In this document: positions 1 through 32,000 of the stretch, piece by piece
Numbering within the stretch: the first letter of the stretch is position 1
Layout of the letters: each line of letters begins with the position of its first letter
Origin: an uncultured Candidatus Saccharibacteria bacterium
Lineage (GTDB): Bacteria; Patescibacteriota; UBA1384; JAMDBS01; CAZXAY01
Direction of reading: 5' to 3'
Assembly: GCA_964638435.1 (NCBI GenBank)
Contig: CAZXAY010000002.1
Location: 15,661-47,660 of the forward strand
Length of the DNA: 32,000 nucleotides
Notes under the pieces: model-generated
What the model was told of the DNA's origin: nothing
What the model saw: the letters and a program-made list of their open reading frames with translations, nothing else
Database searches by the model: none
Translations under genes and position numbers: made by a program

Positions 1-1850
1 TAGTTAGTGAGTGTTTTCATAAATTTGGAATTGATGAAACCGCAAATTTAGTCGATAAAATTAAAAAAATTGGTTTTGATCATGCAACCTTGAGTGGTAT
101 GACTATCTCAATGGACGATCTTCATGTTCCAAGTAATAAAGAAGAGATTATTAAAAAAGCTGATCTAACTGTTGATGAACTAGATAAACAATATCGTCGT
201 GGTTTAATAACTGATGAAGAAAAAGGTGTAAAAGCTATAGAATTATGGATGAGAGTAGTTAAACAAATCGAAGGTGAAATGCTTGATCAATTTGATAAAA
301 ATAGCCCAGTATATATGATGGTTACATCTGGTGCCAGAGGATCTAAAACTCAATTGACCCAGATGGCCGGTATTAAAGGTCTGATGGTAAACCCATCGGG
401 ATCAATTATTGAAGTACCAATTAAATCAAACCATAAAGAAGGTTTAACAGAGCTTGAATACTTTATTTCAACGCATGGATCAAGGAAAGGTAAATCAGAT
501 ACAGCCCTTAGAACCTCAGATGCAGGTTATTTAACCAGAAGACTTGTAGATGTAGCTCAAGATATGGTTGTAAATTCACATGATTGTGGTAGTAAAGAAG
601 GTATCAATGTAAATAGATCGGAGTCAGATCAGATGAATCTGACATTTACTAGTAGAATAATCGGTAGAACTTCAGCACAAACTATAAAGGATCCAAAAAC
701 TAATAAAGTCATTGCAAAATCTGGCGAAGAGATCAACGAGAAGGCCATCGAATTAATCGAATTAGCAGGAATTACAGATGTTATTGTTAGATCAGTAATG
801 TCATGTAACAATGAATATGGCACTTGTCAATTATGCTATGGCAGAGATTTATCTACCGGTAAATTAGTAAACATTGGTGAGGCTGTAGGGATTATGGCTG
901 CTCAAGCTATTGGTGAACCAGGTACTCAGTTAACTCTTAAAACCTTCCATATGGGAGGAGTATCTGGAGAAGATATTACAACTGGTTTACCACGTGTAGA
1001 AGAATTATTTGAAGCACGTGTTCCTAGAACCCCAGCCGTTATGGCAGAAATTGCCGGAGTAGCAAGAATTAGTGAAGATAAAAATAAAAAAATTATTACT
1101 ATTGAATCAAACGAATTACCCACAGAAACTTATACTTTGGAATCAGATTATTCATCTATTGTTAAAGATGGCGACTTAGTCAAAGCAAAGCAAGCAATTG
1201 CTGTAAGTCAAGGCAAAAAAGCTTTCCGATCACGTATTTCTGGAATTATTAAACTCCAAAAAAGTAAAATCACTGTAACTGCCAACGAAAAAATTGCCAA
1301 AGAATATATTGTTCCTGCAAATGCCAATATCAAGATTCAAGATAAAGATATAGTTAATTTAGGAGATGAATTAACGGAAGGTCATTTAGATCTTGCCTTG
1401 GCGCTTAAATTAAGAGGTAAAACTTCTGCTCAAAAATATATTATCAAAGGTATTCAAGATATTTATAATTCTCAAGGTCAAAGTATTAATGATAAGCATA
1501 TCGAAATAATGTTAAGCCAAATGTTCTCCAAAGTTTATATAAAAGATGGTGGTGATTCTTTATATTTACCAGGTCAAATAGTTGATCAATTTGATATTGA
1601 ACAAAAAAATCTCGGATTGATTAAAAATAAAAAGCAGCCAATATTCTTTGATAATATTATTCTTGGAGTCACTAGGATAGCGTTAAAAACAGAAAGCTTT
1701 TTATCTGCCGCATCATTCCAAGAGACTACATCAGTTTTAATTGACGCTGCGATTAGAGGAACAAGAGACAACTTGCGAGGTTTAAAAGAAAATGTTATAA
1801 TCGGTAGACTTATCCCAGCAGGAACTGGATATAAGAAAACTAAAAGCTAA
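1..1850 (+). CDS. rpoC: DNA-directed RNA polymerase beta' subunit, C-terminal part (5' end outside window)
   Basis: The reading frame is open from base 3 (VSECFHKFGIDETANLVDKIKKIGFDHATLSGMTISMDD...), so the ORF-track TTG at 90 is internal. Conserved beta' C-terminal blocks are present (GEAVGIMAAQAIGEPGTQLTLKTFHMGG, SFLSAASFQETT, ENVIIGRLIPAGTG). It lies upstream of rpsL. Confidence 0.93.
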   Translation, partial: VSECFHKFGIDETANLVDKIKKIGFDHATLSGMTISMDDLHVPSNKEEIIKKADLTVDELDKQYRRGLITDEEKGVKAIELWMRVVKQIEGEMLDQFDKNSPVYMMVTSGARGSKTQLTQMAGIKGLMVNPSGSIIEVPIKSNHKEGLTELEYFISTHGSRKGKSDTALRTSDAGYLTRRLVDVAQDMVVNSHDCGSKEGINVNRSESDQMNLTFTSRIIGRTSAQTIKDPKTNKVIAKSGEEINEKAIELIELAGITDVIVRSVMSCNNEYGTCQLCYGRDLSTGKLVNIGEAVGIMAAQAIGEPGTQLTLKTFHMGGVSGEDITTGLPRVEELFEARVPRTPAVMAEIAGVARISEDKNKKIITIESNELPTETYTLESDYSSIVKDGDLVKAKQAIAVSQGKKAFRSRISGIIKLQKSKITVTANEKIAKEYIVPANANIKIQDKDIVNLGDELTEGHLDLALALKLRGKTSAQKYIIKGIQDIYNSQGQSINDKHIEIMLSQMFSKVYIKDGGDSLYLPGQIVDQFDIEQKNLGLIKNKKQPIFFDNIILGVTRIALKTESFLSAASFQETTSVLIDAAIRGTRDNLRGLKENVIIGRLIPAGTGYKKTKS

Positions 1851-1934
1851 AAAGTAAAAGTTAAAAATTATAGTTAATCAATAATTTTGAGGTTTGAACT
1901 TTAAGTTTTGACTTTGCGACTATCGGGAGCATAC

Positions 1935-2354
1935 ATGCCAACAATCAGTCAATTGATTAGGAACCCAAGACAAAAAAAGGTAAAAAAAATTAAAGCTATT
2001 GCTCTACATAAAAGTTTTAATTTTATTAAAAATCAACCTAAGTTTTCTAAAACAGGAAGTCCTTTTAAACGTGGGGTTTGTACTAAAGTTACAACCATGA
2101 CACCTAAGAAACCTAACTCAGCTCTTAGAAAAATTGCCAGAGTTAGATTAACATCAGGACAAGAAGTTACTGCCTATATCCCAGGTGAGGGACATAATTT
2201 GCAAGAACACTCTGTAGTAATATTACGCGGGGGCAGAGTAAAAGATTTACCTGGTGTAAGATATCACATTGTCAGAGGTAAATTAGATACAACCGGAGTT
2301 GATAAACGCCGTCAAGGTCGAAGCCGATATGGGACAAAAAAACCTAAAGAATAA
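1935..2354 (+). CDS. rpsL: 30S ribosomal protein S12
   Basis: MPTISQLIR start with GGGAG SD at 1925-1929. [19 protein letters not shown] and [19 protein letters not shown] motifs are present. The ORF-track TTG at 1908 is rejected. There is a ~15-aa insertion after the N-terminal KKxKK. Confidence 0.95.
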
Positions 2355-2387
2355 TAATATATGTATTAATCTCCACGAATCTGTATT

Positions 2388-2515
2388 CACTAATATCACA
2401 AAATTAGTGAAATTAGCTTGCCCCATATATAACGCTTCTGTCATAATACTATGTAATAGATTTGACAGAAAGGAATTATACTGGGGTGAAAAAAGATTAG
2501 TGGTGTTTAATTCCT
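2388..2515 (+). promoter_or_regulatory. structured rpsL-rpsG intercistronic leader (three perfect 7-8 bp hairpins)
   Basis: The hairpins are cactaat/attagtg (2388-2409), tctgtca/tgacaga (2437-2469) and aggaatta/taattcct (2471-2515). The last one abuts the rpsG SD (ggag, 2517-2520). Confidence 0.45.
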
Positions 2516-2525
2516 TGGAGAAACT

Positions 2526-2999
2526 ATGCGTGGAAGATCAAAATATAAAAAAAGAGTAATTAAAATAGAGGATAAGTATCAATCAGAACTACTGAGTAAA
2601 TTTATTAACAAAGTATTACTTCGTGGGCAGAAAGAAACTGCTAAAAATATCGTTTATCGAGCCCTTGATATTCTAACAGATAAAACAAAAAAAGATGCCC
2701 TAGCAGTTTTTGAAGAAGCAATTCATAATGTCTCACCACTACTTGAAGTTAGATCAAAAAGAATTGGCGGAGCAACTTATCAAGTTCCAATGGAAGTAAG
2801 AACTGATCGCAAAAATACTTTAGCTATGCGTTGGATAATTAATGCAGCTAGAGATAGACAAGGCAAACCGATGAAGGAACTTTTGGCAGAAGAAATACTC
2901 AATGCCTATAATAAGACTGGTATAGCAATGACTAAGCGTGAGAACATGCATAAAATGGCCGAGGCTAACAAGGCTTTTGCACATTTTGCTAGATTTTAA
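2526..2999 (+). CDS. rpsG: 30S ribosomal protein S7
   Basis: 157 aa with VSPLLEVRSKRIGGATYQVPMEV and KRENMHKMAEANKAFAHF motifs. It follows rpsL. Confidence 0.95.
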   Translation: MRGRSKYKKRVIKIEDKYQSELLSKFINKVLLRGQKETAKNIVYRALDILTDKTKKDALAVFEEAIHNVSPLLEVRSKRIGGATYQVPMEVRTDRKNTLAMRWIINAARDRQGKPMKELLAEEILNAYNKTGIAMTKRENMHKMAEANKAFAHFARF

Positions 3000-3010
3000 G
3001 TTAGATAAAT

Positions 3011-3086
3011 AGTTAATCTGTTAATTAGTTGATTAGTTTGTTGGGAGAGTACCTAATAACAATTTAACAAATTAACCAATTAACAA
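3011..3086 (+). promoter_or_regulatory. long imperfect AT-rich hairpin spacer built from GTTAAT / TTAAC motifs, upstream of fusA
   Basis: The 5' arm agttaatctgttaattagttgattagtttgtt is largely complementary to the 3' arm aacaatttaacaaattaaccaattaacaa. The spacer is 96 nt. Confidence 0.5.
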
Positions 3087-3095
3087 GGATAAATT

Positions 3096-5192
3096 ATGGC
3101 GCGCGAATACAGCTTGGAAAACACTAGAAATATTGGAATAATTGCCCATATAGATGCCGGTAAAACCACAGTTACCGAGGGAATTTTGTATTTAACAGGT
3201 AAAACTCATAAAATCGGTGCAGTCCATGAGGGTGAAACCCAAATGGATTGGATGGAGCAAGAACGAGAACGTGGCATTACCATTACGGCAGCTGCTACTA
3301 CTTGTTTTTGGAAGCCAACAATCTATACAGGTGAATCTCATCGCATAAATATTATTGATACTCCGGGTCATATAGACTTTACTGTTGAAGTCCAAAGATC
3401 ATTAAGAGTATTAGATGGGGCTGTGGTAATTTTTGATGGTAAAATGGGAGTTGAGCCTCAAAGCGAAACTGTTTGGCGTCAAGCCGATAAATATGGTGTA
3501 CCAAGAATGTGTTTTATTAATAAAATTAATCAAACTGGTGGCGACTTTTATATGAGTTTGGACTCGATTCGTAAACGACTTTCTCCTAATGTCTATCCCA
3601 TCCAGATCCCCATTGGTTTTGAAAAAAATATAAATGGCATAATTGATTTAGTAAAAATGAAAACCTATACTTATCAAGATTTTCATGATAAAGAACTTGT
3701 TGAAGGTGAAATTCCAGCAGATCACAAAGAAAAAGCCGAAAAATATCGCCAAGAATTGCTTGAAAAAGTAGTCGAGTTCGATGATAATTTGATGGAAAAA
3801 TATTTAAATGGCGGTGATATTACCGAAGCTGAGTTTATTGGAGCAATTAGATCTAGTACTCTTAGTGGTACATTTTACCCAATTCTAGGTGGAGATGGTC
3901 GTGGAGTTATTGTCGAAACCTTGCTTGATGCTGTAATTAACTTTTTACCGTCACCGTTAGACTTGCCAGATACCGAAGGGTTAGACATCAAAGATTCAGA
4001 AAAAAAACTTACTCGCAAACCATCTGACGAAGAACCTTTTACAGCTTTAGCTTTTAAAGTAGCTACCGATCCATTTGTTGGCTCTCTTACCTTTTTTAGA
4101 GTTTACGCCGGATGTATTAAATGTGGTTCTTATGTCTTAAATTCTACTAAAGGCGAAAAAGAGAGAATTGGTCGTATTGTTAGATTACATGCTAATAAAA
4201 GAGAAGATGTCGACGAGGTTTTTTCAGGTGAAATTGCTGCAGCAGTTGGATTAAAGTATTCAACTACTGGTGATACGCTATGTGCTGAAAATGATCCAAT
4301 TATTTTGGAGCAAATCGAATTTCCGGAGCCTGTAATCTCGATGGCTATCGAGCCGAAAACCAAAGCTGATCAAGAAAAAATGGGTATTGCACTTAAAAAA
4401 CTTTCTGACGAGGATCCAACTTTTAGAATTAAAACTGATGAAGAAACAAATCAAACCTTGATTGCTGGAATGGGAGAACTCCATCTAGAAATCATCGTTG
4501 ATCGTATGAAGCGCGAGTTTAATGTTATGGCTAATGTCGGCCAGCCTCAAGTAGCTTATCGTGAGACTATTACTACTAGCGCCAAAGCAGAGGGCAAATA
4601 TATTCGTCAAACAGGTGGTCGTGGACAATATGGCCATGTTTGGTTAGAAGTTGCACCAGCAGAAGCTGGTAAAGGCTTTGAGTTTATTGATAAAATTGTT
4701 GGTGGTGCTATTCCTAAAGAATTTATCTCAGCAGTTAAAAAAGGTATTAAAGGTGCAGTTGACAGAGGTGTTATTGCTGGATATCCAATTGTTGATATAT
4801 CCGTTACTCTTTATGATGGATCATTCCACGAGGTTGACTCATCAGAATCTGCCTTCATGATCGCCGGATCAATGGCCCTTCAAGCTGCTGTTAAAAAAGC
4901 TAATCCAGTAATACTTGAACCGATAATGAAGGTAGAGGTAGTTACGCCAGAGGATTATTTTGGCGACGTGATGGGGGATTTAAATAGTAAACGTGGCCGA
5001 ATCGAAGAAACTGGTGAACGTGGTAATGCCAAAACAATTTTAGTTAAAGTTCCAATGTCAGAGATGTTCGGGTATGCCACAACCTTAAGAAGTATGTCTC
5101 AAGGACGAGCATCAAATACAATGGAATTTGACCATTATGAGGCGGTTCCACGTCATATAGCAGAACAATTGACAGAAGGTAAGAAGAAATAA
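3096..5192 (+). CDS. fusA: elongation factor G
   Basis: 698 aa with GTPase motifs [14 protein letters not shown] and NKID-like NKIN. EF-G domain IV/V blocks such as [16 protein letters not shown] are present. Confidence 0.96.
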
Positions 5193-5207
5193 GGTTTCTA
5201 TTAGATA

Positions 5208-5236
5208 TTGACTTGTAGTAAAAATTATTATATGAT
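5208..5236 (+). promoter_or_regulatory. sigma70-type promoter for tuf (TTGACT-17-TATGAT)
   Basis: -35 TTGACT at 5208-5213, a 17-nt spacer, and -10 TATGAT at 5231-5236. Confidence 0.5.
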
Positions 5237-5258
5237 ATAAATTAGTTAAATAAATATT

Positions 5259-5306
5259 TATGTTACATGTTATGTGTTACATGCTATGTGCTACATGTTA
5301 CATGAT
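5259..5306 (+). repeat. 3.5 tandem copies of a 12-14 nt unit (TATGTGYTACATGY) in the tuf 5' leader
   Basis: tatgttacatgt / tatgtgttacatgc / tatgtgctacatgt / tacatgat. It contains two ACATGT palindromes and lies between the putative -10 and the SD (aaggag, 5308-5313). Confidence 0.7.
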
Positions 5307-5318
5307 TAAGGAGATTAT

Positions 5319-6503
5319 ATGGCAGAAGGAAAATTTGAACGTAACAAACCTCATGTAAATGTTGGAACCATCGGTCACGTTGATCATGGTAAAACAACCC
5401 TAACAGCAGCAATACTGTCTTATTTATCAAAAAAAGGTATGGCACAAGCCAAACCAGTTGATCAAATCGACGGTGCTCCTGAAGAAAAAGCTCGTGGCAT
5501 TACCATTGCTACTTGTCATGTGGAATATGAAACAGAAAAACGTCACTATGCACACGTAGATTGTCCAGGACATGCTGATTATGTAAAAAATATGATTACT
5601 GGTGCAGCACAAATGGATGGAGCAATTTTAGTTGTATCAGCAACTGACGGGGCAATGCCTCAAACTCGTGAACACATTTTATTAGCTCGCCAAGTTGGAG
5701 TTCCAAAAATCGTTGTATTTTTAAACAAATGTGATCAAGTTGACGATAAAGAACTTATTGATCTTGTTGAAGAAGAAATGCGCGAATTATTAACAAAATA
5801 CGAATTCCCTGGTAAAGAAATTCCCATTATTCGTGGTTCAGCGCTTAAAGCTCTTAATGGAGATGCTGAAGCAGAAAAAGCTATCCAAGAATTAATGGAT
5901 GCCCTCGACAGTTATATCCCAGAACCAGTTCGCGAAATTGATAAACCATTCTTAATGTCTGTTGAAGATGTATTTTCTATCAAAGGGCGCGGGACTGTTG
6001 CTACTGGTAGAATTGATAGAGGCAAGGTAAAAGTTAATGAAGAGGTAGAAATTGTAGGTTTAAAGCCAACCAAAAAGACTGTTGTTACCGGTGTAGAAAT
6101 GTTTAGGAAATTACTAGATGAAGGTATGGCCGGTGATAACGTAGGATTGCTTCTTCGTGGTATTGAAAAAGATGATATCGAACGTGGTCAAGTTGTTGCC
6201 AAACCTGGCTCAATTACCCCTCATACAGAGTTTGAATCAGAGGTTTATATTTTAACCAAAGACGAAGGTGGAAGACACACCCCATTCTTTAAAGGTTACA
6301 AACCACAGTTTTACATAAGAACTACTGATGTTACTGGAGAAGTTGAACTTCCAGCAGACCGAGAGATGGTTATGCCAGGAGATACAGTAACATTTAAAGT
6401 TAAATTAATTGCCCCAGTTGCCATGGAAAAAGGTATGAGATTCGCCATTCGTGAAGGTGGTAGAACTGTTGGAGCTGGTGTAGTAACTAATATTGTTAAA
6501 TAA
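5319..6503 (+). CDS. tuf: elongation factor Tu
   Basis: 394 aa with [18 protein letters not shown] and NKCD motifs. The EF-Tu sequence is highly canonical throughout. Confidence 0.98.
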
Positions 6504-6511
6504 TTACATAT

Positions 6512-6853
6512 ATGCCAAAACAAATTACTACAACTAAAGATAAAGAACCAAAGCAAAAAATCCGTATTAGATTAAAAGCTTATGATCATCGGCTAATTGA
6601 CAAGTCAACCAAAAAGATTTTGGAGACGACAACCAGAACGGGTGCACAAATTGTCGGGCCTATTCCACTCCCTACAGAAAAATCATCTATTACAGTGCTA
6701 AAATCCACTTTTGTTCATAAAGATGCGCGAGAACAATTTGAACAACTTATCCACAAACGCTTGATTGACGTTTTAGACCCAAATTCTAAAACTATCGACG
6801 CTCTAATGAATCTGGACCTACCTGCTGGTGTTTCTATCGAAATCAAGACCTAA
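6512..6853 (+). CDS. rpsJ: 30S ribosomal protein S10
   Basis: 113 aa with [15 protein letters not shown] and GPIPLPT motifs. Confidence 0.94.
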
Positions 6854-6877
6854 CGAATCAAACAAATTATCAAATAA

Positions 6878-6910
6878 GTTCAAAAACTGCCCAAAAGGCA
6901 GTTTTTGAAC
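6878..6910 (+). terminator. perfect 14-bp hairpin immediately after rpsJ
   Basis: gttcaaaaactgcc-caaaa-ggcagtttttgaac. The T-tract lies inside the descending arm. It separates rpsJ from the island. Confidence 0.55.
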
Positions 6911-6917
6911 GATACTA

Positions 6918-6946
6918 TTGACTTTTTTAGCATTATAGTGTATAAT
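6918..6946 (+). promoter_or_regulatory. near-consensus sigma70 promoter (TTGACT-17-TATAAT) for the RRM gene
   Basis: -35 at 6918-6923 and -10 at 6941-6946, preceded by TG. About 105 nt of leader follow, with a small GC stem (gcccg...cgggt) and a gtacc/ggtac hairpin next to the start codon. Confidence 0.6.
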
Positions 6947-7057
6947 ATATTTATACGGTTTGAAAGTACTCGTAATTAGCCAGTTGGTTAAGCCCGAGGA
7001 TATCAACCCGGGTCGATCAATTTTTGTATGGTACCTATAAAGGTACAAGGGAATAAA

Positions 7058-7327
7058 ATGGAAGAGAAAAATAAGCTATACGTAGGCAACCTACCTTACA
7101 GCGCAACAAGTGATTCTTTAAAAGAATTATTTGCTGGCTCAGGTGAAGTTGTCGACGCTGTAGTTATTTCAGACAAATTTTCTGGCCGTTCTAAAGGTTT
7201 TGGTTTCGTCACTATGAAAGATGACGCAGCTGCTGAAAAAGCCATTAAAGATACGGACGGAAAAGAAGTCGATGGACGCAATATTAAAGTTAATATTGCT
7301 CGTCCAATGCGTGAAAACAATCGTTAA
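7058..7327 (+). CDS. single-RRM RNA-binding protein (RNP-1/RNP-2 type)
   Basis: MEEKNKLYVGNLPY carries RNP-2 (LYVGNL) and KGFGFVTM is RNP-1. About 89 aa. The ATG at 7058 is preferred over the ORF-track ATG at 7028. Confidence 0.85.
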   Translation: MEEKNKLYVGNLPYSATSDSLKELFAGSGEVVDAVVISDKFSGRSKGFGFVTMKDDAAAEKAIKDTDGKEVDGRNIKVNIARPMRENNR

Positions 7328-7347
7328 TCGATAGTATAGCGCTAGAA

Positions 7348-7387
7348 AAAATCCCACTTCAAGCATTAAGCTAAAGGTGGGATTTTT
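7348..7387 (+). terminator. rho-independent terminator after the RRM gene
   Basis: A 10-bp stem aaaatcccac/gtgggatttt is followed by a T-run (7383-7387). Confidence 0.7.
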
Positions 7388-7437
7388 GTGTTGTTTATCC
7401 TGAGGAAACATATATCACTATTGGTGTCTTATTTGGG

Positions 7438-7466
7438 TTGACAAATATACTACATTAAAGTAAAGT
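7438..7466 (+). promoter_or_regulatory. putative promoter TTGACA-17-TAAAGT for the small ORF
   Basis: -35 at 7438-7443 and -10 at 7461-7466. A gttaaga/tcttaac hairpin (7470-7494) lies in the leader. Confidence 0.45.
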
Positions 7467-7530
7467 ATTGTTAAGAGATTTAACGCATCTTAACAAAAAA
7501 AGACTATTACAGATATAGGGAGGGATTATT

Positions 7531-7800
7531 ATGAGAAAGCATCCGAGAGGTCCTAAAGTCAGGTCAAATAGAAGTACCGTTAGCCCAGCATCAATTATGA
7601 AAGGAGGTGAAGACAACATGTGCGAACGTGGTTTTACACCTGCGATATTGACAATTCATCAACCAGGTGAATGCTTAATCTCGGAATCAACGGATTCTAC
7701 CTCGACATCTGACGATAGTCATCGCGAAATACCCGTTTTGATCCCGAGCACTCAGGAAGAGAGAGTCGGTGGCGACTATGGTCCTTCGGGAAATATATAG
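7531..7800 (+). CDS. small hypothetical protein (89 aa, or 60 aa from an internal start at 7618)
   Basis: SD gggaggg (7518-7524) precedes ATG 7531. A second strong SD aaaggaggtga (7600-7610) precedes the in-frame ATG at 7618. The N-terminal 29 aa are very basic and the rest is acidic and Ser/Thr-rich. G+C is visibly higher than in the ribosomal genes. No recognisable family. Confidence 0.45.
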   Translation: MRKHPRGPKVRSNRSTVSPASIMKGGEDNMCERGFTPAILTIHQPGECLISESTDSTSTSDDSHREIPVLIPSTQEERVGGDYGPSGNI

Positions 7801-7822
7801 AAATATTCGATTCTTACAAAAA

Positions 7823-7865
7823 GCGCCCTGAGCCTTCTGCACAATTGTGCTTAAAGCCCAGGGCG
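7823..7865. terminator. stem-loop between the convergent small ORF and the NTase gene (bidirectional terminator candidate)
   Basis: The outer stem is gcgccctg...cagggcg and encloses the perfect palindrome gcacaattgtgc. Confidence 0.5.
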
Positions 7866-7869
7866 TTCT

Positions 7870-9291
7870 TCATTTGTTTTGTTTATCATAAATTTGATTG
7901 CGTTGGCGGCAATTTTCAAGATATAACGACCACCAATTTTGCAAATCATTAATCAAAACTGGATTGCTTCGAAAATTACGTAGAGAGAACTCTGCAACTT
8001 CTTCATTTTCATCAAGTTTGAGCCAGGTAAAATCTGCATCATGAAGACGATATTCTTCTTTAAATATTCTAAATAACCATTTAAGAAGATTTTTCATCAT
8101 CCAGCGAGCAATACCTTCATCCTCCCCACGTTTTTCTATATTAATGAAAGGATACATTTTATGACAATTTTCTAACAAGTCAAAAATATTACGACACCTT
8201 CCATTGACACTTGAATGATGTTGAAAAACATAATTATACATTTCTATCTGTCTCATCTGATCAAGAAGATAATAAATTTTTTCTAACCTCTCGCAACAAT
8301 CTTCTTTATTAACTACGCGCACCACAAGCAAAAGAAATCTGATGCCCAAGAAGATTTGTAAGTTTTCTTTTTTGAGCAAAAATGAATTTGCCTTACCTTC
8401 ACTTACAAATTTAATCAATCTTTCTAGTGAACGCTCTTTAACAAATCGGTGACCTTTATGGGTAAAAGAATCTTTTCCATAAAGACCGTGGTCTGTTGCA
8501 CACGGCATGATTATTCCACTTTTTACAGATTCTTCGGCTTCTTTAGTATATATCAATCCTTTAGGACCCAATACACACTGATTCATTGTCACATCCCTAC
8601 TCGCTAAGACATGTAAGATATTTTTGTATAACTCTTTACCAGATTGATCTGTTTCGCCAACGAGTTGTAGAAATTTTACGCCAACTTCATCATCCTTTAC
8701 AAGGATATCGAAGTCACGAATTGGAATTTCTGGGGCGATTAAATCACTTTTAAAAAATGCTTTTAATACAAATCGTGCTGGTCCACCTTTATGCAATACC
8801 CCTTTAGCTAGAGGTATTTTTATTTGTAATTTCGATGATTCACAATAGATTAGCCAAATAATGTTTTCATCTCTAGCTATTGTCATCTCAGGGATAGTAT
8901 CTATAATTTGTTGAAGTGAGATAGAAAAAACATTAGATGGTAATATTAATTCTGGTTCAGGAAGACCATCTTTAATAATGTTTACCACATGAATAGCTGT
9001 GCGTGGAATGGAGCCATCTTTAATTTCAATTTCTCTTAGTGAATCCCAAATTAACGAAAAATATGTATTGATAAATTGCTGGACTTTGTAGTCAAAATCA
9101 GTTTTTCTGGATAACCTAACAAGAGCTGCGTAAAAAAGCATTCCCCATTTTTTTGGTTTTGCTTTGTTAACAATATTGATTAGATTATCATATAATTGTG
9201 AAAATTGTCTTAAGGCAACATCAGCTTTATCCGAAAAAATTCTACCACTGCTTACTATATATTTTTCAAGTCCTCTTGGATCTACCACCAT
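7870..9291 (-). CDS. divergent class-II (CCA-adding / poly(A) polymerase family)-like nucleotidyltransferase with an N-terminal extension
   Basis: Motif order is HKGGPARFVL...IRDFDILV (GGxxR...DxD, motif A-like) and then ASRDVTMNQ (RRDFTxNA, motif B-like). FVKERSLERLIKFVSE is a possible degenerate EDPLRxLRAxRF. The start is set at ATG 9291, 5 nt after SD ggaggtga. The ORF-track TTG at 9333 lies inside the promoter -10. Confidence 0.5.
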   Translation of the reverse strand: MVVDPRGLEKYIVSSGRIFSDKADVALRQFSQLYDNLINIVNKAKPKKWGMLFYAALVRLSRKTDFDYKVQQFINTYFSLIWDSLREIEIKDGSIPRTAIHVVNIIKDGLPEPELILPSNVFSISLQQIIDTIPEMTIARDENIIWLIYCESSKLQIKIPLAKGVLHKGGPARFVLKAFFKSDLIAPEIPIRDFDILVKDDEVGVKFLQLVGETDQSGKELYKNILHVLASRDVTMNQCVLGPKGLIYTKEAEESVKSGIIMPCATDHGLYGKDSFTHKGHRFVKERSLERLIKFVSEGKANSFLLKKENLQIFLGIRFLLLVVRVVNKEDCCERLEKIYYLLDQMRQIEMYNYVFQHHSSVNGRCRNIFDLLENCHKMYPFINIEKRGEDEGIARWMMKNLLKWLFRIFKEEYRLHDADFTWLKLDENEEVAEFSLRNFRSNPVLINDLQNWWSLYLENCRQRNQIYDKQNK

Positions 9292-9331
9292 AACTTTCAC
9301 CTCCAAATTGTTCAAGGACAAAGATGACTTC

Positions 9332-9360
9332 AATATAGCAATACACTAAGTGTATGTCAA
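9332..9360 (-). promoter_or_regulatory. consensus promoter (TTGACA-17-TATATT, minus strand) with an embedded palindromic operator-like site
   Basis: On the minus strand the -35 is at 9360-9355 and the -10 at 9337-9332. The spacer and -35 carry the perfect inverted repeat atacac-taa-gtgtat (9341-9355). Confidence 0.55.
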
Positions 9361-9400
9361 GAAAAAAATCCTTTTATTACCTACTGTGGATAAGCATCTA

Positions 9401-9428
9401 TTGACAAAATTATATTTAATGGTAGATT
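9401..9428 (+). promoter_or_regulatory. candidate promoter TTGACA-16-TAGATT for the 263-aa ORF
   Basis: -35 at 9401-9406 and -10 at 9423-9428. An alternative is TTGAAT-17-TATGGT at 9512-9540. Either choice leaves an AT-rich leader that contains an extra SD-like taggaggtg (~9553-9561). Confidence 0.3.
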
Positions 9429-9611
9429 AATATAGATAGGTATATAAGCTTATTGGTTATTTTACGAAAGCCATAGCCTATTTTTATTTGCATATTAAAA
9501 ATTGAATAAATTTGAATATGTGAGCAAAAACAGGTATGGTAAAATTGATAAATAGGAGGTGTTTTCTTTAAAAAAAGGTATTCTGATTCTAAATTTCAAA
9601 GGAGGAATGTT

Positions 9612-10403
9612 ATGGAATCAACCGAGAAAAATCCAATAGGAATTGCCTTCGGACTCAAAAATTCCAGACGTATGTTCTGGATCGAAACCACAGATACTGT
9701 TGAACAAGTCACCAGAGCCCTTATCAAGAGTGTTATCAAGGCAGCACCAGATGCTATAGCCCTTGGGTATGTCGGCGAAAAACCACGTGAGGCAATGCTG
9801 ACTGACCACGTGAAAGATCTGGTTCTCGTGATCGAGGTTGATAAGAAAAAACTCCACGATCTCCGAAGTGAATCCGACAAAAATCTGGAATTGGTAAGCC
9901 TAGTAGACCGCATTAACGCTTTCAAAGAAAGCGGTTGGCAGGCAGAATACTTTACCAGGTCAATGGCTGCAGTCCGCGGCTTTATCAAGACCGATCTTCT
10001 TAATCGTGTGGTTAACCGACGAGCTGTGGTCGATCGTGAAACTAAGATTCATGTCGGCTGGGCCTGGTTCAAAACACTTATCAACCACGCCAGCGAGATT
10101 CGCTGCCTGATCCTCAATGAACCCTTTGGCGCTACAGTGGAAAAAATCATGCCTGCTACTGAGAATAATGTGTCTCAACCGGTTATGGAAGATTCTTTGG
10201 TTTCCACAGAACCACCCATAGTTCAAATCGCATTCATCACCAAAGAAGTGTCTCAGTTGCCAAAACCTATGACCGAGCAAGTTCAGAAATCAGAAACGTT
10301 CGGTACACCACCAGTTAAAGCCAAGAGATCCAGCAAAAGGAAAAAGGTCGTCGAGGCTTCTCAGAATCAGGGCATCATTCAGGAAGTCGAAGTCGGAGCA
10401 TAG
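9612..10403 (+). CDS. hypothetical protein, compositionally foreign (higher G+C), with a basic disordered C-terminal tail
   Basis: SD aaaggagg (9598-9605) precedes ATG 9612. Codon usage (ATC, CTC, GAC, ACC, GTC) is unlike the AAA/ATT/TTA-rich host genes. The C-terminus PPVKAKRSSKRKKVV is Lys/Arg-rich. No family recognised. Confidence 0.6.
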   Translation: MESTEKNPIGIAFGLKNSRRMFWIETTDTVEQVTRALIKSVIKAAPDAIALGYVGEKPREAMLTDHVKDLVLVIEVDKKKLHDLRSESDKNLELVSLVDRINAFKESGWQAEYFTRSMAAVRGFIKTDLLNRVVNRRAVVDRETKIHVGWAWFKTLINHASEIRCLILNEPFGATVEKIMPATENNVSQPVMEDSLVSTEPPIVQIAFITKEVSQLPKPMTEQVQKSETFGTPPVKAKRSSKRKKVVEASQNQGIIQEVEVGA

Positions 10404-10428
10404 TCAGAATCCAAGCACCGAACATTCC

Positions 10429-10457
10429 GCCGTAGTTTTATAACTGCGGCTTTTTTA
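10429..10457 (+). terminator. rho-independent terminator after the 263-aa ORF
   Basis: gccgtagtt-ttat-aactgcggc (one G-U pair) is followed by tttttt (10451-10456). Confidence 0.7.
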
Positions 10458-10466
10458 TTAATAGTA

Positions 10467-10495
10467 TTGACAAGATAATAACTATTTGATAAACT
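10467..10495 (+). promoter_or_regulatory. promoter TTGACA-17-TAAACT re-starting the ribosomal operon at rplC
   Basis: -35 at 10467-10472 and -10 at 10490-10495. A ~110-nt leader carrying direct repeats tttagac x2 and acgatt x2 precedes rplC. Confidence 0.5.
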
Positions 10496-10609
10496 TAAAT
10501 TAGAAATCTTTAGACAATTTACGATTTCATGATAAGCCTAAAAAACGATTCACATAAGGTGGATTGGTTTTAGACTATATTTAATTGTAATGTAAATTTA
10601 GGACAAATT

Positions 10610-11239
10610 ATGGTAGCAATTATGGGTAGAAAATTGGGAATGACTAGAATTTTTGATGCCAATGGTAAGGTAACCCCTGTAACTTTAATTGAGGCTGGCC
10701 CATGTTTTATTACCCAAATTAAAAGTAAAAATAGTGATGGTTATGAAGCTGTTCAAATTGGTTTTGATAAATCCAAACATCCAAAAAAACCACAAATTGG
10801 ACACCTAAATAAAATTAAAAACGAAAAATTAAAAGTAATAAATTTAAAATATTTAAGAGAATACCAAATAAATGAAAACACAACCGATTTAAAAGTTGGT
10901 GATGAAATAAATCTTGATAATTTTAAAGTAAATGATGTAGTCAGCATAACATCTGTTAGTAAGGGTAAAGGTTTTGCAGGCGGGGTTAAGCGTCATGGCT
11001 TTACTACAGGGCCAAAAACACATGGATCTTGTAATTACCGAAAACCAGGTTCAATCGGCGACACACAACCTGCTAGAGTATATAAAGGTAAACGTATGGC
11101 AGGTCATATGGGTAATAAACAAATTACAATTGATAAAACAACCATTGTAGACATTAATTTAGAAAAAAAATTAATTGCTGTTAAGGGTGGTGTGCCAGGA
11201 TCAAACAAAACATTAGTTTATATTAATAAATTTAACTGA
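10610..11239 (+). CDS. rplC: 50S ribosomal protein L3
   Basis: MGRKLGMTRIFD and KGKGFAGGVKRHGF motifs. The start could instead be ATG 10622. Confidence 0.94.
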   Translation: MVAIMGRKLGMTRIFDANGKVTPVTLIEAGPCFITQIKSKNSDGYEAVQIGFDKSKHPKKPQIGHLNKIKNEKLKVINLKYLREYQINENTTDLKVGDEINLDNFKVNDVVSITSVSKGKGFAGGVKRHGFTTGPKTHGSCNYRKPGSIGDTQPARVYKGKRMAGHMGNKQITIDKTTIVDINLEKKLIAVKGGVPGSNKTLVYINKFN

Positions 11240-11292
11240 AAGGTTGACCCCGTATAAGCTACTACGTGATTATACTGGGTGAATATAATGGG

Positions 11293-12039
11293 ATGATAAA
11301 AGTCAAACGATATGACAATCTAGGCAAAGAATTGGATGCATTACAACTTAATGATAAAATATTTGGTTTAAAAATTAATAATGACCTAATACATCAAGCA
11401 GTTGTAACTCAACTCGCTAACGCTCGCCAATCAAGTGCACATAGTAAAACTAGATCAGAAGTAGCTGGTAGTGGTAAAAAGCCTTGGCGACAAAAAGGCA
11501 CTGGACGAGCCAGATCAGGTTCTGTTAGAAATCCAATCTGGGTTGGTGGGGGAATCAACTTTGGACCAAGAAATGTTAGAAATTATTCTTTAAACATTCC
11601 TAAAAAAATGAAGCGTTCTGCATTATTCCAAGCCCTGACTGCTAAAGTTGCTGAAAATAAGTTTATTATTGTTGACGAGATCAATTTTAAATCACCCAAA
11701 ACAAAACTTGCAGTAAAACTTATTGAATCATTACCTTCAATTTCTGGAACCATATTAGTTGTAAATGATAAAACAAATGTTAAAGTAGAATTAGCCTTTA
11801 AAAATTTACCTTACGTTAAAACTATATTAGCCAGAAATTTAAATATTATTGATGTACTTAAGTATAATTGGATTATTGCTTCATCGTTAGCTGTTAAAGA
11901 AATAGAATCTGTATTTTTAAAAATAAAAGACAGTAATTTAAATAAAGATGAAAATAATGAAGATAGTAAAGTAAAAAGAACCAAAAAAGAAATTTCTGTA
12001 AAAAAATCAGTTAAAACTAAAAAAAATGTCAAAAATTAA
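11293..12039 (+). CDS. rplD: 50S ribosomal protein L4 (Lys-rich C-terminal extension)
   Basis: SGKKPWRQKGTGRARSGS motif. The start is set at MIKVKRYD. The ORF-track GTG at 11266 is possible but less likely. Confidence 0.9.
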   Translation: MIKVKRYDNLGKELDALQLNDKIFGLKINNDLIHQAVVTQLANARQSSAHSKTRSEVAGSGKKPWRQKGTGRARSGSVRNPIWVGGGINFGPRNVRNYSLNIPKKMKRSALFQALTAKVAENKFIIVDEINFKSPKTKLAVKLIESLPSISGTILVVNDKTNVKVELAFKNLPYVKTILARNLNIIDVLKYNWIIASSLAVKEIESVFLKIKDSNLNKDENNEDSKVKRTKKEISVKKSVKTKKNVKN

Positions 12040-12051
12040 TTAAATAAGTTT

Positions 12052-12336
12052 ATGAAGCAAATAATTTCTAAACCAATAATATCAGAAAAATCTATGGGTC
12101 TTACTCCAGAAGGCAAATATGTTTTTATAACAGAAAAAGGAGTAAATAAACCTCAAATCGCCCAAAAGATAAATGAAATTTACAAAGTTAGAGTTAAAAG
12201 TGTAAATATTATTAATGTTCAAGGTAAAACCAAAAGGTATAAAGGCAGATTTAGTGGTAAAACTAGCAATTGGAAAAAAGCCATTGTTACGCTAGAAAAA
12301 GGTCAAAAAATATCTGATTTCGAAATTAAGAAGTAA
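12052..12336 (+). CDS. rplW: 50S ribosomal protein L23
   Basis: 94 aa with ISEKSM and WKKAIVTL motifs, in the expected operon position. Confidence 0.9.
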   Translation: MKQIISKPIISEKSMGLTPEGKYVFITEKGVNKPQIAQKINEIYKVRVKSVNIINVQGKTKRYKGRFSGKTSNWKKAIVTLEKGQKISDFEIKK

Positions 12337-12344
12337 ATAAATAT

Positions 12345-13190
12345 ATGCCAATAAAGATATATAAACCAACAACTCAAAGCAGAAGAAAAATGAGCACAAT
12401 AGTCTCGGATGAAATTACTAGAAAATTTCCTGAGAAATCTTTGCTTTGTCCAATAAAAAAACATGCAGGTCGTGATAGATTTGGTCACATATCAGTTAGA
12501 CACCGTGGTGGTGGTGCAAAAAGAATGTATAGAATTATATCATCACTCCAAGAAAGATTGGGCGAATCAGCAAAAGTAATTTCTATCGAATATGATCCAA
12601 ATCGTTCTGCAAGAATTGCCTTGGTAGAATACACAGATAAGAAAAAAATATATATTGTTGCCCCACGTGATTTAAAAGTGGATATGGAAGTTAAGGCAGA
12701 TTATAAAACCGCTATTAAGACTGGTAATAGAATGCAATTAACGAACATTCCTACTGGTATTAATGTTTATGATGTGGAATTAACCCCAGGACGTGGTGGT
12801 AAAATAGCTCGCAGTGCCGGAAACTATGCAGTAATAATGTCTCAAGCAGAAGGTACTGGTAAAAGGGCTAAATACGTTCAGGTAAAAATGCCATCTGGTG
12901 AAATTAGACTAGTTCATAGTGATTGCTATGCATCTATTGGATCCGTAAGTAATTATGAACATGATTCAATAAGGTTTGGCAAGGCAGGTAGAAAAAGACA
13001 TATGGGAATTAGACCATCTGTTAGAGGTAAAGCAATGAATCCAAATGATCACCCACACGGTGGTGGAGAGGGAGTTAACCCAATTGGATTAATCCATCCT
13101 AAAACTCCTTGGGGTAAACCAGCTATGGGGTTAAGAACCAGAAAAAATAAATCCACTAATAAATTTATTGTTAGAAGAAGGGATAAATAA
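12345..13190 (+). CDS. rplB: 50S ribosomal protein L2
   Basis: HRGGGAKR and [12 protein letters not shown] motifs. Confidence 0.96.
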
Positions 13191-13504
13191 TGTCGCGATC
13201 AATCAAAAAAGGACCTTGGGCAGACCCAAAACTTTTAAAAAAAATATCCGCATTAAGACAGGGTGATAAAACTATTATTAAGACTTGGTCTAGAGATAGT
13301 GTAATTTATCCAGAAATGCTAGGATTTAATATTGGTGTTCATAACGGTAAAGAACATATTACAGTTTTTATAACAGAGGATATGGTTGGTCATCGATTGG
13401 GTGAATTCTCACCAACCAGAAAATTTAGAAAACATGGTGGTAAAATGGCAAAAGAGCAAGAAAAAACTACTACCGAAACAGCGAAAGAACCTGTAAAAAA
13501 ATAA
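13190..13504 (+). CDS. rpsS: 30S ribosomal protein S19 (C-terminal extension)
   Basis: SRSIKKGPW and [13 protein letters not shown] motifs. Its start overlaps the rplB stop. Confidence 0.94.
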
Positions 13505-13509
13505 ATTAA

Positions 13510-13560
13510 GATTACAGATTAATAATTGATTACTCAATCATAAATCTAAAATCATAAATC
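13510..13560 (+). repeat. GATT / AATC repeat spacer (direct 11-mer AATCATAAATC x2) between rpsS and rplV
   Basis: gattacagattaataattgattact is followed by aatcataaatc (13536-13546) and aatcataaatc (13550-13560). The two halves are roughly complementary. Confidence 0.6.
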
Positions 13561-13573
13561 GAAAATTATTCAT

Positions 13574-13978
13574 ATGGAAATTACAGTTAAAGCAAATAGA
13601 GTTAAATGTAGCCCAAAAAAGATGATACTTGTTGTTGATATGGTTAGAAAACTAAAATTTTTGGACGCCAAAGCCCAATTAAAGTATTTAAATAAAGAAG
13701 CAGCAGCAAGCATTTATAAATTATTAAAATCAGCTGCCTCTGCTGCTAAAGATAAAGATATGAATCTGGATGATTGCATTATTAAATCATTACGCTGTGA
13801 TCAAGGGGTAGCATTAAAACGCCGTAGGATGTTAGAAAGAGGCAAAGCATCAGCAATCAGAAAGCGAACAAGTAATTTAACTTTGACATTATCTGATAAT
13901 AAGGATAAAAGTATAAAAAAGAAAAATAGTGTTATAAAATCAGCGAATAAAAAGGATCAAAATGGGTCAAAAAGCTAA
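13574..13978 (+). CDS. rplV: 50S ribosomal protein L22 (Lys-rich C-terminal extension)
   Basis: SPKKMILVVDMVR motif, matching size and operon position. Confidence 0.9.
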   Translation: MEITVKANRVKCSPKKMILVVDMVRKLKFLDAKAQLKYLNKEAAASIYKLLKSAASAAKDKDMNLDDCIIKSLRCDQGVALKRRRMLERGKASAIRKRTSNLTLTLSDNKDKSIKKKNSVIKSANKKDQNGSKS

Positions 13979-14648
13979 TCCAAATAGTGTAAGATTGGTT
14001 ATTAACAAAGATTGGAAATCAAAATGGTTTTCCCAAAGAAATTTTACTATATTTTTTCTTGAGGATATTAAATTAAAAAAAGCTTTGCTCAAAAAATTAG
14101 GTAAATCTTCAGGGATTGCTAATATCAATATACAACGAAATCCTCAGCAAATTTTAATCACCATTTACTCCTCGAAACCAGGAATAATTATTGGGCGAAG
14201 CGGTCAAGGAATTAATGATTTAACACATTTTCTTGAAAAAGAGTTAAATAATATTAAAAAAAGTTTTACTTATAATGTTCAAAAATTTATAGAACAATCG
14301 CAAGATAAAAAGACAATAAATTCTAAAATTAAAATTGATATTGTTGAAGTTCGCGATCCTGAGTTAAATGCCGAACTTGTAGCTCAAAATATTACCCTAC
14401 AATTAGAAAAACGTATTGCCTATCGTAGAGCAGTTAAACAAGCAATCAATAAAGTAATGCAGAAGAAGGCCAAAGGTGTTAAAGTGCATGTGGCAGGACG
14501 TCTTGGTGGGGTAGAAATAGCCAGATCAGAAGGTTTTAGTGAGGGATCAATTCCTCTTGGAACATTTAAAGCTAATGTAGATTATGCTTTTGTGCCAGCT
14601 CACACAGTTTATGGAATAATTGGAGTAAAGGTTTGGATTTACAAATAA
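13962..14648 (+). CDS. rpsC: 30S ribosomal protein S3
   Basis: MGQKANPNSVRL start, KH-domain block GIIIGRSGQGI, and RLGGVEIARSE. Confidence 0.95.
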   Translation: MGQKANPNSVRLVINKDWKSKWFSQRNFTIFFLEDIKLKKALLKKLGKSSGIANINIQRNPQQILITIYSSKPGIIIGRSGQGINDLTHFLEKELNNIKKSFTYNVQKFIEQSQDKKTINSKIKIDIVEVRDPELNAELVAQNITLQLEKRIAYRRAVKQAINKVMQKKAKGVKVHVAGRLGGVEIARSEGFSEGSIPLGTFKANVDYAFVPAHTVYGIIGVKVWIYK

Positions 14649-14695
14649 TTTAAAAATTAAAAATTTTAAATTAAAAATTGTTTGTAGGAATAATT

Positions 14696-15106
14696 ATGTT
14701 AATGCCAAAAAAATTAAAACACAGAAAAGTCCGCCGTGGTAAGATGAAAGGTCAATCAACCAAATGTAGTAAGCTTAATTTTGGTAAATTTGGCCTAAAA
14801 TCTATGGAATGTGGTTGGATTTCTGCTCGTCAAATTGAGGCTGCGCGTCGAGCAATGACACGCTATATTAAACGTGGTGGTGAAATTTGGATTAGAGTCT
14901 TCCCAGATAAACCAGTTACCATTCTTCCACTTGGTGTGACTATGGGTGGGGGCAAAGGTGCAACAGATCATTTTGTAGGAGTAGTGAAACCTGGCAAAAT
15001 TTTATTTGAGATGGATGGTGTTACAGAAGAAGTAGCTAAAGAAGCCATGAGATTAGCAAATCATAAATTATCAGTTAAAACTAAATTTATTACCAAACAA
15101 TTCTAG
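14696..15106 (+). CDS. rplP: 50S ribosomal protein L16
   Basis: Canonical [11 protein letters not shown] start with SD agga (14686-14689). The ORF-track start at 14678 is rejected. Confidence 0.94.
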
Positions 15107-15113
15107 GACAAAT

Positions 15114-15323
15114 ATGAAAGTTAAAGAAGAAATTAAATTATTAATAAATAAATCAGGCAAAGATTTAACTAAAGAATTAAATGAAGGTTATGTAAAACTT
15201 CAAAAACTTAAGTTTGCCCAAGCATTTGGTAAAACAAAAGATAGTAATGAAATCAAAAAAACCAAACATCATATTGCTAGAATTTGGACAATCATTAGAC
15301 AAAAAGTTAATAAATCTAATTAA
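15114..15323 (+). CDS. rpmC: 50S ribosomal protein L29
   Basis: 69-aa helical Lys-rich protein in the invariant position between rplP and rpsQ. Confidence 0.8.
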   Translation: MKVKEEIKLLINKSGKDLTKELNEGYVKLQKLKFAQAFGKTKDSNEIKKTKHHIARIWTIIRQKVNKSN

Positions 15324-15347
15324 TCAATTTATTAAATTGGAGAGATA

Positions 15348-15617
15348 ATGTCGACAAATACAACAAAACAATCAAATAATAAAACTAGCCATCAGAAGAT
15401 CTGGTCGGGTATTGTAGCCTCAGACATTAATGATAAAACTGTAGTTGTTAGTGTTTCTTCATCAAAGATTCATTCGATTTACAAAAAAAGATTTGTTACT
15501 ACAAAAAAATATCATGTTCATGACCAAAGTAATAAGTATAAAATTAACGATATTGTAAAGTTTGTAGAAACAAAACCAATAAGCAAAAATAAGCATTACA
15601 TAATATTTGAAAAATAA
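15348..15617 (+). CDS. rpsQ: 30S ribosomal protein S17
   Basis: GIVASDINDKTVVVSV...YKKRF...KKYHVHD...DIVKFVETKPISK pattern. Confidence 0.9.
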   Translation: MSTNTTKQSNNKTSHQKIWSGIVASDINDKTVVVSVSSSKIHSIYKKRFVTTKKYHVHDQSNKYKINDIVKFVETKPISKNKHYIIFEK

Positions 15618-15636
15618 TATTATTTAACAGGTTATT

Positions 15637-16005
15637 ATGATTCAACAATATTCCAGATTAAATGTAGCAGATAACTCAGGGGCAAAAATTGTTCAGTGCA
15701 TCCTAGTTTTTGGTGGAAGAAAGAAGGATCAAGGCGAATTAGGAGACATTATTGTAGCATCAGTAAAAAAAGCTTTGCCAAACTCTAATGCTAAAAAAAA
15801 GGAAGTTGTAAAAGCTGTAATTGTAAGACAAAGAGCACCATTTCAAAGATTTGATGGCAGTAAAATTAGATTTGATGATAATGCTGTTGTATTAATTAAT
15901 CCAGAGGGTTTACCAAGAGGCACTAGAGTTATGGGACCAGTTGCTAGAGAAGTTCGCGATAGAGGATATTCAAAAGTTGCCTCGCTTGCCCAAGAATTAT
16001 TATAA
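15637..16005 (+). CDS. rplN: 50S ribosomal protein L14
   Basis: [17 protein letters not shown] start, 122 aa. Confidence 0.96.
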
Positions 16006-16084
16006 TCTTGTTAATCCGTTAATCAGTTTATTGGTTAATCCGGATATAACAGATTAACAAATCAACTATTTAACAAAGTAACCG
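16006..16084 (+). promoter_or_regulatory. long imperfect GTTAAT / TTAAC hairpin spacer upstream of rplX
   Basis: gttaatc (loop cggatataaca) gattaac forms the core. The arms extend to ~35 imperfect bp. It shares aaatcaacta and aacaaagtaac with the rpmJ-rpsM spacer. Confidence 0.55.
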
Positions 16085-16092
16085 GAGTAAAG

Positions 16093-16410
16093 ATGAATAT
16101 TAAGAAAAATGATAAGGTACAAATAATTAAAGGTAATGATTCTGGAAAAACTGGTAAGGTTGAAAAAGTTTTTATATCAAAAAATACCTTAATTGTTGCG
16201 GGCGCTAATGTGCGCAAAAAACATTTAAAAAAATCACAAAAAAATCCATATGGTGGAATTATTGATATTAATATGCCAATTAATAGAGCTAACGTTATAT
16301 TAATATGCCCAAGATGTGATAAAACTACAAGAATTAAATATAGTATTGTGAATAAAAATAAGTTAAGAATTTGCAAAAAATGTGGTGAAACTGTAGATTC
16401 AACAAAATGA
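16093..16410 (+). CDS. rplX: 50S ribosomal protein L24 with a C-terminal CxxC...CxxC
   Basis: KOW motif KKNDKVQIIKGNDSGKTGKV. The C-terminus carries CPRC (C72, C75) and CKKC (C94, C97). Confidence 0.9.
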   Translation: MNIKKNDKVQIIKGNDSGKTGKVEKVFISKNTLIVAGANVRKKHLKKSQKNPYGGIIDINMPINRANVILICPRCDKTTRIKYSIVNKNKLRICKKCGETVDSTK

Positions 16411-16429
16411 TACATTAGGTTAATAAAAT

Positions 16430-16981
16430 ATGAAAAATTATAACGAATTATACAATGAAATAGTCTTACCAAAAATGATGGAAAAATTTGGTTACAAAAA
16501 TATTTACGCTACTCCAAAGATTACCAAGGTATCAATAAATATCGGTGTTGGACAAGGCCAAATAAATCCAAAATTTTATGATGTTGCTGATAAGACCTTA
16601 CAATTAATTACTGGTCAAAAGCCAAGTTACACTGTTTCTCGCAAAGCAATTTCTGGTTTTAAATTAAGAGAGGGTATTAAAGTAGGGCTTGTTGTAACAT
16701 TAAGAGGTAAAAAAATGAGTGATTTTATTTATAGATTAATTCACATAGTTTTACCAAGAATTAGAGATTTTCGTGGCTTAAATACAAATAGCTTTGACCG
16801 TAATGGTAACTATTCAATTGGGCTTAAAGAACAAATTGTATTTCCTGAAATTAAATATGATGAAGTGGAATTATCTCATGGTTTACAAATTAATATAGTC
16901 ACATCCTCTAAAAATGCCGACCAAACAAAAGAATTATTAACATTAATAGGATTCCCATTTAAAAAAGAAACTACTAAGTAA
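16430..16981 (+). CDS. rplE: 50S ribosomal protein L5
   Basis: 183 aa with PKITKVSINIGVG and NYSIGLKEQIVFPEI motifs. Confidence 0.94.
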   Translation: MKNYNELYNEIVLPKMMEKFGYKNIYATPKITKVSINIGVGQGQINPKFYDVADKTLQLITGQKPSYTVSRKAISGFKLREGIKVGLVVTLRGKKMSDFIYRLIHIVLPRIRDFRGLNTNSFDRNGNYSIGLKEQIVFPEIKYDEVELSHGLQINIVTSSKNADQTKELLTLIGFPFKKETTK

Positions 16982-17005
16982 AAGATTACGCAAATTAGGA
17001 AACAT

Positions 17006-17191
17006 ATGGCAAGAAAAGCAATTATCAATAAATCAAGAAAAACACCAAAATTTTCGACTAGAAAATTTAATCGATGTAATTTATGCGGTCGGAAAGGTGG
17101 ATATTTAAGAAAATTTGGTGTTTGTAGAATATGCTTTAGAAATTTGGCAAATAATTCAGAAATTCCAGGCGTAACAAAATCTTCTTGGTAA
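17006..17191 (+). CDS. rpsN: 30S ribosomal protein S14, short zinc-binding type (S14 type Z)
   Basis: 61 aa with CNLCGR...CRIC and a C-terminal W. Confidence 0.93.
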
Positions 17192-17273
17192 CCAATATAT
17201 ATTCGCAATAGTATCACTAAAATAAGATTATATAAATAATTTAGAATTGATATAAAATATTTTCGGAGGTTTC

Positions 17274-17666
17274 ATGATGACCGACCCAGTGTCTGACATG
17301 TTAATAAGAATAAAAAATGCCTTAGCAAATAATGCTAAGACTGTTAATGTACCATTTTCAAAATTTAAAGAAGCTATATTAACTGTTCTTAAATATGAAA
17401 ATTATATTGAAGACTATCAAATTAAATCTATTAACGAAAAACAAAATTTTGTTATTCGCCTAAGATACTTTGGTAATAAACCAGCTATAACACATCTTAA
17501 AAAAATCAGTAAGCCTGGTTTAAGAGTTTACACAAATTATCAAAAAATTCCTCGCCCTTTGCAAGGTATAGGTATAGTTGTAATATCTACCCCACAAGGA
17601 GTTATTACTGGCAGGGAAGCCTGGAAAAAACGCATTGGTGGCGAACTAATTTGTGAGATTTACTAA
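17274..17666 (+). CDS. rpsH: 30S ribosomal protein S8
   Basis: MTDPVSDMLIRIKNA start. The start is either ATG 17274 or ATG 17277. Confidence 0.95.
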   Translation: MMTDPVSDMLIRIKNALANNAKTVNVPFSKFKEAILTVLKYENYIEDYQIKSINEKQNFVIRLRYFGNKPAITHLKKISKPGLRVYTNYQKIPRPLQGIGIVVISTPQGVITGREAWKKRIGGELICEIY

Positions 17667-17699
17667 TATTATTAATTTATTAAAAATATCGGAAATTAT

Positions 17700-18251
17700 A
17701 TGAGTAGAATAGGAAAACAACCAATAAATTTACCTGCAGGATTAAATGTCAGTATAACTGATCAGCTAATAGTTTTTCAAGGTACCAAGGGTAAACTCGA
17801 ATTGAATGTCCATCCAAAGATAAAAATAGACTATCAACAACAAGAAAATGTTATTAATGTTGAACGCAGAAATAATGATAAGCTTTCTCGATCTCTTCAT
17901 GGATTAACAAAAAGATTGCTAGAAAATATGGTCCAAGGTGTGTTAACAGGATTCGAAAAAAAATTAGAGATTATTGGAGTTGGCTACCGTGCCCAAATGA
18001 CAGGAGAAAAAATTACTATAAATATTGGGTATTCTCATCCTATTGAAGTTGCTCCACCAGCTGGTATCAACTTTAAGGTTGACAAAAATACAATAACAGT
18101 TTGTGGTATTGATAAACAACTTGTGGGTCAAGTAGCAGCAAATATTAGAGAAATTAGAAAACCAGAACCCTATAAAGGTAAAGGTATTAGATACTCAAAC
18201 GAAAAAATCAAAATTAAACCTGGTAAAGCAGCAAAAACCTCATCTGCCTAG
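17700..18251 (+). CDS. rplF: 50S ribosomal protein L6
   Basis: MSRIGKQPI start and PEPYKGKGIRY motif. Confidence 0.95.
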   Translation: MSRIGKQPINLPAGLNVSITDQLIVFQGTKGKLELNVHPKIKIDYQQQENVINVERRNNDKLSRSLHGLTKRLLENMVQGVLTGFEKKLEIIGVGYRAQMTGEKITINIGYSHPIEVAPPAGINFKVDKNTITVCGIDKQLVGQVAANIREIRKPEPYKGKGIRYSNEKIKIKPGKAAKTSSA

Positions 18252-18285
18252 TTGATTAATTTATAATTTGACAGAAAGATATTTT

Positions 18286-18627
18286 ATGACAAACAATAAT
18301 GAAAAATTATTAAGACGAAAAAATAGGGTTAGATCAAAAATTTCTGGCACAAATAACAGGCCGCGTTTAAGTGTTTTTAGAAGTAACACTCGATTAGAAG
18401 TACAGTTAATTAATGATGAAACTTCTAAAACATTGCTAGCATTAACGGATGATAAGTCCATTAAAAAAACAAAAACCGAAAAGGCCACCGATCTAGGTAA
18501 GATTTTTGCAGAAAAATCAATTAAAGCTGGATATAAGTCTATTGTATTTGATAGACGTGGTAATAAGTATCATGGTCGTATTAAAGCTTTCGCTGATAGT
18601 GCCCGCAGTAGTGGTTTAATATTTTAA
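18286..18627 (+). CDS. rplR: 50S ribosomal protein L18
   Basis: RRKNRVRSKISGTNNRPRLSVFRSN motif. ATG 18286 is preferred over the ORF-track TTG at 18268. Confidence 0.92.
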   Translation: MTNNNEKLLRRKNRVRSKISGTNNRPRLSVFRSNTRLEVQLINDETSKTLLALTDDKSIKKTKTEKATDLGKIFAEKSIKAGYKSIVFDRRGNKYHGRIKAFADSARSSGLIF

Positions 18628-18642
18628 TATTAATTGTTCTAA

Positions 18643-18841
18643 GGGTCTGTCGCCGAATGTGCTTTGGGAATGAAAATTAATCACATTTGAGCGAAAACTT
18701 TAGTAGATGACGATGCCTATCAGGTGATAAGCAGAGGAATATAATGAAGTTTGTCCTTCGACAGGCTCAGGATGGTGAGCAAAGTCGAACCACAGCCAAA
18801 TGTGGTAATTTTCAGCCAAAATGATGTTTGGCGACAAACCC
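18643..18841 (+). mobile_element. MITE copy 1 (~199 bp) between rplR and rpsE, flanked by the 5-bp direct duplication tctaa
   Basis: The ends are gggtctgtcgcc...ggcgacaaaccc. The arms stay complementary for ~50 nt. tctaa occurs at 18638-18642 and again at 18842-18846. By eye it is ~90% identical to the copies at 19855 and 24130. Confidence 0.85.
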
Positions 18842-18854
18842 TCTAAAGGATATT

Positions 18855-19457
18855 ATGGAAAAAGAAAAAAAAGAATTTGAAGAAAGAGTAATAGAGATTA
18901 GCCGTGTTTCTCGTACCGTAAAAGGTGGGAGAAGGCTTAGATTCCGAGCACTTGTTGCTATTGGTAACCTAAATGGTAAAATTGGTATTGGTATTGGTAA
19001 AGCAAATGAGGTTGCCCAAGCTGTTCAAAAAGCTGTTAATAGAGCAAAAAAGAATATGATTAGTGTTACTATTACTAATAACACTATCCTTCATGAAGTA
19101 AAAATGCATTTTGGTGGTGCATATATATTTTTAAAGCCTGCTGCACCAGGAACATCCGTAATCGCTGGTAGTACAATTAGAACAGTTATTGAGCTTGCAG
19201 GTATAAAGAATATTCTTAGTAAAGCTCATGGATCATCAAATAAAATTAATAACGTAATGGCTACATTTCTCGCATTAGACAGCTTATCAAATAGAAGTGT
19301 TGGCCAAGACAAATATATTTCTAAATTGAAAGATAAAGCTGATTCTGATGAAAATATCGATAGTTCTTTAACAAAATCTGAATCAGGTGAAAATAAAAAA
19401 TCAACAAAATCTAATATATCTAAGGTAAAAAATGAAACTCAACGAGCTAAAAAATAA
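18855..19457 (+). CDS. rpsE: 30S ribosomal protein S5 (acidic/Lys-rich C-terminal extension)
   Basis: The start is set at [27 protein letters not shown] with SD aaagga (18845-18850). The ORF-track TTG at 18828 lies inside the MITE and is rejected. Confidence 0.93.
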
Positions 19458-19845
19458 TTTTTCTAAAGACTCTGGCAAAAGATTAGGCAGGGGCCACGGA
19501 AGTGGTAAAGGTAAAACAAGTGGCCGTGGTCATAAAGGTCAAAAAAGCCGAACTGGTTTTAATATCCCTAAAAGATTTGAAGGCGGTCAAACTTCCTTAA
19601 TCCAAAGGCTTCCCAAAGCCAGAGGAATCAAGAGCTTTATCAGCAAACCGGTGATTATTTCTTACCAGGTTTTACAACAAAAATTTGCTAGTGGTACGAT
19701 AATAAGTCCAAAAGTGCTTTTACTATCTGGTTTAGTTGATTCAATAAAACCAAGAGTTAAAATACTTGGACCATATATTGGTGATAAAACTTTTGTTATC
19801 AAAAATTGCCTAACCTCAAAATCTTACCCCAAAAAGACAAATTAA
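19432..19845 (+). CDS. rplO: 50S ribosomal protein L15
   Basis: [22 protein letters not shown] motif. It overlaps the rpsE 3' end by 26 nt, which leaves no room for rpmD (L30). Confidence 0.93.
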
Positions 19846-19854
19846 AACTTAATA

Positions 19855-20055
19855 GGGTCTGTCGCCGAATGTGCTTTGGGAATGAAAATTAATCATATTC
19901 GAGCGAAAACTTTAGTAAGCTACGATGCCTATCAGGTATGATAAGCAGAGAAGATTAATAAAGTTTGTCCTTCGACAGGCTCAGGATGGTGAGCAAAGTC
20001 GAACCACAGCCGAATATGGTAATTTTCAGCCAAAATGATGTTTGGCGACAGTCCC
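19855..20055 (+). mobile_element. MITE copy 2 (~201 bp) between rplO and secY, flanked by the 5-bp duplication taata
   Basis: The ends are gggtctgtcgcc...ggcgacagtccc. taata occurs at 19850-19854 and at 20056-20060. Confidence 0.85.
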
Positions 20056-20073
20056 TAATAGTTTAAGGATCAA

Positions 20074-21348
20074 ATGCAAACAAATATCTCAAAAATATTT
20101 AAATTACCAGACTTACGTAATAAAATATTGATTACGGTAATATTATTAGTAATCTTTAGACTATTTGCGAATATTCCTTTACCTGGCGTCAATATTGATG
20201 AATTAAAAGATTTTTTTAATAACAATCAATTTTTTGGCATGATGAATATGTTTTCTGGTGGTGCTATGAAAAACTTTTCTTTAGCCATGATGGGTGTAGG
20301 ACCATATATTACCTCATCAATAATCTTTCAACTATTAACAATGATTGTTCCATCACTCGAAAATTTATCTAAAGAAGGGGATACTGGTAGACAAAAAATT
20401 AATCAATATACTAGAATTGTAACCGTGCCTCTTGCCCTTGTCCAATCATTTGCAATGATATCTTTATTAAAAAGTCAAGGTATAATTTCTGGCTGGCATG
20501 GTTTAGAACTTTTTACAATGTTATCTGCTCTAACAGCTGGTACAATATTATTGATGTGGTTAGGAGAATTAATATCAGAAAAAGGTATTGGTAATGGCAT
20601 ATCTCTAATTATTACTATTGGAATAATCTCTTCTGTCCCACCAATGATATTACAAACAATTTACGGACGAGATTTGTCAGATATATCGCAAGTAATTAGC
20701 CTCTTGATCTTTGGCGCTTTGGCTATAATTGTTACAGGATTAATTGTCTGGTTTAATTATTCAGAAAGACAAATCCCCATAACTTATGCTAGGAGGGTAA
20801 GAGGCATTAACAGTGGAGGAGTTGATACTTATTTACCACTCAGAGTTACTATGGCCGGAGTTATTCCAATAATTTTTGCTTTGTCCATAATGATTTTTCC
20901 AGGAGTAATTGCCAAGTTTTTTCAAGAAGCTCGCAGTGTTTCTTTGGCCAACTCTGCCAAATGGGTTGAACAATTATTTCAAAACCAAACTTTTTATGGT
21001 ATTACTTACTTTGTTATGGTAGTATTATTTACATTCTTCTACACATCAGTAGTTTTTAAACCAGATCAGGTTTCTGAAAATCTACAAAAACGAAGTGGAT
21101 TTATCCCGGGTCTTCGTCCTGGTAAAGAAACATCTCAATATCTTGAGTTTGTAGTTAGTAGAATTACTTTACTGGGGGCAGTCTTTTTGGGCTTAATTGC
21201 AGTTATGCCATTTATCATACCAAAAATCACTGACATTAGTAATATGGTTCTAGGCGGCACGGGAATTTTAATTGTTGTATCGGTAATACTTGATACAATT
21301 AGACAAATAAAAGCCCAAATAATTATGCGAAATTATGATCATTATTAA
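20074..21348 (+). CDS. secY: preprotein translocase subunit SecY
   Basis: 424-aa polytopic membrane protein with the GVGPYITSSIIFQLL block, in the canonical position after rplO. Confidence 0.95.
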   Translation: MQTNISKIFKLPDLRNKILITVILLVIFRLFANIPLPGVNIDELKDFFNNNQFFGMMNMFSGGAMKNFSLAMMGVGPYITSSIIFQLLTMIVPSLENLSKEGDTGRQKINQYTRIVTVPLALVQSFAMISLLKSQGIISGWHGLELFTMLSALTAGTILLMWLGELISEKGIGNGISLIITIGIISSVPPMILQTIYGRDLSDISQVISLLIFGALAIIVTGLIVWFNYSERQIPITYARRVRGINSGGVDTYLPLRVTMAGVIPIIFALSIMIFPGVIAKFFQEARSVSLANSAKWVEQLFQNQTFYGITYFVMVVLFTFFYTSVVFKPDQVSENLQKRSGFIPGLRPGKETSQYLEFVVSRITLLGAVFLGLIAVMPFIIPKITDISNMVLGGTGILIVVSVILDTIRQIKAQIIMRNYDHY

Positions 21349-21417
21349 TCATATTTCTCGCATCAAATATTACCTCTAATTTATAAATGCATTTAATACT
21401 AATAATTTGGATATTTT

Positions 21418-22461
21418 ATGTCAAAATTACAACAAAACAAAAGTTTATTTAATTTAATGATTGTAGTTTTGGGAATAATAGCCATTGGTATATTATTTAC
21501 CACCAATGGAAGCAAACTCACAACAAAAACAACATCTAATTCTGACGACATCAGTCAAAATAATCAAAATCAAGGTGGCGGTGATCTAGATACTAAAAAA
21601 CTTGTTGAAACCATACCTACCCAAAAAATTTTATACAGTATAATAAATGATAAATATACTGATATTTATTCCTATGATTTTGTGACTAATAAACCATCAA
21701 AAGTTTTTACAGACAAAGATGAAGTTGATAAAATTAAAACTATATCATCTATAACAAATGAAGGTAAAGTGCTAGCGTTAATGAGCCAACCTGGACAAGA
21801 ATTTTCTGGCAAACTATATTTAATTAGAACCGATGGATCTGGTAAAAAAGAATTATTAATAGATGATTTTGCTAGTCCACAACCTGCTCAAATATCTCCA
21901 GATGGTAAAAAACTCTGTTATATATTGTTCTCTAATTCTGAGAAAGATTTTGGTTTTAAATTAATTGAGGCTGATAGTGATGGCTCTAACAAAAAACAAC
22001 TTACCACTGATACAACCAATATATCTCAACTAGGCTGGTCCCCTGATTCTAATAGTTTTGTATACATCAAAAGCAATAATAATGATATGTATAAAATTAA
22101 TATCACTACCTTAAAAGAAGAAAAAATTACGACTTTTAATGATGATCAATTACAAAGCTTTTCATGGAGTGAAATTGGAATTATTATTAGTAAATATCAA
22201 AAAGGAAATAATAATTTTAATAATGCCGAAATTTTTACTATTAATCTAACCGATAATTCTACTAAAAAAATTACTAGCAATTCACTTTACGATAATTTTG
22301 CTTATTACGATTCATTGGGTAATTTAGTATATTTGAGTCTTGATTATGATATTAAAGATGCCAATATACTTTATAAACAAGGGAAAATTCAACTATTATC
22401 CACAAATGGGATTACCAAAGAAGTTACTAACGCTAATCAAATATTAGGCTGGAAAAATTAA
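21418..22461 (+). CDS. membrane-anchored TolB-like (PD40 beta-propeller repeat) protein
   Basis: N-terminal TM LFNLMIVVLGIIAIGILFTT. Repeated ISPDGKKLCY and WSPDSNSFVY motifs are typical of PD40/WD40-like propeller blades. Confidence 0.55.
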   Translation: MSKLQQNKSLFNLMIVVLGIIAIGILFTTNGSKLTTKTTSNSDDISQNNQNQGGGDLDTKKLVETIPTQKILYSIINDKYTDIYSYDFVTNKPSKVFTDKDEVDKIKTISSITNEGKVLALMSQPGQEFSGKLYLIRTDGSGKKELLIDDFASPQPAQISPDGKKLCYILFSNSEKDFGFKLIEADSDGSNKKQLTTDTTNISQLGWSPDSNSFVYIKSNNNDMYKINITTLKEEKITTFNDDQLQSFSWSEIGIIISKYQKGNNNFNNAEIFTINLTDNSTKKITSNSLYDNFAYYDSLGNLVYLSLDYDIKDANILYKQGKIQLLSTNGITKEVTNANQILGWKN

Positions 22462-23138
22462 TGAAAGATTTTACTCTAATTATTTACGCCTTGCCAGGGG
22501 GAGGTAAAGGAACACAAGGTAAATACCTACGTGACAAATATAATGCAAATTACCTTTCAAGTGGCGATATAATAAGAAAACTCAAGGAAGAATCTAGCCC
22601 ATTGGGTAAAGAAATAAAAAATCGTTATAACAAAGGTATCCCCCAACCTGATAAAGTAATCATGGAAATTTTTGGTAATTCTATCAAAAAACTAGTTACC
22701 GATACGGCCAATAAAAAATTTGTTATTGATGGTTTTCCAAAAACTGCTAATCAAGCAGAGTTTTTAGACAAATTATCCGCTCAATTAAATATGGCAAATC
22801 CAATATTTATTTATTTAGATGTTGATGCTAGCTCCGTAATTAAAAGAATTTCTTCCAGACTATTTTGTCACGAATGTGGTGCAAGCTATTTGCCATTACA
22901 AAATGAATTTGTTGAAAAAAAATGTTTCAAATGTAATGGCTTACTGCAAATCCGCGATGATGATAAACCTGAGGTTGTAAAAACAAGAATTTTGGAAGAA
23001 AAAAAGAGAATAAAAACCTTACTTGAATATTATAAAAAAACCAACAGATTATTAATTATTGATGGTAAACCTGCAATTACTAAAGTCAACCAATTAATAA
23101 TTGATTCCTTAAGAAAAAATGGAATAATTAATGACTAA
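22461..23138 (+). CDS. adk: adenylate kinase (Cys4 zinc lid)
   Basis: P-loop LPGGGKGTQ. The lid carries CHECG...CFKCNG. Confidence 0.92.
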   Translation: MKDFTLIIYALPGGGKGTQGKYLRDKYNANYLSSGDIIRKLKEESSPLGKEIKNRYNKGIPQPDKVIMEIFGNSIKKLVTDTANKKFVIDGFPKTANQAEFLDKLSAQLNMANPIFIYLDVDASSVIKRISSRLFCHECGASYLPLQNEFVEKKCFKCNGLLQIRDDDKPEVVKTRILEEKKRIKTLLEYYKKTNRLLIIDGKPAITKVNQLIIDSLRKNGIIND

Positions 23139-23877
23139 TATAAAAACTTCTGATGAAATTATTATTATGGAAGAAGCCGGTAAAATACTAGCAGAAGTTT
23201 TTAAAAAAACTATCAAAGTTATTATACCCGGTATGACAAAACTAGAATTAGATACTATCATAGAAAAATTTATTATTGAATCTGGCGCAACCCCCTCATT
23301 TAAAAATTATAAAGGTTACAAATATTCTAGCTGTTTATCTGTTAATTCTGAAATTGTCCATGGAATGCCCAATAATGATGTTATCAATGACGGTGACATA
23401 TTAGGCATTGATATTGGAGTCAATTATAATGGTTATCATGCCGATTCTGCTATCACTGTTCCTATTGGAAAAGTTGATACAGTTGCGCAAGAATTAATTA
23501 ATGTAACTAAAAAATCGTTAGACTTGGCAATAAGTAAAATTAAACCAGGTGTGACAATAGGTCAAATTCAAAAAACTATACAAAATTTTGTAGAAAGTAA
23601 AAATTATTGCTTAGTTCGCAGTTATTCTGGACATGGCATTGGCAAAAATCTCCAAGAAGACCCAATTATTCCTAATTATTATGGATTAAATAACCATCTG
23701 ATTATCAAAGAAAATGCCGTTTTTTGTATTGAACCAATGGTTATAGTAGGAAAAAATCACCATGTTGCAGTTAAAAACGATGGTTGGACGGTAATTTCTG
23801 CTAGTGACCAGCTTGCTGCACATTTTGAGCATACTGTAGCTGTTACTAAAAAAAATTGTAAAGTATTGACTAAATAA
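23131..23877 (+). CDS. map: methionine aminopeptidase, type I
   Basis: 248 aa with metal-ligand context GIDIGVNYNGYHADSA, GHGIG and FCIEP...EHTV. Confidence 0.93.
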   Translation: MTNIKTSDEIIIMEEAGKILAEVFKKTIKVIIPGMTKLELDTIIEKFIIESGATPSFKNYKGYKYSSCLSVNSEIVHGMPNNDVINDGDILGIDIGVNYNGYHADSAITVPIGKVDTVAQELINVTKKSLDLAISKIKPGVTIGQIQKTIQNFVESKNYCLVRSYSGHGIGKNLQEDPIIPNYYGLNNHLIIKENAVFCIEPMVIVGKNHHVAVKNDGWTVISASDQLAAHFEHTVAVTKKNCKVLTK

Positions 23878-23910
23878 TAATCATATGATATTATATTTTT
23901 GTAAACACAA

Positions 23911-24123
23911 ATGACAAAAGATGTTATACAACAAGAAGGTATTGTGATTGAAGCATTACCTAATGCTCTATTTAAGGTTAAACTTGGAAATGAGCATGAG
24001 ATTCTTTGTCATATATCTGGCAAAATTAGAATGAATTTTATTAAAATTATGCCTGGAGATAAAGTTATTGTCGAGCTTACACCTTATGACTTATCTAAAG
24101 GCAGAATAACAAGAAGATTATAA
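23911..24123 (+). CDS. infA: translation initiation factor IF-1
   Basis: 70-aa S1-like OB protein with [16 protein letters not shown]...[18 protein letters not shown]. Confidence 0.95.
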
Positions 24124-24129
24124 TTATTA

Positions 24130-24331
24130 GGGTGCTGTCGCTGAATGTGCTTTTGAGATTAAAATTAGCCACATTCGAGCGAAAACTTTAGTAGATGACG
24201 ATGCCTATCAGGTATGATAAGCGGAGGAGACTAATAAAGTTTGTCCTTCGACAGGCTCAGGATGGTGAGCAAAGTCGAACCACAGGCAAATGTGGTAATT
24301 TTTAGCCAAAATGACGTTTGGCGACAGCACC
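24130..24331 (+). mobile_element. MITE copy 3 (~202 bp) between infA and rpmJ, flanked by atta (4 bp clear, 5th position ambiguous)
   Basis: The ends gggtgctgtcgc...gcgacagcacc carry paired changes that keep the terminal stem. atta occurs at 24126-24129 and at 24332-24335. Confidence 0.8.
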
Positions 24332-24345
24332 ATTAGAAAGTATTT

Positions 24346-24492
24346 ATGAATGTGGTAACACCGTCAGTTAAAAAAAGATGTGATAAATGTAAAATAATCA
24401 GAAGAAGTAAAAAAGGTAAAAGTTTTCATACTAAAAAACCTCGACTTTTTGTAAGATGCGAAAATAGACGACACAACCAAAGTCAAGGATAA
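24346..24492 (+). CDS. rpmJ: 50S ribosomal protein L36 (extended, 48 aa); not in the ORF track
   Basis: Hand translation: MNVVTPSVKKRCDKCKIIRRSKKGKSFHTKKPRLFVRCENRRHNQSQG. It has the L36 signature SVKK.C.KCK.IRR...V.CEN.RH.Q.QG with an ~11-aa internal insertion. Confidence 0.85.
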   Translation: MNVVTPSVKKRCDKCKIIRRSKKGKSFHTKKPRLFVRCENRRHNQSQG

Positions 24493-24496
24493 TATA

Positions 24497-24581
24497 ATTG
24501 TTAATTTGTTAAATGGTTAATTTGGGTTAGATATGATAGATAAATCAACTAGTTAACTAATTAATCAATCAACAAAGTAAC
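24497..24581 (+). promoter_or_regulatory. long imperfect GTTAAT / TTAAC hairpin spacer upstream of rpsM
   Basis: The 5' arm is attgttaatttgttaaatggttaatttggg and the 3' arm is aaatcaactagttaactaattaatcaatcaacaaagtaac. It shares two 10-11-mers with the rplN-rplX spacer, in the same order and at the same distance from the ATG. Confidence 0.55.
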
Positions 24582-24591
24582 TGGGGTTAAA

Positions 24592-24978
24592 ATGGCAAGA
24601 TTAATGGGATTAAATATTCCAGATAATAAAAGAATAGTGATTAGCTTAACCTACATTTATGGTATCGGCAATTCTAGCGCTCAAAAAATAATTGCCCAGT
24701 CTGGTATCGATCCAAATAGACGTACTAATAGTTTAACTAATCCGGAACTTGATAAACTCAGAGAAGTTATAGAAAAAAATCTTAAGGTGGAGGGCGACTT
24801 AAGAATGTTAGTAAATCAAAATGTTAAAAGATTAAAAGAAATTAATTCTTATAGAGGAGTTAGACATTTAAAAAAATTACCAGCTAGAGGTCAAAGAACA
24901 AAAACAAACGCACGCACCAAAAGAGGTAAGAAAGTCTGTGTTGGTAGTGGACGCCGGGACACCTCACAAAAAACATAA
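24592..24978 (+). CDS. rpsM: 30S ribosomal protein S13
   Basis: MARLMGLNIPDNKR start and YRGVRH motif. Confidence 0.95.
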   Translation: MARLMGLNIPDNKRIVISLTYIYGIGNSSAQKIIAQSGIDPNRRTNSLTNPELDKLREVIEKNLKVEGDLRMLVNQNVKRLKEINSYRGVRHLKKLPARGQRTKTNARTKRGKKVCVGSGRRDTSQKT

Positions 24979-25075
24979 TTCGATACTAATATACGAATTT
25001 GACTAATAATACAAATGTCTAGATATTTCAGTATAATTCGCATACATTGGTATACTAGCATCACACAAGGTATTT

Positions 25076-25468
25076 ATGGCTAAAAATGTTAAATTAAATA
25101 AAAAAAAGAAAGTTAATAAAAAAGTTACTCTAGGTAAAATGTTTATCCAAGCAACTTTTAATAACACTCTTGTTTCTATTACGGATAGTAATGGCGGGGT
25201 TCTTTCTTGGTCATCTGCTGGATCGCTTGGATTTAAAGGTGCCAGAAAAGCAACACCTTACGCTGCTCAACTTGCAGCGCAAGCCGCTATAGAAAAAGCA
25301 AAAAAATTTGGTTTAGAAACAATCGAGGTTTTTATATCTGGTATTGGTTCTGGCAGAGAATCTGCTGTAAGAAGTCTATTGGGTAGTGGGATTACAGTAA
25401 CTTCCATTAAAGATGTTACACCTATTCCGCACAATGGTTGCAGACCCAAAAAGGTTAGAAGAGTATAA
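25076..25468 (+). CDS. rpsK: 30S ribosomal protein S11
   Basis: [14 protein letters not shown] and [14 protein letters not shown] motifs. Confidence 0.95.
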
Positions 25469-25486
25469 AATAATTGGAAATCAAAT

Positions 25487-26080
25487 ATGAAAGAAGCTGT
25501 TTGCAAAAAATGCAGAAGAGAGCAAGCAAAATTATTTTTAAAAGGCGAGAGATGTTTATCATCTAAATGTAGTTTTGTAAAGCGTCCATATGCACCAGGT
25601 CCAGCGGGACAAAATCGCGCTGGTAAATTTTCTGATTATAAAAAACAATTAAGGGCTAAGCAAAAAGCAAGAACCATATATGGTATTTACGAAAAACAAT
25701 TCAAAAAATATTATCTAGAAGCTGCTAAGTCAAAAGGTATGACTGGCGCAACCCTGTTACAGCTATTAGAAAGAAGATTAGATAATGTTGTTTATAGATC
25801 GGGTTTCTGTTTTTCAAGAGCTGAGGCAAAACAATATATCAGTCATAGACATGTTATGGTTAATGACAAGATTTTAAATATTCCATCATATCTAATTAAA
25901 GAAAATGATACAATTAAATTAATAGATAAAGATAAAAAAATTAATAAAAAGTCAGAAATCCCGGTATGGATTAAACTAGATAACAAGGATTTAAAAGCCA
26001 GTATCATTAAATATCCTACAAGAGAAGATATTGAGACAGAAATCGAAGAACAATTAATTGTAGAATTCTATAGCAGATAA
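25487..26080 (+). CDS. rpsD: 30S ribosomal protein S4 (N-terminal Cys cluster)
   Basis: CKKCRREQ...CLSSKC cluster and an S4 domain (LERRLDNVVYR). Confidence 0.94.
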   Translation: MKEAVCKKCRREQAKLFLKGERCLSSKCSFVKRPYAPGPAGQNRAGKFSDYKKQLRAKQKARTIYGIYEKQFKKYYLEAAKSKGMTGATLLQLLERRLDNVVYRSGFCFSRAEAKQYISHRHVMVNDKILNIPSYLIKENDTIKLIDKDKKINKKSEIPVWIKLDNKDLKASIIKYPTREDIETEIEEQLIVEFYSR

Positions 26081-26116
26081 TAACCTAAAAAAATTTCCAA
26101 TAATTTGGAGGTCAAA

Positions 26117-26950
26117 ATGTTTATTTTACCAGAGACAGAATTGATTAAAACAAAATCCGTTTCTACAGATAAAAGCACATCAGTTTTTGTAATTGAACCA
26201 CTTTTACCTGGTTATGGTATGACAATTGGTAATGCTCTAAGACGAGTATTATTATCATCACTAGCTGGTGCAGCAATCACTTCTGTAAAAATCGATGGCG
26301 TTACACATGAATTTTCAACAATCAAAGGTGTTAAGGAAGATGTTGTAGATTTAATCTTAAATTTAAAAGCATTAAAAGTACAACTTCATGGCGATGAACC
26401 AACAATTGTGAAACTTAGTAAAAAAGGCCCGGGGCAAGTAATAGTTAAGGATTTTACTAAAAATTCTCAAGTAGAATTTGCAGACCCAGAGTACGTTATC
26501 GCTAATCTTGATAAAACTTCCTCACTTTCATTGGAAATTACTGTTGAAAAAGGCCGAGGATACATTCCTACTGAAAGAAGAAAGGATGAGAAACCAGTTC
26601 TTGGAAACATTGCCATTGATGCAATTTTTACACCGATAAAAAGAGTTCATTATGAAGTAGAAAATACTCGTGTGGGCGGAATGACCAATTTTGATAAATT
26701 AACCATTGATATCACAACAGACGGAACTATAAATGCTATGGAAGCTTTATCTGCATCAGTTAATATCTTGCAAGATCACTTTAATCTAATAGCTACAGAG
26801 TTAAAAGAAGGCCTTCCAAAAGCTTCAACAGCAAAAAAGAAAAGTGCTTTAGCACAAAAACTTTCTGCAGAAACTAACGTAGAAAAACCAGTGAAGACTA
26901 AAAAAATTAAATCAGTTGTCAAAACTACTACTAAAAAGTCTAATAAATAA
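26117..26950 (+). CDS. rpoA: RNA polymerase alpha subunit, N-terminal domain only, plus a Lys-rich tail (no recognisable alpha-CTD)
   Basis: SD ggagg (26107-26111) precedes ATG 26117. The NTD blocks GYGMTIGNALRRVLLSS and VGGMTNFDKL are present. The last ~50 aa are a low-complexity K/T/S tail. Confidence 0.9.
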   Translation: MFILPETELIKTKSVSTDKSTSVFVIEPLLPGYGMTIGNALRRVLLSSLAGAAITSVKIDGVTHEFSTIKGVKEDVVDLILNLKALKVQLHGDEPTIVKLSKKGPGQVIVKDFTKNSQVEFADPEYVIANLDKTSSLSLEITVEKGRGYIPTERRKDEKPVLGNIAIDAIFTPIKRVHYEVENTRVGGMTNFDKLTIDITTDGTINAMEALSASVNILQDHFNLIATELKEGLPKASTAKKKSALAQKLSAETNVEKPVKTKKIKSVVKTTTKKSNK

Positions 26951-26974
26951 ACCAATAATTGCCGAGATAAATAT

Positions 26975-27436
26975 ATGAGAAAATTTGGACGGAAAAAACA
27001 AAACCGTGAAATGATGCTAAGAAATTTAGCTACATCTTTAATTATTTTTGAAAAGATTACAACCACCCAAGCAAAAGCTAAAGAAATCAAGCCAATTATT
27101 GACAAATTAATAACTACAGGTAAATTGAATAATCTTGCTAGTAGAAGAAGGCTCTTAGGCTATTTATTACACAAAAACGCCGTCAATAAAATATTAGAAG
27201 ATTTAATTATTAGATATAATGATAGATCATCTGGATACACAAAAAGCTATCATTTAGCTCCAAGATTAGGTGATGGATCAAAAATGATGATTCTTGAATT
27301 AATCCCAGCTAAAAAAAATATTGCAAAAAATAGTGAAGAAGAAAAATCCAAAACTAATAAATTATCAGATGAAAAATCAAGTTCAAACAAAAAAATTGCA
27401 CTAAGGACAAAAAATGTCAAAACAAGAACTAAATAA
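26975..27436 (+). CDS. rplQ: 50S ribosomal protein L17 (C-terminal extension)
   Basis: MRKFGRKKQNREMMLRNLATSLI start. Confidence 0.92.
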   Translation: MRKFGRKKQNREMMLRNLATSLIIFEKITTTQAKAKEIKPIIDKLITTGKLNNLASRRRLLGYLLHKNAVNKILEDLIIRYNDRSSGYTKSYHLAPRLGDGSKMMILELIPAKKNIAKNSEEEKSKTNKLSDEKSSSNKKIALRTKNVKTRTK

Positions 27437-27806
27437 TAATCAAACTCACATCACTCATAAAATTAATTTAACTGGCAAAATACTTGGGAGAGTTTCTTGT
27501 GAAGTAGCCAATTTATTAAGAGGGAAGAATAAAGTAAATTTTGCTTATAATTTAACAATGGGTGATAAAGTTGTTGTTTATAATTTAGATAAAATAGTTT
27601 TAACTGGTAATAAAAAAGATCAAAAGATGTATCAAAGTCATTCTGGTTATCCTGGACATTTAAAATCTTTGACTTTCCAACAAGTTTGGGAAAAAGACCC
27701 TAAATTAGTTTTTATACAATCTGTTGAAGGAATGCTTCCTAAAAACCGTTTAAGAAAAATATGGTTAAAAAACTTATCAATTTATATTAAGGAAATCAAT
27801 GAATAA
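27414..27806 (+). CDS. rplM: 50S ribosomal protein L13
   Basis: GKILGRVSCEVANLLRGK and HSGYPG motifs. It overlaps the rplQ 3' end. Confidence 0.92.
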   Translation: MSKQELNNNQTHITHKINLTGKILGRVSCEVANLLRGKNKVNFAYNLTMGDKVVVYNLDKIVLTGNKKDQKMYQSHSGYPGHLKSLTFQQVWEKDPKLVFIQSVEGMLPKNRLRKIWLKNLSIYIKEINE

Positions 27807-28203
27807 AGAAGTTGTTGAAAAAGTTAAACTATCAGGAAAATATTTTGAAGCAGTAGGTCGTAGAAAAAGAGCAGTTGCTAGAGTTAGATTATATACTGGT
27901 AAAGGTCAATTTTATAAAAATAATCAGCTAGTTTCTGCTGTTTCTTCTACTATTAATAGCCCCTTAATTCTTGTAGGCTTAGTTGATAAGTTTGATATTA
28001 GTATCAAAGTTGTTGGTGGGGGTATAAAAAGTCAAGAAGAAGCTGTTAGACATGCACTTTCTAGAGCCCTTGTTAAGTTTGATGAAACCTTGAAGCCATC
28101 ACTACGTAAAGCTGGATTTATGACTCGTGATCCACGTGAAAAAGAACGTAAAAAACCTGGTTTAAAACGTGCTAGACGCGCTCCACAATGGCAAAAACGT
28201 TAA
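27799..28203 (+). CDS. rpsI: 30S ribosomal protein S9
   Basis: GGGIKSQEEAVRHALSRAL and a C-terminal RDPREKERKKPGLKRARRAPQWQKR. Confidence 0.95.
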   Translation: MNKEVVEKVKLSGKYFEAVGRRKRAVARVRLYTGKGQFYKNNQLVSAVSSTINSPLILVGLVDKFDISIKVVGGGIKSQEEAVRHALSRALVKFDETLKPSLRKAGFMTRDPREKERKKPGLKRARRAPQWQKR

Positions 28204-28213
28204 TAGACTTATA

Positions 28214-28561
28214 ATGTCACATAGGATAGAGAAAATAAATGAATTAATATTGCAGCAACTAAGTCAAATTATTCAAAGAGAATTTTTTGGTCATTTTGGT
28301 ATAATAAGTATTAATGCTGTTCATACCTCTCCAGACATAAAAAATGCTAAAGTATATGTTAGTGTTTTAGATAAAAGTGAATCAAATAAAATTATCAATC
28401 AATTGCAAAAAAAATCTGGTTATTTAGAACATCGCTTGATCAAAAAATTAACTTTGAGACTTATTCCCAAATTAGAGTTTGCTCTTGATTCATCAATTGG
28501 TAAAGTTGATAAAATAGAGGAGCTACTGGCTAAGATTGAAAAAGAAAAAGCTAGCAAATAG
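28214..28561 (+). CDS. rbfA: ribosome-binding factor A
   Basis: MSHRIEKINELILQQLSQII start and the correct size. The ORF-track start at 28169 overlaps rpsI and is rejected. Confidence 0.8.
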   Translation: MSHRIEKINELILQQLSQIIQREFFGHFGIISINAVHTSPDIKNAKVYVSVLDKSESNKIINQLQKKSGYLEHRLIKKLTLRLIPKLEFALDSSIGKVDKIEELLAKIEKEKASK

Positions 28562-28563
28562 TT

Positions 28564-28941
28564 ATGAAGTTAAAAACATATTTATTTGTAATATTTAGTA
28601 TGACATTACTATCTCTAGGCATATGGCTGATGATCTTATTTAACATTGATCCGGATTCAGCCGATCTTATAACTAAAAGTGCCTTTTTCTCTAGTATGTT
28701 TTTATGGTTAATGGGAATAATGATTTTTATAATTTTTTATTTACGTATTTGGGTTTCTAATAAAGAAGTTATTTACAACAACTTACCAATTGCCTTAAGG
28801 CACGCAATATTCATCTCCTTGGTTATTACTGGGCTATTAGCATTAAATAGCTCTAATCTACTTAATTGGTGGGATGCAGGAATGTTTATTGTTGTTATTA
28901 CAATGCTAGAACTACTGTTTAGACAAAAAACTACTAATTAG
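28564..28941 (+). CDS. small integral membrane protein, unknown function (about 4 TM helices)
   Basis: Four hydrophobic segments: TYLFVIFSMTLLSLGIWLMILF, FFSSMFLWLMGIMIFIIFYL, AIFISLVITGLLAL and GMFIVVITMLELLF. Confidence 0.6.
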   Translation: MKLKTYLFVIFSMTLLSLGIWLMILFNIDPDSADLITKSAFFSSMFLWLMGIMIFIIFYLRIWVSNKEVIYNNLPIALRHAIFISLVITGLLALNSSNLLNWWDAGMFIVVITMLELLFRQKTTN

Positions 28942-28950
28942 CTAAATTTT

Positions 28951-29000
28951 GTAACTATCATTAACTATCCTTAACTTACATTAACTTTCGTTAACTAAAA
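28951..29000 (+). repeat. five tandem 10-bp units TTAACTnnnn (helical phasing) directly upstream of pheS
   Basis: gtaactatca / ttaactatcc / ttaacttaca / ttaactttcg / ttaactaaaa. The period is exactly 10 nt and the array ends 8 nt before the pheS ATG. Confidence 0.8.
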
Positions 29001-29007
29001 TTATATT

Positions 29008-29835
29008 ATGAACGGTCACTTACACCCAATAACTCAATTTAATCGACTAAGTCTTAAATATTTTCAAGACCTTGGTTTTGATATTAAAGAAGGTAATGAG
29101 ATAGAAAGCGAATGGTATAACTTTGATGCCTTGAATGTTCCAGCTGATCACCCATCACGTGATGTACAAGATACTTTCTGGCTTGCCCCGAGTAAGATCG
29201 AGGGGCTTGCTCCAGTAAAGTCCACCTCGGAGGTGGCCGAAGGACTCCTACGAGGTGAAAAAGAAGTACTTCGCACTCACACCTCAGGATCAGAGATGAA
29301 TATAATCAAAAATAATCAAATAAAACCTCCTTTTCGTATAATTGTTCCGGGGCGTTGTTATCGTAACGAAAGAACTGATTTAAAACACGAACACACCTTT
29401 AATCAAATAGATGGAATTATTTGTGATAAAAACGTTAATATGACCCATTTAATTGGAATTTTAGATGGTTGGATCAAATTTACTCTTGGTAAGGATGTTG
29501 AAACCCGCATTAGACCAAGCTACTTCCCTTTTGTAGAACCAGGACTCGAAATGGATATTAAACTTCCTGCATGTGGGCTTGCCCGCCGTAGCATCTCGGA
29601 TGGGACACGAATGAATAATTCGACGTGCAATACCGAGAGCGTAGGCGGGTGGAGGGAAATGCTTGGTGCTGGTATGGCTCACCCGATAGTTTTAAAAAAT
29701 ATGGGAATTGACCCAGACAAATATCAAGCAGCTATGTGGGGTCCTGGGATTGATCGCTTTACTATGATTAAATATGGTATTGATGATATTCGCCGTTTTC
29801 ATGGCCAGGATTTAAGATTTCTAAAACAATTTTGA
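29008..29835 (+). CDS. pheS: phenylalanine-tRNA ligase alpha subunit (N-terminally short, with two GC-rich in-frame insertions)
   Basis: Class II aaRS blocks HPSRDVQDTFW, LRTHTS, GRCYRNE, FNQIDG, PSYFPFVEPG, GAGMAHP and DLRFLKQF. It lacks the usual ~90-aa N-terminal coiled coil. Confidence 0.93.
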   Translation: MNGHLHPITQFNRLSLKYFQDLGFDIKEGNEIESEWYNFDALNVPADHPSRDVQDTFWLAPSKIEGLAPVKSTSEVAEGLLRGEKEVLRTHTSGSEMNIIKNNQIKPPFRIIVPGRCYRNERTDLKHEHTFNQIDGIICDKNVNMTHLIGILDGWIKFTLGKDVETRIRPSYFPFVEPGLEMDIKLPACGLARRSISDGTRMNNSTCNTESVGGWREMLGAGMAHPIVLKNMGIDPDKYQAAMWGPGIDRFTMIKYGIDDIRRFHGQDLRFLKQF

Positions 29836-29922
29836 TTAATAAAAGTTAGTATCTTGAATCTAGTATTAAGTATAAAATACTTACTTCTAGCTTCTAAATA
29901 CTAGATACTTAAGTAAAACAAT

Positions 29923-31899
29923 ATGAAACTATCACTTAATTGGCTCAAAGAATTTATAGATATCAAAGTTACTCCAGACCAGCTGGCACAGGATTTAAAT
30001 TCCTTTGGTCACGAGGTTGAGGATGTAATAAAAGTAGGGAATGATTATATCCTAGGTATAAGTATTACCGCTAATCGCGGTGATTGCCTATCAGTTTTAG
30101 GTATGGCCCGTGAAGTTGCTGCAATGTACAATTTAAAATTAAAAATTATAGATTATCCTATATCTCAAATTAATAAAAGTACAACTAATAAAAAAATAAA
30201 TGTTAAACTTAAGAATAAAGATATTTATGATGCATTTGACGTAGAAATTATCGAAAACATTAAAATTAAAGAAAGCCCTAAATGGCTACAGAATAAATTA
30301 AAATTAGTTGGCATAAAACCAATTAATAACATAGTTGATATAACAAATTTTGTAATGATAGAAACCGGTCAACCCATCCACGCCTTTGATTATAACAAAA
30401 TTAATAATGGTAATATGATTATTCGTTTGTCAAAAAAAAGTGAATGTATAGTAACATTGGATGGCAAAAATCGTCAGCTCGATAATAACTCAATCATTAT
30501 TGAAGATGGAAAAAAGATATTTGATCTTGCCGGTATTATGGGCGGTCAAAATAGCCAAATTGATAAAAATACCAAAACAATTGTTATGGAGGGTGGAGTT
30601 TTTAATAAAAAAACAATTAGAGCAACATCAAAATTATTAAAGCTTACCACTGATGCTTCCCATCGTTTCGAACGAGGTGTTGACGATAACAATACTTGCA
30701 AAGCTGTTGATAGGGCATCAGAGCTAGTAATTAATTTAGATCAAAACAGTAAAATTGTATATGTAATGGGCGCCCTCACTGATTTAAGAAAATCCAATAC
30801 AATTGACATTGATATAAACAGAATAAATAATCTATTAGGAACGAGATTAGAACCCAATCAAGTGATTGATTATTTATCGAGACTAAATATTATTACAGAT
30901 CAACAGATCAACAAATTAACAAATCAACTGACGTTTAATATTCCTTCATATAGAAAATATGATTTAACAATCTGGCAAGACATAGCAGAAGAAGTTGCGC
31001 GTGTTCATGGTTATGATAAAATAAGTAAAAGTTTACCAATTAAAACAAAATCGACACCCAACGAAAATTATAATAAAAAAGAATTGTTAAAAGATGTATT
31101 AGTTGAAAATGGATTTACAGAAATTTATTCATATTCATTTGCTGACGAAAAATTAATGACCATGTTAGGGAATAACCTAAACAAATCACGTCATGTCATT
31201 AATTCCGTAACACCAGAACTAACACACCTAAGAATGGATTTATTACCATCACTGCTAACTGCTATTAGCAAAAATCCTTGGGCCCCAGAGGTTAAGATTT
31301 TCGAAATAGGCAAAGTATTTAATGATAATGAAGAAAAATGGCAATTAGGTATTGCCGAGTGCAATAAAAACGGACAGGGGATTAAACAAGTTTTAGACAA
31401 ACTCAATATCAATTCATCAATAATAATTCCCGACCAAAAAGTATTAGACCATCTCAAAATCCGCCGCCCTGTTAGATATGTAATAATTGATTTGGATACC
31501 GCTACAAAACACCTCGGAGGTGGCCAGCTGGACTCCTGCGTGGTGGAAAATGGGTTGAATTCTACCCAAGAAATGCAATACAAACCTATCTCTCAATTTC
31601 CCCCAACCATCCGCGACCTTGCTTTTATAGTAAAAAACGATACTGATTCCGAACAAATCCGCTCTCACATCTTGTCTCTCGATCCGCATATCTTACTAGC
31701 TGAACTTTTTGACGAATTTAATTTTCCATCTGCGCCATCAGTCAATAATCAGCGTGATCTGCGTAACATGAAAAATGTAGCTTATCACATCTGGCTTCAG
31801 GATCTTAATAAACCCATGAATCCAGAACATGTTGATAATATTACAAAACAAATCATTAAAAGCGTTGAATCAAAATTTAAAGCTAAATTAAGACAATAA
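29923..31899 (+). CDS. pheT: phenylalanine-tRNA ligase beta subunit (short form, no N-terminal OB/tRNA-binding insert)
   Basis: MKLSLNWLKEFI start, ITANRGDCLS, HAFD, and the B3/4, B5 and FDX-ACB order (ISQFPPTIRDLAF). 658 aa. Confidence 0.92.
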   Translation: MKLSLNWLKEFIDIKVTPDQLAQDLNSFGHEVEDVIKVGNDYILGISITANRGDCLSVLGMAREVAAMYNLKLKIIDYPISQINKSTTNKKINVKLKNKDIYDAFDVEIIENIKIKESPKWLQNKLKLVGIKPINNIVDITNFVMIETGQPIHAFDYNKINNGNMIIRLSKKSECIVTLDGKNRQLDNNSIIIEDGKKIFDLAGIMGGQNSQIDKNTKTIVMEGGVFNKKTIRATSKLLKLTTDASHRFERGVDDNNTCKAVDRASELVINLDQNSKIVYVMGALTDLRKSNTIDIDINRINNLLGTRLEPNQVIDYLSRLNIITDQQINKLTNQLTFNIPSYRKYDLTIWQDIAEEVARVHGYDKISKSLPIKTKSTPNENYNKKELLKDVLVENGFTEIYSYSFADEKLMTMLGNNLNKSRHVINSVTPELTHLRMDLLPSLLTAISKNPWAPEVKIFEIGKVFNDNEEKWQLGIAECNKNGQGIKQVLDKLNINSSIIIPDQKVLDHLKIRRPVRYVIIDLDTATKHLGGGQLDSCVVENGLNSTQEMQYKPISQFPPTIRDLAFIVKNDTDSEQIRSHILSLDPHILLAELFDEFNFPSAPSVNNQRDLRNMKNVAYHIWLQDLNKPMNPEHVDNITKQIIKSVESKFKAKLRQ

Positions 31900-32000
31900 T
31901 TCAATTATATTCGCATAATATGCAAATTTTAGTCGAAAATTTGCAAGCATTACGCACAAAAACGAGTTATGACGCAATCGCTCAGAGCGTCATAACGGTG

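Follow-up and report, generated by a model that had tools for sequence, protein, structure and literature searches.

The closest described counterpart of the locus as a whole is the canonical str-S10-spc cluster, in which the E. coli-type S10 operon runs rpsJ-rplC-rplD and onwards. Its additional genes recall the bacterial single-domain RRM proteins (cyanobacterial Rbp, Bacteroides RbpB and the RRM-1 family; PMC11697453, PMC13370968) and the class II nucleotidyltransferases (poly(A) polymerase I and the CCA-adding enzymes of bacteria and eukaryotes; PolyA_pol, PF01743), and the locus can also be compared with genomic islands and insertion-sequence (IS) insertions. The window, that is the whole stretch of 32,000 nucleotides analysed here, is part of a genome assigned to Berkelbacteria (ACD58-lineage) in the candidate phyla radiation (CPR). 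Its gene order follows the canonical cluster through rpoC, rpsL, rpsG, fusA, tuf and rpsJ and again, from rplC on, through rplD, rplW, rplB, rpsS, rplV and rpsC to secY, adk and map. It differs from the E. coli-type operon in three respects: rpsJ is joined to tuf (it begins 8 nt past that gene) and is followed by a terminator, so that it would be the final gene of the upstream transcription unit; rplC opens a new unit with a conserved promoter and leader of its own; and 3.76 kb with four unrelated, non-ribosomal genes separates the end of rpsJ (6853) from the start of rplC (10610).

The initial annotation had described this split of the rpsJ|rplC junction by four non-ribosomal genes in three orientations; the ORF layout bears out the split itself, with the genes in two orientations (Table 1). 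Such an arrangement is unusual, since S10 and L3 lie 12-218 nt apart in all of the 73 diverse metagenome loci compared, and the gap stays below 600 nt in 54 of 67 CPR loci. Elsewhere in the CPR the junction is filled by a Peptidase_U32 gene (L003), holds an IS200-like transposase gene (L012) or is rearranged (L006), and in Saccharimonadia it contains about 5 kb, including PIG-L and MIP genes.

Table 1. Features at the S10|L3 junction; positions are those of the window, and promoters, terminators and leaders are predictions.
Feature	Position	Strand	Remarks
tuf	5319-6503		from the ORF list
rpsJ (S10)	6512-6853	+	ORF; source name '30S ribosomal protein S10'
rpsJ terminator	6878-6891/6897-6910		perfect 14-bp hairpin; A-tract, GC core, U-tract; -21 kcal/mol, z = -7.8 (6878-6910)
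RRM-gene promoter	6918-6946	+	TTGACT-17-TATAAT, 11/12 consensus matches
RRM 5' leader	6953-7057	+	structured; almost identical in L082
RRM ORF	7058-7327	+	89 aa; in-frame ATG also at 7028
RRM-gene terminator hairpin	7347-7387	+	-20.3 kcal/mol, z = -4.5, then U-run; also in L082
Small-ORF promoter	7438-7466	+	TTGACA-17-TAAAGT
Small ORF	7531-7800	+	89 aa
Bidirectional terminator	7822-7867		small ORF (+, -25.4 kcal/mol) and 487-aa gene (-, stronger, -34.3 kcal/mol with U-run)
Nucleotidyltransferase-like ORF	7870-9333 or 7870-9291	-	487 aa (from TTG) or 473 aa
Window-specific segment	~7873-10462		~2.6 kb, 487-aa and 263-aa genes; absent from L082; boundaries good to a few bases
Nucleotidyltransferase-like gene promoter	9360-9332	-	TTGACA-17-TATATT, TG extension
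Promoter-like site, 263-aa gene	9401-9428	+	TTGACA-16-TAGATT, TG extension; ~180 nt before start codon
263-aa ORF	9612-10403	+	
263-aa gene terminator	10429-10450	+	-14.5 kcal/mol, then U6
rplC promoter	10467-10495	+	TTGACA-17-TAAACT; conserved in L082
rplC operon leader	10502-10609	+	conserved in L082; consensus fold computed
rplC (L3)	10610-11239	+	ORF; opens the downstream ribosomal-protein unit

A single close relative was found for the comparison of the junction, a Berkelbacteria contig of 3.2 kb from a different sample (L082). It carries, in this order, tuf, rpsJ, a hairpin, a promoter, the RRM gene, a terminator, a promoter, an 88-aa ORF, the small ORF, a terminator, and promoter, leader and rplC. 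Each extra gene had been said to possess its own near-consensus promoter and hairpin terminator, and rpsJ to be followed by a perfect 14-bp hairpin; these could be recovered as consensus predictions, with all the quoted sequences located, and each of the four genes looks like a transcription unit of its own. Three of the five promoters in the window are conserved in L082: that of the RRM gene (TTGACA...TATAAT there), that of the small ORF (the region is 87% identical to L082 1825-1863) and that of rplC, where promoter and leader reach about 85% mean column identity and the whole match from promoter to rplC 71%. The stem of the rpsJ hairpin is retained despite a changed pair (CTGCC/GGCAG vs CTACC/GGTAG), and the flanks of the bidirectional terminator are homologous to the small-ORF terminator of L082.

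The presence of one RRM protein, as initially annotated, was confirmed by the match to Pfam RRM_1 (E = 7.7e-23) and by the RNP2 (LYVGNL) and RNP1 (KGFGFVTM) motifs. With about 90 residues and one RRM_1 domain it resembles the known bacterial single-RRM proteins, and it scores near the NCBIfam 'RNA-binding regulator' model (Rbp_regulator, 96.2 bits), just under the cutoff of 100. It differs from them in the position of its gene between rpsJ and rplC and in the unusual conservation of the DNA, synonymous sites included. Between the window and L082 the gene is better conserved than tuf or rpsJ both in protein (97% identity, against 93% for tuf, 88% for S10, 66% for L3 and 35% for the small ORF) and in DNA (90-97% vs 72-85%). 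Its leader is almost invariant, with 77 of 80 bases identical over 6941-7020, and a hairpin at 7031-7046, directly before the ribosome-binding site, has its pairing maintained by two compensatory pair changes; no Rfam family matched the leader. The upstream ATG at 7028 is an unlikely start. Since the structured leader is nearly invariant, the gene is probably regulated post-transcriptionally or autoregulated, and its own promoter and long conserved leader would be in keeping with a global RNA-binding protein under post-transcriptional control. The codon usage of the gene is host-like (GC3 0.267). The product appears as a housekeeping-like single-RRM RNA-binding protein.

The small ORF has a homologous ORF (89/90 aa) at the same position of L082 in the same ribosome-binding context. 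Its protein has an Arg/Lys-rich N-terminus and a conserved C-terminus, GGDYGPSG, which is preserved across three synonymous changes; beyond L082 no homologue, no family match and no Rfam match were found. The small ORF is, judging from this comparison, a fast-evolving protein gene. As both the RRM gene and the small ORF stand at the L082 junction too, they look vertically inherited and not like recent gains.

It is different with the remaining two genes, neither of which was found in the L082 junction, and about 2.6 kb is therefore specific to the window. By BLASTN and alignment, homology to L082 ends at about 7870 and restarts at about 10463. The segment bounded by these points occupies the interval from the small-ORF terminator to the -35 box of rplC, an interval of about 14 nt in L082. 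The synteny check in the closest genome that the initial annotation had proposed thus found the site holding two of the four genes, the RRM gene and the small ORF, in L082.

The mosaic composition described earlier, with the small ORF and the 263-aa ORF richer in G+C, was also seen in the gene-by-gene GC3 and codon check of the window: the 263-aa gene has a GC3 of 0.470 and the small ORF one of 0.378, while the 36 other genes lie at 0.12-0.31. For the small ORF this is a property of the gene and not a sign of recent transfer, since its L082 homologue is GC-rich as well. The 263-aa gene, transcribed divergently from the 487-aa gene and equipped with a strong ribosome-binding site (AAGGAGG), has the lowest codon-usage score among 40 genes. 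Its product, with a low-complexity, basic C-terminal tail, found only itself among 5.8 billion protein clusters and matched nothing among protein families, PDB entries, phages or viruses; the gene is an ORFan with foreign composition. The 487-aa gene is host-like (GC3 0.236), a native composition that is compatible with either gain or loss.

Taken together, we consider it probable that the four genes entered a tolerant S10|L3 site as unrelated insertions at different times and do not make up one functional island. A different history is conceivable, in which the common ancestor of this genome and L082 already had all four genes at the junction, as a lineage-specific extension of the ribosomal cluster; the 2.6 kb would then have been lost in L082 and the 88-aa gene in the window. 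Whether the segment was gained here or lost in the L082 lineage is a matter of inference: with one close relative only, a gain in the window lineage is indistinguishable from a loss in the sister lineage, and with two genomes both are equally parsimonious. The native composition of the nucleotidyltransferase-like gene and its relatives in other Berkelbacteria speak for ancestry, and one family member (L088) follows an aminoacyl-tRNA synthetase gene at a distance of 4 nt, with the spc ribosomal-protein cluster and secY about 6 kb upstream, which makes an association with translation genes conceivable. The foreign codon usage of the 263-aa gene and its lack of relatives argue, however, for a recent arrival; the segment fits into the terminator-promoter gap (14 nt in L082) with no scar, and S10 and L3 are adjacent in more distant relatives (L004, L005). 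We regard the ancestral junction as unlikely.

The large protein had been described as resembling a tRNA nucleotidyltransferase, and this likeness stands through conserved motifs and predicted fold, not through any sequence profile: no Pfam, NCBIfam or PDB profile matched it. The ATG at 9291 has a Shine-Dalgarno sequence (GGAGGTGA) 5 nt upstream, lies downstream of the promoter and agrees with the NCBI gene call; the gene most likely starts there and encodes 473 aa, not 487. By its sequence the protein is a member of a previously unannotated family with 166 clusters at E <= 1e-3, whose source-named members all belong to the CPR (Berkelbacteria, Patescibacteria group, Peregrinibacteria). Residues K182, G183, G184, R187, E202, D207, D209, E234, R246, D247, N251, R305 and K308 (numbered on the 487-aa form) are invariant and form the motifs GG..R, DxD, E and RDxxxN. 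With reference to the Bacillus stearothermophilus CCA enzyme structures, we take GG..R, DxD and the downstream acidic residue to be motif A with its metal-binding carboxylates, and RDxxxN to be motif B, for recognition of the ribose 2'-OH; a basic helix, R..ER..K, stands at the position expected for motif D. The AlphaFold model (pLDDT 91.3, pTM 0.91) was compared with known structures, and its best eight matches in the PDB were without exception class II CCA-adding enzymes, with modest scores (Foldseek E = 8e-3 to 8e-2, global TM 0.23-0.31). Head domains of viral tRNA nucleotidyltransferases/poly(A) polymerases match locally (probability up to 1.0, rmsd 4.5-6 A). These results indicate that the protein is probably a ribonucleotidyltransferase of a divergent class II type, CCA/poly(A)-polymerase-like, which is predicted to be catalytically active. 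It departs from the known class II enzymes in that the EDxxR motif with which CCA enzymes select nucleotides could not be made out by eye, and in hhalign against E. coli Cca (an approximate sequence) only motif B was aligned, not significantly.

It might be supposed that this protein is simply the divergent CCA-adding enzyme of the organism, encoded by a core gene of tRNA maturation that is located here by chance. The top fold matches and the invariant catalytic and ribose-recognition motifs agree with such a role, and in L088 the homologous gene seems to share a transcript with the aminoacyl-tRNA synthetase gene and lies near an RsmB/F methyltransferase gene. Against this, Pfam, PF01743 included, detects 0 of 60 family members, the EDxxR template motif is not evident, and a helical and beta-rich N-terminal region of about 170 residues is extra. 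In addition, the gene is absent from the L082 junction, although it could lie elsewhere in that genome, and canonical class II CCA enzymes have been reported to be encoded by Patescibacteria (bioRxiv 10.64898/2026.05.29.728689). The identification as the CCA-adding enzyme is thus improbable.

The initial annotation had read the whole 3.7 kb as one self-contained accessory island and had tentatively suggested an RNA 3'-end modification, surveillance or toxin-like module; in such a reading the island would have been acquired horizontally, and the RRM protein and the nucleotidyltransferase would act together. That four non-ribosomal genes, each with its promoter and terminator, stand between S10 and L3, that two of them are atypical in composition and that both the RRM domain and the CCA-enzyme-like fold are RNA-related could suggest this, but L082 shares the RRM gene and the small ORF at this site without the other two genes, and the RRM and nucleotidyltransferase-like genes are host-like in codon usage. 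The four genes were not found together at seven other loci of the 487-aa family: neither an RRM gene nor a 263-aa homologue lies within about 10 kb (0 of 7), and the contexts are unrelated to each other, with a LexA-like gene, metabolic genes or UvrA/B as neighbours, or with the gene directly after the aminoacyl-tRNA synthetase. No window match was obtained with defence/toxin models (PADLOC), phage families (PHROG), phage and plasmid records or viral contigs. The 2.6-kb segment does resemble genomic islands and IS insertions in being present here and absent in the sister, in the foreign composition of one gene and in the IS200-like transposase gene found at the same junction in L012. It differs from them in that the junction has no integrase, transposase or tRNA gene and the segment no flanking direct or inverted repeats, and in the native composition of its other gene. 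A single island with a joint function is very improbable.

An assembly or scaffolding artefact, by which the contigs of S10 and of the RRM-to-L3 block would have been wrongly joined, can practically be dismissed: S10 (EKD56304) and this block (EKD56278 to EKD56282, 11.8-kb contig) are on different contigs in the original deposit and the independent assembly L083 ends about 67 nt past rpsJ, but the window contains no Ns, the block from the RRM gene to rplC is contiguous in the original contig, and independent confirmation of the join is given by L082, a contig from another sample that runs from tuf through rpsJ, hairpin and promoter into the RRM gene with homologous intergenic sequence.

Returning to the reading that we prefer, unrelated insertions of different ages, the S10|L3 junction would be transcriptionally insulated, with rpsJ terminating and rplC having its own promoter and leader. 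The four genes would be independent transcription units and not a functional module, and unrelated genes may have accumulated at this junction in at least two layers: one common to L082 and hence inherited, with the RRM gene, its own promoter and leader, and the small ORF, and another in this genome only, comprising the segment of about 2.6 kb with the 487-aa gene and the divergently transcribed 263-aa gene.

The window follows the order rpoC', rpsL, rpsG, fusA, tuf, rpsJ, four non-ribosomal ORFs and rplC, the usual S10/spc genes then running on to secY, adk and map, and this layout is present as the initial annotation had described it. All of the promoters quoted there were found, together with an additional one, and so was the perfect 14-bp hairpin after rpsJ. 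The four intergenic hairpins of the junction are far more stable than their shuffled controls; the one behind the small ORF is stronger in its minus-strand version, where a U-run follows, therefore it is a predicted terminator for the convergent 487-aa gene too. The true start of the 487-aa ORF is most probably an internal ATG giving 473 aa, which is preceded by GGAGGTGA, lies downstream of the promoter and agrees with the public gene call. The rplC gene has its own TTGACA-17-TAAACT promoter and a leader of ~110 nt, both conserved in a sister locus (~85%, compared to 71% over the entire promoter-to-rplC match). This leader gave no Rfam match, and it may be a ribosomal-protein autoregulatory leader moved from rpsJ to rplC.

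Coordinates of the features in the window and in the compared loci
Feature	Locus	Position	Strand
rpsJ (S10)	window	6512-6853	
14-bp hairpin after rpsJ	window	6878-6910	
Promoter	window	6918-6946	
RRM unit, -10 box to stop	window	6940-7327	
RRM unit, -10 box to stop	L082	1367-1753	
RRM leader	window	6941-7020	
Hairpin 5' of RRM ribosome-binding site	window	7031-7046	
RRM gene	window	7058-7327	+
Hairpin	window	7347-7387	
Promoter	window	7438-7466	
Small ORF (89 aa)	window	7531-7800	+
Hairpin	window	7822-7867	
487-aa gene	window	7870-9333	-
ATG of the 473-aa form	window	9291	-
Promoter	window	9360-9332	-
Additional promoter	window	9401-9428	
263-aa gene	window	9612-10403	+
Hairpin	window	10429-10450	
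rplC promoter	window	10467-10495	
rplC promoter and leader	window	10467-10609	
rplC promoter and leader	L082	2522-2667	
rplC (L3)	window	10610-11239	
347-aa ORF between secY and adk	window	21418-22461	
88-aa ORF	L082	1911-2177	
487-aa family member	L088 (GCA_041294345.1)	10001-11428	
~310-aa gene	L085	2686-3618	-
~310-aa gene	L087	11748-12704	-
RRM gene	L057	3877-4119	
RRM gene	L101	93-326	
Peptidase_U32 family gene in S10|L3 junction	L003	8413-9651	
IS200-like Y1 transposase gene in S10|L3 junction	L012	2757-3467	
Rearranged cluster	L006	8373-12477	

The sister Berkelbacteria locus, L082, is a 3.2-kb contig from another sample, which was reached via the 90%-identity cluster of the window's S10; its amino acid identity to the window is 93% for tuf, 88% for rpsJ, 97% for the RRM protein and 66% for rplC. 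Its order is rpsJ, hairpin, promoter, RRM gene, terminator, TTGACA promoter, an 88-aa ORF, a 90-aa homologue of the small ORF, terminator, the TTGACA-17-TAAACT promoter with its leader, and rplC. The 88-aa ORF, which follows the shared promoter and precedes the small ORF, has no counterpart in the window and weakly matches an AsnC/Lrp ligand-binding domain (E = 0.0023). L082 shows nothing of the 487-aa and 263-aa genes, and its terminator and the -35 box of rplC are ~14 nt apart. The DNA homology of the two loci stops at ~7870 and restarts at ~10463, therefore ~2.6 kb between terminator and promoter is specific to the window, and the portion absent at the L082 site is 7873-10462 only. The initial annotation had regarded the four genes as one self-contained island, which is not supported, since L082 has the RRM gene and the small ORF without the other two. 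In the original deposit rpsJ is on one contig and the RRM-to-rplC block on another; the worry about the assembly is settled because L082 carries rpsJ and the RRM gene on one contig. An exact 22-mer of the RRM leader, used to look for more close relatives, had no match in the metagenome collection.

With one sister contig compared, we favour a gain of the ~2.6-kb segment in the window lineage over its loss in L082, because the composition of the 263-aa gene is foreign and the segment fits without a scar between the terminator and the promoter. When codon usage and GC3 were compared across 40 genes of the window, the 263-aa gene was a clear outlier (GC3 0.470, lowest codon-usage score, -1.345) and the small ORF came second (GC3 0.378, score -1.255); GC3 of the remaining genes was 0.12-0.31, the 487-aa gene (0.236) and the RRM gene (0.267) being typical. 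The mosaic composition proposed previously stands. The GC-richness of the small ORF is shared with its L082 homologue (GC3 0.367), so it belongs to the gene and is not a marker of recent transfer. Judged by the composition of a mobile island, only the 263-aa gene is clearly foreign and the 487-aa gene is host-like. Additionally, no repeat pairs bracket 6854-10609 or 7873-10462, the window contains no tRNA gene, and no integrase, recombinase or transposase match was obtained from Pfam, NCBIfam or PHROG for any of the four proteins. For the 487-aa and 263-aa genes an origin from viruses, phages or plasmids was not supported, since the viral, phage and plasmid collections contained no match, and neither the suggested toxin-like function nor one in defence found backing, as none of the four proteins had a PADLOC match at E <= 1.

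The 263-aa protein is an ORFan, its only hit among 5.8 billion clusters being itself; protein families, the PDB and the phage and viral collections gave no match. Exact look-ups of this protein and of the window's 487-aa protein were without result. In favour of a real gene are a good ribosome-binding site, a promoter-like site, a terminator and an ORF much longer than chance would allow at this GC, and its foreign codon usage argues for a recent arrival. The small ORF has no family and no homologue besides that of L082; the frame, the ribosome-binding context, the basic N-terminus and the C-terminal GGDYGPSG are kept between the two through synonymous changes, and on this comparison it is treated as a real, fast-evolving protein gene. 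A structured RNA (RNase P RNA, tmRNA, SRP RNA or 6S RNA) at 7470-7870 instead of a coding gene was rejected: neither the gathering nor the permissive thresholds yielded an Rfam match for the region, it contained no tmRNA, and its fold z-score was only -2.7 with the terminator included.

In order to judge the split itself, the S10-to-L3 gap was surveyed. It was 12-218 nt across 73 diverse metagenome loci, which came from an L3-based scan, are distant relatives only (<=51% identity) and serve as background for gap lengths, and it was below 600 nt in 54 of 67 CPR loci. Among the exceptions, the junction is occupied by a Peptidase_U32 family gene in L003, an IS200-like Y1 transposase gene in L012 and a 53-aa ORF in L001, while in L006 the cluster is rearranged, so that the genes next after S10, those of Obg, an M23 peptidase and IF-2, have the opposite orientation. 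In the Saccharimonadia group (L015, L032, L035, L036, L040, L041, L043, L053, L058, L071) S10 and L3 are 4-8 kb apart, with six same-strand genes in the gap of L015, PIG-L deacetylase and MIP channel genes among them, which looks like a stable, clade-wide split. Most bacteria thus have a fixed junction, which has been broken repeatedly in CPR, and this recurrent break or insertion point is relevant to the use of ribosomal-protein synteny in binning and phylogenomics. The best matches of the window's S10 among GTDB species genomes are other CPR genomes with identity <=77%; the names carried by the window's proteins (ACD_58C00239G0002 to G0005, 'uncultured bacterium') assign it to the ACD58 lineage from the Rifle aquifer metagenome, and ACD58 is now named Candidatus Berkelbacteria and is part of the CPR (PMC4742961). 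Another non-ribosomal gene within the conserved cluster of the window is a 347-aa ORF without Pfam match between secY and adk, at which position L088, a locus from another genome, has an unrelated-looking 97-aa ORF.

A word-indexed search with the 487-aa protein gave one relative, and an exhaustive HMMER search of 1.84 billion representatives gave 166 at E <= 1e-3 and 65 at E <= 1e-30, all the named members being uncharacterised proteins of Berkelbacteria, the Patescibacteria group or Peregrinibacteria. None of the 60 members scanned matched any Pfam family, PF01743 (PolyA_pol) was without match at E <= 5 in these and in the window protein, and the family profile found no nucleotidyltransferase among PDB sequences; the other routes with the window protein (NCBIfam, PADLOC, PHROG, phmmer and hmmsearch against the PDB, hhalign against E. 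coli Cca) were all negative. Structure prediction from two sequences had a pLDDT of 36.7 and was informative only with 60 family members, whose alignment gave an AlphaFold model with pLDDT 91.3 and pTM 0.91. PDB ranks 1-8 for this model were class II CCA-adding enzymes throughout, with E = 8e-3 to 8e-2, probability <=0.92 and a global TM of only 0.23-0.31, and the next different fold had E = 0.46. The head domains of viral tRNA nucleotidyltransferases/poly(A) polymerases matched locally (probability up to 1.0, rmsd 4.5-6 A).

Invariant across the 60 aligned members, in the numbering of the 487-aa form, are K182, G183, G184, R187, E202, D207, D209, E234, R246, D247, N251, R305, K308 and W411, and D229 is at least 90% conserved. 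In the structures of CCA enzymes motif A consists of a glycine pair, the DxD catalytic carboxylates and a third carboxylate; motif B (RRDxxxN) recognises the ribose 2'-OH and motif D (EDxxR) is the amino-acid template selecting CTP or ATP. The family has the glycine pair, the DxD (D207, D209) and the third carboxylate (E234) of motif A, assigned by position and pattern with no significant alignment behind them, and the R, D and N of motif B. The hhalign comparison with E. coli Cca paired the motif B stretch only (RRDLTINA/SRDVTMNQ) and was not significant. There is no conserved ED pair for motif D; judged by eye, the corresponding helix reads K.R..ER.IKF with R301, R305 and K308 conserved.

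Motifs A and B thus liken the family to class II nucleotidyltransferases (CCA/poly(A) polymerase), whereas it differs from class II CCA enzymes in having no PF01743 match, no evident EDxxR and ~170 extra N-terminal residues ahead of the head domain. According to these patterns and the model, the 487-aa protein is probably a divergent class II-like protein with predicted ribonucleotidyltransferase activity; because of the low TM, the EDxxR not being evident and the extra N-terminus, we call it class II-like and not a CCA-adding enzyme. Canonical class II CCA enzymes have been reported to be encoded by Patescibacteria (bioRxiv 10.64898/2026.05.29.728689), and none was found in the 1.76 Mb of compared loci when sought for a comparison profile. 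Furthermore, the tail of the representative search (P0120-P0159) contains ~410-420-aa proteins aligning to the head and neck only (profile ~190-345); ten of this tail, two of them ~940 aa, were scanned with no Pfam match, and this tail possibly represents a second branch of the nucleotidyltransferase superfamily that is likewise unannotated.

The genomic contexts of seven other family members were diverse. In L088 only 4 nt separate the member from a co-oriented gene ahead of it, that of an Asn/Lys-type aminoacyl-tRNA synthetase; NTPase_I-T and RsmB/F methyltransferase genes come next, and the spc cluster with secY, adk and map is ~6 kb upstream. This placement hints at a translation-related role of the family. 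In L081 a convergent LexA-like gene follows the member and a partial gene, divergently oriented, flanks it on the other side; in L086 it lies among metabolic genes of a Berkelbacteria genome, in L089 after UvrA, and on the short contig L084 it has a single neighbour, itself partial. L085 and L087 have in common a convergent downstream gene of ~310 aa (32% mutual identity, E = 1.5e-38, no Pfam match), which was rejected as a conserved partner of the family since it is missing from the other loci; it is unrelated to the 263-aa protein and is possibly a partner within a subclade. The family was absent from viral contigs, phages and plasmids. Neither an RRM gene nor a 263-aa relative stands near any of the seven members, and the earlier idea of a functional module of RRM protein and enzyme is consequently not supported. 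We regard it as conceivable, though improbable, that the family is an undescribed class II-like RNA nucleotidyltransferase clade, known so far only from CPR, with a novel N-terminal domain and a role in non-CCA 3'-end tailing or repair of tRNA, rRNA or mRNA, its placement by translation genes here and in L088 reflecting translation-related RNA metabolism, possibly with the adjacent ultra-conserved RRM protein.

The RRM protein matches RRM_1 (PF00076) over the full 70-position model (residues 7-77, E = 7.7e-23, 80.6 bits against a cutoff of 20.7), and its translation contains the RNP2 hexamer LYVGNL and the RNP1 octamer KGFGFVTM, the same as in L082. As judged from its score of 96.2 bits, slightly under the 100-bit cutoff, it is a close relative, not a certified member, of NCBIfam NF058537 ('RNA-binding regulator', equivalog domain). 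Between its -10 box and its stop codon the RRM unit is 90-97% identical in DNA to that of L082, compared to 72-85% in tuf/rpsJ. The codon differences were 12 synonymous and 3 non-synonymous in the 90 codons of the RRM gene, and 123 and 20 in 304 aligned codons of tuf, synonymous changes being ~3x rarer in the former. The leader is identical in 77 of 80 bases, and the hairpin directly 5' of the ribosome-binding site has kept its pairing via two compensatory pair changes. This conservation points to RNA-level constraint, which might be autoregulation through binding of its own mRNA, an analogy drawn from the long leaders that other genes for small RNA-binding proteins possess; an alternative reading is a recent exchange of the unit between the window and L082 lineages. 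Two further loci, L057 (60% identical to that of the window) and L101 (44%), have their RRM genes outside the S10|L3 junction, some kb ahead of the str/S10 cluster, and RRM genes and translation gene clusters may be loosely and recurrently associated, or this may be chance.

In the mechanism that we propose, the S10|L3 junction would be a transcriptionally insulated site collecting unrelated genes in layers, with the RRM gene and the small ORF as the inherited layer and the nucleotidyltransferase-like gene and the ORFan as the genome-specific one. An odd gene block inside a conserved operon is not always a functional island, and here a single sister contig separates the inherited part of the block from the genome-specific one. 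RNA-tailing enzymes are few and important, and CPR bacteria have minimal RNA-processing repertoires. Of lasting interest are the unannotated nucleotidyltransferase-like family, comprising at least 166 clusters named only from CPR, predicted to be active and CCA/poly(A)-polymerase-like and missed by the models of Pfam and NCBIfam, and the RRM unit with its unusual conservation. Post-transcriptional control is, to our knowledge, essentially unstudied in this phylum, and the RRM gene, which together with its structured leader is conserved in DNA above tuf, may encode a global RNA-binding regulator and carry a cis-regulatory leader.

Follow-up and report, generated by a model that had tools for sequence, protein, structure and literature searches.

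A very divergent predicted relative of the tRNA CCA-adding enzymes in CPR/Patescibacteria, with an intact catalytic set and rebuilt nucleotide-selecting parts

Introduction

Class II tRNA nucleotidyltransferases are the textbook case of template-free, sequence-specific polymerisation. To our knowledge, every characterised class II member has kept the EDxxR amino-acid template, and every CCA-adding one has kept the flexible-loop switch as well. The roles of motifs A to E, of the EDxxR template, of the B/A motif and of the flexible loop have been described (PMC8563995, PMC7014341). The switch from C to A specificity in canonical enzymes is driven by the B/A motif together with the flexible loop, and bacterial CC-adding enzymes have lost the flexible loop (PMC8563995, PMC7014341). 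The class II comparators used in this study are bacterial Cca, the Geobacillus (1MIV) and Planococcus (6QY6) enzymes, human TRNT1 (4X4W) and the Pfam family PF01743 (PolyA_pol).

In CPR/Patescibacteria, most proteins are without annotation and RNA metabolism is poorly known. Here we describe a gene from a 32-kb stretch of DNA (the window, meaning the whole stretch that was analysed), for which an earlier note had proposed a divergent nucleotidyltransferase of the CCA-adding/poly(A)-polymerase type. Judged by sequence and predicted structure, the encoded protein is related, though with great divergence, to the enzymes that synthesise the tRNA CCA tail, and it has a catalytic set that appears intact and nucleotide-selecting parts that appear rebuilt. 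It belongs to an unannotated family that has so far been found only in ultra-small CPR/Patescibacteria bacteria.

Results

The gene is an open reading frame of 473 codons followed by a TGA stop (7870..9291, minus strand), encoding a divergent class II-type nucleotidyltransferase that, counted from the ATG at 9291, matches GenBank entry ACD_58C00239G0003 (473 aa). Upstream lies a promoter (9332..9360, minus strand) composed of TTGACA, a 17-nt spacer and TGC-TATATT, an extended -10, which together match the consensus at 11 of 12 positions in addition to the TG. A ribosome-binding site read from the sequence, GGAGGTG (9298..9304, minus strand), stands 6 nt before the ATG. TTG 9333, which would extend the frame upstream, was rejected as the start because it sits within the -10 element of this near-consensus promoter. 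Directly 3' of the stop is an intrinsic terminator (7816..7873, minus strand), a long GC-rich hairpin followed by UUUUU (-35.9 kcal/mol, z = -8.15), with none of 200 shuffles equally stable; the same terminator could also serve a convergent 89-aa ORF. The base composition (GC 0.328, GC3 0.236) resembles that of the surrounding genes. With its own promoter, ribosome-binding site and terminator, and with native composition, the gene is stand-alone and native. An assembly gap behind the insertion was rejected, since the window is free of any N.

An exhaustive HMMER search recovered about 166 cluster representatives among 1.84 billion, 65 of them with E < 1e-30, and every one is labelled "hypothetical"; members with a named source come from Berkelbacteria, Kerfeldbacteria, WWE3 and the "Patescibacteria group". 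A word-indexed homologue search returned the protein itself and one homologue at 39% identity, and a profile search of contigs found no relative among GTDB representative genomes. Scans of the protein against Pfam, NCBIfam, PADLOC and PHROGs gave no meaningful match. Neither the window protein nor any of 90 members is matched by PF01743 even at E <= 1, the remaining curated models likewise miss all 90, no member has a Pfam match to the PolyA_pol RNA-binding and C-terminal domains PF12627 and PF12626, and a canonical HMM built in this analysis scores the family at 6.6 bits or less. Against PDB sequences, phmmer and the family profile returned low-complexity helical noise only, with no CCA enzyme, and GenBank phages searched with tblastn contained no match to the protein or to a neighbouring 263-aa ORF. 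The lack of a profile match, which the earlier note had named in advance as grounds for refuting its assignment, holds for Pfam, but profile-profile alignment and structure comparison reverse that verdict.

The class II case rests on the ranking of structural matches, on local superpositions and on profile-profile P-values. An AlphaFold (AF2) model of the protein has a pLDDT of 94 and a pTM of 0.93 (36.7 pLDDT when built from a two-sequence alignment only). In a Foldseek search of the PDB with this model, the best eight matches are all class II CCA-adding enzymes, with E-values from 6e-3 to 0.12, the next match standing at E = 1.4; the entries among them include 4x4w, 7oqx, 6q52, 7otr, 6qy6, 1miv and 6qxn. 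Global TM-scores of the PDB matches are low (0.23-0.34). Local matches of the head domain to viral tRNA nucleotidyltransferases span 133-156 columns at an rmsd of 4.3-5.8 A, with Foldseek probabilities of up to 1.00.

For profile-profile comparison, a canonical profile was made from 35 canonical sequences; a diverse canonical set was drawn from an IMG/VR scan, a scan of genome contigs with E. coli Cca having given only Enterobacterales. The hhalign P-value against this profile is 2.7e-4 for full profiles, 3.7e-5 for trimmed cores (score 38.6), 4.9e-6 for a distant subgroup and 1.6e-5 for a union profile, the last aligning residues 165-312 with residues 3-158 of E. coli Cca. Scores against the canonical profile range from 38.6 to 53.1, compared with 23.9 for the best of 59 column shuffles and 15.5 for a reversed profile; at the level of sequence profiles, the motif matches thus exceed chance. 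The relationship to class II CCA-adding enzymes and poly(A) polymerases that the earlier note had proposed is therefore borne out by the eight best Foldseek matches, the viral head matches and the hhalign register with E. coli Cca.

Three regions can be distinguished in the model. Residues 1-120 (8932..9291, minus strand) form a family-specific N-terminal helical domain, with conserved P46 and W49 and AF2 helices at 25-43, 46-62, 68-86 and 95-109 (pLDDT about 80-94); its conservation, 0.26, is the lowest of the protein, and canonical enzymes are without it. By AF2, hhalign and Foldseek, residues 121-312 (8356..8931, minus strand) are the catalytic head domain, in which three additional strands, forming a beta-meander (136-162), precede the GG strand. 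The atypical N-terminal extension of the earlier note is this helical bundle together with the meander. It places the GG pair at residues 169-170, as far from the N-terminus (about 170 aa) as had been claimed; the median position is about 174 in the family, compared with about 30 in canonical enzymes. Residues 313-473 (7873..8355, minus strand) make up a C-terminal helical domain defined by AF2 and conservation (G316, K329, H377, P381, W397, K401 and R464 are conserved), which could not be aligned reliably with the neck, body or tail of canonical enzymes.

Conservation was measured over 90 aligned homologues (19-41% identity), and the only residues invariant among them are K168, G169, G170, R173, D193, D195, R232, D233, N237 and R291. 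This set corresponds to the motif A and B positions of class II tRNA nucleotidyltransferases plus one motif D arginine. The motif strings quoted in the earlier note are present in order on the minus-strand protein between residues 167 and 298: HKGGPARFVL at 167-176, IRDFDILV at 191-198, ASRDVTMNQ at 230-238 and FVKERSLERLIKFVSE at 283-298. The spacer between the first two had been given as 16 residues and is actually 14 (KAFFKSDLIAPEIP).

Motif A (residues 167-198; 8698..8793, minus strand) comprises H-K168-G169-G170-x-x-R173, the 14-residue spacer and E188-x-P190-x-R-D193-x-D195, in which D193-x-D195 is the predicted metal-binding DxD and E188 and P190 are 97-98% conserved over the 90 sequences. 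hhalign pairs G169, G170, R173, D193 and D195 with G7, G8, R11, D21 and D23 of E. coli Cca. The spacing from GG to DxD is 24-26 residues in the family and 14 in canonical enzymes, and the Asp of canonical GGxVRD, correctly reported as replaced, is hydrophobic across the family. A candidate third catalytic carboxylate, E220 of G218-x-E220 (8632..8634, minus strand), is 98% conserved and pairs with E56 of Cca, a residue also kept in PcnB. Motif B (x-R232-D233-x-x-x-N237, residues 230-238; 8578..8604, minus strand) contributes the invariant R232, D233 and N237, which pair with R91, D92 and N96 of Cca; the first Arg of the canonical RRD is replaced by S, G or T in the family. hhalign further defines a motif C-like segment (G245, L246, A252 and G259; residues 245-262; 8506..8559, minus strand) in register with the canonical 'iiDp..G..Dl...iiR', with G259 98% and A252 91% conserved, which does not reproduce the canonical Asp/Gly signature (DxxGGxxDL-like).

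Two features set the nucleotide-selecting region apart. First, the distance from DxD to RD is 39-53 residues in the family (median 42), whereas 80 canonical sequences span 67-95 (median 72), and the hhalign alignment has a gap of about 24 residues at precisely this point. From the short spacing, with about 30 residues missing, we infer the absence of both B/A motif and flexible loop, a loss that the earlier note had not noticed. Second, motif D is remodelled. Of 81 canonical sequences, 80 carry the pattern [ED]DxxRxxR, and none of the 90 family members does so at that site, so the earlier statement that the EDxxR templating residues are not conserved stands for the contiguous motif; the residues nevertheless look split and not lost. 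Where canonical enzymes have EDxxR, the family has [FY]-G-x-[DE], a hairpin and R-G-x-x-R-L-x-K, which in the window protein are Y271-G272-x-D274, an 11-residue beta-hairpin (278-288), R287, R291 and K294, followed by E298-G-K300 (residues 271-300; 8392..8481, minus strand). Column conservation is 86% for D/E274, 88% for R287, 100% for R291, and 98% for both K294 and K300, and AF2 models strands at 275-278 and 281-284 and a helix at 286-297. With the union profile, hhalign pairs Y271, G272 and D274 with F128, G129 and D131 of E. coli Cca, and R291, K294 and F295 with R137, R140 and F141; the distant subgroup pairs R291 with R134, so that the two alignments disagree on the register of the motif D arginines. 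No counterpart of motif E was recognised in the family.

In the window, the gene lies inside a ribosomal-protein cluster, adjoins an RRM protein and is the sole minus-strand gene in 32 kb. Its flanking ORFs are two compositionally foreign orphans. No homologue was found for the 263-aa ORF, and both it and the 89-aa ORF were rejected as conserved partners, being orphans that are missing beside the relatives. The window contains no tRNA gene, and Rfam detects no RNA family either across it or in a separate scan of 6800-10700. Searches of the flanks for a paralogue or a canonical cca gene found none, and there is no canonical PolyA_pol ORF in the window or in the fetched flanks (about 10 kb on each side).

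Elsewhere, several relatives are co-directional within housekeeping operons. One follows an AsnRS-like gene at a distance of 3 nt, with AspRS also close by, one is downstream of a TGT gene, and one is followed after 55 nt by a tRNA-Arg gene, in a region that also holds tRNA-Lys and HisRS. The tRNA genes near family members already encode CCA in 4 of 4 cases. One relative is near a restriction-modification pair and another adjoins an Apyc1-like MBL protein and a kinase. When the ORFs lying up to 3 kb from the gene at 10 loci were compared all against all by BLAST, no neighbour was shared, and the lack of a conserved partner gene across 11 contexts argues against a toxin-antitoxin or defence module.

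Discussion

The shared fold, the register of motifs A and B, of the motif C-like segment and of the motif D helix, and the strict conservation of the catalytic set indicate descent from the class II tRNA-nucleotidyltransferase/poly(A)-polymerase lineage. The most likely function is that of an RNA 3'-end ribonucleotidyltransferase of restricted or altered specificity. We think it probable, though by no means assured, that the protein is an active, Mg2+-dependent ribonucleotidyltransferase of the class II lineage, serving as an accessory RNA-end enzyme of restricted or altered specificity in a family so far seen only in CPR/Patescibacteria. An RNA substrate is predicted by analogy with known members of the lineage, together with a weak trend toward tRNA and translation genes in the neighbourhoods.

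In such an enzyme, two metal ions would be held by D193, D195 and E220, and the triphosphate of the incoming NTP would be bound by G169-G170 and R173. R232-D233 would read the ribose 2'-OH, by which the substrate should be an NTP and not a dNTP. The RNA primer whose 3'-OH then receives the nucleotide would most probably be a tRNA or tRNA-like 3' end, while recognition of the base would fall to a rebuilt amino-acid template with D274 on one side, R287, R291 and K294 on the other and the inserted hairpin between them. As the B/A motif and the flexible loop are absent, synthesis of a full CCA by the canonical mechanism is predicted to be impossible, and addition of one kind of nucleotide, giving a CC-type, A-type or another tail, seems more likely. 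The N- and C-terminal helical domains may take over RNA binding from the canonical body and tail, and the protein would act as a stand-alone accessory enzyme in RNA-end maintenance or tailing. It is plausible, as the earlier note had suggested, that the gene is distinct from the housekeeping CCA enzyme. A more far-reaching version, which we put forward only tentatively and expect on balance to fail, is that of a CPR-specific class II lineage with a split template that works without the loop switch, with new RNA-binding domains and with either a non-CCA 3' extension or a non-tRNA RNA as its business.

Among the alternatives, a general RNA-tailing polymerase, functionally analogous to poly(A) polymerase I and tagging RNAs for decay instead of acting on tRNA ends, is unlikely. 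PcnB does belong to the same class II lineage, loss of the CCA-specific switch elements would fit untemplated homopolymer addition, and an RRM RNA-binding protein adjoins the gene in the window. However, that neighbour is not kept beside other members, the PolyA_pol RNA-binding domain goes undetected, and PcnB itself has a canonical EDPVRMLRAVRF motif D and the usual spacing, neither of which is seen in the family.

It is also unlikely that the gene is the housekeeping CCA-adding enzyme, that is, a hyper-divergent orthologue that displaced canonical cca in Berkelbacteria and some other CPR and makes full CCA through a different switching mechanism. The family is without the B/A motif and flexible loop that all studied class II CCA enzymes need for the terminal A; it is rare and patchy, at 166 clusters in 1.84 billion representatives; and canonical class II CCA enzymes have been reported from Patescibacteria (2026 preprint). 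Since the nearby tRNA genes encode CCA, de novo CCA synthesis is not obviously needed. These points outweigh the intact catalytic residues, the lack of a canonical PolyA_pol ORF in the window and in about 10 kb of flank on each side, and the setting of a single, stand-alone gene of native composition among core translation genes, all of which would fit a housekeeping role.

A nucleotidyltransferase fold turned to a non-RNA acceptor, for example to nucleotidylate a small molecule or a protein or to make a nucleotide signal, we consider very unlikely. The substrate-selecting parts (N-terminal, C-terminal and motif D regions) are all family-specific, and the median pI of 5.8 is unusually acidic for an RNA-binding enzyme; yet every characterised class II member acts on RNA 3' ends (PMC7014341), motif B, which would read the 2'-OH, keeps its register along with the helices of the motif C-like segment and of motif D, and biosynthetic or signalling partner genes are not conserved nearby. 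A MenT-like toxin or anti-phage effector acting on tRNA acceptor ends and neutralised by the 89-aa or 263-aa neighbour, the analogy drawn in the earlier note, is scarcely credible and finds no support, for although two compositionally foreign orphans flank a lone minus-strand gene, and relatives lie near a restriction-modification pair or the Apyc1-like protein and kinase, the gene is native in composition and has neither a PADLOC match, a conserved neighbour within 3 kb in 11 contexts nor phage homologues, the 263-aa ORF has no homologues, and several relatives sit co-directionally in housekeeping operons.

With its catalytic chemistry strictly conserved, its switch lost and its template rebuilt, the family offers a natural experiment in the encoding of nucleotide specificity. 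An enzymatic fold can now be assigned to about 166 clusters of CPR/Patescibacteria "hypothetical proteins". Should the activity be new, it would represent an extra RNA 3'-end modification, not yet described, in bacterial RNA biology; should it be CC-, A- or CCA-adding, the family would be the most divergent known example and of use in enzyme engineering.

Among known systems, the MenT and AbiEii (DUF1814) toxins would share with the family only the general chemistry, in which an enzyme of the Pol-beta superfamily transfers nucleotides to the acceptor ends of tRNAs; these toxins belong to another nucleotidyltransferase family and are always paired with an antitoxin gene, whereas no conserved partner accompanies this one. 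The best local superpositions are with small viral head-only tRNA nucleotidyltransferase-like proteins (BFVD A0A481ZD00, A0A7S6U1G4 and others; TM 0.31-0.48 on the target), which differ in having 170-220 aa without N- and C-terminal domains and are 14-18% identical in sequence. E. coli PcnB shares the class II lineage and an N-terminal extension ahead of the GG motif but, unlike the family, has canonical motif spacing and the canonical motif D; it is about 30% identical to Cca and readily alignable to it, whereas the family aligns only profile to profile.

Bacterial CC-adding enzymes (Aquifex, Deinococcus and other split CC/A systems) resemble the family in being without the flexible-loop region, but they are ordinary PF01743 members that retain the five core motifs, including EDxxR, and the deletion in the family is larger, at about 30 residues, and also takes out the B/A motif. 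We know of no partner A-adding enzyme in genomes carrying the family. From the class II CCA-adding enzymes as a whole, the family differs in escaping PF01743 and in having no recognisable motif E, body or tail domains. What it shares with them is the fold of the head domain, an all-helical C-terminal part and, alignable and in the same order, GGxxR, DxD, a third carboxylate, RDxxxN, a segment resembling motif C and the helix of motif D.

A minus-strand gene within a translation gene cluster

The window comes from a low-GC bacterium and spans its core cluster of transcription and translation genes, in the order rpoC (3' part), rpsL, rpsG, fusA, tuf, rpsJ, an extra ~3.7 kb, and rplC onwards through the S10, spc and alpha operons, secY, adk, map, rpoA, pheS and pheT. 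The only convincing minus-strand gene in these 32 kb (7870-9291) encodes a 473-aa nucleotidyltransferase identical to GenBank ACD_58C00239G0003, with GC (0.328) and GC3 (0.236) like those of the neighboring core genes. Its limits are as previously read, from the ATG at 9291 to a TGA at the 7870 end, and are supported by a GGAGGTG ribosome-binding site (RBS) 6 nt upstream of the start and, directly after the stop, a terminator hairpin (-35.9 kcal/mol, z = -8.2) followed by a U-run. The near-consensus promoter (TTGACA, 17 nt, TGC-TATATT) lies at 9360-9332 on the minus strand; TTG 9333, which would give the longest ORF, was rejected as the start because this codon falls inside the -10 element. 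The four peptide strings quoted in the earlier note are present (residues 167-176, 191-198, 230-238 and 283-298), the sole slip being the spacer between the first two, which is 14 residues rather than 16.

In the S10 operon rpsJ and rplC normally adjoin. Here they are separated by the insertion (6853-10610), whose four extra units all have their own promoter-like and terminator-like signals, and rplC apparently restarts at a TTGACA-17-TAAACT site (10467-10495). Directly after rpsJ, a plus-strand gene (7028-7327) encodes a 99-aa RNA-binding protein with a single RRM (PF00076, E = 1e-22), preceded by a bidirectional terminator-like hairpin with a 15-bp stem (6878-6910) and a near-consensus promoter (6918-6946). 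An 89-aa plus-strand ORF (7531-7800; promoter-like site 7438-7466, GGGAGGG RBS) converges on the nucleotidyltransferase gene, with which it has the hairpin terminator in common; the ORF is low-complexity, Ser/Thr/Asp-rich and high in GC for the genome (0.456), with no family match found for the ORF and no Rfam match over 7438-7800. The fourth unit, a 263-aa plus-strand ORF (9612-10403) that has a good RBS and is followed by a terminator (10429-10450), has a foreign composition (GC 0.46, GC3 0.47, versus GC3 ~0.16-0.26 in neighboring genes) and no homolog found among 5.8 billion proteins. Either this orphan was acquired recently or it is not an ordinary native gene. The usually tight secY-adk junction contains a 347-aa plus-strand ORF without a Pfam match (21418-22461), and only a 97-aa ORF in L007, a locus carrying a relative of the nucleotidyltransferase gene.

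A rare family with the class II catalytic head

The protein had no match in Pfam, NCBIfam, PADLOC or PDB sequences, and only noise in PHROGs. A word-indexed search of 5.8 billion proteins returned the protein itself and one metagenomic homolog of 39% identity, whereas exhaustive HMMER searching of 1.84 billion cluster representatives with a two-sequence profile gave 166 proteins at E <= 1e-3 (65 below 1e-30), the majority 460-530 aa long. All are unnamed or 'hypothetical', and those with taxon names belong to Berkelbacteria, Kerfeldbacteria, candidate division WWE3 or the 'Patescibacteria group', the closest named homolog being from Candidatus Berkelbacteria.

In an alignment of 90 family members (19-41% identity to our protein), conservation peaks at residues 161-310 and is lowest in the N-terminal 120 residues. 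Only K168, G169, G170, R173, D193, D195, R232, D233, N237 and R291 are invariant, with P160, E188, P190, G218, E220, A252, G259, G272, K294, E298, K300, G316, W397 and K401 nearly so; the conserved positions are those that the earlier note had assigned to class II motifs A, B and D.

Canonical class II enzymes were represented by 35 non-redundant sequences (E. coli Cca, PcnB and IMG/VR homologs at 26-59% identity). Profile-profile alignment by hhalign gave a probability of 41.8% with the full family (P = 2.7e-4, score 40.5), 71% with both profiles trimmed to the core (3.7e-5, 38.6), 86% with a distant 23-sequence subgroup (4.9e-6, 53.1) and 79% with the 113-sequence union profile (1.6e-5, 49.1). 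Controls for the trimmed core scored at most 23.9 in 59 column shuffles and 15.5 with a reversed profile. The union alignment pairs residues 165-312 with Cca residues 3-158, equating G169/G170/R173 with G7/G8/R11, D193/D195 with D21/D23, E220 with E56, R232/D233/N237 with R91/D92/N96, residues 245-262 with motif C, Y271/G272/D274 with F128/G129/D131 and, after an 11-residue insertion, R291/K294/F295 with R137/R140/F141. In the subgroup alignment the invariant arginine falls on R134 of EDxxR, which leaves an uncertainty of one helical turn in the arginine register.

AlphaFold2 with the 90-sequence alignment produced a confident model (mean pLDDT 94, pTM 0.93) whose elements near the motifs follow the class II head order: strand 165-168, GG and helix 170-179; strand 195-198 with DxD and helix 201-210; strand 219-221 with E220, helix 225-230 and RD. 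The top eight Foldseek chains in the PDB are all class II CCA-adding enzymes (human TRNT1 4x4w A and B; Planococcus 7oqx, 6q52, 7otr, 6qy6 and 6qxn; Geobacillus 1miv; E 6e-3 to 0.12, probability 0.69-0.96), followed by an unrelated protein at E = 1.4. Global TM-scores are low (0.23-0.34), which we attribute to a different arrangement of domains in a multi-domain protein. Conservation, structure and profiles together bear out the proposed class II-type nucleotidyltransferase: the protein is homologous to the class II head and keeps its full set of catalytic residues. The structural check on that proposal was positive and the Pfam check negative, with none of 90 family members matching PF01743 or any other nucleotidyltransferase family, even at E <= 1.

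In BFVD the local matches are viral, to small proteins of the tRNA nucleotidyltransferase/poly(A) polymerase type (133-156 columns, rmsd 4.3-5.8 A, TM up to 0.48 on the target). A poly(A) polymerase-like tailing enzyme is a less likely reading. A housekeeping CCA enzyme would share the catalytic residues, but an accessory role is tentatively favored, because the family is rare and canonical class II CCA enzymes are reported in Patescibacteria (preprint).

Genomic contexts of relatives

The window was compared with eleven other loci (handles L001-L011 and L174-L176). Several family genes lie among tRNA- or translation-related genes. In L007 the family gene, also downstream of the spc operon, follows an AsnRS-like gene by 3 nt and precedes an ITPase-like gene, RsmB and AspRS; in L174 it lies downstream of a tRNA-guanine transglycosylase gene. 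L176 has tRNA-Ile-GAT (539-615), with tRNA-Lys-CTT (5002-5077) and HisRS upstream of the family gene and tRNA-Arg-CCG (7531-7607) starting 55 nt past its stop codon, and possibly co-transcribed with it, and L004 has tRNA-Gln-CTG (7043-7116) ~900 nt away. CCA is encoded in all four of these tRNA genes. In genomes so small such settings are suggestive only. The acceptor is probably an RNA 3' end, most likely that of a tRNA; a non-RNA acceptor is a less likely reading.

No neighbor within 3 kb is common to two or more loci, no flank contains a paralog or canonical PolyA_pol ORF, and the RRM protein and the 89-aa and 263-aa ORFs have no counterparts beside relatives. These contexts speak for a stand-alone enzyme and against a toxin-antitoxin or multi-gene defense system, and with PADLOC also silent, the analogy once drawn with MenT toxins finds no support.

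Two lineages have settings of their own. In the lineage of L010 and L011, only 4 nt separate the family gene from a downstream 478-aa ORF (11436-12872 and 2451-3887, respectively), beyond which lie a 115-aa ORF and then a NUDIX gene. The 478-aa ORF has no Pfam match, no homology to the family and no presence in the other loci. In the Kerfeldbacteria loci L008/L009 (9246-13935), co-directional flanking genes encode a 229-aa metallo-beta-lactamase-fold protein matching the Apyc1 anti-Pycsar family, a metallophosphoesterase, and a Ser/Thr protein kinase whose gene begins 2 nt past the family gene's stop; this set could be a lineage-specific operon.

Comparison with canonical class II enzymes

The GG pair has a median position of ~174 in the family, compared with ~30 in canonical enzymes. 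The atypical N-terminal extension noticed earlier is seen in the model as a four-helix domain (1-120) followed by an additional three-strand meander (136-162), both ahead of GG. GG and DxD are 24-26 residues apart, where canonical enzymes have an invariant 14-15. The stretch from DxD to RD is shorter (39-53 residues, median 42; canonical 67-95, median 72), and what is missing from it is the flexible loop together with the B/A motif. The specificity motifs are indeed degenerate: the Asp of GGxVRD is hydrophobic throughout, and [ED]DxxRxxR, present in 80 of 81 canonical sequences, occurs at that site in none of 90 family members, which have [FY]-G-x-[DE], a beta-hairpin and then K-x-R-G-x-x-R-L-x-K-x-V-x-E-G-K-A. 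Neither motif E nor the canonical body and tail could be aligned.

Work on known enzymes identifies EDxxR as the amino-acid template and makes both the CTP-to-ATP switch and terminal A addition dependent on the flexible loop and B/A motif; loop deletion is the hallmark of bacterial CC-adding enzymes (PMC8563995; PMC7014341). We infer that the present enzyme would select bases through a split template and would be unable to perform the canonical C-to-A switch. It is a good candidate for biochemistry. Formally the protein is not a Pfam member, and two features that define CCA enzymes, the flexible loop (with the B/A motif) and a contiguous EDxxR, are missing; it is best regarded as a new, unannotated and CPR-restricted variant among the class II nucleotidyltransferases.

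Follow-up and report, generated by a model that had tools for sequence, protein, structure and literature searches.

Three copies of a probable miniature inverted-repeat transposable element with a nested 39-nt module in the ribosomal-protein operon of a CPR bacterium

Introduction

The spc/alpha ribosomal-protein operon of the window, by which is meant the whole 32,000-nucleotide stretch of DNA analysed here, contains three closely similar sequences of about 200 nt, and the question that they raise is whether they are mobile DNA or conserved RNA leaders of the genes that follow them. The best explanation, to which we assign a probability of about 0.8, is that a non-autonomous DNA transposon (MITE) of a CPR bacterium is present here in three copies. 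The preliminary description of this DNA had likewise taken them for a MITE, and that part of its account stands; what it had not seen is that a 39-nt module in its own right, found across phyla, makes up the invariant centre of the element.

Host and operon context

The SecY encoded in the window is 100% identical to ACD_58C00241G0001 from an uncultured bacterium, and its nearest named homologues, at ~62-63% identity, are from Patescibacteria and Berkelbacteria. Given these homologues, the host is assigned on sequence similarity to the CPR, in a lineage (contig ACD_58C00241) near Berkelbacteria. The genes for S5 and L15 overlap by 26 nt (19432-19457), and the L30 gene is absent between them; loss of L30 is typical of CPR bacteria. 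Between secY and adk lies a gene for a 347-aa TolB/PD40-like β-propeller protein (21418-22461), with Tricorn_2nd/PD40 matches and weak TolB matches (NCBIfam), whose position is kept in all relatives fetched. The S10 operon is broken by ~3.7 kb (6853-10600) between rpsJ and the likely rplC, the latter recognized by position only. This interruption contains an RRM_1 RNA-binding protein gene (7028-7327) and, on the opposite strand, a 487-aa ORF (7870-9333), and between these convergent genes there is a G+C-rich palindrome (7819-7870), probably a terminator.

Structure of the three copies

Three direct copies of 199-201 nt are present on the + strand (Table 1), with pairwise identities of 92.6, 88.6, and 88.6%, and nhmmer detects no fourth in the window. 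Copies 1 and 2 start with GGGTCTGTCGCC and copy 3 with GGTGCTGTCGC, and the 3' ends are the inverted complement; the earlier report of three ~90% identical sequences with such ends is therefore borne out. In every copy the two arms are complementary over ~48 nt, imperfectly, with mismatches and 1-nt indels (fold, arm alignment), in good agreement with the ~50 nt first claimed. A terminal inverted repeat (TIR) pattern derived from both arms has 6 matches in the window, compared with 0 in 100 shuffles.

Each copy is bracketed by 5-mers that form an exact direct repeat (TCTAA/TCTAA, TAATA/TAATA, and ATTAG/ATTAG), as expected of target-site duplications (TSDs). The tctaa and taata repeats had been read in this way before; for copy 3 a 4-bp atta had been given, which becomes a regular 5-bp ATTAG once the start of the copy is set at 24131. 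Given the base composition, a 5/5 match has a chance probability of 0.0018 per site and of 6e-9 for the three sites together.

The junctions that hold the copies are L18|S5, L15|SecY, and IF-1|L36, and the gene assignments originally made at these sites (rplR|rpsE, rplO|secY, infA|rpmJ) are confirmed by Pfam and NCBIfam. Each copy sits between the stop codon of the preceding gene and the Shine-Dalgarno sequence of the next; in the case of copy 1, its 3' end is followed by 5 nt and then by the AGGA Shine-Dalgarno of rpsE. The internal ORFs of copies 1-3 do not exceed 45 aa, and the copies contain no transposase gene. The G+C content, ~33% over the window, is locally ~0.38-0.41 at each copy.

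Table 1. Positions of the element copies, their flanking repeats, and their internal parts in the window
Feature	Position	Strand	Remarks
TSD left, copy 1	18638..18642	.	TCTAA, identical to 18842-18846; single related pentamer in the L081 empty site
MITE copy 1, 199 nt	18643..18841	+	between rplR (18268-18627) and rpsE (18855-19457)
Left TIR, copy 1, ~48-50 nt	18643..18692	+	pairs with 18794-18841 (fold, arm alignment)
Nested 39-nt module, copy 1	18754..18792	+	TCC-TTCGAC-AG-GCTCA-GGATGG-TGAGC-AAA-GTCGAA-CCA
Right TIR, copy 1	18794..18841	+	fold, TIR pattern, arm alignment
TSD right, copy 1	18842..18846	.	TCTAA
TSD left, copy 2	19850..19854	.	TAATA
MITE copy 2, 201 nt	19855..20055	+	between rplO (19432-19845; TIGR01071) and secY (20074-21348)
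Nested 39-nt module, copy 2	19968..20006	+	
TSD right, copy 2	20056..20060	.	TAATA
TSD left, copy 3	24126..24130	.	ATTAG
MITE copy 3, 201 nt	24131..24331	+	between infA (23911-24123) and rpmJ (24346-24492)
Nested 39-nt module, copy 3	24244..24282	+	
TSD right, copy 3	24332..24336	.	ATTAG

Empty sites in related operons

The operons used for comparison are those of L081 (SecY identity 94%), L080 (86%), L082/L083 (71%), and L084/L085 (72%); the contig of L081 stops before infA and thus covers L18|S5 and L15|SecY only. In these four relatives' operons (L080-L085; SecY 71-94%), 0 inserts are found at the junctions covered, and the gaps at L18|S5 and L15|SecY amount to 0-37 nt. L080, L082, and L084 are without the insert at infA|rpmJ; in them IF-1 is directly followed by L36, the flank being too diverged for a single-copy target to be recognized. 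At the other two junctions, the window without the element and without one repeat matches the empty site of L081, with the single targets TCTAA~ATCAA at L18|S5 and TAATA~TAAATA at L15|SecY. Orthologous junctions, proposed at the outset as the place to confirm the duplications, thus prove to be without the insert in relatives and, at L18|S5 and L15|SecY, to have a single-copy target in L081. The three operon insertions are recent.

Structured RNA or mobile DNA

On the + strand, a copy is predicted to fold into a ~45-bp closing helix with a three-way junction, at a minimum free energy of -78.7 kcal/mol (z=-8.2), and 6 pairs show compensatory changes among the three copies. Such a fold is what would be anticipated if the sequences were not mobile DNA but conserved cis-regulatory RNA leaders or other structured RNAs of the ribosomal-protein operon, engaged in autoregulation or processing, and it is in line with this idea that all three lie in sense orientation directly 5' of a ribosome-binding site. 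The reverse strand, however, folds at -69.5 kcal/mol with an equal z-score (-8.19), as any inverted repeat would; the stronger energy of the + strand is due to several conserved G-U pairs. These G-U pairs, which favour the + strand, together with the sense orientation of all three copies (3/3), hint at some strand-specific selection, to which the antisense copy L089, described below, is a counter-case. Searches for known RNAs did not add to the case for a leader: Rfam gives 0 matches at gathering scores over the whole window, and at E<=10 over 18400-24600 only two chance-level hits, of which mir-885 (E=0.22) overlaps copy 2 in antisense, and the tRNA/tmRNA scan finds none. Moreover, relatives whose SecY is as much as 94% identical do not have the sequences at these junctions, exact TSDs flank the copies, and copies occur at unrelated loci, antisense to their neighbours. 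The leader reading is thus largely refuted by the empty sites, the TSDs, and the unrelated loci, and we consider it extremely improbable.

The transposon reading, in preference to a regulatory leader, is accordingly the one supported by exact TSDs, by empty sites in relatives, and by copies elsewhere. The length of 199-201 nt lies within the range of MITEs, roughly 50-500 bp, and because of the empty sites and the copies at other loci the three sequences have the attributes of a MITE and a vertically conserved leader is excluded. The general designation of the three operon copies as a MITE is one in which we have very high confidence.

Within the operon, copies 1 and 2 give no match in the terminator scan and copy 3 contains a single weak consensus match with a 6-bp stem, and the regional count of 5, compared with 3.2 expected, is not above that of shuffles. 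Since the scan finds nothing beyond that weak match in copy 3, read-through transcription is expected on this prediction, with the long hairpin becoming part of the operon mRNA. There, each copy would fold into the ~45-bp hairpin that closes the three-way junction, and it would be the want of a predicted terminator hairpin of the expected kind, together with an intact ribosome-binding site, that lets the operon be read through and the copies persist. In these respects the element is similar to Correia (Neisseria), ERIC/IRU, and RUP/BOX, which are inverted-repeat elements of ~100-200 bp that lie inside operons, are co-transcribed, and form long RNA hairpins; it differs from Correia, ERIC, and RUP in its ends and TSDs (TA for Correia) and belongs to an unrelated sequence family. 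Some Correia/ERIC-type elements are RNase III or stability sites, and by analogy the mRNA hairpin of each copy could serve as such a site.

Further copies and elements with shared ends

When metagenome contigs were scanned for the TIR pattern, 8 loci were recovered, and among these are copies beyond the three operon loci, as anticipated in the preliminary description. L089 is a further full copy on another contig of the same aquifer dataset (AMFJ01...), with a degenerate right tip, and is antisense to both flanking genes; L092, from the same dataset, is a copy cut by a contig end. L090, also a contig-end copy in this dataset, is the copy-2 locus itself, and the assembly breaks inside copy 2 both in L090 and in the Logan contig carrying the same secY. 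Solo TIRs of the same dataset are found at L086:582-623 (AMFJ01025041; starting GGGGTCTGTCGCC) and L087:5888-5923 (AMFJ01024997). These are a left and a right TIR, respectively, without an element body; in L086, the TIR runs over the stop codon and the 3' end of an oppositely oriented 548-aa lamin-tail-domain ORF. The match at L093 looks like a chance or partial hit of the TIR pattern and was rejected as a copy.

Variants of the window MITE are present in two other metagenomes (L091, L088). L091 is a copy with its own TSD, GTAAC, so that all four complete TSDs are 5 bp long, three of them 80-100% A+T and GTAAC 60%. L088:48-230 (Ga0075122_10057452) is an element of ~170 nt that has the ~38-nt TIRs in common (GACTGTCGCCAAATGTGCTTTTG...GAAAATTA) and an unrelated interior; judged by its ends, it appears to be a second MITE subfamily using the same putative transposase as the window MITE. 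The claim of a new family holds as far as tested, with no match in Rfam, PLSDB plasmids, GenBank phages, or IMG/VR. The full-length parent that had been envisaged did not turn up: no autonomous element with the same ends was detected, none of the 8 metagenome TIR loci adjoins a transposase gene, and the TIR pattern has 0 loci in IMG/VR.

Possible transposase families

A DDE transposase acting in trans would bind the inverted repeats and cut the target with a 5-bp stagger, the landing sites being short AT-rich spacers that run from a stop codon to the next Shine-Dalgarno sequence. The Tn3 family is the most likely source of such a transposase, and the element would then be TIME-like. TIMEs (262 bp) and IS101 (209 bp) have 38-bp inverted repeats (IRs), duplicate 5-6 bp of AT-rich DNA, and are thought to carry res sites (PMC4133298). 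The window element shares with them its non-coding nature, a size of 200-260 bp, long terminal IRs starting with GGGG, occurrence in several copies, 5-bp (sometimes 6-bp) duplications of AT-rich targets, and, presumably, mobilisation in trans (PMC4133298). It differs in having IRs of ~48 nt instead of 38 nt, which align to Tn3 only in part, in its CPR host as opposed to Pseudomonas or an enterobacterial plasmid, in that a cognate Tn3-family transposon was not found, and in having three copies within 5.7 kb and a nested REP-like module.

The ends themselves were aligned to a query that we take to be the Tn3 IR; this string is present in >5000 plasmids, and in plasmid NTP16 it is found 94 nt past blaTEM. 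Of the outer 11 nt of the left TIR of copy 1, 10 positions match this IR, and when the terminal G of L086 is included, 11/12 outer nucleotides are identical. The alignment of the left TIR reaches z=4.7-5.1 and is equalled by 0-1 of 2000 shuffles, and the GAAAA and TCAC blocks recur with their order kept; the alignment of the right TIR is weak (z=2.5-3.0). The TIR is also ~10 nt longer than the canonical 38 bp and has TTTGAG at its inner end, compared with TAAG in the Tn3 family. Tn3-family elements exhibit target immunity, and for this reason three copies within 5.7 kb fit a Tn3 origin poorly. Taken from these end sequences, a Tn3-family (TIME-like) origin of the MITE is about an even bet.

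The excess length of the TIR, the weakly Tn3-like right arm, the three insertions within 5.7 kb, which argue against Tn3-type immunity, and the failure to find a Tn3 transposase at the metagenome TIR loci or in IMG/VR (no PF01526, Tn3-type transposase, gene occurs in the loci fetched) could all be accommodated if the MITE were derived from another DDE family that makes ~5-bp duplications, such as IS21, IS481, IS701/IS1634, or Tn7/Tn402-like elements. The ends of these families are TG/TGT...ACA/CA or other motifs, not GGGG. That 11 of the 12 outer nucleotides agree with Tn3, and that the GAAAA and TCAC blocks come in the right order, speaks against such a derivation, as does the AT-rich 5-bp target, which is TIME-like (PMC4133298); a non-Tn3 DDE origin is thus unlikely, albeit to be reckoned with.

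Far less probable is that the ~200-nt element as a whole moves as single-stranded DNA by an IS200/IS605-type or RAYT HUH transposase, in the manner of PATEs or REPINs. Its long hairpin, the REP-like module inside it, the common orientation of the three window copies along a co-directional operon, and the lack of a DDE parent among the loci found would suit such a route. Elements of the HUH 'peel-and-paste' kind leave their target unduplicated and integrate beside a fixed tetra- or pentanucleotide. By contrast, each copy here has a different, exact 5-bp duplication, and the conserved ends are long TIRs starting GGG(G), as in DDE elements.

The nested 39-nt module: distribution, gain, and loss

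Outside this lineage, the element has matches only at its positions ~113-154. A 22-nt core of this region, CGACAGGCTCAGGATGGTGAGC, has 57 exact matches in GTDB species representatives from ~15 phylum-level groups, which include, by record titles, Omnitrophota, Zixibacteria, Planctomycetes, Opitutaceae, Nitrospirales, Ignavibacteria, Elusimicrobia, Saccharibacteria, Woesebacteria, other Patescibacteria, Thermodesulfobacteriota, Actinomycetota, FCPU426, and Syntrophorhabdus and other 'Deltaproteobacteria'. A degenerate form of the core is found at 21 IMG/VR loci; the exact 22-nt core is absent from IMG/VR, and neither PLSDB plasmids nor GenBank phages contain the 39-nt module. Among the three window copies, 0/39 columns of the module vary, compared with 32/161 in the rest of the element (p=0.001) and with 19/91 in the TIRs.

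Several loci differ by the presence or absence of the module. L091, 98% identical to window copy 2, is without exactly 39 nt (TCCTTCGACAGGCTCAGGATGGTGAGCAAAGTCGAACCA), and the borders are unambiguous (TTTG^CAGCC), with no duplication; since the module is present in every copy that is more diverged, the most parsimonious view is that L091 has precisely lost the 39 nt. In the MnmG of Omnitrophota L043, the module forms an exact in-frame insert of 13 residues that is missing in 9 homologues of 74-78% identity, its DNA borders in mnmG being ambiguous owing to a 5-nt AAGGA repeat (read by eye). A Zixibacteria repeat, L041, has a net module-like insert of +39 nt relative to its sister L040 (hand count), and the phase-0 translation of the module within a HAD-like ORF of Planctomycetes is SFDRLRMVSEVEP. 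In its behaviour the nested module is a discrete unit, with precise gain and loss and without target duplication.

With respect to co-directional flanking genes, the module lies in the same orientation in 11 cases and in the opposite one in 5, and no strand rule emerges. When 568 ORFs from 78 loci were clustered, no recurrent neighbour gene was found within 8 kb of the module, the largest cluster comprising 4 loci; a RAYT gene, being single-copy, need not lie so near. Two IMG/VR contigs contain module variants in series: six copies in L066:861-5705, four of them identical with a 5-nt loop (TGGCC), and three in L065:3248-4104, mostly between co-directional genes. In addition, lineage-specific composite repeats with GTAG...CTAC ends (REP-like) have a three-way junction from which the module projects as a side arm, as in the window MITE; these occur in Zixibacteria/Ignavibacteria (L021, L026, L030, L039, L040, L041, L044, L051) and in an Opitutaceae MAG (L004, L011, L013, L017, L019, L034, L045).

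Anatomy of the module

The module has the layout x3'x2'x1'-TTCGAC-NN-GCTCA-x1x2x3 y1y2y3-TGAGC-NNN-GTCGAA-y3'y2'y1', in which each 3-nt end can pair with one half of the loop. In a set of 53 distinct modules, pairing is seen in 97.5% and 100% of cases for the two 3-bp end/loop helices, with double changes at every pair, and there are 81 compensatory cells compared with 21.8±3.3 in shuffles. The pairing falls to 24-41% when the partners are slid, and a fourth end/loop pair is weaker (72-77%). The 11-bp bulged stem is invariant and thus carries no covariation information, and changes at position 5 of TTCGAC are uncompensated. There are also half-units, in which a variable stem of 3-4 bp encloses a conserved block of 13-14 nt; they are found alone or in tandem. 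The end/loop pairings and the long hairpin would be sterically incompatible in one molecule, and circularisation of the 39-mer would create a junction exactly complementary to its own loop.

A number of known arrangements were considered for the module and set aside. A 6-bp TSD was rejected, as only 3-4 nt per side match the loop complement; a pseudoknot between the loop and the 3' tail was rejected on steric grounds, as there would be no linker across the 11-bp stem; and a tRNA D-arm/T-loop, a CsrA site, CIRCE, attC, and dif were dropped because of no match or a variable loop.

The invariant centre might alternatively be the functional core of the MITE itself, that is, a res-like or tyrosine-recombinase site with a 13-bp arm, a 6-bp spacer, and a 14-bp arm, in which case a shared recombinase site, and not mobility of the 39-mer, would account for the matches in other phyla. 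The 13-6-14 architecture with invariant arms and a variable spacer fits this proposal, as does the lower variability of the module than of the TIRs, and the res sites attributed to TIMEs and IS101 (PMC4133298) provide a precedent. A fixed site leaves unexplained, however, the exact 39 nt inserted in frame in MnmG and lost from L091; the 3-nt ends covary with the loop, half-units exist alone and in tandem, and the 8 kb around the modules contain no recurrent recombinase gene. We consider such a recombination core rather doubtful.

Nearest known classes and a possible mechanism of mobility

No description of the module was found in the literature searched by DNA string, peptide, and topic. REPs are imperfect palindromes of 20-40 nt with short tails that are known from several phyla and sometimes lie in genes or in other palindromes, and CGTC-tagged REPs have no dedicated transposase (PMC3733652). 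The module resembles REPs and REPINs in being a short palindrome (39 nt) with dispersed copies that are intergenic, sometimes in frame in genes, and sometimes nested, the tails of REPs being unpaired and often CCA (PMC3733652). The differences are that GTAG and CGTC tags are missing from the module, the termini being variable triplets (TCC/CCA, CCG/GGA, and others); that its stem is invariant over ~15 phylum-level groups, whereas REP families are mostly lineage-specific; that each 3-nt terminus is complementary to one half of its own loop; and that half-units with a 3-bp stem and a conserved loop of 13-14 nt exist. Since neither tag is present, the module is outside the GTAG and CGTC REP superfamilies, and REPs are the closest described class. 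In L009, L010, and L014 (Nitrospirales, uncultured bacterium), palindromes of the type GTCATTCC...GGAATGAC are located ~100 nt or less from the module; they resemble CGTC-tagged REPs, and families of short palindromes seem to cluster or nest together.

Rickettsia palindromic elements (RPEs) are likewise palindromic insertions tolerated in frame in housekeeping genes, as the module is in MnmG. RPEs are nevertheless confined to Rickettsia and Wolbachia, RPE-1 is longer, and their sequences are unlike the module; RPE-4 and RPE-6 are CGTC-tagged (PMC3733652).

In the MITE, the nested palindrome would form one arm of the three-way junction, REP-like in character. Given that the module is gained and lost precisely and without target duplication, a single-strand, HUH/RAYT-like mobilisation by a putative enzyme is suggested. 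Taken further, the module could be a cross-phylum 'nano-transposon' that undergoes precise single-strand excision and insertion of 39 nt (13 codons), with self-guided ends of the HUH type and a widely shared enzyme. Instead of a fixed tag, pairing of each 3-nt terminus with one half of the loop in the same unit would then set the cleavage ends of the module ('peel and paste'), and its near-invariance, in diverged MITE copies as in ~15 phylum-level groups, would reflect recognition of the bulged TTCGAC-nn-GCTCA stem by the shared enzyme. We put this extended scheme forward tentatively and think it, on balance, unlikely.

Implications

MITEs are scarcely described for CPR/Patescibacteria, and in the literature searched a single paper couples the two terms, in passing. 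Insertions in the S10-spc-alpha operon, together with clean empty sites in sister lineages, amount to a natural experiment on the tolerance of structured 'junk' in the most constrained operon of a minimal genome, and the MITE insertions are strain-level markers for these populations.

The 39-nt module is perhaps of more importance than the MITE itself. Peptides such as SFDRLRMVSEVEP, WFDxAHHPEPVEG, LRQAQDGERSRT, and similar ones litter the hypothetical-protein annotations of MAGs. The module accounts for this class of junk peptides and can split real genes in frame, and the covariation between its ends and its loop points to a previously uncharacterised mechanism of mobilisation.

Follow-up and report, generated by a model that had tools for sequence, protein, structure and literature searches.

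What is the repeated, non-coding segment that interrupts the short spacers of a ribosomal-protein operon in this genome, and what kind of enzyme could have moved it there? The window (the whole 32-kb stretch of DNA analysed here) carries the ribosomal-protein super-operon of a member of the Patescibacteria (CPR), whose nearest named relatives are Berkelbacteria and whose SecY is at most 63% identical to that of any GTDB species representative. The initial annotation had placed a miniature element (MITE) at 19850-20060, with inverted-repeat termini and 5-bp A/T-rich duplications. We found this to be one of three such copies, and consider it highly probable that they represent a non-autonomous MITE of ~200 bp that inserted three times in the spc/alpha operon, was moved in trans, and is co-transcribed with the operon and folds.

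Three copies of a non-coding element in the spc/alpha operon

A repeat search and nhmmer recovered exactly three full copies of the element in the window, all on the + strand and 88-93% identical to one another in pairwise comparisons. Copy 1 (18643-18841, 199 bp; 18638-18846 with its TCTAA/TCTAA duplications) lies in the spacer between the genes for L18 and S5, copy 2 (19855-20055, 201 bp; TAATA/TAATA) in the spacer between those for L15 and SecY, and copy 3 (24131-24331, 201 bp; 24126-24336 with its ATTAG/ATTAG duplications) in the spacer between infA and the L36 gene. The flanking 5-bp direct repeats are perfect and A/T-rich in all three copies, in agreement with the initial annotation; by our own estimate, a 5-bp match arises by chance with a probability of ~0.3^5 in A/T-rich DNA, and a match in three of three copies with ~1e-7. 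The span originally proposed proved to be copy 2 from duplication to duplication (left TAATA at 19850-19854, right TAATA at 20056-20060, placed by flank comparison and a BLAST breakpoint), and the terminal sequence quoted for it, GGGTCTGTCGCCGAATGTGCTTTGGGAATGAAAATTAAT, is located at 19855-19893.

The terminal inverted repeats (TIRs) are ~47 bp long and imperfect, with ~37 identical positions in the first ~47 nt of the TIR alignment. Copy 2 begins with the left TIR, which also forms the 5' arm of the predicted closing stem (19855-19904, + strand; alignment columns 1-50), and continues with an internal hairpin A (19907-19966, + strand; columns 53-112), the most variable part of the element, a 38-nt core, CCTTCGACAGGCTCAGGATGGTGAGCAAAGTCGAACCA (19969-20006, + strand), inside a 49-nt invariant run (columns 107-155), and the right TIR, which forms the 3' arm of the closing stem (20009-20055, + strand). 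The tips of copy 3 read GGTGCTG..CAGCACC, a complementary change at both ends. The copies have a G+C content of 43-44% versus ~32% for the window. No open frame is present in the element, which has stops in all six frames, and a protein search with its six-frame translation returned no match. General features of a MITE are present, i.e., 199-201 bp of non-coding DNA, TIRs, target duplications with corresponding empty sites, and three copies within 32 kb.

Could the three copies be a chance repeat or an artefact of assembly? Assemblers do break in this repeat, as L006, a Logan contig (SRR446575) obtained independently from the same genome, begins inside the right end of copy 2 (its positions 1-34). 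The same contig, however, reproduces the right junction and so confirms it, and the copies are diverged from one another, each with its own duplication and unique flanks. Further, the first 20 nt of copy 2 occur again at 18643 (no mismatches) and 24131 (three mismatches), while none is expected by chance from shuffled sequences. An artefact can therefore practically be dismissed.

Empty sites in related genomes

The copies are tightly fitted between genes: in all three, 7-15 nt separate the upstream stop codon from the element, and 13-18 nt separate the end of the element from the next start codon. Copy 2 lies 9 nt past the L15 stop and 18 nt ahead of the SecY ATG with the AAGGA ribosome-binding site intact, and in copy 1 the AAGGA site is rebuilt by the duplication, such that the duplicated pentamer either leaves or restores this signal. 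The true start of S5 is the ATG at 18855; a mechanical ORF listing, which takes the first start after a stop, picks a TTG inside copy 1.

We searched for the corresponding sites in relatives of the host (L007, L008, L159, L160, and L161-163), and found that five relatives, with SecY proteins 94, 86, 83, 78, and 71% identical to that of the window, have, at those of the three sites that are included in their contigs, spacers of 1-37 bp. When the window is aligned by BLASTN with L007, the closest of these relatives (81% identity in nucleotides), the alignment is interrupted at 18629|18845 and 19852|20057, and position 2785 of L007 aligns to both sides of copy 2. At the L15-SecY site, L007 reads ..AAATAgtttt.., with a single AAATA where the window has TAATA twice; at the L18-S5 site, it reads ..TCAAAgga.. 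(..agaTCAAAggatattATG), with a single TCAAA where the window has TCTAA twice. The infA-L36 spacer of L008 is 13 nt. Given these empty sites and the BLAST breaks at the borders of copies 1 and 2, the copies are true insertions with 5-bp target duplications. The element is therefore a MITE that inserted after the species diverged from these relatives, on three separate occasions, into short A/T-rich spacers of a Berkelbacteria-like Patescibacteria genome that had already split from relatives of 81% identity. The copies differ from one another by 7-12%, less than the 19% divergence between the host and L007.

These observations confirm the element as a MITE, which is of an ordinary kind but is found in an unusual host and at an unusual location. 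We found no description of MITEs in CPR/Patescibacteria in the literature searched. The genomes of these bacteria are small and compact. Recent and repeated insertions in the spacers of the most conserved operon imply that a transposase has been active in the lineage, and spacers of 15-40 bp evidently tolerate hairpins of 200 bp. Assemblers and annotators should expect such elements, as illustrated by the break of the L006 contig and by the misplaced start of S5.

Comparison of the ends with the Tn3 family and IS26

In the mechanism that we propose, a putative DDE-type transposase would act in trans on the ~47-bp inverted ends (tip consensus GGGNCTGTCGCCGAAT), the ends would be joined to target cuts with a 5-bp stagger, and gap repair at the staggered cuts would produce the 5-bp duplications. 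To our knowledge, the Tn3 family is the only well-known family that combines 5-bp duplications, G-rich tips, and inverted repeats (IRs) of at least 38 bp. The element may thus be a TIME, i.e., a Tn3-derived miniature mobilised by a Tn3-type TnpA via replicative (cointegrate) transposition, a reading that we regard as possible though tentative. The 5-bp A/T-rich duplications, which are also made by Tn21 on R100 (TATTA) and by TIMEs (PMC4133298), the long inverted ends, and the G-rich tip all argue for it.

For a direct comparison, we assembled a panel of four verified Tn3-family IRs, namely that of Tn3 (found exactly in at least 5000 plasmids), both IRs of Tn21 (read from plasmid R100 together with the TATTA duplication), and that of Tn4430 (found exactly in at least 178 Bacillus plasmids), along with four further IRs used as soft controls only. 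The IR of IS26, GGCACTGTTGCAAA, read from plasmid NTP16, served as an out-family control. Tips were compared by anchored, ungapped alignment against 5000 shuffles that kept the GG.

In the outer 12 nt, the left end of copy 2 matches Tn3 at 10 of 12 positions (p ~4e-4), the copy 1 and copy 2 right ends match at nine, and both ends of copy 3 at eight, with p values from 4e-4 to 0.03 across the ends. The initial annotation had counted 11 of 12; the correct figure is 10 of the 11 letters as it wrote them, or 10/12 when anchored. It had also pointed to a GGAAyGAAAA block further in, which copies 1 and 2 have at their left ends; no right end has it, and neither does copy 3. Over the full 38 nt, identity to Tn3 is 15-16/38 (p ~0.1), which is not above shuffles, and the Tn21 IRs match at 5-8/12 at the tip, which is not significant, with no signal over the whole IR. 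Relative to shuffled controls, the proposed similarity therefore holds for the outermost 12 nt of Tn3 and fails for the whole IRs of both Tn3 and Tn21. A gapped alignment with Tn4430, best at the right ends, gave p values of 0.004-0.03, which are uncorrected for 30 comparisons and were reached with three gaps totalling 8 nt. The tip of IS26 (GGnACTGTyGC) matches the element at 9/12 (p 0.004), about as well as that of Tn3. IS26 is otherwise different from the element, since duplications in the IS6 family are 8 bp and the IRs 14 bp long, and it thus serves as a control on how far the tip resemblance can be trusted.

Further in, the ends depart from the Tn3 family. The inner (A)CGNTAAG motif, which is present in all four verified Tn3-family IRs (Tn3, both of Tn21, and Tn4430), is absent from all six MITE ends. 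The tips in the window are GGGT, GGGA, and GGTG, not GGGG; when eight ends from the wider family described below are compared, position 4, one of the positions that contribute to the agreement with Tn3, can be T, G, or A; and the spacing to the A-run is too long by 7-10 nt. The distribution of the copies is also difficult to reconcile with a Tn3-type process. Members of the Tn3 family transpose replicatively and typically, though not by strict definition, show target immunity, with one copy per replicon as the usual outcome, whereas here three copies in the same orientation lie inside 5.7 kb with the gene order of the operon unchanged, which is hard to explain with target immunity and intramolecular replicative transposition. 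Most TIMEs are indeed single-copy, which has been linked to the target immunity of the Tn3 family (PMC4133298), with TIME-COMPs and three TIME244 copies on one plasmid as exceptions (PMC13367494).

A Tn3-family TnpA flanked by the same IRs, as the initial annotation suggested looking for, was not found in the 32-kb window, and neither was any other transposase. Searches for a longer element with the same ends found none in the window, the GTDB representatives, or IMG/VR; these scans were limited to patterns and are weak evidence of absence. The gapped end pattern CTGTCGCC..TGAAAATTA had 70 genome matches, all chance-like and none with an inverted partner, and the end patterns in viral contigs gave only chance matches in high-GC phages.

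Altogether, the Tn3/TIME interpretation is partly supported, as a weak resemblance: the 5-bp A/T-rich duplication, the long ends, and the G-rich tip fit, whereas whole-IR similarity to Tn3 and Tn21 does not exceed that of shuffles, and the inner TAAG and the GGGG tip are lacking. Given these departures and the missing transposase, the equally good match to the IS26 tip, and the clustering of the copies, membership among the TIMEs is neither demonstrated nor refuted. Based on the three fitting features, a Tn3-like enzyme may still be the best guess among known families for moving the element, with a likelihood of roughly one in three in our judgement, and a lineage-specific or other transposase family that makes 5-bp duplications is at least as likely. 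If the ends are Tn3-like, TIMEs would be known from hosts far outside the Proteobacteria.

Related ends in other CPR genomes

To look beyond the window, we scanned the JGI metagenomes with internal family-specific patterns, and likewise the GTDB species representatives and IMG/VR, and found no further copies (0 matches). Searched with BLASTN against plasmids and phages, the element matched only through pieces of its core of 21-24 nt. A profile of the element run with nhmmer against 80 CPR secY loci found no full copies, with a weak match that led to a relative in a CPR MAG (L077 283-442, JAZDFM01). This relative is a 160-bp near-perfect palindrome upstream of the next gene, with the ends GGGACTGTCGCCGAATGC and GGGGCTGTCGCCGAATGC. 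In another CPR MAG (L052 7609-7645, JAHJXD01), secY is followed, at a distance of 9 nt, by a 37-bp hairpin, GGAACTGTCGCCGAAT-ATGGC-ATTCGGTCACAGTCCC. The terminal ~16 nt, GGGNCTGTCGCCGAAT, are common to the window MITE and to both of these elements, while the interiors differ, and GGGG occurs at one of the four ends of the two. The shared ends thus define a family that reaches across CPR lineages whose SecY proteins are only ~50% identical. No recognisable target duplication is present at the L077 or L052 elements.

Predicted fold and base-pair changes

Each copy is predicted to fold as a three-way junction of ~-80 kcal/mol (z-score -6.4), consisting of a closing stem of ~43 bp made by the ends, hairpin A, and a core hairpin. 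Compensatory double changes occur in 6 of 77 pairs, a count reached by only 2 of 500 shuffles, in a sample of three sequences. Four fall among the 43 pairs of the closing stem, including the change from GGGT..ACCC to GGTG..CACC at the tips of copy 3, and two among the 21 pairs of hairpin A, which is outside the TIRs. The + strand is more stable than its complement by 7-10 kcal/mol in all three copies. Among the non-Watson-Crick cells of the stems, G.U outnumbers A.C by 15 to 3; counted by column, the numbers are 9 vs 3 (one-sided p ~0.07 by our binomial estimate), a weak asymmetry. In the right arm, GTTT in the window corresponds to ATTC in L077 and L052; with these two transitions, pairing is preserved on the + strand alone.

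The compensatory changes and the excess of G.U pairs on the + strand, in these three sequences, suggest that the single-stranded fold matters. Such a constraint, for which the data are suggestive and not conclusive, could act on the operon mRNA or on a DNA fold-back intermediate, and the compensatory changes in the ends could also have come from conversion between fold-back arms instead of selection. As all copies are in the sense of the operon and no intrinsic terminator was found 3' of the stem, co-transcription is expected, and the RNA is predicted to fold as a three-way junction upstream of the next ribosome-binding site.

The element does not vary evenly along its length. Variable columns number 11 of 50 in the left end, 12 of 60 in hairpin A, 8 of 47 in the right end, and 0 of 41 in the core, and the central run of 49 nt is invariant in all three copies (p=0.003 by permutation) while ~20% of the TIR columns vary. 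We infer that the invariant central hairpin, and not the ends, is under the strongest constraint. The most interesting residue of this analysis is that conservation is higher in the interior than in the ends, which are the part required for movement.

The question then is whether the element is primarily a functional RNA, such as a site for RNase III processing, a stability element, or a hairpin that binds protein in the ribosomal-protein mRNA, that spread as a mobile cassette and was selected by the host, which would be compatible with its being a MITE. This would account for the position of all copies in the sense direction just ahead of ribosome-binding sites, the six compensatory pairs with two outside the TIRs, the preference of G.U pairs for the + strand, and a centre that stays invariant while the ends decay and is identical across phyla. 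Close relatives, however, do without the element at the same sites. The orientation is also uninformative, since + strand genes make up nearly all of the genes in the window, and a common orientation of three copies is expected by chance one time in four. Moreover, Rfam covariance models found nothing in the window at gathering or permissive thresholds (best E-value 0.21, to a miRNA model). We therefore consider a primary role as RNA rather unlikely, and retain the MITE moved in trans as the preferred explanation.

The invariant centre and a cross-phylum hairpin module

The core (18755-18792 in copy 1, 19969-20006 in copy 2, and 24245-24282 in copy 3) was also found outside the CPR. The exact 38-mer CCTTCGACAGGCTCAGGATGGTGAGCAAAGTCGAACCA is present, with unrelated flanks, in MAGs of Zixibacteria (three contigs), Planctomycetales, and Elusimicrobiales. 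It consists of two inverted copies, back to back, of a hairpin module that occurs across phyla, with a conserved centre of 17 nt, CCTTCGACA(G/A)GCTCAGG, and closing stems that are variable and often complementary. The left 20-mer of the core has at least 120 loci in the GTDB representatives, in addition to 51 viral contigs and plasmids, and the taxa among the matches listed include Chloroflexota, Alphaproteobacteria, Bacteroidota, Eremiobacterota, Acidobacteriota, Nitrospirota, and CPR (module loci collected as L001-L005, L166-L285, and L292-L342).

In 191 distinct instances of the module, C-R-T comes before the conserved centre. At position -2, 53% of them have A and 41% have G, and the G pairs only as G.U on the strand of the centre. 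Complementarity of the flanking 4-7 positions is more frequent than in shuffled controls. The module takes the form of solo hairpins, inverted pairs, and tandem arrays in many phyla, phages, and plasmids; in Alphaproteobacteria, for example, two inverted module hairpins bracket 30-50 bp, and tandem arrays are also found. No Rfam family was assigned to the core module in 17 other loci, no consistent neighbour gene was found across 176 loci, and a literature search for the motif as DNA, RNA, or peptide text returned nothing relevant.

The Methylobacterium nodulans plasmid pMNOD02 (L164) carries 24 nt of the module, TGTCCTTCGACAGGCTCAGGATG.., at positions 1501-1524. The DNA in which they lie has no annotation, and its translation, made by eye, resembles a pseudogene of an IS3-type transposase, a hint that a half-module may insert, or stay behind, by itself.

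In a Zixibacteria MAG, the core module adjoins REP-like palindromes of the form GTAG..CTAC, which raises the possibility that the element is a REP/REPIN- or IS200/IS605-type palindrome moved as single-stranded DNA by a Y1 (HUH) transposase. Its hairpin-rich, nearly palindromic layout and the REP-like look of the 37-bp L052 hairpin are in line with this, as REP/REPIN elements are short palindromic intergenic repeats, and the core module resembles them in behaving as a dispersed hairpin whose centre is conserved. However, such elements make no target duplications and insert beside a fixed tetra- or pentanucleotide, whereas three different 5-bp duplications are present here. GTAG is absent from the tips, and the lack of duplications, the GTAG motif, and the dependence on RAYT that characterise REP/REPIN elements are not features of the window MITE. 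We consider this origin very improbable.

More speculatively, and with a likelihood that we judge to be low, the invariant centre could be an undescribed structured module that has its own function across phyla, with the CPR MITE as one vehicle that brings it into highly expressed operons. Its putative role might be that of a binding site for some widespread machinery, or of a recognition site for a mobilisation system. The embedded hairpin, which is extremely widespread and without an Rfam family, may be the more valuable lead.

Comparison with known miniature elements

TIMEs are non-coding elements of 209-288 bp whose inverted ends are long and whose insertion in A/T-rich targets creates duplications of 5 bp (sometimes 6 bp), and they are predicted to form long RNA stem-loops (PMC4133298; PMC13367494). 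The window MITE is similar to them in its small size, lack of coding capacity, long inverted ends, 5-bp A/T-rich duplications, and predicted long RNA stem, the last of which is a further point of agreement with the TIME reading (PMC4133298). The two differ in that the ends of TIMEs are near-identical to those of a known Tn3-family transposon (e.g., Tn5563a), with a cognate TnpA in the host and mostly a single copy, whereas the window MITE has only the outer ~12 nt Tn3-like, lacks the inner TAAG, and is present in three copies within 5.7 kb.

With regard to a possible effect on expression, the closest parallels are the Correia/NEMIS elements of Neisseria and the ERIC elements of enterobacteria, which are MITEs co-transcribed with their flanking genes and for which an effect on RNA has been experimentally shown. 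By analogy, the window MITE may resemble both of these, which change how mRNA is processed and how stable it is. They share with it an intergenic location near gene starts, co-orientation or co-transcription, and long hairpins, with the RNA effect of the window MITE only inferred, and they differ from it in their ends, their duplications (TA for Correia), and their hosts. ERIC elements are also cited in connection with TIMEs (PMC4133298).

Other features of the window

Apart from the MITE copies, the window contains a stretch of ~3 kb (7330-10600) between the gene for an RRM protein and that for L3, where the gap in L161 is only 267 bp. It carries a minus-strand ORF of 487 aa, together with ORFs of 89 and 263 aa, and its G+C skew is reversed. 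We searched this insert for a transposase, and found no Pfam match for the 487-aa ORF, in which a GGPARF..DFDILV stretch is nucleotidyltransferase-like by eye only.

Between secY and adk in the spc operon is a gene of 347 aa (21418-22461), an unusual operon resident that is kept in all relatives examined. It has no Pfam match in the window, and mostly weak or faint matches to Tricorn_N/Tricorn_2nd in the precomputed annotation of the relatives. Lastly, bacterial L36 is typically ~37-38 aa, whereas the L36 (rpmJ, 24346-24492) encoded downstream of copy 3 is 48 aa, as is that of L008.

Follow-up and report, generated by a model that had tools for sequence, protein, structure and literature searches.

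A hairpin MITE with three same-orientation copies in a ribosomal-protein operon of a groundwater CPR bacterium, and the strand-specific fold of its family

Three copies of one noncoding hairpin element, each about 200 nt in length, were located in a tiny groundwater bacterium of the CPR, between its ribosomal-protein genes. Positions given without a contig refer to the window, the whole stretch of 32,000 nt that was analyzed. All genes of the cluster lie on the plus strand, as do the three copies. Copy 1 (18643-18841, +) occupies the junction between rplR (ribosomal protein L18; 18268-18627, +; Pfam PF00861) and rpsE (S5; 18855-19457, +; Pfam PF00333/PF03719; ATG at 18855) and is bracketed by the direct repeat TCTAA at 18638-18642 and 18842-18846. 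Copy 2 (19855-20055, +), at the rplO-secY junction, is bracketed by TAATA at 19850-19854 and 20056-20060 and precedes secY (20074-21348, +; Pfam PF00344, E = 2e-101; ATG at 20074). The boundaries of both copies were drawn from a covariance model and the sequence, with Pfam matches on the flanks. Copy 3 (24131-24331, +; termini GGTGCTGTCGC...GCGACAGCACC) follows infA (IF-1; 23911-24123, +; Pfam PF01176, E = 5e-27), whose stop codon is 7 nt upstream of the element. Its left repeat, ATTAG, lies at 24126-24130 and its right repeat, ATTAG, at 24332-24336, followed by AAAGTATTT and by the ATG of rpmJ at 24346 (L36, 48 aa; 24346-24492, +; Pfam PF00444, E = 8e-8). Copy 3 was a 156.9-bit match to covariance model R1 on the plus strand, with no match above threshold on the minus strand. 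The initial annotation of the window, which had placed three sense-oriented copies in this operon, was borne out, and the span that it gave for copy 3 (24126-24335) comprises the element and most of its duplications.

The gene for S13 in the same cluster was likewise confirmed with Pfam. The product of the gene named as L15 (19432-19845) had no Pfam match even at E = 0.01 and was named from its position and N-terminal motif. The 48-aa L36 includes an internal insertion relative to the usual length of about 38 aa. A 347-aa open reading frame (ORF) with faint beta-propeller matches lies between secY and adk (21418-22461), a place that is usually empty in such operons.

As first annotated, the elements at secY and rpmJ end 18 nt and 14 nt, respectively, before the next ATG; for rpsE the interval is 13 nt by the boundary of the covariance model and 14 nt by the earlier boundary. 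Upstream stop codons lie 15 nt (copy 1), 9 nt (copy 2), and 7 nt (copy 3) from the element. Removal of the element and one repeat leaves empty sites of roughly 23, 22, and 16 nt from stop codon to ATG, and the spacers before insertion were put at about 20 to 28 nt; upstream of secY in relatives, the median spacer is roughly 21 nt. The right-hand repeat of each copy abuts the Shine-Dalgarno (SD) region (TCTAA-AGGA, TAATA-GTTTAAGGA, and ATTAG-AAAG). Elsewhere in the family, 11 of 19 sense copies ended 10 to 24 nt upstream of a start codon, with an intervening SD sequence.

The copies very probably lie within a polycistronic mRNA, given the short spacers, the lack of a U-tract, and the lack of a convincing promoter or terminator. 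No U-tract followed the stem in the sense of the genes in any of 44 elements between codirectional genes, and scans of the region for promoters and terminators returned hits near the level of chance and nothing convincing. An internal promoter was considered and set aside, as the motif TTGACA occurred in some subfamilies with no conservation. A promoter-like TTGGCG-17-TATTAT arrangement spans the right end and flank of copy 1 (18828-18856); it is absent at copies 2 and 3 and is probably due to chance.

The host genome (G000) comprises 1.10 Mb in 75 contigs, with a G+C content of 33%; by SecY, its nearest named relatives are “Candidatus Berkelbacteria” and Patescibacteria metagenome-assembled genomes (about 60% identity). 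It holds approximately 16 copies and derivatives of the element, among them seven long copies, about eight short derivatives (approximately 56 nt), one left-end fragment, and one divergent copy. Terminal inverted repeats were present (GGGTCTGTCGCC.../...GGCGACAGACCC), and helix 1 was 96% paired over 15 diverse members. Other copies in the genome were bracketed by ATCAG, AAAAG, and AATAT, and elements of relatives were bracketed by AAATT, AAACA, ATTAT, AACAA, and TCTAA. Flanking repeats of at least 5 bp were found for 23 of 85 family members, compared to 4 of 85 at displaced control positions. These values, together with the copy number in the genome itself, exclude a chance origin of the repeated copies. 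An open frame on the plus strand was present in just 13 of 128 elements, and no ORF was conserved. Because the A/T-rich 5-bp duplications are specific to each copy, the element is classed from its sequence as mobile DNA, namely, a nonautonomous hairpin transposon (miniature inverted-repeat transposable element [MITE]) with GGGnCTGTCGCC termini, inverted ends of about 45 bp, and 5-bp A/T-rich target-site duplications. The MITE identity given in the initial annotation thus agrees with the terminal inverted repeats and copy-specific duplications that were seen.

Pairwise identity among the three operon copies is 88 to 92%, copy 1 is closer to a copy on another contig (contig 10; 98% identity) than to its neighbors, and the duplications differ, which together indicate separate insertion events. 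The short derivatives (GGGTCTGTCGCCGAATGTG/GTAATTTTCAGCCAAAATGATGTTTGGCGACAGACCC) have lost an interior of 140 nt between AATGTG direct repeats. They were found at G000 C7:30456-30511, C12:19519-19574, C21:10483-10538, C16:4472-4527, C16:23203-23257, and C1:30540-30595. Some of them carry 5-bp duplications of their own, so the short form has moved too.

BLAST detected diverged relatives of about 162 nt in further genomes of the class; covariance model R1 was then used for the family search. By R1, 36 of the 151 class genomes carried the family, as did 9 genomes from other Patescibacteria classes, with 1 to 21 copies per genome and element lengths of 160 to 200 nt. No Rfam family matched; the best hit, to mir-885, was at chance level (E = 0.24). 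Subfamilies were distinguished by their termini (GGGnCTGT, GAGCCTGT, GAACCCAT, and AGACCTYT). Duplications of at least 5 bp were concentrated in the GGGnCTG type, and the other subfamilies had mostly 2- to 4-bp repeats that were not clearly above the control. A usable exact pattern was common to only about 10% of the known members.

Conservation of the insertions was assessed in 160 related secY-operon loci (80 from metagenomes and 80 from named genomes, each with at most 6 kb of flank per side; 1.66 Mb in total). None carried an element inside the operon. The single R1 match among these loci was antisense, 9 nt before aspS and outside the operon. The three insertions are therefore lineage specific and not conserved among these relatives, the best of which had a SecY sequence just 71% identical to that of the host genome; an exact look-up of the InfA protein for sister strains returned no record. 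The suggestion in the initial annotation that the inserts had been co-opted was accordingly left without support, the copies being independent and diverged insertions that are missing from the related operons.

The RNA of copy 3 was predicted to fold with −80.7 kcal/mol (z = −8.1 relative to dinucleotide shuffles) into an imperfect rod of about 35 bp that leads to a hairpin of 22 bp and has a single side branch. A long stem from the sense strand, as first annotated, is thus predicted, and the paired substitutions listed with it (cacattt/aaatgtg versus catattc/gaatatg, plus those in the termini of copy 3) are present in the sequence. An alignment of 15 members contained five helices with 56 pairs, 34 of which had compensatory changes; 90.6% of its cells were paired, compared to 77% after shuffling and 39 to 49% when the alignment was slid. 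Compensatory changes were found in 13 of 15 pairs of an internal, nonterminal helix. At paired positions over 88 elements, G·U occurred in 326 cells and A·C in 114 cells, with G·U in excess in 74 elements and A·C in excess in 8; with the elements clustered at 80% identity (50 clusters), the counts were 173 and 55 over 44 pair columns. The compensation in the internal helix and the excess of G·U over A·C point to a structure that exceeds the inverted repeats bound by a transposase.

The fold is specific to one strand. In an alignment-free comparison, 83 of 86 elements had a plus-strand RNA of greater stability than the complement, the mean difference being 14 kcal/mol, and the same held for all 28 elements fetched later. 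With DNA energy parameters, the plus strand was favored by 84 to 0. The asymmetry was alike in both contexts (sense, −15.5 kcal/mol; antisense, −16.3 kcal/mol), which excludes a mutation bias linked to host transcription or replication as its cause and makes it a property of the element lineage. The plus strand is also purine rich, and SD-like 4-mers (GGAG, GAGG, and AGGA) averaged 2.70 per element on the plus strand versus 0.36 on the minus strand across 128 elements, with the plus strand richer in 104 elements and poorer in 2. In copy 3, the SD-like motif GGAGGAG (24223-24229, +) lies in an internal loop by the apical hairpin and remains for the most part unpaired in the predicted fold. A small ORF downstream of the GGAGG motif was found in two copies only, with no conservation.

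Orientation was scored for those elements, out of 128 fetched with their flanks, that lay between codirectional genes. Family-wide, 29 of these were sense and 38 were antisense. In the host genome, 10 copies were sense, 3 were antisense (on C22 and C12 and the fragment on C28), and those on C31 and C63 were probably antisense, judging from Pfam matches of their flanks; the sense excess was not significant (P = 0.09 to 0.30). Antisense members were also found at comparable junctions, 7 nt before the ATG of secY in G112 (locus L089) and 4 nt before the ATG of rplX, between rplN and rplX of the spc operon, in G099 (L074); a sense member lies between fusA and tuf in G022. The proposal that only the orientation seen in the window is tolerated therefore fails across the family. 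In G099 (L074:1960-2260), the terminal ATGGGTTC of the antisense element adds an in-frame ATG and may extend or redefine the start of L24.

Within the GGGnCTG subfamily, to which the copies of the window belong, orientation was associated with spacer length in a pattern that was seen post hoc, with the subfamily rule and threshold chosen afterwards and with related genomes that are not independent: 11 sense and 2 antisense elements lay in spacers of <50 nt, and 4 sense and 11 antisense elements lay in spacers of ≥50 nt (Fisher's test, P = 0.003). Median spacers were about 32 nt for sense and 130 nt for antisense elements (Mann-Whitney test, P = 0.002), and both tests remained significant when the three copies of the window were left out (P = 0.015 and P = 0.009, respectively). 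The fresh replication set alone, which is small, ran in the same direction, with 2 sense elements in tight spacers and, among antisense elements, 1 borderline and 3 in long spacers. The AGACC-type subfamily was reversed (2 sense versus 12 antisense; P = 0.013), and a simple rule by which sense insertions are harmless and antisense insertions harmful thus cannot cover the whole family. These exploratory results suggest that orientation matters locally and in a subfamily-specific manner. Of the orientation proposal in the initial annotation, a restricted form thus survives, an exploratory sense preference in tight junctions of one subfamily.

AGACCTYT elements at L208, L209, L210, L212, L215, L220, L232, and L085 (genomes G185, G158, G190, G029, and G010) had their left end 0 to 2 nt from an ATG on the opposite strand. 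The flank there reads ...CAT(A) and then AGACC, with ATA-like repeats of about 3 bp. These elements are antisense to their neighbors and have inserted exactly at start codons.

Searches for an enzyme that mobilizes the element found none. No gene family recurred beside the elements, and a nonexhaustive search found no autonomous element with matching ends. The Tn3 transposase domain (PF01526) was absent from five carrier genomes (G000, G010, G029, G015, and G081), and control genomes gave matches. An insertion sequence (IS) with a DDE transposase adjoins the copy on contig 10 and was rejected as a source of mobility, being a different IS with unrelated ends (TCCCGACTTGTAACA). The IS itself (G000:C10:20253-22197) is about 1.6 kb long, encodes a 497-aa DDE_Tnp_1 transposase between its inverted ends, and is bracketed by a perfect 170-bp direct repeat, which is far above the usual target duplication and is possibly an assembly artifact.

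Seven RAYT-like Y1 transposase genes (209 to 230 aa; 25 to 60% mutual identity) and one IS200-type gene were also present in the host genome (C14:2531-2788, C5:5330-5566, C15:18572-18823, C23:1686-1925, C10:5253-5531, C20:8801-9133, C29:12107-12436, and C61:2820-3185), and RAYT-like genes occurred in all five carrier genomes that were searched for them. Mobilization by a RAYT/Y1 enzyme would explain a single-strand fold. This candidate was rejected because every RAYT-like gene of the host genome has, on either side, a REP-like hairpin of its own (TTAACC...GGTT), which is unrelated to the element, and because the element makes duplications. No R1 match lay beside any Y1 gene in the genome.

Several known repeats share features with the element. 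Its ends bear a weak, putative resemblance to the Tn3 inverted repeat (a GGGGTCTG start and a AACGAAAA block). The defining features of the Tn3-derived TIMEs are Tn3-type inverted repeats of 38 bp and A/T-rich duplications of 5 to 6 bp (PMC4133298). Like the element, they are noncoding, are about 200 to 260 bp long, have long terminal inverted repeats beginning GGG(G), and insert into A/T-rich sites with 5-bp duplications, of which AAATT and AATAT are common to both (PMC4133298). TIMEs, however, are found on plasmids of Pseudomonas, whereas the hosts here are CPR/Patescibacteria, and the carrier genomes examined lack the Tn3 transposase. The element further differs from TIMEs in its conserved internal hairpin, in its strand-specific fold, and in having other subfamilies with the same core but different termini and mostly shorter flanking repeats.

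Correia elements (CREE/NEMIS) of Neisseria are likewise hairpin MITEs near gene starts. They duplicate TA, whereas the duplications here are of 5 bp. Correia elements are confined to Neisseria and have an integration host factor (IHF) site and outward promoters, whereas the element has no consistent outward promoter. Correia elements are cotranscribed, and their stem is a proposed RNase III substrate with a modulating effect on neighboring genes (PMC2229807, PMC2649163). Enterobacterial ERIC/IRU sequences share with the element an imperfect palindrome and conservation over a wide host range; ERIC is 127 bp long and unrelated in sequence. ERIC sequences are cotranscribed, with an orientation-dependent effect on mRNA stability, according to the summary in PMC2229807 of De Gregorio 2005. 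That effect was measured for ERIC, whereas an effect here would be deduced from where each orientation survives. REPIN/REP sequences, which are mobilized by RAYT (Y1 HUH) transposases, are also short intergenic hairpin repeats, and REPINs are recognized as single strands; the RAYT-like genes here, in contrast, have the unrelated flanking hairpins described above. REPINs are not known to make target duplications. The element may thus be described as a hairpin MITE, one with TIME-like ends and duplications and a likeness to ERIC and Correia repeats in its putative cotranscription and orientation dependence.

We consider it probable, with appreciable doubt, that all three copies are selfish insertions which the host tolerates, the tiny spacers having dictated where they lie and their shared orientation being the one that survives in tight, SD-led junctions. 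Under this explanation, a hairpin MITE resembling the Tn3-derived TIMEs has inserted independently in this lineage, each copy landing on an A/T-rich pentamer immediately 5' of an SD sequence in a short intercistronic spacer. Only a narrow interval there spares both the stop codon on the upstream side and the SD sequence and ATG that follow, which explains the distances of 13 to 18 nt. The copies would be passive passengers of the polycistronic mRNA, in which the sense strand would close into a rod (about −80 kcal/mol). Because both ends of the rod are paired, the stop codon would stay near the next ribosome-binding site and no terminator would be formed. The shared orientation would most likely reflect orientation-dependent tolerance in tight junctions, which is partly supported by the data, and not a host function. 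The plus strand is purine rich, folds well, and exposes a GGAGG-like loop; the complement folds about 14 kcal/mol worse by prediction, and its CCUCC-like runs could pair with a neighboring SD sequence.

Other readings bear on the same observations. It is conceivable, at rather low probability, that the conserved core of about 160 nt is a mobile, strand-specific RNA module, a rod exposing a GGAGG-like loop, that alters the translation or stability of its neighbor according to orientation and that has spread through the Patescibacteria on at least two kinds of terminus with different target-site duplications. If true, this would explain both the sense survivors in tight SD-led junctions in one subfamily and the antisense insertions at start codons in another. 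The strand asymmetry could instead stem from a single-stranded DNA stage. A reading with no effect at the RNA level, in which orientation and position follow from the transposition machinery and chance and the strand fold from a single-stranded mobility step, is likewise of rather low probability. The balanced family total, the nonsignificant bias in the host genome, the equal asymmetry in sense and antisense contexts, and the unanimous preference obtained with DNA parameters are all in its favor, and the opposite biases of the GGG and AGAC types would fit asymmetric target recognition. The 5-bp duplications, however, are those of a staggered cut and point to double-strand insertion of the DDE type and not to any single-strand mechanism that is known, the genome's RAYT/Y1 genes have REP hairpins of their own, and target recognition alone does not predict an interaction of orientation with spacer length.

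Co-option by the host as a cis-acting RNA, whether for RNase III processing, as a 3'-end stabilizer, or as a translation-coupling or standby site, is improbable. The very stable predicted rod on the sense strand, the exposed GGAGG-like loop, an RNase III gene in the genome (G000:C9:4399-4785), and the Correia and ERIC precedents (PMC2229807) are consistent with it, as is the presence of 3 of about 16 copies in one gene cluster of approximately 17 kb, all sense, for which our own post hoc estimate of chance is about 0.01. Yet none of the 160 related operons has the element, the same family is antisense at the spc and secY junctions of other genomes, the 8 to 12% divergence among the copies has no sign of junction-specific adaptation, and the predicted accessibility of the SD sequence is inconsistent over the three junctions. 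That the elements are independently transcribed genes for structured small RNAs, and not transposons, is very improbable: strong covariation with an excess of G·U, conserved loops, phylum-wide distribution, and the lack of an Rfam match would suit such genes, but the copies have copy-specific 5-bp duplications, variable number, and unrelated locations, occur as truncated and internally deleted derivatives, lack a conserved promoter or terminator, and are inserted inside short operon spacers.

In practical terms, the three copies in the same orientation constitute no evidence of a recruited regulator. The strand-specific core found across the phylum is the part most worth following. The genomes of CPR/Patescibacteria are tiny and tightly packed, and little is known of their mobile DNA and posttranscriptional control; the family described here is spread over the phylum, is able to occupy essential ribosomal operons, and keeps its fold on one strand. 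If orientation-dependent survival holds, these insertions would be a natural experiment on the RNA structures that intercistronic junctions tolerate and a CPR counterpart of ERIC and Correia elements.

A hairpin of about 40 nt (CCTTCGACAGGCTCAGGATGGTGAGCAAAGTCGAA), here called hairpin B, was found in every long copy of the host genome, including those of the window at 18753-18793, 19967-20007, and 24243-24283. By alignment, the last of these (GTCCTTCGACAGGCTCAGGATGGTGAGCAAAGTCGAACCAC; 24243-24283, +) is nested in copy 3. Hairpin B was absent from the aligned elements of about 162 nt in other genomes and is thus a nested insertion. Stand-alone hairpins that resemble it were observed in four other genomes (G003, G008, G054, and G056).

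Follow-up and report, generated by a model that had tools for sequence, protein, structure and literature searches.

The pheS-pheT locus and its GC-rich inserts

The window analysed here, a stretch of 32 kb with an average GC content of 33%, is dominated by ribosomal-protein genes, as judged from its open reading frames and from Pfam-annotated syntenic relatives, and no tRNA or tmRNA genes were found in it. Its last genes are pheS and pheT (Table 1). The identity of PheS rests on its matches to PheRS alpha chains in the PDB (E=1e-56); PF01409 is present in its homologues, the nearest named of which stem from Candidatus Berkelbacteria, a lineage of the Candidate Phyla Radiation (CPR). The pheT orthologue of the closest relative that we found (L001, protein P0001) carries the Pfam domains B3_4, B5, tRNA_synthFbeta and FDX-ACB. 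When the GC content of all 32 kb was scanned in sliding segments of 40 nt, the three richest islands, with a maximum of 0.65, were located at 29167-29267 and 29553-29690 in pheS and at 31489-31562 in pheT.

PheS is long for its kind, with 275 aa compared with 228-232 aa in most Berkelbacteria-like PheS proteins, and its residues ~62-85 and 185-212 have no match in E. coli PheS when viewed against the solved PheRS structures. The earlier note on this DNA had described the first of these segments as a GC-rich, self-complementary, in-frame insertion of about 23 residues, and our analysis bears this out: the insertion lies within a GC island, has no E. coli counterpart, and the pheS of L001, which shares 89% nucleotide identity outside the gap, lacks exactly 66 nt at this position. 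The segment 29180-29262 folds with -33.4 kcal/mol (z=-2.7), and the hairpin module at its 3' side folds on its own with -17.7 kcal/mol (z=-2.85), a value equalled in none of 200 shuffles. In an AlphaFold model of PheS, built from an alignment of 33 sequences, the pLDDT falls below 50 at residues 55-93 and 193-210, the two inserts, and the catalytic core is modelled with confidence. This is consistent with, without proving, a placement of both inserts in exposed loops.

Table 1. Genes and inserted segments at the pheS-pheT end of the window
Feature	Position	Strand	Sequence, reading or remark	Basis
pheS, phenylalanyl-tRNA synthetase alpha subunit, short CPR form, 275 aa	29008..29835	+	hosts the hairpin insert	ORF
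Stretch of 66 nt (22 codons)	29182..29247	+	missing from the pheS of L001	pairwise DNA alignment; protein alignment of 33 PheS
Family-2 unit, 24 nt	29182..29205	+	CTTGCCCCGAGTAAGATCGAGGGG; translated LAPSKIEG	local pattern match
Linker	29206..29222	+	CTTGCTCCAGTAAAGTC	direct sequence reading
Family-1 hairpin module in pheS	29223..29257	+	CACCTCGGAGGTGGCC-GAA-GGACTCCTACGAGGTG; read (S)TSEVAEGLLRG	exact 16-mer; fold; covariance model
pheS insertion 2	29569..29649	+	~24 extra codons	PheS alignment gaps; fold; L001 alignment; L055 match
pheT, phenylalanyl-tRNA synthetase beta subunit, 658 aa	29923..31899	+	hosts the second module copy	ORF
Family-1 hairpin module in pheT	31510..31545	+	CACCTCGGAGGTGGCC-AGCT-GGACTCCTGCGTGGTG; read HLGGGQLDSCVV	16-mer; fold; covariance model

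The first insert had been presented as a single element. That it was inserted holds, but its unity does not: it is a composite of a 24-nt unit, a partial copy of this unit and a 35-nt hairpin module. The 24-nt unit belongs to what we term family 2, whose search pattern GCTTGCCCCGAG-N5-TCGAGGGGC covers 29181-29206. The linker that follows resembles the first 18 nt of this unit in 14 of 18 aligned columns and is probably a truncated second unit, a judgement made by reading the alignment and without a statistical test. The hairpin module that closes the insert belongs to family 1. As the 10 nt behind the 66-nt gap, CTACGAGGTG, are still part of this module, the placement of the gap is ambiguous by a few nucleotides. 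Examples of predicted peptides that would span insert junctions are VKSTSEVAEGLLRGEK in PheS and ...NTSGVGFDSPEVE....

The hairpin module of pheS recurs in pheT, as the earlier note had seen. Both copies have 30 bases in common; apart from one 1-nt indel, a few substitutions distinguish them. Within the window, exact matches to the 16-mer CACCTCGGAGGTGGCC are confined to 29223 and 31510; shuffled sequences predict 0.02 matches, and the observed count was reached in none of 100 shuffles. Our covariance model R1 scores the pheS copy with 52.5 bits (E=3.5e-08) and the pheT copy with 49.4 bits (E=1.4e-07). The pheT module is a slightly decayed copy in which two stem pairs are broken, and its fold is consequently weaker (z=-1.2). 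The two genes read the module in different frames, STSEVAEGLLRGE in pheS and HLGGGQLDSCVVE in pheT.

The relatives add a comparative view to this picture. The pheT gene of L001 also bears the module (CACCTCGGGGGTGGGCATTTGACTCCCGCGAGGTG), the 5' half of which is read in another frame (TPRGWAFDSREV) and the stem of which carries a compensatory change from A-T to G-C; in L081 and L082, which are more distantly related, pheT has no such module. The empty pheS site of L001 retains CTAGAGGGT, which is similar to the 3' end of the element, and the difference in pheS could hence stem from a loss in L001 instead of an insertion in the window's lineage.

The second pheS insertion is situated where other bacteria have a Zn-knuckle and is kept in L001. 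It forms a long GC-rich hairpin (-41.6 kcal/mol, z=-2.7) whose 5' arm, GGGCTTGCCCGCCGTAGC, recurs in L055, and it represents a third kind of GC hairpin, distinct from the 35-nt module.

Family 1 is dispersed among the genomes of CPR bacteria

With each bacterial and archaeal species represented by a single genome, a scan for the pattern CACCTCGGNGGTGGNC-N2-6-GACTCCNNCG returned 76 loci. About 66 of them lie in CPR assemblies with a GC content of 33-52%, about 46 such AT-rich assemblies in number and mostly Microgenomates, and every one of these loci extends beyond the search pattern into (A/G)(A/G)GG(T/C)(A/G), usually AGGTG. About 10 further loci stem from Actinomycetes or Pseudomonadales with 69-78% GC; here the match ends at the edge of the pattern, and these are chance or gene-specific matches. 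By our own estimate, about 0.03 matches would arise by chance in the AT-rich DNA. The hosts comprise Daviesbacteria, Gottesmanbacteria, Levybacteria, Curtissbacteria, Chisholmbacteria, Blackburnbacteria and other Microgenomates, as well as some MAGs labelled "uncultured Gammaproteobacteria". The latter are probably mislabelled CPR genomes, since their proteins are 70-80% identical to orthologues from Daviesbacteria or other Microgenomates.

Relaxing the match in a search of the fetched loci together with the window and L001 raised the number of copies to 83, which represent 68 distinct sites after orthologous copies had been merged. The module is consequently far from unique to pheS and pheT, and a copy in purL of a Daviesbacteria genome (L040) equals the pheS module across all 35 nt. 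The consensus reads CACCTCGG(G/A)GG-T-GG(G/C)C-[TTT or GAA(T)G]-GAC-T-CC(C/T)CCGAGGTG and is usually followed by GA or AA. Two complementary arms of ~11-13 nt, CACCTCSGRGGTG, thereby form a perfect stem of 11 bp, topped by a T.T mismatch and an apex that is small, asymmetric and conserved; the element measures 34-36 nt, with a core of 33-37 nt among the 83 copies. The same arms also enclose other interiors, either AT-rich loops of 14 nt or nested GC hairpins, and hence define a superfamily. The flanks of different sites share no homology, and the boundaries of the element are sharp; upstream, the flank is A-rich and devoid of GTAG.

Two known types of repeat can be set aside at this point. A CRISPR repeat is ruled out by the nearly always single copy per locus and the irregular spacing, and a DNA-uptake sequence by the copies being additional DNA when compared with orthologues, not motifs that arose through substitution.

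The hairpin is conserved as nucleotide sequence

Among 48 distinct sequences, five of 14 pairs changed on both sides (31 cells), and neither the observed covariation nor the paired fraction was reached in any of 500 shuffles; shifting the pairing partner abolishes pairing. Pair 9-29 is A-U in 25 and G-C in 18 sequences; for pair 8-30 the counts are 27 G-C and seven A-U, and for pair 6-32 they are 44 C-G and four G-C. As differing stem variants coexist within one genome (for example L049, L034 and L005), the symmetry reflects base pairing rather than half-sites that track the specificity of a protein.

Five groups of orthologous insertions allow a comparison of the element with its surroundings. 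The element is 88-100% identical in these groups, compared with 62-81% for flanks of 90 nt, and its differences are mostly compensatory. The identity of the flanks does not rise toward the element, which leaves recent homing or co-conversion by way of flanking homology unsupported. The element being conserved more strongly than the adjacent codons calls for either ongoing homogenisation or selection on its sequence, unlike what one would expect from a decaying selfish insert.

The encoded peptide does not take part in this constancy. At one and the same codon position, the element of L024 is inverted relative to its orthologues in L009, L019 and L030; three genomes display three combinations of frame and orientation at the purL site; and the pheT copies of the window and of L001 are read in different frames. 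Selection at the peptide level is ruled out by this variety of frames and orientations at orthologous sites. Family 1 is conserved in its nucleotide sequence and not in its peptide, in keeping with the identity at the DNA but not at the protein level that had been noticed between pheS and pheT; conservation of amino acids is likewise absent from the wider set of copies, which use all six frames. Two observations on this DNA go beyond the earlier note: a separate 24-nt unit makes up the 5' half of the insert, and the neighbouring codons evolve faster than the hairpin.

Family-1 copies reside in coding regions and are probably translated

The suggestion that a palindromic DNA element inserts into genes without breaking the frame gains from the wider sample: 64 of the 68 distinct sites fall within open frames that are 100 codons long or longer, 30 of them in sense and 34 in antisense orientation. 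Random 36-nt segments of the same loci fall into such frames 90% of the time, so that coding DNA is simply not avoided by family 1. Besides PheS and PheT, the products of the host genes include CCA/PolyA_pol, YchF, RF-1, TsaD (twice), a class-V aminotransferase, MgsA/RarA, TGT, ProRS, RecG and TopA, and several orthologue pairs display the same pattern of presence and absence as the pheS genes of the window and L001.

The host frame is open on either side of every intragenic copy, and single tblastn alignments cross the element with both flanks in the same frame. Among the sense frames of the 34-nt variant, the one that would yield TGA is never used, and the preferred frames of both length variants read the 3' arm as P-E-V. 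The alignments that run through the element, the unused stop frame and the preference for P-E-V together indicate that ribosomes read it; judged from these sequence features, family-1 elements are most likely translated.

Family 2 is a separate and more widespread 24-nt unit

Family 2 is unrelated to family 1 and far more widespread. A metagenome scan with the pattern GCTTGCCCCGAG-N4-5-TCGAGGGGC recovered at least 120 loci with unrelated flanks, and the hosts span 30-71% GC among the matches listed. The spacer is strongly non-random; among the matches listed, CGGAG occurs 21 times, CGAAG 18 times and CGCAG nine times. Some loci contain 24-nt tandem arrays. In AT-rich hosts, 24 of 27 copies among the matches listed are embedded in open frames that reach 100 codons or more; all six frames are represented and give rise to peptides such as LAPSGVEG, PLDSARGKP, LPRAESRG, APRLRSGQA and CPELVEG. 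In L078, pheS site 2 contains the pattern as well, on the minus strand. At the position of the first pheS insert, L078, L079 and L081 carry other, nested versions of family 2, each beginning with CTTGC(C/T)(C/T)CGA, and this marks the pheS loop as a repeatedly used landing site.

A model for the origin and persistence of the inserts

In our view, the pheS insert probably consists of two unrelated, very short, GC-rich dispersed repeats that were inserted as DNA and are now translated within PheS. Family-1 copies have come to lie at many unrelated positions of AT-rich CPR genomes, nearly always within genes and regardless of orientation or frame. Survival would then depend on a filter: a copy that adds whole codons, is free of stops and falls into a tolerant surface loop could be kept, and since only tolerated copies would survive selection, pheS, pheT and other essential genes would come to bear extra loop residues. 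The stem stays paired through compensatory change, with a loop that can flip, and may form a hairpin or cruciform in vivo that is recognised or repaired as such. The likeliest route of copying would be a structure-specific enzyme acting in trans, as has been proposed for RAYTs on REPs; alternatively, a transposase might read the arms as terminal inverted repeats.

Our searches for traces of this machinery gave the following results. In the 34-nt class, up- and downstream dinucleotides match 11 times compared with 8.8 expected from shuffling (P=0.2), which gives no sign of a target-site duplication. An exploratory tblastn search of 1.39 Mb of loci for an IS200/RAYT-like gene, conducted with an approximate IS200 TnpA query, yielded no match, and neither an autonomous partner nor a transposase was found in the fetched loci. 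A scan of the 8-kb loci for solitary arms returned only short variants with other interiors and no pair of arms around a gene. Viral contigs contained no matches to the pattern of either family, leaving a phage vector unsupported. Rfam reported nothing at gathering score for the whole window and, at a permissive score, only two sub-threshold matches of chance level in the region 29100-31700. In the open-access literature we encountered no description of either element; they are apparently undescribed representatives of a widespread phenomenon.

More tentatively, and with less than even confidence, we entertain the idea that these form an undescribed class of structure-defined elements of ultra-short size (24-36 nt) that colonise essential CPR genes, and not passive relics in the manner of the Rickettsia palindromic elements (RPEs), the 24-nt family even reaching genomes of 30-71% GC. 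Their nucleotide constancy might then be actively maintained, by a dedicated hairpin-specific enzyme system or through a function of the hairpin. The outer 6 bp of the family-1 stem, CACCUC:GAGGUG, are the same as the anti-Shine-Dalgarno:Shine-Dalgarno helix of the 16S 3' end, and the hairpin may for this reason act on the ribosome or on DNA.

Related to this, and compatible with the explanation that we favour, is the view that the hairpin is a host-beneficial cis-acting signal in RNA or single-stranded DNA, spread by insertion and kept by selection. It might serve as a translational pause or ribosome-contact site, as an RNase III-type processing site, or as a site for a structure-specific DNA-binding protein. 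The element outconserving the surrounding codons in five orthologous groups, with mostly compensatory differences, would fit such a role, as would the conservation of the apex sequence along with the stem and the Shine-Dalgarno-like pairing of the outer stem; each arm being itself palindromic, GGAGGUG would appear in the mRNA from either orientation. The loop is, however, oriented about equally often in either direction relative to transcription, which speaks against a loop-specific function in mRNA. The host genes share no theme, and no Rfam family matched. Since pheS lacks the insert in the closest relative that we found, and pheT the module in more distant ones, both are dispensable for these essential enzymes. 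On balance, we consider a cis-acting signal unlikely.

Much less probable is that the hairpin remains untranslated, either cut from the mRNA in an intron-like fashion or skipped through ribosomal bypassing, of which T4 gene 60 and the mitochondrial byp elements are examples. Short GC-rich inserts bypassed by the ribosome do have a precedent in yeast mitochondria, and the highly stable, GC-rich stem, along with a core of 33-37 nt that is not always a multiple of three, would suit such a scenario. It leaves unexplained, however, why the host frame is open on both sides of every intragenic copy, why the stop-bearing frame is never used and why the frames are biased toward the mildest peptides, all of which would be irrelevant in a segment that is not read; nor is a pair of take-off and landing codons with a stop codon behind it visible in pheS or pheT.

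We attach still less weight to the proposal that the insert is an ordinary lineage-specific loop of PheS whose likeness to pheT arose by chance, local duplication or gene conversion. Many bacteria indeed vary at the site after DTFW, many Berkelbacteria-like PheS proteins bear other inserts there, and the two copies in the window are found in adjacent genes, with no third copy seen by the covariance model in 32 kb. Against this stand the rarity of the shared 16-mer, expected 0.02 times in the window, and the presence of the 34-36-mer in about 46 other assemblies, where it occupies 68 unrelated sites and is found as the identical 35-mer in Daviesbacteria purL. The many family-1 copies at unrelated sites rule out an ordinary variable loop. 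Least credible of all is an artefact of sequencing or assembly, for instance an adapter or a junction within a chimera: the sources are all metagenome assemblies, but they stem from independent projects and assemblers (Logan, NCBI MAGs of several groups and the closed chromosome CP066688.1), and the element is always in frame, varies in a compensatory manner and is inherited at orthologous sites.

Implications for CPR genomes and their proteins

CPR bacteria account for a large share of bacterial diversity and possess tiny genomes with almost no non-coding space. Even so, GC-rich structured mini-elements have spread within essential genes of theirs, those for aminoacyl-tRNA synthetases, a release factor, a topoisomerase and tRNA-modification enzymes among them. 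Many of the puzzling insertions that mark single lineages, and odd peptides in CPR and other metagenomic proteins (such as TSGVGFDSPEV, HLGGGRMDSPEV, LAPSGVEG, PLDSARGKP and RSGQA), would accordingly represent translated repeats and not adaptive features, an origin that matters when such proteins are aligned, annotated, placed in phylogenies or modelled in structure. Insertion elements are apparently able to persist at a size of about 35 nt, that of REPs, and yet within genes. A hairpin that outconserves the codons around it raises the question of what recognises or maintains it.

Comparison with known palindromic and GC-rich elements

The earlier note had likened the insert to the RPEs, palindromic repeats located in frame in unrelated and often essential genes (PMC10969869, PMC3184786). 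Family 1 resembles them in being palindromic, in frame and placed in essential genes of small or reduced AT-rich genomes, where it is apparently tolerated as an extra surface segment. RPEs measure ~105-146 bp (PMC3184786), and each family is read in one frame to give a conserved peptide (PMC10969869). Family 1, in contrast, is about four times smaller (34-36 nt) and falls short of the length by which RPEs are recognised; it is read in all six frames without a single conserved peptide. It is, moreover, GC-rich in a genome of 33% GC, more conserved than its flanks, and distributed across several CPR classes, whereas RPEs are confined to Rickettsia. The analogy holds for the effect and not for membership, family 1 being set apart by its size, its use of any frame and its CPR hosts.

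In size, REPs are closer: they measure ~35 bp (21-65), and an IS200/IS605-like tyrosine transposase has been proposed to mobilise them in trans (PMC3184786). Family 1 shares with REPs and BIMEs the imperfect GC-rich palindrome and the many dispersed copies. REP stems are maintained by compensatory change. REPs are, however, extragenic by definition, whereas family 1 is 94% intragenic, with only four of 68 sites outside long frames; some REP families start with a 5' GTAG head that family 1 does not possess, and the fetched loci (1.39 Mb, approximate query) contained no RAYT-like gene.

Like MITEs (e.g. Correia, Chunjie, Nezha), some of which sit in frame in genes (PMC10969869), family 1 is a non-autonomous dispersed repeat, and its arms can be viewed as terminal inverted repeats. 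MITEs typically are AT-rich, intergenic elements of 50-500 bp with target-site duplications; family 1, by comparison, consists of nothing but two arms and a join of 8-12 nt, with an undetectable duplication and no parent IS in the 8-kb loci.

The GC clusters of yeast mitochondria, short GC-rich palindromic mini-elements of an AT-rich genome that are also found in coding sequences, match family 1 in composition and context, including the intragenic placing. They are organellar, and ribosomes pass over the byp elements, whereas translation is indicated for family 1 by its statistics of frames and stops; a bypass element is marked by an interrupted frame or a stop codon along with matched take-off and landing codons, but the frame runs open through every intragenic copy of family 1, and the frame with a stop is never used. 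PARCELs are dyad-symmetric coding DNA, horizontally distributed among unrelated microbes (PMC2996958). They differ from family 1 as 25-residue domains in tandem arrays that are conserved at the protein level in proteins of unassigned function, whereas family 1 is found as single copies in housekeeping enzymes and is conserved at the nucleotide level only. Within this spectrum, family 1 belongs among the in-frame palindromic insertion elements.

Inserts in pheS and the pheS-pheT Region

The pheS gene carries a second GC-rich insertion, placed in frame (Table) and folding into an extended hairpin at -41.6 kcal/mol with z=-2.7; the insertion is common to the window and to L001, the closest relative found. 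It occupies the position of a Cys-rich segment, a zinc knuckle, in the Staphylococcus PheS protein (2rhq). The 5' arm of insertion 2, GGGCTTGCCCGCCGTAGC, is found again in an unrelated gene of the fetched locus L055 as GGCTTGCCCGCCGTAGCTTTAGCGGAGGCGGGGAC. Different GC-rich inserts occupy the same two pheS loop positions in other Berkelbacteria-like genes, site 2 in L078 and site 1 in L079 and L081, and some of the inserts of relatives are nested in one another, as in CTTGTCCCGCC-TGTCCCGAGTATGGCCGAGGGA-AGCAATGTCGAGGGG. Further PheS homologues have additional inserts following VLKNM and DPEK. The L001 pheT gene contains several more short inserts, none of them common to the pheT gene of the window. 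The small PQ-loop gene of L001 is missing from the window, where the pheS-pheT spacer measures only 87 nt.

Coordinates of repeats, inserts and element-carrying loci (L, fetched locus)
Feature	Location	Remarks
MITE-like repeat, ~193 nt, three copies	window 18645-18837, 19859-20051, 24135-24327	blastn
Family-1 arms, example	window 29223-29235 and 29245-29257	
Elements with family-1 arms and other interiors	L025 260, 1529; L026 5731; L027 5162, 5507, 5554; L044 2599; L009 538; L060 3772; L072 4600	
Family-2 tandem arrays	L095 4343-4416; L127 170-243	metagenome contigs, 67-69% GC
pheS insertion 2, GC-rich, ~24 codons	window 29569-29649	alignment and fold
GC-rich pheS insert, site 2	L078, about 5040-5110	
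Small PQ-loop gene in the pheS-pheT interval	L001 3391-3675	
GC-rich palindrome, 30-nt arms	window 7819-7870	directly adjoins 3' end of ORF 7870-9333 (-)
Element-carrying assemblies titled 'uncultured Gammaproteobacteria'	L003, L009, L019, L027, L029, L030, L055, L060 and others	

Family-2 Units, Other Repeats and Host Range

The 24-nt family-2 unit, known from the 5' half of the first pheS insert, also forms head-to-tail tandem arrays with a period of 24 nt (8 codons). As these arrays reside in GC-rich metagenome contigs, the range of the unit is wider than the CPR and wider than AT-rich genomes. Within the window, the three copies of the MITE-like repeat are 90-92% identical in blastn comparisons, end in terminal inverted repeats of ~25-32 nt, and occupy spacers between genes of the ribosomal-protein operon. 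The GC-rich core of the repeat, TGTCCTTCGACAGGCTCAGGATGGTGAGCAAAGTCGAACC, has GAGC-N-GTCGA motifs related to the family-2 unit.

Several stretches of an ORF of 263 codons (window 9612-10403) reach 55-60% GC versus the window average of 33%. In L079, two direct copies of CT(A/T)ACCTC(C/T)CACCGC-CACCTCSGAGGTGG (60-72 and 2539-2551), 2.5 kb apart, bracket a cluster of small ORFs, a HicA toxin gene among them, which lies 5' of the ribosomal operon. The two copies may represent terminators, or else the boundaries of a segment that was inserted here.

About 17 of the assemblies that carry the family-1 element, binchicken and co-assembly MAGs with 34-50% GC, are titled 'uncultured Gammaproteobacteria'. 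This label is probably wrong, since proteins encoded by the few assemblies compared are 70-80% identical to Daviesbacteria or Microgenomates orthologues.

Arms and Orientation of the Family-1 Hairpin

Elements sharing the arms of the 34-36-nt family-1 hairpin enclose other interiors: some hold a nested GC hairpin of 20-35 nt, others an AT-rich loop of 14 nt. This combination of the same terminal arms with differing interiors suggests a superfamily whose definition would lie in its arms. The hairpin at L024 3923-3956 is opposite in orientation to those at L009 1700, L019 2814 and L030 6148, at the orthologous codon position. Either the central ~12 nt flipped between the palindromic arms, or an element inserted a second time at this position. 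The arm CACCTCSGAGGTG is, as its minus-strand matches reveal, a palindrome in its own right, and because each arm is palindromic, GGAGGUG will be present in the mRNA whichever way the element is oriented. Given the sequence at the 3' end of the 16S rRNA, the outer stem of family-1, CACCUC:GAGGUG, equals the anti-Shine-Dalgarno:Shine-Dalgarno helix.
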